Shown here: positions 1 through 40,353 of the stretch, piece by piece
How positions within the stretch are numbered: the stretch's first letter is position 1
Layout of the letters: the number at the start of each line of letters is the position of its first letter
Virus record (IMG/VR): IMGVR_UViG_3300049914_000047
Location: 1 to 40,353 of that record
DNA: 40,353 bases
Source: a virus
Lineage: Duplodnaviria > Caudoviricetes
Strand: one strand, 5' to 3'
Notes under the pieces: model-generated
Database searches by the model: none
The model's input: only the letters and a program-made list of their open reading frames with translations
Told to the model about the DNA's origin: nothing
Made by a program: the position numbers and the translations under genes

Positions 1-126
1 AAATACTCGGGAGAATACTGGAACGGGCATAGAGAGTGGACATTGATAGCCGCAGATGGACAAGTATATGCGACAGGTAGCGTAACATTACAGTTACCCG
101 ACACCATAAGGGCAACGTCCAACTAA
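1..126 (+). CDS. 3' end of a hypothetical cassette protein (partial)
   Basis: Frame 1 is open (KYSGEYWNG...TSN*) and stops on the TAA of AACTAAC, like the other cassette genes. Confidence 0.6.
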   Translation, partial: KYSGEYWNGHREWTLIAADGQVYATGSVTLQLPDTIRATSN

Positions 127-327
127 CGATTTGTTGCTAAGCTGACTTGCCATAACAAAAGGAGATAGATATGGATTTTAATAAAGAGTTGTTTGATGAA
201 TTTGTGAAAGAGTTTGTAGATAACGACGCAGGTGTAATTAGAAACCAATACCCTGATGGGATTTTTAATTGGTTTAGAAATAAACAAAACTTGGGCGGGC
301 AAGTTCAGCTTGAGCAACGTGTTAGCC
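121..327 (-). repeat. attC-like site 1 (207 bp)
   Basis: AACTAAC-GATTT-GTTGCTAAGCTGACTTGCC ... GGCAAG[T]TCAGCTT[G]AGCAAC-GT-GTTAGCC. Confidence 0.85.
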
Positions 328-482
328 AGCAACTTGCATCTGTGATTACACACTTACGGGATAGTTTTGAAAAAGCCCAAAAGTTATTAGACGACAAAGA
401 AATAGGAATGCAATTGGCTTGCACCGAATTATTCATAGCAAATTCAGAGGCAAGAGAGATGTTAAGCAAGTTGTCGGGCTAA
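171..482 (+). CDS. Hypothetical cassette protein, starts in attC1 loop
   Basis: AGGAG SD before the ATG; stop lies within GGCTAAC. Confidence 0.75.
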   Translation: MDFNKELFDEFVKEFVDNDAGVIRNQYPDGIFNWFRNKQNLGGQVQLEQRVSQQLASVITHLRDSFEKAQKLLDDKEIGMQLACTELFIANSEAREMLSKLSG

Positions 483-606
483 CGGATGGCAACTAAGCTG
501 CCATACACAAAATTTGAATAAGGAATAATACCGATGCTAATAGACATATCAAAGATACGGAAATTTGTAGTATGCTCATTTGGTCAGGTTGAGTTGCTTG
601 TTAGGC
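477..606 (-). repeat. attC-like site 2 (130 bp)
   Basis: GGCTAAC-GGATG-GCAACTAAGCTGCCA ... TGG[T]CAGGTT[G]AGTTGC-TT-GTTAGGC. Confidence 0.85.
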
Positions 607-779
607 GGCAAAAATTATTCTTCAACCTATACCGAAAATACAGATGCCTTCGAGCGCCGCAATTTATTATCAGAAAAGTGTTATGGAAAGTAACCGACCC
701 AAAAACATTGCTACAGACGGACGATTATCATATACGATTAGCAATAGCTGTCGAGTGTATGAAATTTTTGTCCGCCTAA
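534..779 (+). CDS. Hypothetical cassette protein, starts in attC2 loop
   Basis: AAGGA upstream; stop lies within GCCTAAC. Confidence 0.65.
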   Translation: MLIDISKIRKFVVCSFGQVELLVRRQKLFFNLYRKYRCLRAPQFIIRKVLWKVTDPKTLLQTDDYHIRLAIAVECMKFLSA

Positions 780-900
780 CGGTGGTGCTAAGTGGTGCAT
801 GTAGAAAGTTGAATAATGACAAATGCCGAATCTAAGAAAATACAACCAATACGGAATAACGAAGAAAGCTCTAAGCATCCACTTGAGCACTTGGTTAGGC
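774..900 (-). repeat. attC-like site 3 (127 bp)
   Basis: GCCTAAC-GGTG-GTGCTAAGTGGTGC ... GCA[T]CCACTT[G]AGCAC-TTG-GTTAGGC. Confidence 0.9.
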
Positions 901-1628
901 GGCACGGCAGTCTTTTTTCTGGTATTGGTGGCTTTGATCTTGCGGCACAATGGATAGGATGGGAAAATGTTTTTCAAGTTGAGATTGATGAATTTGCACA
1001 AAAGGTTTTAGAAAAGAATTTCCCTAATGCAAAACGATACCGAGACATACGAGAATTTGATGGAACACAATACCGAGGAAACATTGGAATTCTTTCCGGT
1101 GGATTTCCCTGTCAGCCATTTAGCATGGCAGGACAAAGGAAGGGTGAAAAGGATAACCGTTTCCTCTGGGGAGAAATGCTTAGAGTTATTAGAGAAACAC
1201 AGCCCCAATTTATTGTTGGCGAAAATGTTAATGGTATTACAAACTTGGACAATGGCAGAACACTTGAGAAGATACTACTTAGTTTGGAAGATGAGGGCTA
1301 TTTTTCGGAAATATTTCGTATTCCAGCTTGTGCCATTGGAGCTTGGCATAAAAGGGAACGAATATGGATATGTGCCCACGCCAAGAGCTTCAGATGGAGC
1401 ATTCAGAGGAAAGATGAAATTAGAGACACACAAGAAACCTTCACCAATAGGAGATATAAATTTGAATCACTGGATGGCGATCACATTGGACAGCTTAGTA
1501 ACTGCGGAACACTGCGAATTGATAATGGGATACCCAATAGGGTGGACAGAATTAAAGCATTAGGAAATGCAATTGTGCCGCAAGTGGTTTTTGAAATATT
1601 CAAAGCCATAGAAGCCGTGTCCGCCTAA
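816..1628 (+). CDS. dcm: DNA (cytosine-5)-methyltransferase
   Basis: Motifs I (LFSGIGG), IV (GGFPCQPFS), VI (ENV), VIII (HKRERIW) and X (RIKALGNAIV). Confidence 0.95.
   Translation: MTNAESKKIQPIRNNEESSKHPLEHLVRRHGSLFSGIGGFDLAAQWIGWENVFQVEIDEFAQKVLEKNFPNAKRYRDIREFDGTQYRGNIGILSGGFPCQPFSMAGQRKGEKDNRFLWGEMLRVIRETQPQFIVGENVNGITNLDNGRTLEKILLSLEDEGYFSEIFRIPACAIGAWHKRERIWICAHAKSFRWSIQRKDEIRDTQETFTNRRYKFESLDGDHIGQLSNCGTLRIDNGIPNRVDRIKALGNAIVPQVVFEIFKAIEAVSA
1027..1563 (+). CDS. Overlapping alternative-frame ORF, putative small (beta) subunit of the C5-MTase; true start uncertain
   Basis: Carries PTPRASD and a motif IX-like HCELIMGYPIGWT that the main frame lacks. Confidence 0.6.
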   Translation: MQNDTETYENLMEHNTEETLEFFPVDFPVSHLAWQDKGRVKRITVSSGEKCLELLEKHSPNLLLAKMLMVLQTWTMAEHLRRYYLVWKMRAIFRKYFVFQLVPLELGIKGNEYGYVPTPRASDGAFRGKMKLETHKKPSPIGDINLNHWMAITLDSLVTAEHCELIMGYPIGWTELKH

Positions 1629-1750
1629 CGGCAAGCATAAATTGCGCACGATGAAAAGCTGAATAATATTAAATGACGAATCCAAAAACACATAAACAAT
1701 ACGGCGTATTGCACTTGGCTGGTTGCGTCAATTTGATGCACTGGTTAGGC
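1623..1750 (-). repeat. attC-like site 4 (128 bp)
   Basis: GCCTAAC-GGCAA-GCATAAATTGCGCA ... TGCG[T]CAATTT[G]ATGC-ACTG-GTTAGGC. Confidence 0.9.
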
Positions 1751-1774
1751 AGTGCGCCACATCGGGAGAATTGA

Positions 1775-1960
1775 GTGGAATTTACATCAAGTATTCCTTT
1801 GTGCGAATTTTGTGGACAGTACCACCCGCACCAAACTTGCTGGAGAATAAAAGAAATTGAATACCACCAAAACGGAATGATAAAACGAGTGGTACTACAT
1901 GAACCAAAAACTTTAATTTTAACAGAAGAAACAAAGAAAGAGGGTGGCGCATCTGCCTAA
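1775..1960 (+). CDS. Small putative Zn-binding cassette protein
   Basis: CxxC..H....C motif; GGGAG upstream of the GTG; stop lies within GCCTAAC. Confidence 0.7.
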   Translation: MEFTSSIPLCEFCGQYHPHQTCWRIKEIEYHQNGMIKRVVLHEPKTLILTEETKKEGGASA

Positions 1961-2324
1961 CGGTAGCCCTAAGCTGCGGCAACGAAATGCTTGAATGATA
2001 TTATAATAAGGTTTGTTGTGTTTGCATCTAATTTTAATCGCCTTGTGGCGAGGAGAAATTATGGAAGAAACGAAATGCACCAATTGTGGAAAGATGTCGG
2101 TTTTGACATATAGTAATTGGAAACAAAGGAATAAGATTACCGATAAAATGGAAACTATAATAAAAAAGACAGAAAATTTGTGCCCAATGTGTTTTAAGAA
2201 AAGAACCGGAATGAACGGAATATTTTCAAAATAGCCACAAGGCGAAACATCAAATGCGCGAACACAACAAACACAACGAATAATGCACAATGCCCATCCC
2301 GTCAACTTGAGGGCATGGTTAGGC
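1955..2324 (-). repeat. attC-like site 5 (370 bp, gene inside loop)
   Basis: GCCTAAC-GGTA-GCCCTAAGCTGCGG ... CCG[T]CAACTT[G]AGGGC-ATG-GTTAGGC. Confidence 0.8.
2061..2234 (+). CDS. Small Zn-ribbon-like protein nested in attC5 loop
   Basis: AGGAG SD then ATG at 2061; CTNC...CPMC. Confidence 0.7.
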   Translation: MEETKCTNCGKMSVLTYSNWKQRNKITDKMETIIKKTENLCPMCFKKRTGMNGIFSK

Positions 2325-2352
2325 AGTGCGCCACTTTTAGAAAGGATGGTAT

Positions 2353-2541
2353 ATGCCCAAGATAAAGTTTGCTAAAAAAGATGTAGATAAAGGATATGGA
2401 ATCATTTTACATGCAGGGTGCGTGGTCTATACTGGACTTGACGACACATATATAATACCAGAGGAAAGTTTGGGAAAGTTGAGAATTGAAAAAATAGATT
2501 TTACAATATTGCCTATTAATCATGACGGCGCATCTGCCTAA
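2353..2541 (+). CDS. Hypothetical cassette protein
   Basis: AAAGGA SD; stop lies within GCCTAAC. Confidence 0.7.
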   Translation: MPKIKFAKKDVDKGYGIILHAGCVVYTGLDDTYIIPEESLGKLRIEKIDFTILPINHDGASA

Positions 2542-2664
2542 CGGTTGCGGCTAAGATGCGAATAACTAAACTTTAAATTTAACGAAAGGACGATGCAATG
2601 AAAAATACAAAGAAACGGATTAGCCACAAACGCTCAAATCGTCATCTTGAGCCGCTGGTTAGCC
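2536..2664 (-). repeat. attC-like site 6 (129 bp)
   Basis: GCCTAAC-GGTT-GCGGCTAAGATGCGA ... TCG[T]CATCTT[G]AGCCGC-TG-GTTAGCC. Confidence 0.9.
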
Positions 2665-2915
2665 AGCCGCCGCATAGCATTACATTGATGTTGACAAGCG
2701 AACAAGAGAAGCAATTAACACCTCTATTCAAATATGCAATGAAAAGTTACGATAAGGGACAATACGGAATAATATTAGCGCAACCCAAGCGACCCTCGAT
2801 TTTCGGGACACCACTTGAGCCGATGCTTGTATGCGCGTTTGTTGAAGAACCGTATGCCAGTAAAATGATAAAACTGAGCCGAAAAGCGGGAACACTTGTG
2901 CGGCGGTCTGGCTAA
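2598..2915 (+). CDS. Hypothetical cassette protein, starts in attC6 loop
   Basis: AAAGGA SD; stop lies within GGCTAAC. Confidence 0.7.
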   Translation: MKNTKKRISHKRSNRHLEPLVSQPPHSITLMLTSEQEKQLTPLFKYAMKSYDKGQYGIILAQPKRPSIFGTPLEPMLVCAFVEEPYASKMIKLSRKAGTLVRRSG

Positions 2916-3036
2916 CGGTGGGCGTAAGCTGTGCCGAACGATAACCAGAAGAACGTAATGACTCGATTCTATAAAAAATATAACAAACGGAATTTTGCAA
3001 TGAGCTATGGGCATCAGCTTGACGCCATGGTTGTAT
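2910..3036 (-). repeat. attC-like site 7 (127 bp)
   Basis: GGCTAAC-GGTG-GGCGTAAGCTGTGCC ... GGCA[T]CAGCTT[G]ACGCC-ATG-GTTGTAT. Confidence 0.85.
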
Positions 3037-3071
3037 TGCATTTAATCTATTCTTGAAAGGCGGTTGCACCA

Positions 3072-3464
3072 ATGGAAAACAAGTTTAAGGTGTGGGATAA
3101 AAAATTGAATGTGATGTGGCAGGAAATAGAACTGACAAAACTATTAAGCTATCTGATATTCCAGATTATGCCGAACGCGGACGCTTACCTTGCATTGAAA
3201 GACCACTTTACCGAAATGGTATGGCTAAGATGGGTCGGACTGAAAGACAAAACCGGAACAGAGATATACGAGGGCGACATACTTGATATAGGTAAGGCAA
3301 CACCGGCAACATTGGAATGGTGCGAGGGTGCGTATGAATTGCTCATAGAAGGAAAATTTGAATGTCGTTTATGTGTCCAAGACATTAAGGAAGTCAAAAT
3401 TATCGGTAACATATACGCCAACCCAGAGCTTTTGGTGCAACCGCCTGTATCAAATGTTAAATGA
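3072..3464 (+). CDS. YopX family protein
   Basis: KFKVWDK ... GLKDKTGTEIYEGDIL ... IIGNIYANPELL signature. Confidence 0.9.
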   Translation: MENKFKVWDKKLNVMWQEIELTKLLSYLIFQIMPNADAYLALKDHFTEMVWLRWVGLKDKTGTEIYEGDILDIGKATPATLEWCEGAYELLIEGKFECRLCVQDIKEVKIIGNIYANPELLVQPPVSNVK

Positions 3465-3466
3465 CA

Positions 3467-3485
3467 ATACAACTACTGATTAGAC
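3467..3485 (-). other. attI/attG-like simple recombination site closing the array
   Basis: The - strand reads GTCTAAT-CAGTA-GTTGTAT (inverse-core-like box, 5-nt spacer, core). No attC stem follows it. Confidence 0.5.
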
Positions 3486-3500
3486 TGCGGGAATAAATAT

Positions 3501-3866
3501 ATGCCTAAAATAAAACGTAATGAGCAGTTTGTCAAAATAGAGAAAAAGATATGCACTTATTTATTGGAACAGAAAAAATCACCGAGCAAAGAACCGATTC
3601 ACTTTGACGAATTTAAGGATTTAAAAGAATTAACACGACAATTGGCAACTGAAAAGGGAATGTCTTTGTCTGAATGGTTCAGATGGCTTAATTATCGTTA
3701 TTTATCGGTACACGGATATTTGCCAATTGAGATTGAAAAGAGAAAGATTGAATATTTAAGTGATGAAGATTTAGAGATTAATAAGACAACTATCATGTAT
3801 CATAATAAATCAAAGTCAAACACAAGTTGTCAACAGAAAGGAATAGAGAATGGTAATATATCTTAG
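3501..3866 (+). CDS. Hypothetical protein
   Basis: 121-aa ORF with no recognisable motif. Confidence 0.6.
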   Translation: MPKIKRNEQFVKIEKKICTYLLEQKKSPSKEPIHFDEFKDLKELTRQLATEKGMSLSEWFRWLNYRYLSVHGYLPIEIEKRKIEYLSDEDLEINKTTIMYHNKSKSNTSCQQKGIENGNIS

Positions 3867-4452
3867 CGGTAAATATTCAGGCGAGATTATAGAAAACATC
3901 GACGTAGCCCGTAGGATTGCTATTGAATTGTGGGAACAAGGATTTAGTGTCTTGACCCCACATCTCAATACATATCATTTTGAAACAGATTGTAAATGCA
4001 CCTATGAGCAGTACATACAGGGCGATCTTGAAATGCTGTCAAGATGTGACGTTATAGTTATGCTTCAGGGCTGGAATCAATCCAAAGGTGCGACCAAAGA
4101 GAGAGAGTTTGCGAAGTACTTAGGTATGCCAATATATTATTATCCAGAGATACCCACAAAGCGGGATATGATGTCCAGCGACCAAGAGGCACACTTAGCG
4201 CAAATCATTAACAAATTCATTCGTAGAGTGATAGCCAAATATTTGGCGGGGCAAAAGGAACATGGCGGGAATCTTTTCGACAAGCCGAACCTTCCAATGT
4301 TACTTGAAGAAGTCCTTGATCAGGTAGTGTACGGTTTCACACTTGAAGAACAAATTAAACGAGCAGTATCACTTATGTTTGAAGATGATGAAGCTATGAA
4401 TATTCTTATTGCTGGCAATCCACAAGGGAAGAAATTAAATGATAGAAATTAA
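3850..4452 (+). CDS. DUF4406/DUF1937-like (nucleoside deoxyribosyltransferase-like) domain fused to a C-terminal helical domain
   Basis: IYLSGKYSG ... DLEMLSRCDVIVMLQGWNQSKGATKEREFA. Confidence 0.75.
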   Translation: MVIYLSGKYSGEIIENIDVARRIAIELWEQGFSVLTPHLNTYHFETDCKCTYEQYIQGDLEMLSRCDVIVMLQGWNQSKGATKEREFAKYLGMPIYYYPEIPTKRDMMSSDQEAHLAQIINKFIRRVIAKYLAGQKEHGGNLFDKPNLPMLLEEVLDQVVYGFTLEEQIKRAVSLMFEDDEAMNILIAGNPQGKKLNDRN

Positions 4453-4624
4453 AATCAAGCGTAGAAAACATAGAAGAATTTTAGAATGTAAGCTGGCGTA
4501 TCCTCTATGGGATTTTTACAGGCAGTATTATGAAAAGCAGGGGTGTTGGCTGGTTACACAAAGACCAGAACTTGTAGGAATATTTTACAAACGCTATCAG
4601 ATGAAATTGAGAGTAAGAAAATAA
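4439..4624 (+). CDS. Hypothetical protein
   Basis: Overlaps the previous gene in an operon-like arrangement. Confidence 0.5.
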   Translation: MIEIKIKRRKHRRILECKLAYPLWDFYRQYYEKQGCWLVTQRPELVGIFYKRYQMKLRVRK

Positions 4625-4639
4625 TCAAAGGAGATAAAC

Positions 4640-4870
4640 GTGGATGAAGAAGAAAGAATCGGAACACCCGACTCCAAAACCCTACATAGCATATTGCAAG
4701 CATTGCGGGGCGTACAGGGGTCTGACATCAACTGGTGTGATTGTAGAACTTGCCAAATGCTCCGTATGTGGGAACGAGATACAGTTGAAAGACGCGCGGA
4801 AGTAGACCAAGAAACTCGTGAACGACAAGAAGAAATTGACAACCAAAAACAAATAATGGGAGACGACTAA
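4640..4870 (+). CDS. Hypothetical protein
   Basis: AAGGAG SD before GTG; CxCxxC motif. Confidence 0.6.
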   Translation: MDEEERIGTPDSKTLHSILQALRGVQGSDINWCDCRTCQMLRMWERDTVERRAEVDQETRERQEEIDNQKQIMGDD

Positions 4871-4945
4871 ATAGCAAATAAACAGGCTATACCCTTATTA
4901 TCGCGAGTAAATTATTAGGTTATATCCTAACTAAAAAGGTGAACT

Positions 4946-5047
4946 ATGACATGGTATGAATGGGTGGGTATAGTGCTTATTGTGAGTGTATATGTAATTG
5001 CTTTTGCATTGTTATTATTAGGGATAAATCATGATAGAAAACCATAA
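4946..5047 (+). CDS. Small single-TM peptide (33 aa)
   Basis: AAAGGTGA SD; MTWYEWVGIVLIVSVYVIAFALLLLG... Confidence 0.45.
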   Translation: MTWYEWVGIVLIVSVYVIAFALLLLGINHDRKP

Positions 5048-5894
5048 ATTCGAGCACCGTGTTAGACTACAACATAAACTGATAAATGACCATTTCCAAA
5101 ATTATAAACCTTATGCAATACCCAAAGCCCAATTAGTTATTGCAGACATACCCTATAATGTAGGTAAGAATGCCTACGGCTCTAATCCGAGTTGGTATGT
5201 GGACGGTGACAATAAAAACGGTGAGTCCGAGCTTGCGGGAACAGAATTTTTTGATACAGATAAGGATTTCAAAATATCAGAGTTCCTTCATTTCTGCTCA
5301 ACAATGTTAGTAAAAGAACCAAAGGAAACAGGAAAAGCCCCATGTATGATTGTGTTTTGCGAATTTGAGGCACAGTTTGAGCTGATAGGAAAAGCAAAAG
5401 CATACGGATTAAACAATTATATAAACCTCGTATTTAGAAAAAACTTTTCTGCGCAAGTTCTAAAAGCCAATATGCGAATAGTGGGGAATTGCGAGTATGG
5501 ACTTGTTCTCTTTCGTGGCAAGTTGCCAAAGTTCAACAATGGGGGGAAAATGGTTTTCAACTGCTTCGACGTTGAGCGGGATACCAAAACGCCGAAGATT
5601 CATCCTACTCAGAAAAGTGTTTCACTATTGGAAAGACTGATAAAACTATTCACAGACGAGGGGGAGGTTATTATCGATCCGGTAGCCGGAAGTGGCACTT
5701 CAATAATCGCCGCGATGAATTGTAACAGAAGTGCATACGGATTTGAGATTAAGAAAAACTTTTTTAACCCCGCAAACGCGTGGATAGAAGAGGAGAAATT
5801 GGCAAAAGAGGAAAGAAAGACTTTAGGCTGGGCAAAGACAAAAGCCAGCAAGGAACATCCAATATTTGATTTTAAAGTTACAGTCCCATCGTAG
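5031..5894 (+). CDS. DNA N6-adenine/N4-cytosine methyltransferase (beta-type order)
   Basis: Catalytic DIPY, then HPTQK, then SAM-binding DPVAGSG(T/S) and GFEI. Confidence 0.92.
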   Translation: MIENHKFEHRVRLQHKLINDHFQNYKPYAIPKAQLVIADIPYNVGKNAYGSNPSWYVDGDNKNGESELAGTEFFDTDKDFKISEFLHFCSTMLVKEPKETGKAPCMIVFCEFEAQFELIGKAKAYGLNNYINLVFRKNFSAQVLKANMRIVGNCEYGLVLFRGKLPKFNNGGKMVFNCFDVERDTKTPKIHPTQKSVSLLERLIKLFTDEGEVIIDPVAGSGTSIIAAMNCNRSAYGFEIKKNFFNPANAWIEEEKLAKEERKTLGWAKTKASKEHPIFDFKVTVPS

Positions 5895-5950
5895 AATATT
5901 TACGTGAAAGGGGAAAATAAAGACAGAGTCGAGACTGGTTATCTGCATTA

Positions 5951-5968
5951 AGCCGGATTGCTCCGGCT
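5951..5968. terminator. Hairpin between convergent genes
   Basis: AGCCGGA-TTGC-TCCGGCT; U-tail is weak. Confidence 0.4.
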
Positions 5969-5977
5969 CTCTCTGAG

Positions 5978-6280
5978 TTATGCTGCCTTTTTTGCTTTGC
6001 GTTTCTCCCAATGTGCCGATTGAGCTTTCACCGATTCCAATACCTGTGCATAAAATTTATTTGTAGGCTCAATTCGGATTCTGTCTTTCTCGAAATAATC
6101 CGTCATAGAATCAGAGTCATTATGCACGGTCAATTCTTCAACGTCGGGAAATCTGTCATAGTCTTTGCAATACACTGTGATTGTTCCTTCAGGGTGGTTT
6201 TTCAAAACTCCATCGGAAAAGTGTGCCCTATAAAGCTTACCATCGACTTTGATTCCGTTCCACATAAATTTAATATTCAT
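5978..6280 (-). CDS. Hypothetical phage protein
   Basis: 100-aa ORF with AAAGGG upstream. Confidence 0.75.
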   Translation of the reverse strand: MNIKFMWNGIKVDGKLYRAHFSDGVLKNHPEGTITVYCKDYDRFPDVEELTVHNDSDSMTDYFEKDRIRIEPTNKFYAQVLESVKAQSAHWEKRKAKKAA

Positions 6281-6300
6281 ATTCTTTGCCCTTTATAATA

Positions 6301-6492
6301 TTATTGATGATTAATTGATTTTGTTTGTTTGGCAGCTTTTTCCTCGGCCAACAATCTTTTAACTGCGACTTCGATAAAGTCTGTTCTTGAAAAGTATCTT
6401 GTTTCAGATTTGTTGATTGCTTTGTCGATGTCCGCAAGTGTTCCTTTGCGTTTGAAATTTACTAAGCAAGATTCGTATTCAGATTTAGACAT
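6301..6492 (-). CDS. Putative ribbon-helix-helix DNA-binding protein
   Basis: ATG at 6492 after AAAGGA; beta-strand then helices (...SRTDFIEVAVKRLLAEE). Confidence 0.55.
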   Translation of the reverse strand: MSKSEYESCLVNFKRKGTLADIDKAINKSETRYFSRTDFIEVAVKRLLAEEKAAKQTKSINHQ

Positions 6493-6667
6493 GTTCAGAT
6501 TCCTTTTCTGCTTTAACTCCGTCTTTCCATTCCTGCACTCTAATTTCAGCTTCGCAAAAATCACGCTGAGAATCGCCTGCGCGATGTTGAGCGTAGCGTT
6601 CTTTGTTGTTTGCGATAAGCTCGTTGAGTTCATTCTGAGCTTCTTCGAGTCTTTGTGTTGCGTTCAT
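6485..6667 (-). CDS. Hypothetical protein
   Basis: AAGGAG SD; overlaps the next gene. Confidence 0.65.
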   Translation of the reverse strand: MNATQRLEEAQNELNELIANNKERYAQHRAGDSQRDFCEAEIRVQEWKDGVKAEKESEHV

Positions 6668-6681
6668 CTTCGTATCTCCTT

Positions 6682-6948
6682 TTATTTGTTTAAAAGTACA
6701 GTATATGTTGCACGGATGAAAGTTGCAAGAATTTCAAAATCGTCTCTTCCGGTACAATGGAACATTTCGACATTTCCTTTGACTTCTTTTTCGATGTCAA
6801 TTGTGACGTTCATAAATTTATCAACGTCAATGCCTTTTTCAAGTTCTTCTCGAATTTCGAGTTTTTCTTCTTCTGTGAGTTTTATAGTCTTTTTCATTAT
6901 TGGTATTTCTGCTACACAATGTCCATTACAATATTGTTGAGTTTTCAT
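6682..6948 (-). CDS. Hypothetical protein
   Basis: AAAGGG upstream; operon context. Confidence 0.65.
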   Translation of the reverse strand: MKTQQYCNGHCVAEIPIMKKTIKLTEEEKLEIREELEKGIDVDKFMNVTIDIEKEVKGNVEMFHCTGRDDFEILATFIRATYTVLLNK

Positions 6949-6976
6949 GATCTTGCCCTTTCTTGATTGTTATGAA

Positions 6977-7168
6977 TTAATAGTCTGTAGGATCTGGCAT
7001 ATTTATTTCAGCATTTGCATCCATTTGATCCACCTCGGAAAGTGGTTGTCGTTTACCTCTTTTCAATCCGCATTTAGAGCAAACGCGGACTTTCTTTCCG
7101 TCTATAATATCGATTGTCAATCTTGGCATTTTCCAAGACGAAAAACAAGTACATTTTTCCGTTGTCAT
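6977..7168 (-). CDS. Small Zn-binding hypothetical protein
   Basis: CxC ... CSKC; AAAGGG upstream. Confidence 0.6.
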   Translation of the reverse strand: MTTEKCTCFSSWKMPRLTIDIIDGKKVRVCSKCGLKRGKRQPLSEVDQMDANAEINMPDPTDY

Positions 7169-7297
7169 TTGTAATGCCCTTTATAATATACCTGCCACGA
7201 ACAAAAGGCTTTGTATCAGCATGAGACAAGATGCGCTAATGTCTATGACGGGCTTTAGTTTAATTTCTATGGTTTTATTGTGTCTCATGCTGGTATC

Positions 7298-7326
7298 AGT
7301 ATAATACACGGCAAGTCATTTGTCAA
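7298..7326 (-). promoter_or_regulatory. Sigma70-type promoter for the leftward operon
   Basis: TTGACA-17 nt-TATACT on the - strand. Confidence 0.75.
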
Positions 7327-7467
7327 GGGAAATCTTTACAAAATGCAAAAATACGTTAAATGACGTAGATAAAATTACCTGTATAAATACAGTGGAATAA
7401 GATCAAGTTAGTCGTATATATAGCGATTCATTAGGGATGTAGGGTTAAAGATATATTTGACAAGGAC

Positions 7468-7496
7468 TTGACTTTATCAATTAGATTTGCTATTAT
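7468..7496 (+). promoter_or_regulatory. Sigma70-type rightward promoter
   Basis: TTGACT-17 nt-TATTAT with an extended TGn. Confidence 0.6.
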
Positions 7497-7885
7497 ATTT
7501 ATGGATAGGATAGAGTGGGGAGGCTAACATAGGGCATTAAGTGAATGGTATAATCACCGATATTGTCGAAAAAGAAGATAGCAATCCTGCATGGCAACAC
7601 ATCAACGAAGAATCACACCGTTATGAATATGAAGAGATAATCGAAGTTGGGGGTGAGCCATTTTTAATCGGCGGTGGTAAACTTCCCAAAAGGCAGATAG
7701 AGTGAATGAAACCCTATGACGGTTCAAAAGATGTTATGGCAAAAATTGAACATCAATGCAGGAAATGCGGAAGCACAATAAATGACCATTATCTACATAA
7801 CAATCGGCATAATTTTAGGGATTGTAGGGACTGTAATTTATTGTGGTAATACTTTGGGTAGAATGGCGGGCAGTGCAATCAAGGC

Positions 7886-8104
7886 GTGGGTGAAATGAGT
7901 TTAATTAAAAGTATATCAGACGGGATGAAAAGATTCTTTCGTCGGCAGGAGAAGAAAGAACTGAAAGAAATCTCACATATAACTATGCCCAAACCTCAAG
8001 AGAGAAAAATAATCAAGCGAACAGGATATACGCGGGCAGGAATTAAGAAGCATCCACTACACGCGCATCATTTTGGGCAATTCAGTCCGATAAAAGAAAT
8101 ATAA
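7886..8104 (+). CDS. Hypothetical basic protein
   Basis: ORF coupled to the next gene by TAATG. Confidence 0.5.
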   Translation: MGEMSLIKSISDGMKRFFRRQEKKELKEISHITMPKPQERKIIKRTGYTRAGIKKHPLHAHHFGQFSPIKEI

Positions 8105-8310
8105 TGCCTGACTATACCGTATCTCAAAATATCTCAGAAGTAGAATGGCTGTTGATTAGAACCTTGAGAGACTTAATGACAAATAATTATGGCGAACTTT
8201 GGGTGACTATTCATGACGGCAGGATAGCGGACATAATCCCACAGGCCAAACCAAAGAATAGTATGCGAACTCCCATAGACAGGGAAATGATAAGGCTGTT
8301 ACAAACATGA
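8104..8310 (+). CDS. DUF2292/YezD-like small protein
   Basis: LRDL...YGELWVTIHDGRIADI pattern. Confidence 0.5.
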   Translation: MPDYTVSQNISEVEWLLIRTLRDLMTNNYGELWVTIHDGRIADIIPQAKPKNSMRTPIDREMIRLLQT

Positions 8311-8475
8311 GAGAAAGAATATTGGGTCAATTTTTTGATGAATTTATAAAAGTACTTACCATAGAAGCAGTACGGTTATGTTTTTGGTCACAATGGTATG
8401 ATATTAAATTACCTAATGGCATGATAATAAAGAAAAATAATTCCTAATTAACTTATAGCACTACTTAACAACTTT

Positions 8476-8516
8476 AAGCGTGTATTGACTCAGAAATGGG
8501 TCGGTGTGCGCTTTTT
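8476..8516 (+). terminator. Rho-independent terminator upstream of the packaging genes
   Basis: AAGCGTGTATTGACTCA-GAAA-TGGGTCGGTGTGCGCTT followed by a T-run; many G-U pairs. Confidence 0.65.
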
Positions 8517-8540
8517 ATTTATATGTAAGAATTACAAAGT

Positions 8541-8819
8541 ATGGCAGGTTCACGAAAAGGGAAAGAAAATAAATCGACGGCGTTAGTTAAGGAGTTAGTT
8601 CAATCCAATGTGGACTTTCCGAAACTGATTAAGAGATTGTCAATTCGGGCAATGAGGGATAGCGATCCGGCTGCAAGGCTTTTATTCGAATATGGATTTG
8701 GGAAAGCTCCGCAACCATTGGAGCATTCAGGTTCAATAGATTCGAATGTAAGGAATCTTACAGATGAGGAACGGGAAGCAAGGATAGCGAAACTTAAATC
8801 GAAATTAAATGCTAAATGA
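8541..8819 (+). CDS. Putative terminase small subunit
   Basis: Lies directly before terL; GSRKGKENK and EYGFGKAPQPLEHSG motifs. Confidence 0.65.
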   Translation: MAGSRKGKENKSTALVKELVQSNVDFPKLIKRLSIRAMRDSDPAARLLFEYGFGKAPQPLEHSGSIDSNVRNLTDEEREARIAKLKSKLNAK

Positions 8820-10281
8820 TAGCGAAATATTAGAATTAGAGACATTGGTCAGAGATAGAGAGATAAGTAGGGGTATATCCGATTTCTGGACATTCTGCAA
8901 ACTCAAAGCACCTAATTACTTCAGCGAGGACAGGGAGCATTTAAAGACTTTGGCTATAACATTGCAGAATTTCTCAGAAGGAAGGCTAATCAAGGCAGAT
9001 GGCATGTCCTACAAAAAGTTAATGATTAACATTCCGCCCAGACATGGCAAGTCAAGGAGTCTGATTAATTTCTGTCAGTGGAAATTAGGCAAAAATCAAA
9101 ACGAGAGAATCATAGAATGTTCTTATAACGATGATGTAGCCGGAGACTTTGCCAAGTACACACGGGACGGGATAGAAGAGAAGCGAATAGACGAAGAGCA
9201 TTTTGTCTTTTCAGATTTCTTTCCAAAGATTAAACTTAAATTCGGATCTCAATCATATTACAAATGGGCATTAGAAGGGCAGCACTTCAATTATTTGGGA
9301 GCTGGTATAGGCGGATCGATCACAGGCAAGGGTGGGAGTATTTTAATTATAGACGATCCGGTAAAGAACGAAGAAGAGGCTTTTAACGAGGACAGGCTCG
9401 ATAAGATTTGGCAATGGTATATAGGGACATTTCTTTCAAGAGGTGATACAGACACGGGCGAGAACCCGTTAGAAATTATTGTAATGACCCGGTGGAGTGA
9501 TAAAGATCTGTGTGGCAGAATTTTAGCATCAGACGAAGCCAAGGACTGGTATCAGATCAAGATGAAAGCCTATGATGATAAGACAGATACTATGCTTTGT
9601 GGTAAGGCCTTGAGCAAAGAAAGGTATTTAGAACTTCAGAAGAAAATGATGCCTGAAGTATTTTGGGCTAATTATCTGCAAGAGACAGTAGAAATCAGGG
9701 GATTACTTTATAAAACATTTAAAACCTACGATAATCTTCCTCAAGATAAAGATAAAAGGTTATTACTTGAGTCTATCCAGAACTATACAGATACGGCAGA
9801 TGAGGGTGACGACTTCTTATGCTCAATCAATTATGGAGTATATCAAGGCGAGGCCTATATCTTAGACGTGATTTATACTAAGGAAGGTATGGAGATAACC
9901 GAACCACTGACTGCCAAATTCTTATTTGAAGGTAAGGTCAATGAGGCACGGATAGAGTCTAATAATGGCGGGCGGGGATTCGCACGTAATGTTAAAAGAA
10001 TATTAGAAGAAACGCACAAATCTACCAAAACAGTAATTAAATGGTTTCATCAATCAGAGAATAAAAGAGCGCGTATCCTGAGTAACTCATCCTTTGTCCA
10101 AGAGCATGTTTATTTTCCCGTGAACTGGAAAGATAAATGGCCTGAGTACTTCAAGGCCATGTCAACCTATCTTAAAGAAGGAAAAAATAAACATGACGAT
10201 GCGCAGGATGCAATAACAGGCATGGCGGAGATGGTCTCTAAGTCTGAAGGATTTTACGATATGAGTAAGAGGGCAGCATGA
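8809..10281 (+). CDS. terL: Terminase large subunit
   Basis: Walker A (PPRHGKS), Walker B (LIIDDPVK), nuclease DTAD...HDDAQDA. Confidence 0.97.
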   Translation: MLNDSEILELETLVRDREISRGISDFWTFCKLKAPNYFSEDREHLKTLAITLQNFSEGRLIKADGMSYKKLMINIPPRHGKSRSLINFCQWKLGKNQNERIIECSYNDDVAGDFAKYTRDGIEEKRIDEEHFVFSDFFPKIKLKFGSQSYYKWALEGQHFNYLGAGIGGSITGKGGSILIIDDPVKNEEEAFNEDRLDKIWQWYIGTFLSRGDTDTGENPLEIIVMTRWSDKDLCGRILASDEAKDWYQIKMKAYDDKTDTMLCGKALSKERYLELQKKMMPEVFWANYLQETVEIRGLLYKTFKTYDNLPQDKDKRLLLESIQNYTDTADEGDDFLCSINYGVYQGEAYILDVIYTKEGMEITEPLTAKFLFEGKVNEARIESNNGGRGFARNVKRILEETHKSTKTVIKWFHQSENKRARILSNSSFVQEHVYFPVNWKDKWPEYFKAMSTYLKEGKNKHDDAQDAITGMAEMVSKSEGFYDMSKRAA

Positions 10282-11840
10282 ACACAGGGTACTTGACACA
10301 AAACCAGTTAATCAAACTCAAACTCATGTCTGATAAAGCCCTGATTGATACTACACGAATCAGCGACTTAATCAATAGTGACCTTGCAACAGAGCATAAG
10401 AAGAAAATGGAGGAAGGGACTGATTACTACAATACAAGGCATGACATTTTAGACCATTTAAACTATTACTACGAAGATGGCGATCAGCCAGTGGTAGATA
10501 AGATTAGCGTAAATAATATTATACCTCATCCTTTTCATAAAATATTGGTAGACCAGAAGGCCGCTTATATAGCGGGCAATCCGATTGTAATAGGTGTAGA
10601 CGATGAAACATTCCAAGAAGATTTAATTCTACATCTCACAGAGGACTTCGACGATATTGTAAATGATTGGATTAAGGGCGCGTCTAACAAAGGTGTAGAA
10701 TGGTTACACTTCTACATTGACCCCAAAGGTGAATTAGAATACATCATCTGTCCCGCCGAACAAATTATACCCGTTTATGATACACAATATCAGAATGAAT
10801 TAATCTATGTAATCAGGTTTTATATCTATGATTTAATAAGTCCGAGTGGTCAAAGCCAGCAAAGATATAAGGTAGAGTTTTGGGATAAAGACGAAGTGGA
10901 ATATTTCGCACAAACCGAATCGAGCAATTTCATTCATGATCCAGACTATGAAGTCAACCCCGCCCCGCATTGGTTTACATTCAACACAATGAATCCGGAA
11001 GTAAAGACTAATAATAGCTGGGGACGCGTACCCTTTGTAGGACTTTATAATAACTCGGAAATGTATTCAGACCTGCATCCGATTAAAGACCTGATAGACG
11101 CCTATGATAAAGTAAAGTCCGGTTGGTGCAATGATTTAGAAGACTTTGCAGAGCAAATTTTAGTTCTGAAAGGATTCACGGGTCTTAGGGGCAATGCAGA
11201 GATTGAGGCAGGGATAAGTCAATTAGCTTTATTTATAAAGAATCTTAAACGGCATAAAGTTGTAGCAATTGAAGGTGGGAGCGAATCAAGTGTTGAACCC
11301 TTAAAGAATGAGATTCCGGTAGAGGCTAAAGAAAAATTCCTAACCCTGACACGTAAAGAGATATTCTATTTTGGCGAAGGCGTAGATGTTTCAGATGAGA
11401 AAATAGGTAACAGTCCGTCCGGGATAGCCCTAAAGTTTCTTTATTCCTCGCTTGACTTAAAGGCTAATAGACTTATAAGAAAATTAAAGTCAGCACTCAA
11501 GGGCGCAATCTGGTTTGTAGTCGAATATTTAAATCTAACCGAGAATACAAAATACGATTATGAGCAGGTTACATTCACAATAAACAAGTCAATGATATTC
11601 AATGAAGCCGAAAAGATAGACTCACTTGTAAAGAGCAAAGACATTCTCTCAGAACAGACCATACTTGAGAACCATCCTTATGTCGAAGACGTACAAGGTG
11701 AGATGGACAGACTCAAAGTAGAGCGTGAGGAGAAGCAAAGGAAACAAATCGAATTAATTAAGAATCGCCCGGCAGTAGCCCCGCCAATTACAAGTAAAGA
11801 CACTAGGGTGGATGAGAGCCAAACACCGGGCGGAGATTGA
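10278..11840 (+). CDS. Portal protein (SPP1 gp6-like)
   Basis: F..LVDQK..Y..GNP, WGRVPFV..NN, SGIALKFLYSSLDLKA. Confidence 0.95.
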   Translation: MNTGYLTQNQLIKLKLMSDKALIDTTRISDLINSDLATEHKKKMEEGTDYYNTRHDILDHLNYYYEDGDQPVVDKISVNNIIPHPFHKILVDQKAAYIAGNPIVIGVDDETFQEDLILHLTEDFDDIVNDWIKGASNKGVEWLHFYIDPKGELEYIICPAEQIIPVYDTQYQNELIYVIRFYIYDLISPSGQSQQRYKVEFWDKDEVEYFAQTESSNFIHDPDYEVNPAPHWFTFNTMNPEVKTNNSWGRVPFVGLYNNSEMYSDLHPIKDLIDAYDKVKSGWCNDLEDFAEQILVLKGFTGLRGNAEIEAGISQLALFIKNLKRHKVVAIEGGSESSVEPLKNEIPVEAKEKFLTLTRKEIFYFGEGVDVSDEKIGNSPSGIALKFLYSSLDLKANRLIRKLKSALKGAIWFVVEYLNLTENTKYDYEQVTFTINKSMIFNEAEKIDSLVKSKDILSEQTILENHPYVEDVQGEMDRLKVEREEKQRKQIELIKNRPAVAPPITSKDTRVDESQTPGGD

Positions 11841-11948
11841 GTTTAGATGTACGAAGCCTCTTTTGAATTTCGAGGCGTTAATCGAAAGACTGTTAAGCGG
11901 ACACGCCGCGATAACAAGTGAACAGATAAATAATTAAGGAGCTTTACA

Positions 11949-12620
11949 ATGGACTTAAAGGAGATTTTTGGAGAAGAGCTTTCAACTAAGCTCACAACCA
12001 GCACTGACGAAACTGTTAAACAAGTCATAGTCAAACTCAATGAAAAGAAATTGATTTTAGACGATGGGAAATTAGTACCACAGTATAGAATCAAGGAACT
12101 ATCCGACCAGATCACAGAGAAGGATAGATTAATCAAAAAGAATGAGGACGATTTGAAAGCATTGAAACTTGAGGCGGAAAACATTCCCACTCTCAAATCT
12201 AAAATTACCGAAATGCAAACAAGCAATAAGGCAGCAAAGGATGAATTTGACGCGAATCAAATCAAGACAAAGAAAGACTTTGCTATAAAGGAATATTTAA
12301 TGAATGCAAAAGTTGGGGAAGCAGATGCCCGCGACCTTTTGATTCTCAAGTTTGATCCTACAAAAATTGAACTTGATGAAGCCGGGAAGGTTAAGGGTAA
12401 GTATGCCGAAGATACTTTGCAATCATTAATGACAAACCCTGCCTTTAAGCCTATGTTCGGAATGGTAGTGATGCAAGGACAGGAACATCAAGGCGGTGAC
12501 AATCCAAATCCTACTTTAGGAACATTAGAAGCTAAACTTGTCGCGGCTCAGAAAGCCGGAAAGATGGCGGAGGTAGTTGCTATCCGCAAGTTAATATTTG
12601 AAGAACAACAGAAAACATAA
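11949..12620 (+). CDS. Capsid scaffolding protein (Phage_GP20-like)
   Basis: Coiled-coil, VPQYRIKE motif, located between portal and capsid genes. Confidence 0.8.
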   Translation: MDLKEIFGEELSTKLTTSTDETVKQVIVKLNEKKLILDDGKLVPQYRIKELSDQITEKDRLIKKNEDDLKALKLEAENIPTLKSKITEMQTSNKAAKDEFDANQIKTKKDFAIKEYLMNAKVGEADARDLLILKFDPTKIELDEAGKVKGKYAEDTLQSLMTNPAFKPMFGMVVMQGQEHQGGDNPNPTLGTLEAKLVAAQKAGKMAEVVAIRKLIFEEQQKT

Positions 12621-12631
12621 AGGAACAAAAA

Positions 12632-13591
12632 ATGGCTGCACCAACAGGCGCAGGGACTACTTGGAACTGTCCCAATTACTTAGGTGACTTAATTCTCACA
12701 GCGTCACCGACCCAAACGCCCTTACTGGCAATGTCCGGCGGGCTAAATGGTGTCAAAGAAACAAATAATTTCATGTTTGCTATAGACCAAGAATATACGC
12801 AAACAACGGCGGCTCAACCGTCTATTACAGAGGATACTGCAATTGCAGGAGCACCAACGGCAATCACGCTTGTACGCGGTCAAGTACCTAATACTTGTCA
12901 AATCGTTCATGAGCAGATTGCTTTGTCTTATCCTAAAATATCGAATATGGGTAAACTATCAAGCTCTGGAGTATTAACATCTGGCACACCTTCCGTCCCA
13001 GTTAATGAGGAAGCTTTCCAGATCGCGGGGGCAATGGAAAAGATTGCAACAGACATGGAGTTTACAATTATTCAAGGTGCGTATGTTGCACATACTGTAG
13101 CCTCAACGGCTTCAACGTCGCGTGGTCTTAATGCTGCGGTGGTTTCATACGGAACAACTCAGGCGGCAAGCAATGCGACACTTACAAAGGTAATGATAAA
13201 CAAACTCTTGCGTGATATGTACGCGGCAGGCGCACGGTTTAAAAATCCCGTATTTGTAGTTAACGCATTTCAGAAACAAATGCTTTCATCTATTTATGCT
13301 TATGCCCCAACAGATCGGAACGTCGGTGGTGTGAATATCAAACAGATCGAAACAGACGTAGCGGTTATCGGTGTATTACTCGATCCATTTCAAGTTACAT
13401 CTGTTTTGGGTTTGTATGATATGGCGTTTGTATCAGTAGTTACTTGTCCAGTACCGGGCAAGGGAAATTTATTCTATGAACCTCTGGCTAAGATTGGTGC
13501 ATCTGAGAAAGGCCAGATTTACGGTCAACTTGGTGTCGATCATGGGCCGGGTTGGATGCATGGAACGATTACCGGTCTGGCAACGAGTTAA
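12632..13591 (+). CDS. Major capsid protein (DUF5309/SU10-like)
   Basis: TPLL..., NTCQIVHE, RNVGGVNIKQIETD, LAKIGASEKGQIYG, HGTITGL. Confidence 0.88.
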   Translation: MAAPTGAGTTWNCPNYLGDLILTASPTQTPLLAMSGGLNGVKETNNFMFAIDQEYTQTTAAQPSITEDTAIAGAPTAITLVRGQVPNTCQIVHEQIALSYPKISNMGKLSSSGVLTSGTPSVPVNEEAFQIAGAMEKIATDMEFTIIQGAYVAHTVASTASTSRGLNAAVVSYGTTQAASNATLTKVMINKLLRDMYAAGARFKNPVFVVNAFQKQMLSSIYAYAPTDRNVGGVNIKQIETDVAVIGVLLDPFQVTSVLGLYDMAFVSVVTCPVPGKGNLFYEPLAKIGASEKGQIYGQLGVDHGPGWMHGTITGLATS

Positions 13592-13602
13592 GGAGGCCTA
13601 CA

Positions 13603-14802
13603 ATGAATAAAATAAATGGAATGTTAGGCGTATCTCCCGAACTTAGAGCGGTGCTTGGAAATATCCAATTGCCCTTTATTCGCGGTGATTGGTTTATAGC
13701 CGATCCTTATAAAGTTACTACAGGTATTATTGGGATTGAAGGTTCTGTCGGTGATTTAGTCACCGCTTATGATGCGTGTGTAAGTGGGCGCGGTGATGGG
13801 ATTATAGTATTGAGCGGCGGGACTTCCGCGGCTCATACAACTTCCGACATTCACAGTGAATTGGATTGGTCAAAACATAATATCACGGTCTACGGTGTTT
13901 GCGCTCCGACTCGTATGTACCAACGTGCGAGAATAAATAGCAAGAATATTACAACCTCATCCGATGGTATAGCTTTTCCGACAGTGACTACAATTACTGA
14001 TTCATTGTCGGGATTTCTGACTGCTGGATTTAAGGTCGGCGATATTCTCCGTATCTACAATACGACCAGCAACACGAATGATGGCACTGGTCATATCATT
14101 ACGGCCGTAACTGCTGACACGATAACATGTGGAGCTTCAACTTTTACCGTAAAGACACATGCGGAAACCGGAACATCGGTTGTTATTGATACTTATTGTT
14201 CGAGTGTTATCACAGTATCTGGAAATAATAATTCCTTCTATAATCTCTTTATTAACAATGAAGATAATGATGCTTTGGCTCTTAATGCTTTAAAAGTAAC
14301 GGGGGCAAGAAATTATTTCGAGAACATTCATGCGGCAAATGCAATAGCAGACGCGGCATCTACTGTGGCTCGTAGTCTCTGGCTTACCGCAAGCACATGT
14401 CAAGAGAATACATTTGTTCGCTGTACTTTCGGTTCGGATACATACGACCGAGGGAACAATGCGACTTATGATATTCTTCTTAGTGGCGCGATTGCACGTA
14501 ATCGGTTCTATGATTGCGAAACGTCGAGAAGCACAACGGTTGGTGTAGCGGGTTTTGCAGTTTATGCAAGTGCTACAACAGGTGGACGGCCGACATTATT
14601 TGAAAATTGTCGGTTTATGTGCTGGTCAAGTGCTGGTGGGAATGCGAATCAGTCTTATATGTTTGCATCTACCGGAAACTGTGACTTTGTATGGTTCACT
14701 AAGTGTCTATATCCCGGATATGCTGCATTGAGTAATGATGCGGTTGCTTGGATAAGCAGCTCGTATAGTGCCAATGTAGGCTCTGGAATAATGTACTCGT
14801 AA
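13603..14802 (+). CDS. Putative beta-helix head fibre/decoration protein
   Basis: AGGAGG SD with ATG at 13603; pectin-lyase-like repeats (NSFYNL, NYFENI, NTFVRC, NRFYDC). Confidence 0.6.
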   Translation: MNKINGMLGVSPELRAVLGNIQLPFIRGDWFIADPYKVTTGIIGIEGSVGDLVTAYDACVSGRGDGIIVLSGGTSAAHTTSDIHSELDWSKHNITVYGVCAPTRMYQRARINSKNITTSSDGIAFPTVTTITDSLSGFLTAGFKVGDILRIYNTTSNTNDGTGHIITAVTADTITCGASTFTVKTHAETGTSVVIDTYCSSVITVSGNNNSFYNLFINNEDNDALALNALKVTGARNYFENIHAANAIADAASTVARSLWLTASTCQENTFVRCTFGSDTYDRGNNATYDILLSGAIARNRFYDCETSRSTTVGVAGFAVYASATTGGRPTLFENCRFMCWSSAGGNANQSYMFASTGNCDFVWFTKCLYPGYAALSNDAVAWISSSYSANVGSGIMYS

Positions 14803-14813
14803 CAAACTTTCTT

Positions 14814-14835
14814 CGGGGAGAGGAAACTCTCCCCG
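14814..14835. terminator. Stem-loop after the head genes
   Basis: CGGGGAGAG-GAAA-CTCTCCCCG perfect 9-bp stem. Confidence 0.55.
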
Positions 14836-14852
14836 TCGATTTAAGGATTTAT

Positions 14853-15134
14853 ATGATATTCAAAGTAAAGGCTAAAAATCTTGCAGTCTACGATCCTTTA
14901 ACGGATAAATTCATAGCAGAGTTTAGAAATAACACATTCGAGACTGACGATGAGGCGGTGATTGCGAGACTTAAAAAACTGGAATACTATCCTGAAGAAG
15001 CGACCGTATTAGCAAGTTTATTAGTTCCGGTAATTAAACCGGAGGATATTTCAATTACTCCAGTACCGAATTTCAAAAAGCCTTTAGATGAAATTAAAAA
15101 GAAGCGGGGACGACCCAAGAAGGAGAAACAATGA
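14853..15134 (+). CDS. Hypothetical virion-region protein
   Basis: C-terminal KKRGRPKK. Confidence 0.7.
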   Translation: MIFKVKAKNLAVYDPLTDKFIAEFRNNTFETDDEAVIARLKKLEYYPEEATVLASLLVPVIKPEDISITPVPNFKKPLDEIKKKRGRPKKEKQ

Positions 15135-15565
15135 AAAGAATTTTAAGTTTAACAATATGGCTGGTGTTTTTGGCATGGAGTTATAGTCCGGCTCAATCGA
15201 ATAATGTAAGCGAAACTATCGAATGGAAGACATTTTATCGAGATACACTTACAGCAACCCTCGATACAATGGATATTAAGTTTTTGAGTCCTGAGAGATT
15301 TGATACTTATTCGATTGTAGCTTATACCACAGCAGGTGCAGATACGGTTACAGTTTGTACAAAGACCAACGATGATACAACTTGGGTACCGTGTGGACTT
15401 GCAGATATGATGGATGCAGACGACACGGTTTCAATCGTAATCGGGACTGTGGCAAAAGAATATGAACTGCTCACTTCACAGCCAAATAGAATCAGGCTTG
15501 TATCTGCATCAAACGATGCTTCAACAACAATATTTATTGTTCAGGGCAAGAAAAGATACTGGTAA
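15131..15565 (+). CDS. Hypothetical protein with Sec-type signal peptide
   Basis: MKRILSLTIWLVFLAWSYSPA|QS. Confidence 0.7.
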   Translation: MKRILSLTIWLVFLAWSYSPAQSNNVSETIEWKTFYRDTLTATLDTMDIKFLSPERFDTYSIVAYTTAGADTVTVCTKTNDDTTWVPCGLADMMDADDTVSIVIGTVAKEYELLTSQPNRIRLVSASNDASTTIFIVQGKKRYW

Positions 15566-15568
15566 AAT

Positions 15569-16723
15569 ATGGCAACTAAAAAGATATTCTTAGGTGCAGA
15601 TGGTCAGATAAGATCGGGTACTGAAACTGGTGTGCCTTTATCTGTACCGATTCAATACTTACAAGACGGCGTAGATCAGACCTTTTATAGGTCTATAGTT
15701 GTGCCTTTGGGGTACACGGCTATATCTGCAATTACTTTGAGGTATAGAACCACTCACGCAGGGAATCTTTATCTAAAGTTTGCAGTAAGTCATACGGCTG
15801 CGGCAACGGCGAGCACGCCTACAGAAGATACATACGCCTATGCTGCTTATGCAGGCGCGGGCACGGGCGGGGCTATAACGAATATAACTGTACCGACAAC
15901 AGGTTATGATGTTTTAGGTACTCTGGTTGCGGGAGATATATTAGGTATAGCGGCAGAGAGAGATGCTTCAAATGTCTTAGATACCTATGCTTCTGATTTT
16001 GGAGTAGTGGGGTTCTTGGTTGAGTTTACCGTTGCAACTGTAAGTGGTGGTACGGTAGCGGCGGCGGATAATGCGATTGTAACTTTAGATGAAGTAAAAG
16101 ACTTTTTGAAAATCTCATTAACCGACGATACACATGATGATTTTTTACAACTTTGGATAAATGAGTACTCAAGTTCCATAGAAGAAATGATAGACAATAA
16201 AGCCAAGTCTCAAACCATTACAGCGGAGACCGGACATGGCAATGACAGGTATAAATATAGACCTAAGTATTATCCCATAGTAGCAATTGGAATTGTAGGG
16301 GCAACAGATGCACAGAAATTGGCCTCAGTGCAGTACTTGGATGAATCTGAAGACCCGGATGTATGGACTGACTTAGAGGATGACTTAACGAATTTCGTTT
16401 TGCATAATCCGGTCAATAAAGATTCTAACGATCAAAATTCATTCACTATCGAATCGCTTGATGTGGTTTTTCCTGCAAGTGTAACTGGAAAAGAGAATAT
16501 TAAACTAACCTATCAAGCAGGATACTCGACAGTCCCCACAAGGATAAGAACGGCTTGTCTTAAACTGGTAGCAGATTTTTACAAGCAATCCATGAAGGGC
16601 GACTCAAGATTTGGCTTAGAGTCAATTTCAAGAAGTGAAGGCGGGGGAAATAGTTCGACAAGATACAAAGACGTAATGGTAGAGGTTGATAAATTACTCG
16701 AACCATACAAGAGGAAATATTAA
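15569..16723 (+). CDS. Head-tail connector (gp6/gp15-like) with an N-terminal extra domain
   Basis: IVTLDEVKDFLKI...D.FL, LTYQAGYSTVP..IR.ACL.LV, LLEPYKR. Confidence 0.8.
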   Translation: MATKKIFLGADGQIRSGTETGVPLSVPIQYLQDGVDQTFYRSIVVPLGYTAISAITLRYRTTHAGNLYLKFAVSHTAAATASTPTEDTYAYAAYAGAGTGGAITNITVPTTGYDVLGTLVAGDILGIAAERDASNVLDTYASDFGVVGFLVEFTVATVSGGTVAAADNAIVTLDEVKDFLKISLTDDTHDDFLQLWINEYSSSIEEMIDNKAKSQTITAETGHGNDRYKYRPKYYPIVAIGIVGATDAQKLASVQYLDESEDPDVWTDLEDDLTNFVLHNPVNKDSNDQNSFTIESLDVVFPASVTGKENIKLTYQAGYSTVPTRIRTACLKLVADFYKQSMKGDSRFGLESISRSEGGGNSSTRYKDVMVEVDKLLEPYKRKY

Positions 16724-16908
16724 TGAAATATCCAAGAATAAATCGCAAAGAATTAACGCCCAAACAAAAAAAGACTTTTAACTATTGGCGGAAAGTGATT
16801 AAGCGAGAAGTCGATATGCTAAATCCTGAATTAGGTTTAGGCAGAGAGAAAGTTGAAACAATAGCATGGAATGTTGCCTTTATGTTTTTAACGGATGAGG
16901 GAAACTAA
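16723..16908 (+). CDS. Hypothetical protein
   Basis: TAATG-coupled on both sides. Confidence 0.6.
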   Translation: MKYPRINRKELTPKQKKTFNYWRKVIKREVDMLNPELGLGREKVETIAWNVAFMFLTDEGN

Positions 16909-17387
16909 TGAGTGTATCAGCAATAGAAACCGTACGGGGTCAATTCAAAACAGCCTTAGAGACTATTACAACCCCTACGTACAGAAATGATATTGTAGAG
17001 GTTAGGGAAAGTCTATTGACTGTACCGGGTGAATGCCCGACTATAACGATTCTATTCAACGGTAAAACTAAACTGATACCATTAGATACTGCCTATACAG
17101 CTTTTGAGATTACAGTACCATTTACTTTGGTATGCGATATTGAGGGAGATACAGATACAGGTACGACTTCAGATTTAATCCTATCAAAGGATTCATTACT
17201 TCATGATATAATGAGGGTTTTGATAGGCTTATGTAAATCTCAAATCTCGGAAACAGTACGATGGAATATAGTCAGAGAAGATGGGATTACTTCAACCGAT
17301 GTATTTCCGATTAAAGATTCAAAGACAAAAGGAACATTTGACGTTTCCGGTACAATTCACATAAGAGGACAAGGAACAAGTCTGTAA
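16908..17387 (+). CDS. Putative tail terminator/completion protein (module 1)
   Basis: Size, N-terminal helix (IETVRGQFKTALETI) and position. Confidence 0.5.
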   Translation: MSVSAIETVRGQFKTALETITTPTYRNDIVEVRESLLTVPGECPTITILFNGKTKLIPLDTAYTAFEITVPFTLVCDIEGDTDTGTTSDLILSKDSLLHDIMRVLIGLCKSQISETVRWNIVREDGITSTDVFPIKDSKTKGTFDVSGTIHIRGQGTSL

Positions 17388-17404
17388 TTAAATAAATAAG
17401 TAAA

Positions 17405-17477
17405 CAACAAAAGCGACCCCTATGTCGCGCTGAGAGTTCTTGGTCGCTCTCTTGGCGTGCGTAGGGGTTTTTTGTTG
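17405..17477 (+). terminator. Long hairpin/terminator before the tail tube gene
   Basis: CAACAAAAGCGACCCCTATG...GTAGGGGTTTTTTGTTG. Confidence 0.55.
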
Positions 17478-17498
17478 AAAGTAAAGGAGTAATAATAA

Positions 17499-18476
17499 AT
17501 GGCATATCCAAATGATTTTCCAACCATCGCAACTTATTCACCCGCTTATAATCGTGCGGCTGGATTTAACTCGGTCTTTATCAGACCGTCAGGGGGACTC
17601 TACCAAACATTAGGCGCAATAGCAGATGGTGAGTTAAAGTTTTCACCTTATAAAGCCACAACCTCGACAGGCAAGAATAAACAACACGCTGTAGAGTTCA
17701 CGGCTAAATGTAAAATGCTTCAAGCGGCTTTGATAGAAGTAGAATTGGTAGATCAAATCTGTACGGGTCTCAATTCTTTTCTATTTAAGATGTCGGACTT
17801 TGGGGCAATACCTGGAGCGGCCGCTGTTACAGAGGGCTGGACTTTAGTTACTGCGGCTCAAGTGGGTTGTAAGGCTAATATAGTCTTAGACGGTGACGCT
17901 GATAAGAACACATATATCGAACTTGAATGGCAGGGGTCTATGCTATTATCAGAAATGCCTGCGGCAGTCAAGGCTTCGATAGATGATGATGAATTTGAAG
18001 CGACCGGCGGTTCGGGAACTTTAAAAGCTATCGGAATTTATACATCAGCAAAAGACGGCGGTTCACCGACTACTTCTCATATTCTACCAGCTGGTATATC
18101 TACGATTACACTGGCAGAAACAGGCGGTACGGCTCAGACTGTGAACGGGATACAGAATGTTAAGTTTACCATTAATTCACTTTTCTCAACCGACTGTAAA
18201 CGAAGATTTTTACCACATGGTTTTGATATTCACCTGGAATATGAATGGCAATCAACTGACGCAGCTAATCTTTTGAATCTCTATACAATGGTTGATACTG
18301 AAGTTGATGTTCTGGTTACGATGTTGAGTGCCCAAATTTATACCATGACCAATGTTGTCGGTATAGAAACTTCTTATGAGTCTGCCGGTGATTATGATAA
18401 GGTTAGAATTGTCAGATTTATACATACTGGTAAAATCTTAAAAGCATCACTTGACGGTATAGTCTCAGGTTCGTAA
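17499..18476 (+). CDS. Putative major tail tube protein (module 1, possibly a tandem domain)
   Basis: Strong AAGGAG SD, position, beta-rich with two similar halves. Confidence 0.5.
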   Translation: MAYPNDFPTIATYSPAYNRAAGFNSVFIRPSGGLYQTLGAIADGELKFSPYKATTSTGKNKQHAVEFTAKCKMLQAALIEVELVDQICTGLNSFLFKMSDFGAIPGAAAVTEGWTLVTAAQVGCKANIVLDGDADKNTYIELEWQGSMLLSEMPAAVKASIDDDEFEATGGSGTLKAIGIYTSAKDGGSPTTSHILPAGISTITLAETGGTAQTVNGIQNVKFTINSLFSTDCKRRFLPHGFDIHLEYEWQSTDAANLLNLYTMVDTEVDVLVTMLSAQIYTMTNVVGIETSYESAGDYDKVRIVRFIHTGKILKASLDGIVSGS

Positions 18477-19309
18477 TGGCGAGCATAATATTACAGTATC
18501 AGAAACAATTTGCTTCTGTTACTAACGGGACATTTGAAGTCTCAAAAGGTAACTGGGCGGATCATGGCAGTCATGCAATAACTCGTACCACTACAGCGGC
18601 ACAGGTTAGGACAGGAATCGGTGCGAGTAAGATCATAGCAGGCGGGGCGGGTGATTATGCTACTAATAATGTCTCACTCGACGCAACCTACATGCCCGCT
18701 GTGCTTTTGGCTAATACGTACAAGATAAGGCTTTACGCTCTGGCATCTGCGGCAACTCCATCTTTAACGATAGCTTGTGCAGGCACACAGGCAGGCACAG
18801 CGACCGAGTTAAATTCTACGACTTGGACTAAGTGTGAGTTGACTTTCGCGGCTGCGGCTGCCGATGTTTCGACTCATATTATAAAGCTATGGGCTTCCGG
18901 TGCGGCAACTATTTACATAGACGATATTCAGATTATTGAGTACTCGACATTTGCAAATGCTTTAAGTGTTTACGGTGCAGACGAACCCGACGCAATAGAA
19001 ACTTATCCTAATTTAATGGAGAAAGTTTTAGATGGAAGTTATTACAGACAGCCCCCGAAAGTATTTAACAGAATGATAAGCGTTGACTTGGGCGTGGTCT
19101 CTACTAAAGCTCAAAGAGTATTCTTGGCTAATTTTGCATGGCAGGCAACATACAGTTCAATTATTTATGCAACGGAAGAAATAGAGGTTGTTATTCCAGA
19201 CCTTGCACAATTTTCAAATACAAGACTTGATGAGTGTGAATACGGACGTAGTTATTTTATAGAATTAATTGAAAAGACGGGACGTAGTACTAATCCTTCA
19301 ACTTGGTGA
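18476..19309 (+). CDS. Tail protein with a carbohydrate-binding (CBM4/9-like) insert, possibly Dit-like
   Basis: NGTFE...W, TTWTKCELTF, IYIDDIQI. Confidence 0.55.
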   Translation: MASIILQYQKQFASVTNGTFEVSKGNWADHGSHAITRTTTAAQVRTGIGASKIIAGGAGDYATNNVSLDATYMPAVLLANTYKIRLYALASAATPSLTIACAGTQAGTATELNSTTWTKCELTFAAAAADVSTHIIKLWASGAATIYIDDIQIIEYSTFANALSVYGADEPDAIETYPNLMEKVLDGSYYRQPPKVFNRMISVDLGVVSTKAQRVFLANFAWQATYSSIIYATEEIEVVIPDLAQFSNTRLDECEYGRSYFIELIEKTGRSTNPSTW

Positions 19310-19313
19310 GAAT

Positions 19314-22289
19314 ATGAAACGAATATTAATGCTGTTTTTATTTACTTCGATTACTTTTGGTCAGATTCAAAAACCTGCTTATTTATGGTATAGCACTGCA
19401 AAGGGGGATTCGATTAGTATTATCCCCTCTACTGGAAAACTTGTACAGACTTATATATTTGGATTAACCGATACAGTCGCCGCCCATCGTACCGCCTTAG
19501 ATTTAAAACTCACAGGAAGCGGAACGATAAATTATCTATCCAAATATACAGCGACAGGATTAGTGCAGGGAAATTCTCAGTTACATGAAGATGCTGATGG
19601 AAATGTGTTTGGTTCTAATCTCGATAAGAGGTTGACGGATTGGCGAAATAGTGATTATATGCTCGCTAATCATTTTGGACTTACCTATCAAGACGAAAAC
19701 TCTCAGATAGTTACATTATCTGTGAATACAATTTCTGGATTAGTTTATGCAAGAGGATATTTATTTGCTTGTTCTTACGGTTCTGGAAAAATAATTAGAT
19801 TCAATAATTTAAACGATTTAACTGATTACACGGTTGTTTCTCCGGCTGTAGGATCATTTGCGGATATCATATATGTTCCATCGGTCGGCAAGTTATATGC
19901 CTTGAGTCTGACAACCGGGATACGAGTCACAGAAATTGATCCTATTACTTTGGACAATTCTACGGTAATTAGTAACGGTCAATACACTCAGGGAGAATCT
20001 TTAACCTCTGACGGTAATTATCTCTACGTCCTCACATATAGTTGTGTCGTTTTAAAATATTCGCTATCGGATTTTAGTAGAACTGGAACTGTTCCGATTC
20101 GGGATGTTGATAATGGTCATGCTCTAAGATATGATGGAACAAGTTTATACGCTACAGGCACAACATACCCCGGTTGGATTGCCAAAGTTGACACAGCTTT
20201 ATCGGTGATATCTCAAATGAATTTTACTTCAGGAGATAATAATCCAACCGACGACTTATGTTCGGTAGGTGATTATATATTTGTAGGATTAGAAAGCTCT
20301 AATGGAGTTATTTTAAGAATAAAAAAATCCGATCTATCTATTACCCGACTTGCGACTACAATGGCTTCTTCCTGTTATGGCACTTTTTTTGATGGTAGAT
20401 ATGTTTGGGGATTATATGCTACAACTGCAAATAAATTGGTTCGCATAGACCCGACAAATCTCGAATGTGTCATATATAATTTCTTATACAATTCAAGTTT
20501 TGTGAGTCCAAATGAAATGTTTACCGATGGTCAAAGATTTTATGTAACCGGATTCACCTCACCTGCTAAGATAGCCAGATTCAGCGTACCCCACTTTGAT
20601 GGTAATAGATATTTCTTAGATACCTTGACAAATTATTATATGTCATTCGTTGGCACAAAGGTTGGGATTAAAACTTCTGCTCCTGATTCAATATTCACGG
20701 TAACAGGTGGCGCTAATATTAGCGGGGGATTAAAAGTAACTCAAAACGCTACAATAGGCGGGACTTTAGGTGTAACAGGCACGACAACACTTGCTACAGC
20801 ATTGACAGGAACAATAAGGGCTGCAAGCGGGGTACTAAGTGCAACAGCAAGTGATACGGTAGGACTTGGCGCGGCACTTGGACTAAAGGCTAATCTTGCC
20901 ACACCAATTTTCACGGGAAAGATAACAACAGATTCTATCACTTCTAATGGTTCAGGATATTTTGGCGGGGTAATTACTAATACTGCAAGAGTAGGGATCA
21001 AGAATGGACTTTTAGCAAACGTAGTCGAAAAATATAATTCTCGCGGTCTATTAATTTCTTCCGAAGATAGCGTCGGCACGCCTACTTACAAAGGTTTAGG
21101 TGCTGGTACAGTTCGTTCTTCTTCGGCTGGACTTTTTTCTTCAACTGTTTCAGACACGGTAGGACTCGGTGTCGCATTATATAATAAACTTTCTGGGAGT
21201 GGAACGGCGAATACTATTTCCAAATACACCGCAGGATTGACATTGGGCAATAGTTTGATAACTGACGATGGAACTAATGTTGGCGTTGGTTTCGTTTCTG
21301 GAAGAACGTTAGGTATTTATGCAGCATCAAATACAACCTTTCAAGTAACAAATTCTGCATCAGGAACGGCTTCAACGGATGGATTTACAATTCAACAATC
21401 AGGTGCTAATACGTATTTGGATAACAGGGAAGATGGGGCACTCGCATTTCAAACAAATAATACACAATGGTTGACTCTTTCTTCGACCGGAACACTTGGA
21501 CTTGGAATGGGAGCATCTGCAACAAGTAGATTTGCTATCCAGAATGGACTTCTCGCCAATGTCGTAGAATGGTATAATTCACGCGGATTGCCTTTGGGAG
21601 TTTTAGACAGTATATCAAACTTAGGATTAGGTTCTACGATACCTCTGCATAGAGTGGTAGGCGTTGAATCTTATACAACAAATCTTAACGCTTTTAATTT
21701 TGTCGATAGCGACGTGAATTTAAGCAGACTCACAGTAGCGCAAGCAACAGATACCTCTTCGGTTAATTTAGCATTTTCTGGGGCAGGTTCACCTATTTTT
21801 AAAATCATAGGGAAAACGGGGAATAAGATTCTTGTTGCAGATAGTGCAGGCATTAAAGGCGATGCTTTAGAAATTCCTCACTTGACTAAAAAAGCAGCAT
21901 CGGCAAATATAAGAAATTCTCATGATGCTGAGGCATCATGCGCCCTTGGTGGATATACAAAAGTTAAAACAATCGTAATCACAAATGGACTTGTTGGACA
22001 AGTAAGGGTTTTATTCGATTTGAAAATAGCAGTTACTACAGGCTCTCCAACCGCGTATGGTAGGGTTTATAAAAATGGTGTAGCGCTTGGAACGGAACAA
22101 ACAAATGCGACAACTGACTATGTAACCAAATCCGAGGATATAACTCAGACATGGAATCCGGGCGATCTGTGCCAATTATATCTGCATTACGGCGGGGCTG
22201 GCACTGGAACTGCATGGTGTCAAAATTTCAGGCTTGCATACGACGATTCTCCGACGGTTACAGTCAGTTCAAGCAACACAACACCGTAA
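19314..22289 (+). CDS. Large tail fibre/adhesin with a beta-propeller-like region and N-terminal signal peptide
   Basis: ATG at 19314; DG.Y.Y propeller-type repeats; VGI-type fibre repeats. Confidence 0.7.
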   Translation: MKRILMLFLFTSITFGQIQKPAYLWYSTAKGDSISIIPSTGKLVQTYIFGLTDTVAAHRTALDLKLTGSGTINYLSKYTATGLVQGNSQLHEDADGNVFGSNLDKRLTDWRNSDYMLANHFGLTYQDENSQIVTLSVNTISGLVYARGYLFACSYGSGKIIRFNNLNDLTDYTVVSPAVGSFADIIYVPSVGKLYALSLTTGIRVTEIDPITLDNSTVISNGQYTQGESLTSDGNYLYVLTYSCVVLKYSLSDFSRTGTVPIRDVDNGHALRYDGTSLYATGTTYPGWIAKVDTALSVISQMNFTSGDNNPTDDLCSVGDYIFVGLESSNGVILRIKKSDLSITRLATTMASSCYGTFFDGRYVWGLYATTANKLVRIDPTNLECVIYNFLYNSSFVSPNEMFTDGQRFYVTGFTSPAKIARFSVPHFDGNRYFLDTLTNYYMSFVGTKVGIKTSAPDSIFTVTGGANISGGLKVTQNATIGGTLGVTGTTTLATALTGTIRAASGVLSATASDTVGLGAALGLKANLATPIFTGKITTDSITSNGSGYFGGVITNTARVGIKNGLLANVVEKYNSRGLLISSEDSVGTPTYKGLGAGTVRSSSAGLFSSTVSDTVGLGVALYNKLSGSGTANTISKYTAGLTLGNSLITDDGTNVGVGFVSGRTLGIYAASNTTFQVTNSASGTASTDGFTIQQSGANTYLDNREDGALAFQTNNTQWLTLSSTGTLGLGMGASATSRFAIQNGLLANVVEWYNSRGLPLGVLDSISNLGLGSTIPLHRVVGVESYTTNLNAFNFVDSDVNLSRLTVAQATDTSSVNLAFSGAGSPIFKIIGKTGNKILVADSAGIKGDALEIPHLTKKAASANIRNSHDAEASCALGGYTKVKTIVITNGLVGQVRVLFDLKIAVTTGSPTAYGRVYKNGVALGTEQTNATTDYVTKSEDITQTWNPGDLCQLYLHYGGAGTGTAWCQNFRLAYDDSPTVTVSSSNTTP

Positions 22290-22298
22290 GGAATTATT

Positions 22299-23279
22299 AT
22301 GAAAAAGTTTTTAATCATAGTTTTATTGATGTCAACAATATGTTCGGTTAGTTACAGTCAAACCGAATCCTGTGTGGCAAGAATAATCATAGTAGAAGTT
22401 GGTACAACACTGCCTACTTCTAGCGTTGTTGACGATGGAGTTATTTGTTATATAAAAGCCAACGATCAATACTATATAAATAAAAAAGGTGCGGGTTGGA
22501 GTCCGATGAATCCGACGGGCGGCACTGGTTTGGTAGATACTGCTAATGTAGTCTTATCAAAACAAAATGCAGATGCGAACTATACCAAATTAATTGATTT
22601 AAGATTAGATAATTCAAGACCGGCTTCCGATGTTTATACGTGGGCAAAGGCAAGTACAAAGCCGACATACACATATTCAGAGGTGGGAGCTGCGGCTACA
22701 TCACATACTCAGACAATTTCTACGGTAACGGGTTCGCAGGATTCACTTAACAATAAATTAAATCGTGGGGAGGCTACAACACTTTTAGCAACAAAACAGG
22801 TAACACTTGTAAGCGGTACAAATATAAAAACAGTCAATAGTAATTCATTGCTCGGTAGTGGAGACATTGTAATTTCAGGTAGTGCGGCATGGGGAAGTGT
22901 TACCGGAACGTTGTCTAATCAAACAGATTTGAATAGTGCCTTGAATGGCAAACAAGCTACTCTCACACGAAATACCGGACTTATCGTTTATACTGCTTTA
23001 GCCAATGGTACAACTGCGATGGCATTCGGGACTAATTCTACAGTAAAGGTAACACCTACAGCAACTGCAACTTACACGACGACAGTCCCTGCAGCTGGAT
23101 GCGAAGCATTCTTAATTATTCTAACAAGTGGCACAACTTCGTACACGATAACATTTGGCACAGGATTTAAAACTACCGGAACTCTGGCAACAGGAACAGT
23201 GACAGCAAAAGTATTTGTGTTAGAGTTTATTTCAGACGGTACAACACTGAATCAAGTTTCACGAACGACAGCGATGTAA
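22299..23279 (+). CDS. Tail fibre-like protein with signal peptide
   Basis: KPTYTYSEVGA, KQVTLVSGTNIKTVN..SLLGSGDI and WGSVTGTLSNQTDL fibre motifs. Confidence 0.75.
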   Translation: MKKFLIIVLLMSTICSVSYSQTESCVARIIIVEVGTTLPTSSVVDDGVICYIKANDQYYINKKGAGWSPMNPTGGTGLVDTANVVLSKQNADANYTKLIDLRLDNSRPASDVYTWAKASTKPTYTYSEVGAAATSHTQTISTVTGSQDSLNNKLNRGEATTLLATKQVTLVSGTNIKTVNSNSLLGSGDIVISGSAAWGSVTGTLSNQTDLNSALNGKQATLTRNTGLIVYTALANGTTAMAFGTNSTVKVTPTATATYTTTVPAAGCEAFLIILTSGTTSYTITFGTGFKTTGTLATGTVTAKVFVLEFISDGTTLNQVSRTTAM

Positions 23280-23280
23280 A

Positions 23281-24462
23281 ATGACGACCGAGATTATAAA
23301 TCTATACGGAACATCGACAAGCGCAACTGAAATCGAGTTGGTTAAGATAGATAGTTCGCGCCTTGTATTGTCGGACGACATAGTATGTTATTTCGAACTG
23401 AGGGCACTGGCTATCCGGACCGATTCAGGAAGCGAAGCCGAACAGCATATAATTAACGGTGTTGCCAAAAGAAATACAGGCGCCGCTTCCGTTGCAATGG
23501 TAGCAACTCCGCGGGCTGAGACTCCATTTCCTGAAGATCCATCCTGGTCAATGGATGCGAGACCGGATATTGTAAACGGCGCAGTAGGATTCTATTTCAC
23601 AGGCGAAGCAGGAAAGACGATAAGCGTCCGGGCAACTCTCTCGGTTATGATTTTAGCAAAAAATGAAACCACACCCGTTCCCCCGTCGAATACTCACAGT
23701 TATCAAAGCTATTTGGATGAGCTGGCGTCTCTGATTAAAGACGAGGTTGCAAAACTCAGCACAACAGATCTGGATTATATTCTTGCAAAATCGATCGCAG
23801 ACTGGGGGAAGGACCAGCCATTACGGGTAAGGAAGCAAGTAACTGGGACCGGAACGAATAAATATGTATTGAATACAATCCTTGCCGGCCTTTGGAAATA
23901 CGGATACTCGAGGCTTTTCAAGATAGAATTCCCACAAGGAAACGATCCGTCGTCGTTTCTCGAAGATGATTCGTGGGATTATTACGATGACGGATCCGCG
24001 CAGGATGGAAGCAATCTGCAGCTCTACTTTATCGACGATCAACCATCGACACTCGACAAGTTTGTAATTGAATTCAATATCGAACCGAACTTGCCTAAAG
24101 TAGGAACTCAGAATTTCCCCGATACCAATTTGAATTTTTCGGCGATAACAACGCTTGCAGCTTCTTATGCGTGCGACCGGCTTGCAACAGCATACGCTCA
24201 ATCCACAGATGGAACGATCACTGCCGATGTGATCAATTATCATGACAAGTCTGCCAAATATACAACACTTGCGAAAGAGTACCGGAAGCGATACCGGATT
24301 CTTTTATTTGGCAGCGAAGATACAAAGGTAGACGTGAAAGCCGCTATTTCTCAAAAAGAATTGACACCGCGCACCAATACAGACAATATGTCCGCGATGA
24401 CGGGCGGAGTTATTTCATCTAGCTATTTGTTTCATCGAGTCCGAAGAGGTGGAAGATCATAA
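23281..24462 (+). CDS. Putative head-tail adaptor with an N-terminal extra domain (module 2)
   Basis: Position before a gp10-like gene; helical C-terminus (AITTLAASYAC..LA..YAQ). Confidence 0.45.
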   Translation: MTTEIINLYGTSTSATEIELVKIDSSRLVLSDDIVCYFELRALAIRTDSGSEAEQHIINGVAKRNTGAASVAMVATPRAETPFPEDPSWSMDARPDIVNGAVGFYFTGEAGKTISVRATLSVMILAKNETTPVPPSNTHSYQSYLDELASLIKDEVAKLSTTDLDYILAKSIADWGKDQPLRVRKQVTGTGTNKYVLNTILAGLWKYGYSRLFKIEFPQGNDPSSFLEDDSWDYYDDGSAQDGSNLQLYFIDDQPSTLDKFVIEFNIEPNLPKVGTQNFPDTNLNFSAITTLAASYACDRLATAYAQSTDGTITADVINYHDKSAKYTTLAKEYRKRYRILLFGSEDTKVDVKAAISQKELTPRTNTDNMSAMTGGVISSSYLFHRVRRGGRS

Positions 24463-24506
24463 AGAACACAATAAATCTTAACGCCGACTGGATAAAAGCA
24501 AAAGAA

Positions 24507-25058
24507 GTGATACAAGAGCACTTAATGGCTCTTGCTGCACACCTATCCGGATTGATGGGATCTTATGCGCCCGGGTCCATCTTAAAGGGTTCGTTTGGAT
24601 CCAGTGTTGAGGAAGTCGAAGGCGGAACATTAGTCCAGGTCGGAACGCCTTTGGAATATGGAGATTATGTAGAGCATGGTACACTCCCTCACTTTCCGCC
24701 TATTAAACCGATATTCCAGTGGGTAGAGAAAACATTGAATGTTACATCTGTAGGAATTACATACAAAGAAGGGAAGACAGTTCCAACTGGCAGAGGGACG
24801 AGGCAATTCTCAAAGAGTAAATTTAAAAGCGGTCGCGATCGCAATATGGCGGTATATCAAATAGCACACGCGATCCAATGGAAGATCGCTCATTATGGAA
24901 CACCAGGTCAATTCTTTATGCGCAGGGCATTGACGGAAATGGGATTGCCATTTACAGTTGTACGCGGTACAGTCGAAAGCACTTATGAGATCGATGTTGC
25001 AGCATACCTACAGCCAAGAATTGAAATGATCATGAAACAATCCGGAATGGCGAATTGA
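24507..25058 (+). CDS. HK97 gp10-like neck protein (true start may be about 24459)
   Basis: G.LKGS, VGTPLEYGDYVEHGT.PHFPP, GTPGQFFMRRA. Confidence 0.8.
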   Translation: MIQEHLMALAAHLSGLMGSYAPGSILKGSFGSSVEEVEGGTLVQVGTPLEYGDYVEHGTLPHFPPIKPIFQWVEKTLNVTSVGITYKEGKTVPTGRGTRQFSKSKFKSGRDRNMAVYQIAHAIQWKIAHYGTPGQFFMRRALTEMGLPFTVVRGTVESTYEIDVAAYLQPRIEMIMKQSGMAN

Positions 25059-25059
25059 T

Positions 25060-25572
25060 ATGGGTTATTACACAGCACAAAGAGCAGCTATAAAGACTTT
25101 ACTTGAGACTGTTTCAGGTATTGGCAACGTATTTGATTCTCAGAAAGATGTAACCAATGAAGCGAATTTTAAAACAAGCTTTGTGAAAAATGGAGTCGTA
25201 AATGTTTGCTGGTTTATCAGAGGCAATGGAATAGACGATGAGGTCGGTTCTTTAAAGTATGGATCTAGAGATGAGCGGAATATCATAACTCATACGCAGA
25301 CGGATGACAGTTGGACCATAACCTTGATGTATGGTTACAAAGATGATATTACAACTCCGAGTGAATACCCATTCCAGCTTCTTGTCGATACTATTCAAGA
25401 CAAGTTCCGGTTCATCCAGGATCTAGGCGGCGAACAGTATGAAATAAGCCATCCTCTGCAGAGGACTATATGCGGGATCTTCGCATTCTTAAGCGGGACC
25501 GTATTATGCCACAAAGCAGAATGGCGATTGAACGTTACTGAAAGAGTTGTCGATACTGGCGCAGAATATTAA
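25060..25572 (+). CDS. Putative tail terminator (module 2)
   Basis: RAAIKTLLETVSGIGNV ... VLCHKAE pattern and position. Confidence 0.6.
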   Translation: MGYYTAQRAAIKTLLETVSGIGNVFDSQKDVTNEANFKTSFVKNGVVNVCWFIRGNGIDDEVGSLKYGSRDERNIITHTQTDDSWTITLMYGYKDDITTPSEYPFQLLVDTIQDKFRFIQDLGGEQYEISHPLQRTICGIFAFLSGTVLCHKAEWRLNVTERVVDTGAEY

Positions 25573-25605
25573 ACAATCATTTAAAAAAATTGAAAGGATA
25601 CTACA

Positions 25606-26157
25606 ATGAGTTTAGAACGCGTAAGGACTCGTGAGAATGCAAAAGGCGGCGGACTTTTAAAAGCACGTCAAATATTTCCTACACCGTCGGATACATTTCT
25701 TGATTGGGGCTGGCTCGGTGGGACCACTCTCGATGACAAGCGGGATATCGTTGAATCAAAGGATGAGGTCGGAGATCTCGTAATAGTTCTTGAATCCGGA
25801 AGAATGGCTACACTTGCAACTTTATTGCAGCAAACTTCTCAGGATGAAATAGATCTCGTCAATAATGCGAACGGTAAATTTTATGATCTTTGGTATACGG
25901 CATTACTTGCCAATGGCGATACCCAAAGCCTGAGCGCCGGCGTATGTCAAATAAAACCGGGCGCGAAGCTTGATTATAAACCAGGCCAAAGAGTTATCGA
26001 AGTTACGTTGTATATGCTTGCACCTAAAGCGGCATTCACGCGCACGCCATCAACACTGAATATTGTTTCGAGGGTTCCGTATGTGATGGTTACGGCAACA
26101 ACACCAACGGCAATTCCAACGGATACAGCAAGCAGCTTATGGACGGCCTGCGGTTAA
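25606..26157 (+). CDS. Putative major tail tube protein (module 2)
   Basis: Lies between the terminator and chaperone genes; DWGWLGGTTL motif. Confidence 0.6.
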   Translation: MSLERVRTRENAKGGGLLKARQIFPTPSDTFLDWGWLGGTTLDDKRDIVESKDEVGDLVIVLESGRMATLATLLQQTSQDEIDLVNNANGKFYDLWYTALLANGDTQSLSAGVCQIKPGAKLDYKPGQRVIEVTLYMLAPKAAFTRTPSTLNIVSRVPYVMVTATTPTAIPTDTASSLWTACG

Positions 26158-26172
26158 AAGAAAGGAAATAAT

Positions 26173-27333
26173 ATGAGTTTGCAACGTGATAGAACCCGTG
26201 AGGGTGCTGTCGGTCTTGGAATGCTTACGGTCAGAGAAGTATATCCAACACCGGGCGCATCATATCAAGATATGGGATGGCTTGATATCGAAGGAACTTC
26301 AATCGATCCACAGAGACAGATCCTCGAGCATAAAGATGAGGCCGGCGATTTGGATAACATAAGCGAAACCGAAAGCGCGCATAAGTTCGGAACATTCCTT
26401 GCACAGGTAGGGCAAGATGAAATTGATTTCATTCTCAACGCGAGCGGCAAAGATCACTCGCTTCGATATTATGGAATGATGAACCCCTGGCGCCATCAGT
26501 ACATCTGTGCGGAGCTGGCAAAGATTGTTCCTTCAATTCCGCGAACATGGAAAGTGGGAAAACAAAACTTGCCTATGACCGCTTACTTTTTAAAACAAAG
26601 TAATCTCGCTTATGCAGTTCCTGAATATTATCTAATTGAAACTCTCGGCAGAATGTATCTTGACAATTTGGTTTTCTGGATATCGTCTCGTCGGAAATGG
26701 AATGATGCGACTGCAAAAATACTGGATGCTTCAGGCTTTGCATATCATGGCGATCTGAACTCTGATTATGCTACTATCTGGCAGACTGCAACGCAGCCAG
26801 AGCGCTTCTTACGATTCGACGGTTCTAATGATTATGCGAGTTTCGGCGATGTCTGTGATATCGGAACGAATTATGCAGCCATTGAATTTTGGGTAAGGAT
26901 AAAAGGCGCAGATGGAACACTGCAGGAAATTCTTACGAAAAAAGCAAGTAACGCATACAGCGATCCGGGCTTTTGGATTGAAAGAATAGTAGCCAATAAT
27001 GCTCTTAAAGTTTATCTCAGTGACGGTTCGAATCAGGATGTAATTACATCCAATGCTGCTATTACTCAAAATGTTTGGAATCATATTTTAATAAATATTG
27101 TAGATGGGCCCGACGTTTTGCTTTATGTTAATGGAACACTAGATAATAGTGTTTCACATAATACAGTATCATTATCAAATGCTGTCTCATTATATCTGGC
27201 AAGAGGCGGATCTGGATATGGTCAAGTTGATATCGGCGATGTGAGAATACATTTAAAAGCCACTTCACTTGACAATATTGCAATGGCACTCGGTCATTAC
27301 AACGCGGAGAAGTCTTATTATCCGAATTCATAA
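26173..27333 (+). CDS. Tail tube paralog with a C-terminal LamG/concanavalin-like domain
   Basis: N-terminus aligns with 25606..26157; FDGSNDY, IEFWVR, WNHI, LYVNG, IGDVRI. Confidence 0.75.
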   Translation: MSLQRDRTREGAVGLGMLTVREVYPTPGASYQDMGWLDIEGTSIDPQRQILEHKDEAGDLDNISETESAHKFGTFLAQVGQDEIDFILNASGKDHSLRYYGMMNPWRHQYICAELAKIVPSIPRTWKVGKQNLPMTAYFLKQSNLAYAVPEYYLIETLGRMYLDNLVFWISSRRKWNDATAKILDASGFAYHGDLNSDYATIWQTATQPERFLRFDGSNDYASFGDVCDIGTNYAAIEFWVRIKGADGTLQEILTKKASNAYSDPGFWIERIVANNALKVYLSDGSNQDVITSNAAITQNVWNHILINIVDGPDVLLYVNGTLDNSVSHNTVSLSNAVSLYLARGGSGYGQVDIGDVRIHLKATSLDNIAMALGHYNAEKSYYPNS

Positions 27334-27346
27334 AGGAGAATTAAAC

Positions 27347-27868
27347 GTGGAAGATAAAATAAAGATCCCTTCGCCTGAAGAGGGAAAGCCGTTCCCAAAA
27401 GCATATTACAATATCAAAGGAACGGTCTGGAAACAGGATCAATTGGAGTACGCGGAAGACTGCCAGGCACTTGATATAATTAAAAAACTCATGACTAATA
27501 AAAAGGTCGATAGTATAGTATTCGGCGTTATGCAATTTATGGCGGCTCCTGAGTTACCGGATCTATTCGCAATCTGCTTGAAACCTTATACACCGAATAT
27601 ATGGGCAAGATTGAAACAGAGATATTATGCGTGGAAAAACAAAGTCGATTTGAAAGCGCCGATTAAAATCATGCAGGGTTGGCAGAGAAAAAAAATATTG
27701 GAGGATTTTTTTTTCTTCAACGTTGCATCGAGATGGAACTCGGACGCTTCGGACTTTATCTCGAGCTTGATTGGGGGGATCTCAAAAAACCTCGCGGAGA
27801 TAAAGTTCGATGGGAAGAATCAATCTTCAATGCCGCAGGCGGAAAATTCGCAGACAGAGAAAAAATAA
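27347..27868 (+). CDS. Tail assembly chaperone (G-like)
   Basis: AAGGAG SD with GTG at 27347; contains a slippery T9C tract; lies upstream of the TMP. Confidence 0.65.
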   Translation: MEDKIKIPSPEEGKPFPKAYYNIKGTVWKQDQLEYAEDCQALDIIKKLMTNKKVDSIVFGVMQFMAAPELPDLFAICLKPYTPNIWARLKQRYYAWKNKVDLKAPIKIMQGWQRKKILEDFFFFNVASRWNSDASDFISSLIGGISKNLAEIKFDGKNQSSMPQAENSQTEKK

Positions 27869-28002
27869 TGCAGGCACCGGCTGTTGAGATATTCAAATGG
27901 TTCTTGATCTCGGCAAAACAATGCCAGCGAGCTGAGGATGAAAGAGCGTTAAGAGAATACGAACATGAGGCTGAACAATACAATCCTTGCAGAAAGAATT
28001 AA
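27706..28002 (+). CDS. -1 frameshift extension of the tail assembly chaperone (GT-like)
   Basis: The -1 frame is open from the slippery site to the stop at 28002, directly before the TMP ATG. Confidence 0.65.
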   Translation, partial: FFFLQRCIEMELGRFGLYLELDWGDLKKPRGDKVRWEESIFNAAGGKFADREKIMQAPAVEIFKWFLISAKQCQRAEDERALREYEHEAEQYNPCRKN

Positions 28003-29682
28003 ATGGGACGATTAAGTGCACAATTCGGGTTAGATAACGCTGAAGCTGATGCTGCTATAGCCAAAACCGATGCTGGTATAAAGAAATTAACGCAATCCCT
28101 TGAGGAAGCGGATGCGGAATTTTCTGCATCTCCGTCTGTTATTGGCGGAGCCACTACAGCGACCAATACTCATGGCAAAGCTGTTTCCGGAGTAACTAAA
28201 TTTATAAAGGAACAAAGAACCGAGCAAAGGCTGCAGAACTTTGTTATCCGTGAATCAACACAGATGTTAATGTTCGCTGTATTTGCATTATCTGTTTTTG
28301 CTAATCAGGAGGAAGATGCACATAGCACTACAAAAAAACTTACTCAATCTGTTACTGCAGGCATAGGAGCGTTTATGGGTTTAGATTTTGCTCTCGCAGC
28401 AATGGGAGCTGGTGTATGGGGAGTGGCTATAGCCGGAGCAATTGGGTTAGCAACTGCGATCTTTACGATGACCAATAATGCCGCAGAGAGCAAAGCACGC
28501 ATGAAGGAACTGAAAGAAGAGATAGATGATTTTAACAAGGGGATCGGTCTTAAGGAAGCACAGAGAGAATATGATATAACCGCAAAAAAAATAAAAACCA
28601 ATGAAGAATTGGTCGAGAGTTTAAACAAGAAAATTAAAGAAGGAACAAGAATAAAAACGGCACAGGGAATGACCAATGTTTTTTTAGATCAAAAGGAATT
28701 TGAATCGATAAATAAAAAGATTTTGACAGCTGAGAATATGATTAAAGCCGACAAGCTGCAATTAGAAGGGAAAAGTAAAATCCTTGCAGCCGAAAAACAA
28801 GCAGCACTAGAAAGACAACGATATGAGGGTTCGCCGGAAGAACAAGTCAAGGCTCAGGCAGATGCGGATAAGAAATGGTTTGCACAGAGGTACGATGAAC
28901 AAAAGAAAATTGACGCTCAGGAAGATGCAGCATTTACGAAATCGGAGAGCGATAGAAAGAGTCTCTTAGAATTGAATTATCAACTTACCGGGAATCTGGA
29001 CGAATATATTAAAGGTTTGCGCAACGAACAGGAACTTACTTCTGATATCGTAGAGAAAAAAGAGTATGAAGTAAAAATCCAAAAGGCGATAAACGATGAG
29101 GCCAAGAAAACGAAGAAAATATTTGATCAAGTTGCAGTTTCTACCGATTTGGCTAAAGGAGCTGTGTCCGGTTTGTTTTATTATATGAATAGAAATATGC
29201 GTGAAGCCAGGGGGACGTGGGATGCTATGTGGATTGAAATGCAGCAAGCAGCAATAAGAGCAATTGAAGCTGTAATGGAAAAGTTTATTTTTGCTCAGAT
29301 ATTAAACTTTCTGCTTCCCGGAGCAGGAGTTTTAGCAACAGGAGCAGGTGCAGGAGCAACAGGTGCGAGTCATGCAGGCGGTGGTTACACAGGATCCGGC
29401 AATAGATACGATATAGCCGGCTATGTTCACAGGGGAGAGGTTATATTCGAGAAGCCGGTCGTTGACAAAGTAGGCGCGAATCGATTACTTGCTTTAAGAG
29501 CGTCTCTGCAATCTTCGCCTTCGTCTTCAAGCGGTGGAAATTATTCCGGCGGCGGACTGGTAAAAGACAATCCAAAAATAAATATCCCACCTCCGCAAAT
29601 AGTTCCATTATTAAAAGCGGATGGACTTTACGCGTTAGTACAATATGGCAAACAAATACGAAACGGAAAAATAAGCAAATGA
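28003..29682 (+). CDS. Tape measure protein (short, 559 aa)
   Basis: Ala/Gly-rich and coiled-coil; C-terminal GGYTG.G.RY.IAG.VHRGE motif. Confidence 0.85.
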   Translation: MGRLSAQFGLDNAEADAAIAKTDAGIKKLTQSLEEADAEFSASPSVIGGATTATNTHGKAVSGVTKFIKEQRTEQRLQNFVIRESTQMLMFAVFALSVFANQEEDAHSTTKKLTQSVTAGIGAFMGLDFALAAMGAGVWGVAIAGAIGLATAIFTMTNNAAESKARMKELKEEIDDFNKGIGLKEAQREYDITAKKIKTNEELVESLNKKIKEGTRIKTAQGMTNVFLDQKEFESINKKILTAENMIKADKLQLEGKSKILAAEKQAALERQRYEGSPEEQVKAQADADKKWFAQRYDEQKKIDAQEDAAFTKSESDRKSLLELNYQLTGNLDEYIKGLRNEQELTSDIVEKKEYEVKIQKAINDEAKKTKKIFDQVAVSTDLAKGAVSGLFYYMNRNMREARGTWDAMWIEMQQAAIRAIEAVMEKFIFAQILNFLLPGAGVLATGAGAGATGASHAGGGYTGSGNRYDIAGYVHRGEVIFEKPVVDKVGANRLLALRASLQSSPSSSSGGNYSGGGLVKDNPKINIPPPQIVPLLKADGLYALVQYGKQIRNGKISK

Positions 29683-31457
29683 ATGTACTCACCATACCGC
29701 CTTCCTGGGATTTTGGTAATGTCGGATTGAGCCCTTTGTATTCTGATATACAATTAGCTATCACAGCTAACATAGCAAATACCGGTGATGTTTCCGTAAC
29801 TATTCCCTCGGGCACGGCTCCATTTACCGTTGTGTCCGGCAACGGAGTAGTTTCCTTAGGCCCGGGGGATACAGTTTTTTTTACGGTTCGATACGAGCCA
29901 ACAGATTATGGAACAGATATTGGAACGCTTTCAATTACTCATGATGCGGATTCACCGGCAAGTCCATTCGATATAGATCTGTCCGGAGTTGGAGTAAGAT
30001 TTATCGAGTATTCACTTCCTATTATCTACAAATGTGCTGCAGGCACATTAAAACTTTATCTTTACGTCGACCCCTCTCTTCCAGTGCTAACGATACCGAC
30101 TATAACAAAAATTTTTAATCTTGGCAAATTTAAAGAATTGATAGACTTTGAGGCCGGGGTTGTTGACATACAGCAGGTCGACACCGAATTAATTGAAGAA
30201 TATTCTACATATCCAGAAGGATTCTGGTATAAAATCATTAATGGTTATCCGACTAAAGACGTAGAATTAATGTTCACATTGATGGAAGGAGCTGTCTGGA
30301 CATTTCTTTTTAGAGGCCGTATTTATAGAAGCGGTACGATAGCTATCGAGAAATATATAACGGCCAGCACAAAAGTCAGAGGGATGGGTTTACAATTAAT
30401 ATCTTCGCTTGATCTTCTAAAAACGGTAACAATATCAGATTTAATAACTGAATGTCGATTACACACAATTTATTCAGCAGCGTTTGGACAATATGTTATT
30501 CCACTTGGAACGATTGTAGCATGTATGATAAAACTTGCATACGGAATAGCGTATGATTCTACTTTAGTTATTAATAACTCGGATGATGTAAAAGTATATA
30601 TAGAGGGAGGAGGAGCAGAAAATACATGGGATATAGCCGCTTTACCCATTGAAGATGGAAGCCATAATTTAATTGGTTTCTTTGAAAAAAGTACAGGAAA
30701 TACTGCTGGATGGTATAATCGTTTTGCAAATGCCTTCGATCTATTATTCAACATTATTAAACCATTTGGTGTCATTCCAAAGTATATGTTTGGAGATGTC
30801 AATGGTTTAATTGATGCGAATCCAACGAATAATAATCATCGTTTAATATTTGATTCTAGAGGGCGTTCTGCAGGTGAGATTACAATGGTAGGAGGGATTA
30901 AAGATAAGGAATCGGAATTATTAAGCGAATCGGTGTTAAAAGCACAAAATGTCCGCGTAATGGATTTTCGCTATAATATTCTTTCATACTGGTATCTTAA
31001 TGATGTTTTGCAAAAGGGAGACACACCACCGTTCGCAACGTTTGATATTGATTTCTCAGTGGATTTTCAGGTTTATTATTCCATCGATATGCCAACATGG
31101 GATTTAATTTTGTATGACGATTATACAGGGACATATAATAGTTTGGCAACAGCATGTCTTTGGTGGAATTATTCAACAGGTGGATGGGGGATAGTTACGG
31201 GTTACGGTTCTGATAATTGTCTCGCAAAAGGATCTTCTCAGTATTATAAAAATAGATTCGCGAATGGTCGTACTCAGTATACGCGCACATACAAAAGCAT
31301 CAAAGCTAACAACGGATCGAGTGATTCCCATAGATGGCTTCAAACATTGAAGCGGCATGTAATTAACGACGGCGTTACACCTAGAACATATTATTTGACA
31401 AGTCTTGAGAAAGATATCGGATCGAATGAATCATCGGCAGTTTTGGTTGAGGAATAA
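29679..31457 (+). CDS. Tail tip/baseplate hub-like protein with an N-terminal Ig-like domain
   Basis: DFGNV...TANIANTGD...TVRYEPT...LSITHDA...LSGVG; follows the TMP. Confidence 0.55.
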   Translation: MNVLTIPPSWDFGNVGLSPLYSDIQLAITANIANTGDVSVTIPSGTAPFTVVSGNGVVSLGPGDTVFFTVRYEPTDYGTDIGTLSITHDADSPASPFDIDLSGVGVRFIEYSLPIIYKCAAGTLKLYLYVDPSLPVLTIPTITKIFNLGKFKELIDFEAGVVDIQQVDTELIEEYSTYPEGFWYKIINGYPTKDVELMFTLMEGAVWTFLFRGRIYRSGTIAIEKYITASTKVRGMGLQLISSLDLLKTVTISDLITECRLHTIYSAAFGQYVIPLGTIVACMIKLAYGIAYDSTLVINNSDDVKVYIEGGGAENTWDIAALPIEDGSHNLIGFFEKSTGNTAGWYNRFANAFDLLFNIIKPFGVIPKYMFGDVNGLIDANPTNNNHRLIFDSRGRSAGEITMVGGIKDKESELLSESVLKAQNVRVMDFRYNILSYWYLNDVLQKGDTPPFATFDIDFSVDFQVYYSIDMPTWDLILYDDYTGTYNSLATACLWWNYSTGGWGIVTGYGSDNCLAKGSSQYYKNRFANGRTQYTRTYKSIKANNGSSDSHRWLQTLKRHVINDGVTPRTYYLTSLEKDIGSNESSAVLVEE

Positions 31458-32063
31458 ATGAGACACAGCGTGATATTTGCATATAATACTACCGATTCAA
31501 TTCCGGCCGCCGGATCCTACAGGGTCACCTATTTAATTGCCTATGCAAATGGAAATAAATCCATAAAGGTCCAAGACACAGATCTTTTAATCGACAAAAC
31601 AATAAATAAAACATTCTACGGATTGCGAAGGAAGTTGGAATTTGTAATCGGTAAGGATCTCTTGAAGATTTCTACAAATAGAGATTGGTTCCGCGCGTAC
31701 TTTGAAGCGGCATATCGATGGGCTATATATGTGAATTTTAAAAGCGTAGATGCTCAGTTATTGTTTGGGACCGGAAGTTCGGGAACAAGTATAGTTTTAA
31801 ATTCGGCTGCAAGCGCAGTTGACGATATGTATAACGGTTTAATAATAACCAAAGTTGCAACGAGTGAAACAAGAACGATTACTGATTATACGGGATCATC
31901 AAAGACGGCAATCGTTGATTCGGCTTTTGCAGCGGATCCTGTCAATACAGATTATTATACGATCGATAATCTCTGCAAAGCTGAATTGGAAGAAGATGAG
32001 GTAGAAGTAAACGTGCAAAGAGATGCACAAAAGTATGTTTTATTTTCAGCGGATATTTACTAA
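31458..32063 (+). CDS. Minor tail protein
   Basis: DDMYNG...ETRTITDYTGSSKTAIVD motif seen in phage structural proteins. Confidence 0.55.
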   Translation: MRHSVIFAYNTTDSIPAAGSYRVTYLIAYANGNKSIKVQDTDLLIDKTINKTFYGLRRKLEFVIGKDLLKISTNRDWFRAYFEAAYRWAIYVNFKSVDAQLLFGTGSSGTSIVLNSAASAVDDMYNGLIITKVATSETRTITDYTGSSKTAIVDSAFAADPVNTDYYTIDNLCKAELEEDEVEVNVQRDAQKYVLFSADIY

Positions 32064-32359
32064 TGAACGAAAACGACATCCTTTCTATACGCGAAATATT
32101 CAGGCAGGAAATAAAACCTTTGCAGGATGAGGTTGCAAAGCAAGGGAAATTATCGGACAAAATACATCAAACGGTTTACGGTTCGGACGGAGAGGGCGGT
32201 ATGCGTCATATCATGTCAGTTCAAAATAAAGAGATAGAAGAGCTGAAAACATTTCGGACGCAAGTAAAGACTATTGCGGTTACTGTATTTCCATTAGTAC
32301 AAGCAGGAATTACGGTGTCTGTGTTATGGATAAAATCTATTTTTAGTGGCAAGGGTTAA
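32063..32359 (+). CDS. Coiled-coil protein with a C-terminal TM (holin/antiholin-like)
   Basis: YGSDGEGGM followed by a single TM; first gene of the lysis region. Confidence 0.55.
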   Translation: MNENDILSIREIFRQEIKPLQDEVAKQGKLSDKIHQTVYGSDGEGGMRHIMSVQNKEIEELKTFRTQVKTIAVTVFPLVQAGITVSVLWIKSIFSGKG

Positions 32360-32410
32360 ATTATAATCACTAATAAAAATCAACTCACAAAACGATCAAG
32401 GAGATCAGCC

Positions 32411-32656
32411 ATGAACACCAAAACTAAAGAACGATTTATGTATATACTCGGTGGCTTCGTTGTCGGATGTGCTGCCGGAGTTGTGATACTTCTCGTATTC
32501 CGGCCGGTGCCGCTTGAGAACAAAGATATTGTCAACATTGCTCTTGGCACATTGCTTGGGATGGCAGTAACAGTGGTCGGCTATTTCTATGGAAGTTCAA
32601 AGAGTTCTTCAGATAAGAACGAGATGCTCAGGCCGCCGGAAACCAAGCAGGAGTAA
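32411..32656 (+). CDS. Putative holin (2 TM)
   Basis: Two TM segments; VVGYFYGSSKSS. Confidence 0.7.
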   Translation: MNTKTKERFMYILGGFVVGCAAGVVILLVFRPVPLENKDIVNIALGTLLGMAVTVVGYFYGSSKSSSDKNEMLRPPETKQE

Positions 32657-32687
32657 CCTATAGAATGAATTTGTTTAGGAGTTAGTA

Positions 32688-33092
32688 ATGGCCGGTTTTA
32701 AGAAATCTTGGGCAGAGACGTCTCCGAACGAAAGTGGGTTTGTTAACAACTCCAAAGATAAGGGAAAGGAGACGTATCGTGGTATCACTACAAGAGACTG
32801 GCCTGACTGGGAAGGATGGTCAATCGTCCATAAAGCAATTAAGGATTTGGGAATAATTAATACTTTGGATTGTTCAAAGGATGTTAGGGAAAAGATTGAT
32901 AAAGTACTTGTAACTAACACACAACTAGACGGAATGGTACAATCGTTTTATAAAAAGAATTATTGGGATCCGATAGATTTGGATAAAGAACCTAGTCAAC
33001 TGATTGCAAATAAAGTGTTCGACATTTCGGTCAATATGGGTGTGCCTACAGCTAAACAGTTTTACCAAGAAGCTAAAGGAGGTATTGTATGA
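32688..33092 (+). CDS. Endolysin, glycoside hydrolase family 108
   Basis: E.GFVN..KDKG.ETY.GIT, FYKKNYWD, IANKVFD..VNMG. Confidence 0.85.
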   Translation: MAGFKKSWAETSPNESGFVNNSKDKGKETYRGITTRDWPDWEGWSIVHKAIKDLGIINTLDCSKDVREKIDKVLVTNTQLDGMVQSFYKKNYWDPIDLDKEPSQLIANKVFDISVNMGVPTAKQFYQEAKGGIV

Positions 33093-33403
33093 AAGTTCAA
33101 GTGCTGTCATTGTTATTAATTCTTCTTTGGCTATCCTCTTGTACCGATAGTTATAATTCGGGTTATAATGAAGCCAGCAAAGATTCCCAAATAACAATTG
33201 ACAGTCTGAAGATTAGGTGTTATAACATTCAAAGCAGATGTGACAGTATCGAAGATAAGTACTATGAACAAACTATTCTCATTAAGTTGACTGAATTGCA
33301 ATGCAAGAAATATGCTAAGATTGTTAAAAACAACTCGAATCAGTCGGTGTTCATTGTGGGTTGGACCGACAGAGCATTTTCGTGGGTAAGCAAGAAGAAG
33401 TAA
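33089..33403 (+). CDS. Putative lipoprotein (spanin-like)
   Basis: Lipobox LSSC followed by a coiled-coil. Confidence 0.55.
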   Translation: MKVQVLSLLLILLWLSSCTDSYNSGYNEASKDSQITIDSLKIRCYNIQSRCDSIEDKYYEQTILIKLTELQCKKYAKIVKNNSNQSVFIVGWTDRAFSWVSKKK

Positions 33404-33415
33404 AAAGCTATTGAA

Positions 33416-33553
33416 ATGGAATTTTTTGAATTAATAGAAATTGGCATTATTGCCGGCTTTGTGTTTTATGTCCTTTATTGGATATTAGGCTATTTATGCT
33501 GGCGATTTGGTGCACCGAAATATGAAGCAGATAACGAAGGAGATGAACGATGA
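33416..33553 (+). CDS. Small membrane protein (45 aa)
   Basis: MEFFELIEIGIIAGFVFYVLYWILGYLCW...; ATGA overlap with the next gene. Confidence 0.45.
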   Translation: MEFFELIEIGIIAGFVFYVLYWILGYLCWRFGAPKYEADNEGDER

Positions 33554-34032
33554 AAAATTTTATTGTTATAGTAACACTGTTATTTCTTTGTTCTTGCAGT
33601 CGCGTGAAGGATATCACAAAAGACATTCCTGTTGTATATACACCGGATGCAATTACAGATTCGACAGAAGACTACACCACTGTTGAAAGTACACCTGAAT
33701 GTGCCGATCTGATAATGAAAGCAATCGATTCGGTTGCCCATTGGAATCAGGCACAAAAAAATGCGCAAGGGGATTCCTGGCGCATTAAATATGAAGCGGT
33801 GCGAGTAAAGGATAAACAAACCGGCGATTCACTTACCTTGCTACGATACAGGCTAGAAACCGAATTAAGTGTTCAACCCAAAAAAGATTCAACATCGATT
33901 AAGGTAAAAATTCAAGAGGTTGTTTCACTGTCGTGGTTTGAGAATTTACAGCTCAATAGTTGGTGGGGTGCGGTAGCATTGGATGCCATTCTTGCGCTTG
34001 GTGTGATTGTGATAATAAGAAAGCGAGCTTGA
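33550..34032 (+). CDS. Putative unimolecular spanin
   Basis: N-terminal lipobox (LCSC) and a C-terminal TM ending RKRA. Confidence 0.6.
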   Translation: MKNFIVIVTLLFLCSCSRVKDITKDIPVVYTPDAITDSTEDYTTVESTPECADLIMKAIDSVAHWNQAQKNAQGDSWRIKYEAVRVKDKQTGDSLTLLRYRLETELSVQPKKDSTSIKVKIQEVVSLSWFENLQLNSWWGAVALDAILALGVIVIIRKRA

Positions 34033-34075
34033 AGTTCCCCTAAATCCGGCTCCCAGCCGGTCAATGCAGATCGAG

Positions 34076-34107
34076 AATCCCGATGTTGCTTGGCATCGGG
34101 ATTTTTT
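34076..34107 (+). terminator. Rho-independent terminator of the late operon
   Basis: AATCCCGATG...CATCGGGATT followed by TTTT. Confidence 0.8.
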
Positions 34108-34172
34108 ACTTGAAATAATCAGGGAAAAGGTTTATCTTGAGATCAAGATAGGCATATCTAGAGTTCATGAGC

Positions 34173-34209
34173 AGGCGTGCTGACCGCGGAAGGTTTGGCA
34201 CGCTTTTTT
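34173..34209 (+). terminator. Second terminator-like hairpin
   Basis: AGGCGTGCTGACC...GGTTTGGCACGCTTTTTT. Confidence 0.6.
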
Positions 34210-34211
34210 AT

Positions 34212-34703
34212 TTAGTAAATATAAAGTAAACCAAGCATAATTGACCTCCTAGTTCCTGCAAAGACTGACACACACCAATAACTACTAAATTTGTAAGAAG
34301 TAGTAAATATTACTCCCCACTTATTCGAAATTAAATCAGAAGTATGTCTTTCAAAATTTGTATAATAATCCTGATGATTTACTTCTCTTAACAAATCTGC
34401 CATAATTCCAAAAGAAAATCGATTTATTATATAACGAAGACCAAGATCTAATCCGAATTTATCTGGATTATTTGTGCCAAAATATGGAACATATACAGAT
34501 GCAAGATATATTAATCCATGTTGATGAAAGGGATCATCATTGGTAATATTACCTAATCCGAAATCCATTCCAAAACCTTTTCCAAAAGAGAAACCGACTT
34601 CTCCATGCAATACTTTCAGATCCATTGATTCTATAGAATCTATTTGAGCATGACCGTGAAAAATTGGGAAAATAATAAATAGGATTATCATTAATTTTTT
34701 CAT
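34212..34703 (-). CDS. Secreted outer-membrane beta-barrel-like protein
   Basis: AGGAG SD with ATG at 34703; signal peptide ending HA|Q; alternating strands; C-terminal Tyr. Confidence 0.65.
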   Translation of the reverse strand: MKKLMIILFIIFPIFHGHAQIDSIESMDLKVLHGEVGFSFGKGFGMDFGLGNITNDDPFHQHGLIYLASVYVPYFGTNNPDKFGLDLGLRYIINRFSFGIMADLLREVNHQDYYTNFERHTSDLISNKWGVIFTTSYKFSSYWCVSVFAGTRRSIMLGLLYIY

Positions 34704-34717
34704 GACAAATCTCCTTT

Positions 34718-35230
34718 TTAATAAAACAACCATTCAATACCTACCATCATATAGATGTTGGAACCGATTATCAAATTTGCACGGCATCTTTTATTGATCA
34801 TCGTGGACACTATTCCGGATATACCGAGAAATCTTTTTTCCTGAATCGGAGTATGCAAACCGCCGACTATATCTGAATAATAATTATCCCATTTGCGTTT
34901 AAAAAGAATATCGATACATGCTCCATAGCCCAAATGCTTTTTTATTATTCTATAGCCGAATGCAACTCCGAAAAAATCATGTCCGCTGCTGATAAGTTTT
35001 TGGTTATAAGTATTTCCTCGTGTACCTTGAGGATATGAATTATACCAATCTGCAGAATAAATAATGGAAAACAACTCGTTTCTATTTAACGTAGAATCAT
35101 TGATTCTGATTGCGTAAGATATGTTCAGTCCGTATCCTATTCCAACTAATCCGCCTAACCCGAATCTGCGATCTTGTGCTTTCATCGATCCTATAAATAG
35201 GACAAGTAGTAAAATGATTAATTTTTTCAT
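34718..35230 (-). CDS. Secreted outer-membrane beta-barrel-like protein
   Basis: Signal peptide ending KA|Q; amphipathic strands; C-terminal WLFY. Confidence 0.65.
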   Translation of the reverse strand: MKKLIILLLVLFIGSMKAQDRRFGLGGLVGIGYGLNISYAIRINDSTLNRNELFSIIYSADWYNSYPQGTRGNTYNQKLISSGHDFFGVAFGYRIIKKHLGYGACIDILFKRKWDNYYSDIVGGLHTPIQEKRFLGISGIVSTMINKRCRANLIIGSNIYMMVGIEWLFY

Positions 35231-35420
35231 TTTCCATCTCTTCTAAAACGGTGCGACACAATATAGCGATATTATCATTTAAAAATGTAATACGAGTTAT
35301 ATGAGTATTGTACTTCTTGGCAACCTGCCAATTGCTATGTGGTCCGGAGAGATCAAAGAGTAAGTCCTTTAATCCAGGCAGACCAATTTCTTTTTTAAGC
35401 TCTTTTATTATCCGGTCCAT
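35097..35420 (-). CDS. Hypothetical protein (possible HTH-like segment; 3' end overlaps the next gene)
   Basis: SNWQVAKKYNTH segment; operon context. Confidence 0.4.
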   Translation of the reverse strand: MDRIIKELKKEIGLPGLKDLLFDLSGPHSNWQVAKKYNTHITRITFLNDNIAILCRTVLEEMENEKINHFTTCPIYRIDESTRSQIRVRRISWNRIRTEHILRNQNQ

Positions 35421-35817
35421 TTTTTAAAAATCCCATAGCTTTACCCATAATTAACTGTAGTTCCGCTTCTTTACGCGCTTCTTTAATTTCTTCTACAAGA
35501 TCTTTGCGTCCCTGGTTTTCTTCCTCAAAATGTTCGATTATATGTTCCAAAAACTTTAAGGTTCCAATCCTAGGGCGCCAGGTCGGTTCCATTAAATCTA
35601 TCCTATCACGGCAAATCTGCGAAGCGGTTACGGGATTTTGAATTTCTCTGCCAATTTTCCCTAGATCCGGTTTTGTTATTTTTCTCCCGGGCCTTGGCTC
35701 AGGATTGCATGATTTTATGAATTTTACCAGACCGAGAAATCCACCATGTTTTTTATAAAAGGACTGAGCTTTCGAATAAGATTGCGGATAAGATTCCATC
35801 TCTAACTCCCTGTACAA
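35395..35817 (-). CDS. Hypothetical protein, possibly regulatory
   Basis: First gene of the leftward unit at a divergent promoter region; start may be the downstream Met. Confidence 0.55.
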   Translation of the reverse strand: MYRELEMESYPQSYSKAQSFYKKHGGFLGLVKFIKSCNPEPRPGRKITKPDLGKIGREIQNPVTASQICRDRIDLMEPTWRPRIGTLKFLEHIIEHFEEENQGRKDLVEEIKEARKEAELQLIMGKAMGFLKNGPDNKRA

Positions 35818-35927
35818 TAGACTGTTATAGGATAAGTAATTAATATGATTTTTAGTAGGGGAGAGGTCATATCAACAATGTCGTATTTTGCACAATTCCT
35901 TGTCATAAAATTACGGTAAAATTTAAC

Positions 35928-35956
35928 TTGACATTATTTGAGAAATTATATACACT
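35928..35956 (+). promoter_or_regulatory. Sigma70-type early rightward promoter
   Basis: TTGACA-17 nt-TACACT. Confidence 0.7.
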
Positions 35957-36409
35957 TAGCAAGTGTTAGTTAGGTGCGCCTCTATTCTGCATAATATACA
36001 GCATAGCACCAAATATTTTAGAGACGCTTAAAAAAATAAAATGATGCAATAGAACGCATCGAGATTTTTAAGAAAGCCTAACTGAACGATTGAAAATCAG
36101 TTGGGCTTTTTTATTGTACGCAATGGATTGCGAAAAGAAGAATTAAATTTCTCACGCAATCGGTTGCAACAACGATGAACAAGCATACGAGGAACGTATG
36201 GAAATAAAATCTCAACATTTGAACCTGAATCCGGCGAGGTACTTCACCGTACGTTCCTACTCGCCTATTCGGAATGCTCGGCAGTTCCCTGCCACTCCCT
36301 GCGGGGGACTGTTCGAGTGTTTTAATTTCAATCAATTCAATCACGAATCCAAAATCAAAATAAGATATGAGTAAGTCAAGGACAACGATTTCAGGGAAAC
36401 AGGGCAACT

Positions 36410-36685
36410 ATGGAAAAAACAGTCCGACTGTATAAAGGCGATATGGACGAGTTCGGCAAAATGCTATGGATTGAAATGGCAAAGAAAGCGGCACGGATGG
36501 GTATAGTAAACATACTCGAATTCTATTGCACCGAAGTAATACCATTGAATGAAAAAACCTTCCGCCGACGTCTAGCAGATTACAGATTATTCCTTATGCA
36601 TGAACTCAAAATCATTCAGGACTCTTTACAATCCGATATAGTGGAAGAAGAGATTTGCAAAATGTTCAGAGTATCTAAAAAATAA
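36410..36685 (+). CDS. Hypothetical protein, possibly DNA-binding
   Basis: First clear ORF of the rightward early operon. Confidence 0.65.
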   Translation: MEKTVRLYKGDMDEFGKMLWIEMAKKAARMGIVNILEFYCTEVIPLNEKTFRRRLADYRLFLMHELKIIQDSLQSDIVEEEICKMFRVSKK

Positions 36686-36687
36686 AA

Positions 36688-36921
36688 ATGGAACGCGTTA
36701 GCATCATAACAAGTGATGAAGGATTTTCTTCAATCTTTATCAGAGATGGAGAAAATATAATTGAAGCCGGCGGAACGAACCATCCCTGGCTTAGATTATT
36801 TTGGGCAGTCGGCAGGATGAAAGTTCTGAAAATAAAACAGATGATAAAGACAATTGGAAGTTATCTCAAATCAATTATGTTTTTCATCCATGCATTAAGA
36901 AAGAAAACAAATGACGGATGA
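36688..36921 (+). CDS. Hypothetical protein
   Basis: Operon spacing. Confidence 0.55.
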   Translation: MERVSIITSDEGFSSIFIRDGENIIEAGGTNHPWLRLFWAVGRMKVLKIKQMIKTIGSYLKSIMFFIHALRKKTNDG

Positions 36922-37072
36922 TCAATGGCTTTATATTTCGCTCAGCTCGCTTGGTCTGTTTTGCATTTATGGATTATACCGGATAGTAAAATCGATCGCT
37001 AATTCTCAACGGCAGATGGAAATAAAACAACATAGTGATTCGATGGAAATTCATCTTTTCATAGGGAGCTAA
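36911..37072 (+). CDS. Small membrane protein (53 aa)
   Basis: MTDDQWLYISLSSLGLFCIYGLY...; fills the operon gap. Confidence 0.45.
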   Translation: MTDDQWLYISLSSLGLFCIYGLYRIVKSIANSQRQMEIKQHSDSMEIHLFIGS

Positions 37073-37074
37073 TC

Positions 37075-37293
37075 ATGACAATCGATCTATCAAACATACC
37101 CGGCATGAAAGATTGGCATGCATGTAAGAGTTGTAGAGAAGTATGGATACCAGGCAATCAGGAAATATGCTGGAGATGTATAACATTGGACGCGCAAAGG
37201 ATTCAGGCAAAGATGGAAAGCAAAAAGGTTCAAGAGACGCGCGCAATATCTTTAGAATTTAAAAAGATACCAATTCCGATTTTTATGAATTAA
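37075..37293 (+). CDS. Small Zn-finger-like protein
   Basis: CKSC...CWRC; GGGAG SD. Confidence 0.65.
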   Translation: MTIDLSNIPGMKDWHACKSCREVWIPGNQEICWRCITLDAQRIQAKMESKKVQETRAISLEFKKIPIPIFMN

Positions 37294-37306
37294 CCAGGAG
37301 AATGTT

Positions 37307-37522
37307 ATGGCATGGGAGCGTTGTAGTAGATGTCTTGAGCTGGTAGATATCACCGGCGTAATTCTTTGGGAAGGTTTATGTGAAATTTGCACCGACGAAT
37401 TGCACAAAGAAAAAAAAGAGAAGCTTGAAAACGATGAAATAATAAACGACCTGCAGGAACTTAACGAGCAAAGCATGGTAGAAACGATGCACACGATGAA
37501 CGAACTATATATGAATCAATAA
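37307..37522 (+). CDS. Small Zn-finger-like protein
   Basis: CSRC...CEIC; AGGAG SD. Confidence 0.65.
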   Translation: MAWERCSRCLELVDITGVILWEGLCEICTDELHKEKKEKLENDEIINDLQELNEQSMVETMHTMNELYMNQ

Positions 37523-37575
37523 CAATAACGCGAGCCGATCACTCGCAATAATAAACAATCACCAGGAGACATATC

Positions 37576-38478
37576 ATGGAAAAAACAAATACAGAGACCC
37601 CGGTCGTAATAAACGACGGCAGTAATTTCCCCATCTTAAAAACAATTGAATGGTTTGATGACCGTTTCTACAAAATACGATTATCGAATGGAGAAATAGA
37701 TTACTTTCCCTCAGTTACCACAGTCCTCGAGGTAGTCAATAAACCGTTCCTCGCGCATTGGCGCGGCGAAATCGGCAACGAACTTGCAGATCAAAAAATG
37801 AATGAAGCAGCGAGAAAAGGAATAGCAATACATCATGCTTGTGCCGTAATTGCACAAGGGGGGCGCGTGGATTGGATCAATAGCGAACTTTCGGAAGAGT
37901 TAGAGCGTGAGAAATCCCTTGCTCAAATGAGGCATTACTTCGGAGATTCATTTTTTGTATTCCGAAGAACGCAAGAGGATTGGATTCATGTCGTTCGATT
38001 TTTCAGGTGGTGGACTGCTCTGAATCCAAAATTGATTTACTCAGAACATAAAGTCTATTCGATGAAGAAAAAGGTTGCCGGTACTCTTGATTTCGCAATT
38101 GAGATCAAAGAAGGTGATTATCAGATTTCAGGCAAGGAACTGATTCATCTTGCCAGCGGAATTTATATTGTTGACCTGAAGACCGGCAAAGAAATTCACG
38201 ATAGTCATTTTCTTCAAGTCGGTCAATATGCCGACATGATCGATGTTCCTATTGTCGGCGCGATGATACTACACACCAACACACAAATACGCACCGGTAT
38301 TGAGGGCGTTAAAACTTATGTGCGAACACTTGAGCAAATCGTTTCCGACATAAAGGACTTCGATGCAGCACATGCTCTATGGCTTAGAGAAAACTCCGCA
38401 TACAAGCCGAAAGTTCTTGAACTTCCCACCTCGCTCTCATTGGTTCCGCTACAAATTAATTCGAATGGAGGTAAATAA
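37576..38478 (+). CDS. PD-(D/E)XK family phage exonuclease
   Basis: PSVTTVL, G.AIH, AGTLD...IVDLKTGK, QVGQYA. Confidence 0.88.
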   Translation: MEKTNTETPVVINDGSNFPILKTIEWFDDRFYKIRLSNGEIDYFPSVTTVLEVVNKPFLAHWRGEIGNELADQKMNEAARKGIAIHHACAVIAQGGRVDWINSELSEELEREKSLAQMRHYFGDSFFVFRRTQEDWIHVVRFFRWWTALNPKLIYSEHKVYSMKKKVAGTLDFAIEIKEGDYQISGKELIHLASGIYIVDLKTGKEIHDSHFLQVGQYADMIDVPIVGAMILHTNTQIRTGIEGVKTYVRTLEQIVSDIKDFDAAHALWLRENSAYKPKVLELPTSLSLVPLQINSNGGK

Positions 38479-38480
38479 TC

Positions 38481-38819
38481 ATGCAACTATCAATCAGAAA
38501 ACAAATAGGGAGTACTACCTATACTTTCCTCGTCGAAGGAAAAAATCTCTTTGACCTTGTTCTTGAATCTGAAAAATTAAGCTTCAGCAACGTCAAGGAA
38601 TGCGGGTTATGCAAATCAGAATCATTATATCTCACCGCGTACAAAACAAAAGAGGATAGTTATAAATATGTGAAGATTGTATGTGCTAAATGTAAAGCCT
38701 CGGTTACGTTTGGGCAACCAAAAGAAAATCCAGACATTTTCTACTTGAGAAAAACCGAAGATAAAAAACTGGATTGGAAAGCATACGAATCTAAAGCATC
38801 GACAGGAGGACGGTCATGA
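38481..38819 (+). CDS. Zn-ribbon hypothetical protein
   Basis: CGLC...CAKC; GGAGG SD. Confidence 0.7.
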   Translation: MQLSIRKQIGSTTYTFLVEGKNLFDLVLESEKLSFSNVKECGLCKSESLYLTAYKTKEDSYKYVKIVCAKCKASVTFGQPKENPDIFYLRKTEDKKLDWKAYESKASTGGRS

Positions 38820-40009
38820 TAGCGACAAAAACAAACTCAATCACCTGTCCAAAATGTGGGCAGGTGATCCCTCTGCAAGAAGCAATAGAGATGCAGATGC
38901 AATCCGAACTTGAAGAAAAAATGAAAGCGGAAACGGAACGCCTTAATATTAATGCTCAAGAAATTATACGAGAAACGGAAATAAAAATCCGTGCGGAACA
39001 AGAGAAACAAATCCAAGAAATCAAAGAACGCGAGAAACGTGCGAAAGCCGATGCAGATCAACGCATCCGTGAGATCGAGGCATTAAACGCACATGCAAAA
39101 GAAGAATTTATTCTAAAGCAACGCGAACTTGAAATGGAAAAAGCACAGTTGAAAGCGGATACTGAAAAGCTTCAATCCGAGAATGAAAGTAAACTTGCCG
39201 AAGCCCGTCAACGAGTGGAACAAGAAACCAAAAAGCGCATTGAGGATGAAAATACGTTGAAACAAGCGCAAGATGCAGTAGCGATGCAATCCTTGAGAAA
39301 AGAGATTGATGACCTGAAACGAAAAGCTGAACAGACATCTCAACAGTTAATCGGCGAGGCGCAAGAGATTGCACTTGAGGATGCTCTTAAAATGGCATTC
39401 CCTGGAGATATCATCGAGCCGGTTCAAAAAGGAATGAAAGGCGCGGATTGTATTCATAGAGTGCGAAGCGACGGCCATGTTGTCGGCACAATTGTTTGGG
39501 AATCCAAAAGAACGAAAGCATGGCTCAATGAATGGATACCGAAACTGAAAGATGACATGCGAACCCTAAATGCCACTCTTGCAATTCTTGTAACTCAGAC
39601 ACTTCCAAGCGATATGACAATCAAAGCCGGACTGCATGACGGCGTGTGGGTAACAGATTTCCCTACTGCAATTCCGATGGCATCGGCTCTACGGGCAGGA
39701 ATCATTTCTACAATGGCAGTGAAAACTTTATCAACTAACTCGGACGGCAAATCGCAGCAATTGCTTGATTACATAATGAGTCCTGATTTCAGAGGCAACA
39801 TGCAGGCAATTATAGAAACTTATGCAGCATTTCAGAATGATCTGGCAGCTGAAAAGAGAGCAGCCGAAAAGCAATGGAAGAAAAGAGAAACGACAATCGT
39901 TAGAGCATTGACGGCAACGAATCGCATATACGGATCACTGCAGGGCATGCTTGGCGATAAGTCAATGCCGGAACTTGAAGTGCAAGAACAAAAACAAATT
40001 GAGGCATAA
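38816..40009 (+). CDS. DUF2130 domain coiled-coil protein
   Basis: ITCPKCG, SQQLIGEAQE..LE..L...FP.D.IEPV.KG..GAD, WESKRTKAW...WIPKLKDD. Confidence 0.9.
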   Translation: MIATKTNSITCPKCGQVIPLQEAIEMQMQSELEEKMKAETERLNINAQEIIRETEIKIRAEQEKQIQEIKEREKRAKADADQRIREIEALNAHAKEEFILKQRELEMEKAQLKADTEKLQSENESKLAEARQRVEQETKKRIEDENTLKQAQDAVAMQSLRKEIDDLKRKAEQTSQQLIGEAQEIALEDALKMAFPGDIIEPVQKGMKGADCIHRVRSDGHVVGTIVWESKRTKAWLNEWIPKLKDDMRTLNATLAILVTQTLPSDMTIKAGLHDGVWVTDFPTAIPMASALRAGIISTMAVKTLSTNSDGKSQQLLDYIMSPDFRGNMQAIIETYAAFQNDLAAEKRAAEKQWKKRETTIVRALTATNRIYGSLQGMLGDKSMPELEVQEQKQIEA

Positions 40010-40015
40010 ATAATC

Positions 40016-40213
40016 ATGAAACAAGAAGAAGAAATCGCCCACGCAGCCGGAATATTTATGAAAGAAATGCACCGTCTTAAGGTGAAATTCGCAATCGTCT
40101 TAAAGTACGAAGACAGTGAAGGAGAAATACGCAGAGAAGAGGTAGCCGATCCTCAAGGATTCGAAATTGAAGCCGCCCATGAATTAATTAAATATTCCAA
40201 GATAAAACCTTAG
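40016..40213 (+). CDS. Hypothetical protein
   Basis: Operon context. Confidence 0.55.
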   Translation: MKQEEEIAHAAGIFMKEMHRLKVKFAIVLKYEDSEGEIRREEVADPQGFEIEAAHELIKYSKIKP

Positions 40214-40353
40214 AGGTATGATCATGAACACCGACATACAAAACGAATTTATCCGGTTGTCGAAGGAAAAGGAAACTGTTGAGAGGCAATTCAAAAACCT
40301 CAATGCGAAACTCGCCGATATTATGAAGCAACTTCCATTAGGCGAGATGTTTC

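Follow-up and report, generated by a model that had tools for sequence, protein, structure and literature searches.

A sediment phage (Caudoviricetes), known from the linear contig IMGVR_UViG_3300049914_000047 (40,353 nt, analysed whole and called the window here; rated 58% complete), opens with a run of hairpins interleaved with small genes on the same strand. The hairpins recall the attC sites of integrons, whose anatomy comprises R and L boxes, extrahelical bases and a length of 57-141 bp (PMC5027507). The locus therefore raises two questions, namely whether a phage can carry a cassette array in which the genes, relative to the recombining strand, point the wrong way, and which recombinase would build it.

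Seven attC-type hairpins and a terminal half-site

Using a structural scanner written to the bottom-strand geometry of attC, exactly seven sites were found in the window, all on the + strand and none outside the array. They are the same seven hairpins of common structure that had been picked out from the sequence alone. No site with a score of at least 14 appeared in 40 shuffles of the window, nor in any of 500 shuffles of its first 3.6 kb.

121..327, + strand: site 1, attC-type, 207 nt, bottom strand on +; crossover after 126; ORF 171-482 begins in the loop
477..606, + strand: site 2, attC-type; crossover after 482
774..900, + strand: site 3, attC-type; crossover after 779
1623..1750, + strand: site 4, attC-type; crossover after 1628
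1955..2324, + strand: site 5, attC-type, 370 nt; crossover after 1960; a gene lies within the loop
2536..2664, + strand: site 6, attC-type; crossover after 2541
2910..3036, + strand: site 7, attC-type; crossover after 2915; 32-aa ORF 2958-3056 begins in the loop
3467..3485, + strand: terminal half-site with R' box, crossover after 3472, 5-nt spacer and L-box-like heptamer; no integrase behind

Five of the seven sites are 127-130 nt long, the other two being 207 and 370 nt, and an unpaired central spacer and a variable terminal loop are present. All seven have AAC in R', GTT in R'' and cores that are complementary within each cassette, and all carry an extrahelical G at position 16 and T at position 23 (23/24 in attC terms), separated by 6 bp, on the arm opposite AAC. 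Watson-Crick pairs fill 98 of the 105 arm cells, with 2-4 pair types in 10 of 15 columns, and each site's own arms pair at 14.0 of 15 positions vs 8.3 for swapped arms, which bears out the covariation and the bottom-strand attC geometry proposed by the sequence-only reading. Its further claim, that each core is the reverse complement of the next site's box, also holds: R'' matches the next R' in 7/7 sites, four of them matching the next R' only and three also matching their own, hence uninformative. The seventh R'' finds its partner in the half-site (3467-3473), a possible attI or secondary site. A covariance model of 59 positions, built from four short sites, matched class 1 sites and left the long window sites, and the long sites of contigs L108 and L222, unmatched.

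Profile (PF00589) and tblastn relic searches of the contig, which is 58% complete, gave no tyrosine recombinase, as the earlier reading had stated for the window. With seven attC sites, where at least two within 4 kb and no intI nearby define a CALIN, the array belongs to that class on this 58% complete contig. A promoter scan did no better than chance (11 vs 11.8).

The hairpins have the sense of the transcript, and most of them hold start codons with purine-rich leaders, as would suit RNA-level translation or processing signals of the small genes, swapped by homologous recombination between similar hairpins. Against this, Rfam gave no match, terminator-like sites number 0 vs 3.3 expected, the bulges sit where attC has them, and the cores match the next site and not their own. 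The junctions described below bear on the same point, and overall we regard this explanation as very improbable.

Cassette layout and inverted polarity

The genes of the array are arranged as follows; the slash in TAA/C marks the crossover.

1..126, + strand: 3' end of cassette 0 (the eighth cassette); the ORF stop is the TAA of the first crossover
171..482, + strand: cassette 1 gene, 103 aa, stopping at TAA/C; no family match
534..779, + strand: cassette 2 gene, 81 aa, with a loop start and a stop at TAA/C
816..1628, + strand: cassette 3 gene, C5-cytosine DNA methyltransferase, 270 aa (PF00145 1e-49; TIGR00675 above cut-off), stopping at TAA/C
1673..1960, + strand: cassette 4, with a 33-aa ORF from the loop and a 61-aa ORF (1775-1960) running to TAA/C
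2061..2234, + strand: Cys-rich gene, 57 aa, enclosed by the loop of site 5
2353..2541, + strand: cassette 5 body gene, 62 aa, stopping at TAA/C
2598..2915, + strand: cassette 6 gene, 105 aa, with a loop start and a stop at TAA/C
3030..3473, + strand: cassette 7 body, with a YopX-family gene at 3072-3464 (PF09643 2e-16)

Seven ORFs end on the TAA of a crossover and genes begin in hairpin loops. Each cassette opens with the C of a crossover, continues with its own hairpin, whose loop has the start codon, and then with the gene body, and closes with the AA of the next crossover. Since a cassette ends on the AA of the crossover, usually as its own TAA stop, any cassette can follow any other with the genes unbroken. 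The first ~28 residues of the methyltransferase are encoded by the loop and arm of site 3, and in cassette 4 the stop of the 33-aa ORF (1772-1774) directly abuts the 61-aa ORF, in frame. The methyltransferase and YopX gene had been recognised before as accessory cargo, and stand. The 57-aa Cys-rich gene has no family match above cut-off, and it sits within the loop of site 5 instead of between two sites. Its inverted flanks (2011-2049 / 2234-2272) hold a different gene in the related contig L132, and the YopX gene is itself set between imperfect inverted flanks of ~43 nt, with a perfect 15-nt core (3058-3072 / 3432-3446).

The ends of the window cassettes pair past the core, forming an outer stem in which 8-10 of 10 positions are paired and position 10 has a single extra base in 7/7 cases (null 0.003 each). 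The same extra base is found in 9/10 cassettes of L091, L108, L140 and L132. The outer-stem rule predicted the peptide LVGVA, and it is present in P0119, a full-length homologue of the cassette 0 ORF (101 aa, 93% identical). The extended stem alone is not unique, since 12-nt perfect cores occur in 2/5 classical control cassettes (only five controls).

In a classical cassette the gene precedes its attC and is encoded by the top strand. In the window every cassette gene lies on the attC bottom strand, downstream of or inside its own hairpin, whereas in the controls run through the same scanner (the experimentally tested TJE1 sites, the class 1 sites and the one site found in the Vibrio integron) the bottom strand lies opposite the genes. 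The claim that the genes point opposite to those of classical cassettes is thus upheld. In a bacterial polarity control of 20 intI regions, three lone sites and no array were found. A misread strand, the reverse insertion of whole classical cassettes or a faulty assembly might produce the same picture, given that the window starts at an assembly fork and that top-strand recombination can place cassettes in reverse (PMC5027507). The classical polarity of the controls, the crossovers falling at AAC opposite the bulged arm, and the recovery of the first junction in an independent run (see below) all speak against it. Opposite-strand ATG ORFs of at least 50 aa occur in only 2/7 cassettes, and the + strand carries the methyltransferase and YopX. 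We consider these three variants largely refuted and give them almost no credence.

Junctions in related phages and a short recombinase

A sister phage, G001, is identical to the window for 127 nt (the cassette 0 end, 1..126, being the same base for base in G001/L144) and splits from it exactly at AA/C, between 126 and 127. Beyond the split, G001 has an attI-like site and a 290-aa tyrosine recombinase without the IntI insertion. It carries its own terminase and portal, and its similarity to the window resumes at 19482-19978, a stretch with 91% identity in which the final 116 nt agree fully. The two genomes would then differ by a block, 19 kb in the window and 13 kb in G001, with a crossover as its left edge and a homologous zone as its right. 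Both branches of the fork are contigs in sequencing run X1. In run X2, from another study, a 451-nt contig spans the junction of the window, and most of the G001 recombinase gene is also present in that run. The two branches together (31.5 + 20.9) are deeper than the upstream contig that they share (36.5), a mismatch that counts against our preferred explanation as regards the extent of upstream sharing.

Two further comparisons place breakpoints at the same point. L132 shares the end of the YopX cassette and continues with a different attC after 3472 (between 3472 and 3473), and the cultured Polaribacter phages Freya_6 and Freya_10 split after AAC and rejoin at the AAC before a 270-aa recombinase. 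Breakpoints at AA/C, as anticipated by the sequence-only reading, are thus seen in three independent comparisons, and the unrelated sequence right behind them is at odds with exchange between similar hairpins. L064 and L082, arrays that the strict scanner missed and that were delimited by alignment and visual inspection, differ by one cassette of 335 nt; the edges of this difference can be shifted along 46 identical bases, which would fit such exchange. No circular cassette junctions were seen in the contigs. Two joints in X1 (331>3012 and 3074>3433), each with further sequence in between, are taken for other cassettes and not for excisions.

Among 31 loci of terminase relatives (42-60% identity) none had two or more sites, hence array and terminase are not inherited as a pair. 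A pattern scan of viral contigs returned 95 stretches, most of them unsupported, five of 126 loci scanned had at least two sites and eight had one, and flank-pattern searches matched 0 and 1 contigs.

The G001 recombinase (P0104) keeps the invariant catalytic residues R135, K160, H222, R225, H248 and Y257. Its best PDB match, by sequence and by fold, is VchIntIA (2A3V), with the insertion missing: alignment with Vibrio IntI leaves gaps of 24 and 10 residues, and the IntI-specific insertion (I2 region) is absent. P0001 scores 144 against a TIGR02249 cut-off of 265 bits. In a quick tree of 53 rows, with 10 sampled from each large group, the array-linked short enzymes form one clade apart from IntI (support 96), and P0104 falls outside the IntI clade. 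G16/T23 sites occur together with an attI-like site and a recombinase of this family in L108, L140 and L091 (the L091 copy is truncated). In these three, in G001 and in 84/110 testable loci of the large group, the short enzyme sits 35-60 nt past the last crossover. Where the platform is complete, an attI-like site closes the array at this distance before the recombinase gene, which is co-oriented. With respect to attC the recombinase occupies the usual place of intI, and the cargo genes are what is flipped.

A survey of 114 short-recombinase loci, for which thresholds and attI motif were set after viewing the data and in which related phages are not independent, gave 248 hairpins upstream vs 5 downstream, R'' matching the next R' in 109/147 pairs and its own in 13, and cassette ORFs on the recombinase strand in 112 cases vs 4, with 30 cassettes lacking an ORF. 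The general hairpin scanner used is noisy below a score of 15 and misses window-type sites at the survey threshold. None of 67 longer relatives from metagenome contigs had hairpins upstream. Many phages, cultured Polaribacter phages among them, have an inverted array in front of a relative of the short recombinase. Counting against our preferred explanation, the G is present in only 3/248 hairpins beside the largest group, and the strict scanner found no site in 76/80 and 62/63 recombinase loci, so that G16/T23 sites beside a short enzyme rest on three contigs and the G001 fork. The metagenome scan covered 2 of 64 parts; in the 1 of 64 parts of the genome collection scanned for the short enzyme, only distant relatives (24-40%) were found, hence no host.

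Alternatively, a canonical IntI from the host or another phage could move the inverted cassettes, the short recombinase marking the platform or serving prophage integration. All seven window sites have the canonical G16/T23, which the insertion region of IntI is described to engage, and the terminal half-site has the 5-nt spacing of attI1 (in L455), not the 4 nt of the short-enzyme sites; both observations count against our preferred explanation. Moreover, IntI1 recombined five of six phage attC sites (PMC9892861), the insertion is described as essential (PMC8138268, PMC4889954), canonical IntI occurs in 25/61 genomes from the phylum of G008 and 2/61 from the class of G006, and the missing 42% of the genome could hold another integrase. 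In a further virus, Rctr41k, a full-length IntI-like gene is present and the scanner found no array. The position of the short enzyme behind the last crossover, its separate clade in the quick tree and the outer extra base that ties the window cassettes to those of L091, L108, L140 and L132 argue the other way, and we judge a canonical IntI to be unlikely, though the most serious of the alternatives.

A model for the array and its relation to known systems

In our view, the window carries an inverted cassette array, which is probably built by single-strand hairpin recombination at AA/C and probably served in trans by a short phage recombinase of the G001 type. That these phages run their own cassette-swapping system is likely because the sister phage departs from the window at the very base where cassettes would be cut, and goes on with a docking site and an insert-less recombinase. 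The suggestion that cassettes are shuffled by a recombinase encoded outside the window is thereby supported, the enzyme pointed to being less a host IntI than a phage-encoded one. With the genes flipped, a single phage transcript of early-to-middle timing could cover both cassettes and recombinase. Should replication and transcription proceed in the same direction, the recombining strand would also be on the lagging-strand template, a point of importance where a loop exceeds what cruciform extrusion can handle. Because the two cassette ends pair over ~16 bp with one conserved extra base, excised cassettes may fold as dumbbells, and an enzyme that lacks the IntI insertion may use that base to tell the strands apart. 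As the block that differs from G001 has a crossover on its left and a homologous zone on its right, array and head module may have been exchanged together when two phage genomes recombined once by attI x attC.

A bolder proposal, which we put forward tentatively and at somewhat short of even chances, is a self-contained phage analogue of the integron, with an IntI-sister recombinase without I2, folded single-stranded sites, inverted phage-built cassettes and module swaps. Here the unpaired T just outside the core would be read instead of, or besides, the classical bulges, attI x attC recombination would start whole-module swaps between co-infecting genomes, and conserved inverted flanks around different genes would be cassettes in the making.

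The locus points to site-specific recombination as a way in which phage genomes come by mosaic accessory regions, and to a cassette design, with hairpin start and crossover stop, distinct from that of bacterial cassettes. It is useful because canonical attC geometry is joined at a single base to the insert-less enzyme of a sister phage. If that enzyme acts on the sites, hairpin recombination would not need the insertion that is regarded as defining integron integrases, and ideas on how IntI and cassettes arose could be tested. The cultured Polaribacter phages offer a bench system.

Phage CALINs have already been published (Qi et al. 2023, PMC9892861) and resemble the window in having an attC cluster without integrase in a phage, with methyltransferase cargo; the polarity of TJE1 is classical, whereas that of the window is inverted. 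The parts of that paper considered here describe no bottom-strand genes, loop starts or insert-less phage enzyme. An inverted site is nevertheless already in its data set, as P12002L_attC1 as cloned sits on the coding strand, and it is the sole site of that set that IntI1 did not recombine. The literature search, which covered few subscription papers, turned up neither inverted polarity nor insert-less integrases; the annotation and figures of Qi et al. and bioRxiv supplements could show polarity.

With the IntI/attI/attC integrons (IntI1; VchIntIA, 2A3V; PMC5027507) the system shares R and L boxes, the AAC crossover, G16/T23 six bp apart, per-cassette core matching and a recombinase on the bottom strand behind attI. 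It differs in its cargo on the bottom strand, with the start in the hairpin and the stop on the crossover, in its sites of 207 and 370 nt, beyond the 57-141 bp range, and in the outer stem with its extra base and a candidate enzyme without the insertion and below the TIGR02249 cut-off. The inverted-integrase integrons of Treponema type (PMC4889954, PMC13323075) likewise have integrase and cassette genes co-oriented, yet there it is intI that is flipped relative to attC, and here it is the genes. 'Integron-like' simple tyrosine recombinases have been described (PMC8138268), and, as far as that source was considered, no cassette arrays are assigned to the members without the insertion.

attC-type hairpins and inverted cassettes

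The window is a linear contig of a tailed phage, 58% complete, in which the genes for terminase, portal and head proteins lie from 8.8 kb on. A scanner written to the geometry of the attC bottom strand found seven sites in the whole window, all on the + strand (121–327, 477–606, 774–900, 1623–1750, 1955–2324, 2536–2664 and 2910–3036), which are the hairpins claimed by the sequence-only reading, and no further site of this type; at the score used for the shuffle comparison (≥14), none appeared in 40 shuffles of the whole window or in 500 of its first 3.6 kb. Measured against the attC anatomy described in PMC5027507, 7/7 sites have the AAC and GTT cores as well as unpaired G16 and T23, separated by 6 bp, and it is indeed structure that is conserved, with Watson–Crick pairs in 98 of 105 arm cells and pairing of 14.0/15 for own arms versus 8.3/15 for swapped arms. 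Each R'' outer core box is also, as had been noticed, the reverse complement of the next site's R' (7/7, four of these informative). Free folding energy gives no consistent strand preference for the window sites; their strand is assigned by the bulges. On geometry, they qualify as attC sites.

In the window, the attC bottom strand is the coding strand. The same scanner gives the reverse arrangement, with genes on the other strand, for the bench-tested attC sites of phage TJE1 and for the single site found in a Vibrio integron; class 1 sites, which a small model located, share this classical polarity. Against these controls the proposed inversion of gene polarity is confirmed, and the window cassettes are not classical by polarity. 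Each of the seven loops holds the start of an ORF (the first ~28 residues of the methyltransferase are encoded by the hairpin), and the TAA of the crossover point TAA|C is the stop codon of the ORF entering the window and of the ORFs of cassettes 1–6, so that the cassette order is hairpin, gene, stop at crossover. Inverted genes may let cassettes and recombinase share one phage transcript. Long-loop sites are described as folding mostly as single strands, best on the lagging-strand template (PMC8946536); the positive GC skew of the + strand is weakly consistent with such a role for the recombining strand.

Past the 7-nt core, the ends of each window cassette pair at 8–10 of 10 positions, and in 7/7 the R' side has a single extra base at position 10 (six T, one A), a pattern for which chance would give about 0.003 per cassette. 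Of the ten cassettes in L091, L108, L140 and L132, nine have the same outer stem and extra base; over all eight contigs scored, with best matches as partners, the count is 9/19. None of five classical cassettes reaches 8/10 outer pairing, and two of them have 12-nt perfect cores. Applied to cassette 0, whose start is not in the window, the rule gave a prediction: this start encodes LVGVA only when the extra base is omitted, and LVGVA was found in P0119, a full-length homologue of its product. This stem can form only inside one cassette, for example in an excised circle, and may play a part in recognition.

The inverted flanks that frame YopX, and those that frame the gene nested in site 5, hold different genes on other contigs; one such change falls directly after the ATG, a hint of how cassettes get loaded. 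Several features of gene content and loops were also recorded:

1772–1777, window, cassette 4: in-frame TGA between a loop-started 33-aa ORF and a 61-aa ORF, possibly the remains of a longer gene, or else a coupled leader
1027–1563, window, + strand: 178-aa ORF overlapping the methyltransferase gene in another frame, matching DNA methyltransferase family phrog_1008 (3.5e-14), its C-terminal end resembling C5-methyltransferase motif IX
5031–5894, window, + strand: second DNA methyltransferase, outside the cassettes, 78% identical in DNA to its L086 counterpart
6465–7067 and 7292–7732 of L091, 4162–4386 of L132: whole genes or long gene starts in loops of 225–603 nt
29–42 kb of L483 (P12002L): several hairpins between coding-strand genes, beyond the published ones, none of the G16/T23 type

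The motif IX-like end of the 178-aa ORF suggests that it and the cassette methyltransferase may form a two-subunit enzyme encoded in overlapping frames, of which M.EcoHK31I is an example.

Junctions at AA|C in related phages

Searching for relatives of the recombinase adjoining a similar array in L108 retrieved the sister phage G001 (contig L144), which matches the window base for base over the first 127 nt; after AA|C, an attI-like site and a 290-aa tyrosine recombinase (P0104) replace site 1. Despite a terminase and portal of its own, G001 rejoins the window at 19482–19978 (91% identity, last 116 nt identical). Given this fork and rejoining, the two phages represent different versions of a single interval, and on the left its edge appears from the sequences to be the crossover. 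In sequencing run X1, possibly the source run, a 745-nt contig stops at the fork point and splits into both branches, with a depth of 36.5 for the shared upstream contig versus 31.5 and 20.9 for the branches, depths that are non-additive and make any estimate of upstream sharing tentative. Run X2, from another study, bridges the window junction with a 451-nt contig and covers most of the G001 recombinase gene, the G001 attI junction not being covered.

In L132, the window's 3' flank is present on a YopX relative, and after 3472 a full hairpin stands where the window has a half-site. Freya_6 and Freya_10, two cultured phages of Polaribacter, share 99% identity in their left part, split directly after AAC and rejoin at AAC ahead of a 270-aa recombinase of the same kind. 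Breakpoints at AA|C, expected of exchangeable cassettes, were thus found in three comparisons (the G001 fork, L132 and the Freya pair), and this crossover is apparently in use. A single cassette of 335 nt distinguishes L064 from L082, though its boundary can slide over 46 nt. The Freya isolation paper interpreted such genes as integrases that go with a temperate lifestyle, and the words integron and cassette are absent from its main text (PMC8776804); these phages offer a bench system for cassette exchange. Four contigs (L143, L189, L235, L252) begin at exactly the TAAC of an attI-like site ahead of a recombinase, as expected if the upstream cassette is variable.

The candidate enzyme and its relatives

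P0104 comprises PF13495 and PF00589, has all six catalytic residues, and among solved structures best matches VchIntIA (2A3V), in sequence as well as in predicted fold. The IntI insertion is missing, and by this criterion the candidate enzyme is not IntI; residues of the I2 region are described as engaging the bulged bases (PMC4792948, PMC5027507, PMC8138268).

Out of 223 loci we kept 186 distinct recombinases, of which 114 (105 viral) have the shortest catalytic domain and form a large short group. With survey thresholds chosen after the data had been viewed, and loci related to one another, the 114 short-recombinase loci hold 248 hairpins in 315 kb upstream versus 5 in 407 kb downstream, and the 67 longer relatives, every one from metagenome contigs, have none upstream. 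An attI-like motif is present at 84/110 short-enzyme loci versus 2/67 longer relatives, its core is matched by that of the last hairpin in 36/65 (permutation mean 3.1), and cassette ORFs lie on the recombinase strand in 112 cases versus 4 opposite, with 30 lacking an ORF. In the large short group, 107/107 cassettes have a T at position 11 of the R' side, facing G in 79. A quick tree unites the enzymes of this group with the L108/G001 type (support 96) and sets them apart from IntI (100). Counting against a link of the short enzyme to window-type sites, just 3/248 hairpins of the large short group have the unpaired G, so that canonical sites are seen next to a short enzyme only in L108, L140, L091 and by way of the G001 fork; in addition, Cury et al. 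(2016) classed such enzymes as other than IntI.

L091 10004–10264 is a same-family recombinase with an internal deletion, directly after an intact array and attI-like site; L454 (virus Rctr41k) 4680–5678 is a full-length IntI-like gene that belongs to a phage operon and has no more than one weak site in its vicinity; and in L046 an RtcB-family RNA ligase gene (3381–4390) starts at the last hairpin's R'' box.

Relation to known integrons

Phage CALINs, and recombination of their sites by IntI1, have already been published (PMC9892861). In the part of the literature covered, we found no paper on inverted cargo polarity or on cassette arrays run by insert-less enzymes. The array in the window is real and, as judged from its sequence, represents a new form of the integron cassette system that would work like an integron: it resembles the integron in having sites with attC geometry, whereas it differs in its inverted cassettes and in a candidate enzyme that lacks the insertion.

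Follow-up and report, generated by a model that had tools for sequence, protein, structure and literature searches.

Classical integron attC sites (aadA1/aadA7, VCR; PMC2727003, PMC5027507) carry an R box with AAC/GTT, an unpaired spacer, an extrahelical G16 and, six bp on, T23; they fold on the bottom strand, cross over at AA|C and can pair the cassette ends to 9 bp. The array described here resembles them in its boxes, spacer, extrahelical bases, predicted fold and end pairing, and would cross over at the same point. A descriptive range of 57-141 bp has been given for attC lengths (PMC5027507), and pairing of cassette ends over 9-11 bp has been published (PMC2727003). Binding of T24 is reported to disable the bound IntI monomer (PMC2727003, PMC5027507), and T24 has been reported to be non-essential, with a 10-fold effect on deletion and none on integration. 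Integrase-less attC arrays are also known from phages: the sections of Qi et al. 2023 (PMC9892861) that deal with phage-borne CALINs describe such arrays carrying methyltransferases, as well as a CALIN that carries an attI of its own in a Shewanella prophage, and the present locus is similar to both.

An attC array and its attI in a phage contig

The window analysed here, the whole 40,353-nucleotide stretch of a tailed-phage contig, contains an array of seven classical attC sites that terminates in a host-type attI, an end overlooked by the earlier sequence-only reading. That reading had also missed that the plus strand of the window is the attC bottom strand, i.e., the folding strand, so that each cassette consists of an attC and the body to its right. 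The sites are located on the minus strand at 125-323 (attC1), 481-602 (attC2), 778-896 (attC3), 1627-1746 (attC4), 1959-2320 (attC5), 2540-2660 (attC6) and 2914-3032 (attC7). All seven possess R'/R'' boxes with the conserved AAC/GTT and, on one arm, an extrahelical G16 with an extrahelical T23 at a distance of 6 bp, in the register of aadA1 from plasmid NR1 (T23 at 305, 584, 878, 1728, 2302, 2642 and 3014; G16 at 312, 591, 885, 1735, 2309, 2649 and 3021). Five of the sites are 119-122 nt long, attC1 spans 199 nt, and attC5 extends over 362 nt with long stems (z -5.5) and a 58-aa ORF (2058-2234) within its loop.

The cassette genes of the window all lie on the bottom strand and point towards attI, and they often start inside an attC. 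This is the case for ORFs 171-482 (attC1), 534-779 (attC2) and 2598-2915 (attC6), and for a C5 DNA methyltransferase (PF00145; 816-1628, plus strand) that starts inside attC3 and takes its stop from the TAA of the R box. Relatives of the methyltransferase (80 loci) showed no arrays. Of the hallmarks of a complete integron, the window has the attI at the array head; genes pointing away from attI with expression from Pc are absent, and the slot of intI beside attI is occupied by a small unrelated ORF (3501-3866, plus strand). A profile search of the window, on a contig that is 58% complete, gave no PF00589 match and no recombinase gene, and this array is not flanked by a short tyrosine recombinase devoid of the IntI insertion. 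With at least two attC sites and no neighbouring integron integrase in the window, the locus is an attC cluster without integrase (CALIN). At this completeness of 58%, a phage recombinase could lie in the missing part. An Rfam search of the window yielded no match, and promoter and terminator scans of it remained at chance level. A second public sequencing run from another study contains 66% of the window's words, which counts against an assembly artefact. Two joints seen in one sequencing run had low depth and short sides, probably stem from related elements and were set aside.

The 14-nt attI core (3471-3484, minus strand) matches, base for base, a site that immediately precedes intI in two genomes of Bacteroidota. 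It was found in 8 of the 31 Bacteroidota genomes searched and beside the 5' end of intI in 2/12 loci. One genome with this core, G002, encodes a full IntI and contains 165 attC-arm matches together with a phage-like contig with bulged cassettes. The host of the phage is presumed to be of this Bacteroidota type. The host IntI retains both T-pocket histidines, H240/H241, and has I in place of P232. Some relatives of the array carry Xer-like recombinases at the position of intI; in four related contigs (L172, L297, L329 and, partially, L286) these lie downstream of the array and lack the IntI insertion. The small ORF 3501-3866 is conserved behind attI in three lineages, its homologues in two other phage lineages having been spotted by eye in fetched loci, while a back-translation search returned none. 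Its resemblance to ribbon-helix-helix proteins is only a lead, the Atlas model being of low confidence (pLDDT 0.49).

Paired cassette ends and the bulge mirroring T23

The cassette bodies run from GTT at 321, 600, 894, 1744, 2318, 2658 and 3030 to the last base of AAC at 483, 780, 1629, 1961, 2542, 2916 and 3473. An inverted repeat with an extra base after 9 paired nt had been claimed for every cassette, and we recovered it in 7/7: when bulges were scanned over positions 3-15 on both arms, the best register always placed the extra base on the 3' arm, behind nine paired nt. In each body, 9 nt pair (8/9 in cassette 1), a single nucleotide bulges from the 3' arm, and a second stem of 8, 8, 6, 8, 6, 8 and 7 bp follows in cassettes 1-7, giving a total end pairing of 15-17 bases plus one spare base. 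On the plus strand, the left and right arms are found at 321-337 and 466-483 (cassette 1, bulge T474), 600-616 and 763-780 (cassette 2, T771), 894-908 and 1614-1629 (cassette 3, T1620), 1744-1760 and 1944-1961 (cassette 4, T1952), 2318-2332 and 2527-2542 (cassette 5, T2533), 2658-2674 and 2899-2916 (cassette 6, T2907), and 3030-3045 and 3457-3473 (cassette 7, A3464). A3464 is the final base of the TGA stop of a YopX-family ORF (3072-3464, plus strand). An eighth cassette is cut by the contig start; its 3' end (118-127, plus strand) retains T118 at the same bulge position and the 9-nt R' arm, and the partner arm lies outside the window.

With body interiors shuffled, at least 6 bp in that register arose in only 1-11 per 20,000 shuffles for each cassette. 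Among 49 non-cognate end pairings tabulated for the window, at least 6 bp were reached only between cassettes 4 and 5 (two cells), which have near-identical ends, left arms included, around unrelated genes; the remaining non-cognate pairings gave 0-3 bp. Situated on the cleaved arm, at a distance of 9 bp from the crossover triplet, the bulge is the two-fold mirror of T23. With G16 set aside, the bottom strand has 9 paired nt between bulged base and spacer in both halves of all seven window sites, as does the L half of aadA1.

Within one attC family, a full or short bulge is present in 49/88 non-host bodies and in 0/123 host bodies. Bulged cassettes make up 37/70 in related backwards arrays, compared to none of the 123 host and none of the 127 other integron cassettes. 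The host cassettes, from Bacteroidota chromosomal arrays, pair their ends without a bulge over a median of 14 bp. The view that the structure goes beyond the standard attC therefore holds for the bulged second stem, but not for the extension: pairing to 9-11 bp is already known, longer unbulged pairing is normal, and it is the bulge that is new. In 39 of 42 bodies with any good bulge, it sits on the 3' arm after nine paired nt. The second stem, in contrast, is variable, with 35 distinct 6-mers among 49, and specific to the cognate partner, forming in 43/49 cognate as opposed to 114/2,352 non-cognate pairings; as each cassette supplies this stem from its own sequence on the gene side, it bears on how cassettes are made. 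The bulged base is T in 37/49 and stands in the context R[T]C in 36/49, compared to 75/76 for T23. The T is retained in 12 cassettes whose gene had stopped before the bulge. Inspection revealed no trend in where bulged cassettes sit with respect to attI. A first family pattern search returned 54 stretches, nearly all due to chance, with a partner arm only in L130, L170 and L172.

These data bear on several explanations. Backwards orientation per se was rejected as the cause, as other backwards phage arrays lack the bulge. A C-terminal Ala-Ala acts as a degron; its avoidance was also rejected as a reason, since 16/49 bulges stand in the context A[T]C, which is not Ala-encoding, and since the T is kept even in cassettes whose gene ends before it. 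The shared ends of cassettes 4 and 5 and the genes that do sit inside attC loops would suit a neutral relic of cassette making, either by reuse of a few founder ends or by a swap of L-half and R-half roles after a gene had entered an attC loop. We consider this quite improbable in view of 35 different second stems that each fit their own partner; moreover, homologous cassettes in L280 (plain) and L289 (bulged), with proteins 53% identical, differ in bulge state and R box, and phage R halves are closer to host R halves than to L halves. Alternatively, the bulge might act in RNA or against hairpin nucleases, the bottom strand being the mRNA sense and the bulge interrupting a long stem that brackets the gene. 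The genes do lie on the folding strand, 41/65 of them starting within an attC, and in 4/10 A-bulged cassettes the bulged A is part of the stop codon. Nevertheless, perfect stems of equal length form on the mRNA strand of host cassettes too, the unbulged backwards phage arrays speak against it as well, and neither the fixed mirror position nor the T preference is explained; we give this little credence. Thirdly, a phage factor, be it a Xer-like recombinase or the small ribbon-helix-helix-like protein, might read the symmetric bulges and so mark cassettes for phage-specific traffic. The confinement of the bulge to phage, the recombinases downstream of related arrays and the ORF kept behind attI are in line with this. 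However, arrays that have a phage recombinase and arrays that lack one both contain bulged as well as plain cassettes, the window has no PF00589 match, and its attI is host-type, which makes such a factor improbable.

Folding of the circle and array forms and a possible role of the bulge

The extension and bulge had been proposed to extend the attC stem of the excised circle, and folding of circles in silico agrees, predicting both in 7/7 (second-stem probability 0.99-1.00). The recombinogenic attC hairpin, with the central spacer unpaired and a variable loop at its tip, is predicted in 7/7 circle forms and 5/7 array forms; attC4 and attC7 are predicted to barely fold in the array form (P 0.03). 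The statement that the fully paired site exists only in the circle has exceptions: attC5 makes its full structure even in array form, owing to the common ends of cassettes 4 and 5, and in 3/6 array folds the body ends are predicted to pair mutually across the gene. At hybrid array junctions, a second stem of at least 5 bp formed in 1/36 and one of at least 2 bp in 4/36, so that a brake would act mainly on circles and body-loop folds.

According to the sequence-only reading, the fully paired circle form could bias the reaction towards integration; on this view, the extension and a third extrahelical base would raise IntI affinity for the circle-form site and direct traffic towards attI. The folding of all seven circle forms and the poor array folds of attC4 and attC7 fit this, extrahelical bases are key to binding, recombination is aided when the stem surrounding the second of them is stable (PMC3053210, PMC7439510), and bulged cassettes are found adjoining attI. 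Yet a perfect stem gives host cassettes an equal folding benefit, the bulge costs 2.9 kcal/mol and is thus not a stabiliser of the circle, and the sole known effect of a base bound in that geometry is monomer inactivation. A bias towards integration as originally worded is not upheld, and we regard this explanation as unlikely.

A base that mirrors T23 is more likely to dampen cleavage than to promote it, and since an IntI monomer that binds T23/24 is reportedly disabled, we tentatively favour a leaky brake on R-box cleavage as the likeliest role of the bulge. The cassettes, classical integron cassettes carried by a phage behind a host-type attI, would probably be moved by host IntI in trans. 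Once two ends have paired, be it within the excised circle, over a short gene of the array or from one neighbour to a similar one, the 6-8 bp second stem is predicted to hold the bulged base extrahelical. The IntI monomer on the R box may then accommodate this base in the pocket that receives T23/24 at the L box, and occupancy of the pocket would pull the catalytic tyrosine away, as reported for T23/24. R-box cleavage would be damped but not abolished, with less cassette loss and turnover in the replicating phage. The exact two-fold symmetry, fixed register, T preference, absence from host cassettes, attI match and H240/H241 pair lend the brake some support, short of making it probable. The 12/49 bulged bases other than T, the 13/76 plain phage cassettes and the exchange of P232 for I in host IntI weigh against it and keep our preference provisional. 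In addition, bulged cassettes clearly still move: they adjoin attI in the window, L283 and L290, and an A-bulged cassette at attI in L314 is missing in L326, with a boundary of exactly AA|C. In the comparison of sequencing runs, one contig diverges immediately after the AAC at 127; both boundaries are indirectly consistent with IntI recombination at AA|C on the bottom strand.

With yet more reservation, we suggest that phages may have turned the host attC into a doubly locked site of two-fold symmetry, in which a copy of the T23 off-switch on the cutting side would set their own lower recombination rate while the host integrase is borrowed to shuffle genes. The model in which T23/24 disables its monomer draws on a single crystal structure and on mutants of modest effect, and the bulged sites are a natural symmetry experiment on it; the clean split between phage and host within one attC family suggests that phages tune the borrowed recombinase. 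If true, phages would have evolved, in the bulge, an element that controls a host recombinase. The bulge would also offer a natural test of which monomer IntI selects for the attack, and a rule by which synthetic attC sites could be tuned.

Comparison with known systems

Compared to classical integron attC sites, the window adds a 6-8 bp second stem beyond a fixed bulge mirroring T23, has its genes on the bottom strand with starts inside attC, and has loops of up to about 360 nt with a gene inside. The phage-borne CALINs are described, in the portions of PMC9892861 devoted to them, without an outer stem, bulge, attC-internal gene starts or a contrast to host cassettes; its supplements list phage attC sequences. 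Synthetic attC sites in coding sequence (Nivina 2020, PMC7439510) likewise have an attC arm that doubles as protein-coding, but these are engineered, and the account of their design, as far as it covers the stem, describes no outer bulge. The superintegron in chromosomes of uncultured Bacteroidota (G002 and relatives) shares the attC arm family, the attI core, the R-box families and the long end pairing, yet differs in its canonical gene orientation (120/123), longer attC sites of about 145-190 nt, the presence of intI and a complete lack of the bulge.

The array and its phage setting

The window spans an entire virus record of 40,353 nt that is 58% complete; it carries terminase, portal and capsid genes, and within this portion no match to a tyrosine recombinase was obtained. 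With AAC/GTT triplets and the inner stem as sole detector criteria, six of the seven attC sites of the array at 125..3473 were recovered, together with two low-scoring matches elsewhere in the window; the seventh was recovered after the detector's length limit was raised. The extrahelical bases G16 and T23 lie on the + strand in all seven sites, in a register equal to that of aadA1, which makes the + strand the recombining bottom strand under the definitions in PMC5027507. Each cassette unit comprises an attC and the body on its right, and all cassette genes are reversed relative to textbook cassettes. Start codons lie inside attC for four window genes (41/65 genes scored across the family), and a C5 methyltransferase and YopX are among the cassette cargo.

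The 14-nt sequence after the last AAC (attI core, 3471-3484) occurs in 8 of 31 searched Bacteroidota genomes, and in 2 of 12 loci it lies immediately upstream of intI; it is a host-type attI. A small, possibly ribbon-helix-helix-like ORF follows attI, in the intI position, in three phage lineages (window 3501-3866; L359:13244-13600; L314:2681-3064), with identities between lineages of 54% and 33%; the listed part of L359 contains no tailed-phage genes. In other related phage arrays the intI position, behind differing attI-like ends, is occupied by Xer-like tyrosine recombinases without the IntI insertion (L172:1998-2939, L297:3739-4563, L329:4474-5406, L286:4-168). A contig of similar depth (run X1, record 1) tracks the window as far as the AAC (125-127) and from there runs into a different, attI-like sequence, which suggests that the cassette also exists in a second array setting. 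Sites of 200-430 nt include attC5 (1959-2320), whose loop encloses a whole gene within long stems (z -5.5), and others on the relative contigs L271, L272, L286 and L331.

The bulged cassette ends and their predicted folding

The seven inverted repeats with a fixed-position bulge described in the sequence-only reading were borne out in all seven cassettes: the ends form nine base pairs (with one mismatch in cassette 1), then a single additional base on the 3' arm and a second stem of 6-8 bp. Among all registers tested, this one ranked first in 7/7 cassettes, and shuffling the body interiors gave at least 6 bp in it in just 1-11 of 20,000 trials per cassette. Non-cognate end pairings in the window fail except between cassettes 4 and 5, which have ends in common. 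An eighth T stands at the equivalent place (118) in a cassette truncated by the contig start.

Folding was predicted with DNA parameters. With the cassette ends joined as in an excised circle, the complete fold was predicted for 7/7 sites, with the bulge unpaired (0.74-1.00), whereas in the array form the R box formed in 5/7 and the second stem at attC5 only. Three-part folds paired the body ends across the gene in 3/6 cases, and removal of the bulge made the predicted duplex 2.9 kcal/mol more stable. Among relatives, a second stem of at least 5 bp was rebuilt at 1/36 array junctions. Exceptions to the proposal that full pairing exists only in the circle are attC5 and the body ends that pair across the gene.

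Distribution among relatives and control arrays

Relatives were sought in viral, metagenome and genome collections with patterns inside attC and outside the outer stem. Pairing of bodies relied on the 7-nt R box, with one mismatch allowed; bodies failing this were dropped and near-duplicates merged, which left 88 non-host bodies. Of these, 76 came from 23 loci with backwards genes: in 43 the bulge was followed by at least 5 of 6 bp and in 6 by a shorter stem; 13 showed an unbulged extension, and 14 showed neither feature. The window supplies six of the 76, as cassette 1 was missed; outside it, 37/70 bodies have the bulge, spread over 16 of the 22 remaining loci, not all of them independent, since some have contigs or cassettes in common. 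No bulge was seen among the other 12 bodies, on six loci scored canonical by a rule that puts at least one phage duplicate (L288) in the wrong class. Where a body had any good bulge, it stood on the 3' arm after 9 bp in 39/42. The second stems comprise 35 distinct 6-mers in 49 bulged cassettes and pair with their own partner in 43/49, compared with 114/2,352 non-cognate pairings. Two bodies (L264 at 984; L273 at 6907, minus-strand numbering) combine the position-10 bulge with an extra opposite-arm base after 7 bp. Contig L282, 4.7 kb long and binned in a Babeliales MAG of another phylum, also carries a bulged backwards array; it is probably a mis-binned phage contig.

The presumed-host-type Bacteroidota MAG G002 encodes, in one record, a full IntI (428 bits, above cut-off) and has 165 attC-arm matches; bulged cassettes and the window's attI occur together on L283, a different, phage-like contig of this record. 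We compared 123 host cassettes, 80 from G002 and G001 and 43 from contigs of six further relatives. Their orientation is canonical in 120/123 and their end pairing has a median of 14 contiguous bp; the position-10 bulge was found in 0/123, each array being sampled in part. Arrays on other viral contigs (127 bodies, 33 loci, other backwards arrays included) pair over a median of 9 bp, with 0/127 full bulges and one short one. Fisher p-values for the contrast fall below 1e-17 but overstate it because cassettes are related, and clinical class 1 cassettes are represented by aadA1's attC alone. A survey for the 9-bp extension with its bulge, as had been proposed, sets the bulge apart, but not the pairing, which is long and unbulged in the host.

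Large chromosomal arrays with 50-165 attC-arm matches (G002 contigs C42, C53, C59, C60 and C64; G005, G008, G012, G017, G060) belong to uncultured Bacteroidota and relatives, and their cassette ends pair perfectly over unusual lengths, as much as 17 bp. Other viral arrays (L371, L383, L388, L402, L410, L423, L441) have attC sites of ~52 nt without the bulge, their genes often lying on the bottom strand.

Symmetry with T23 and possible roles of the bulge

On the bottom strand, taken 5' to 3', the L half consists of T23, nine paired bases (leaving G16 out) and the spacer, and the R half of the bulge, nine paired bases ending AAC and the spacer. The layouts being the same, the bulge is the two-fold mirror of T23, and it falls on the strand cleaved by the R-box monomer. 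The 49 bulged bases are 37 T, 10 A and 2 C, in an R[T]C context in 36/49 as against 75/76 for T23. At the bulge step, host ends have G^C in most cases (57/80), so that phage ends resemble host ends plus one inserted base. The bulged T is retained in 12 cassettes whose gene ends earlier, and 4/10 A bulges, A3464 among them, lie inside a stop codon.

According to PMC2727003, PMC5027507 and PMC3053210, the VchIntIA-VCR structure shows an outer T that binds in cis, between P232, H240 and H241, and draws the catalytic tyrosine away. In the host IntI both histidines and W219 are conserved, with I instead of P232. By symmetry, the monomer on the R box would encounter the new bulge in the way that its L-side counterpart encounters the T23-type base, and we tentatively suggest, at somewhat short of an even chance, that the bulge acts on this monomer as a leaky brake. 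Against a brake, bulged cassettes adjoin attI, one being present or absent there in L314 versus L326 with the boundary exactly AA|C; furthermore, one quarter of the bulges are other than T, and the T24 effect in the literature is modest. The bulge might conversely boost integration, which we regard as rather unlikely. Recognition of the bulge by a factor that the phage encodes, for instance the Xer-like recombinase that four related contigs carry where intI would be, appears unlikelier still. An effect on RNA or a nuclease seems improbable, and so does a relic of cassette formation, a process whose de novo form PMC5371416 calls largely unknown.

Taken together, the comparisons indicate that the bulged end is a real, phage-specific and selected-looking attC variant with a putative function. 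The claim that it exceeds the standard attC description holds for the bulged outer stem, of which no description was found in the literature searched (main texts, mostly open-access), but not for end pairing itself, which PMC2727003 already reports to 9-11 nt. Phage CALINs and engineered coding attC sites are likewise in print, in PMC9892861 and PMC7439510, respectively.
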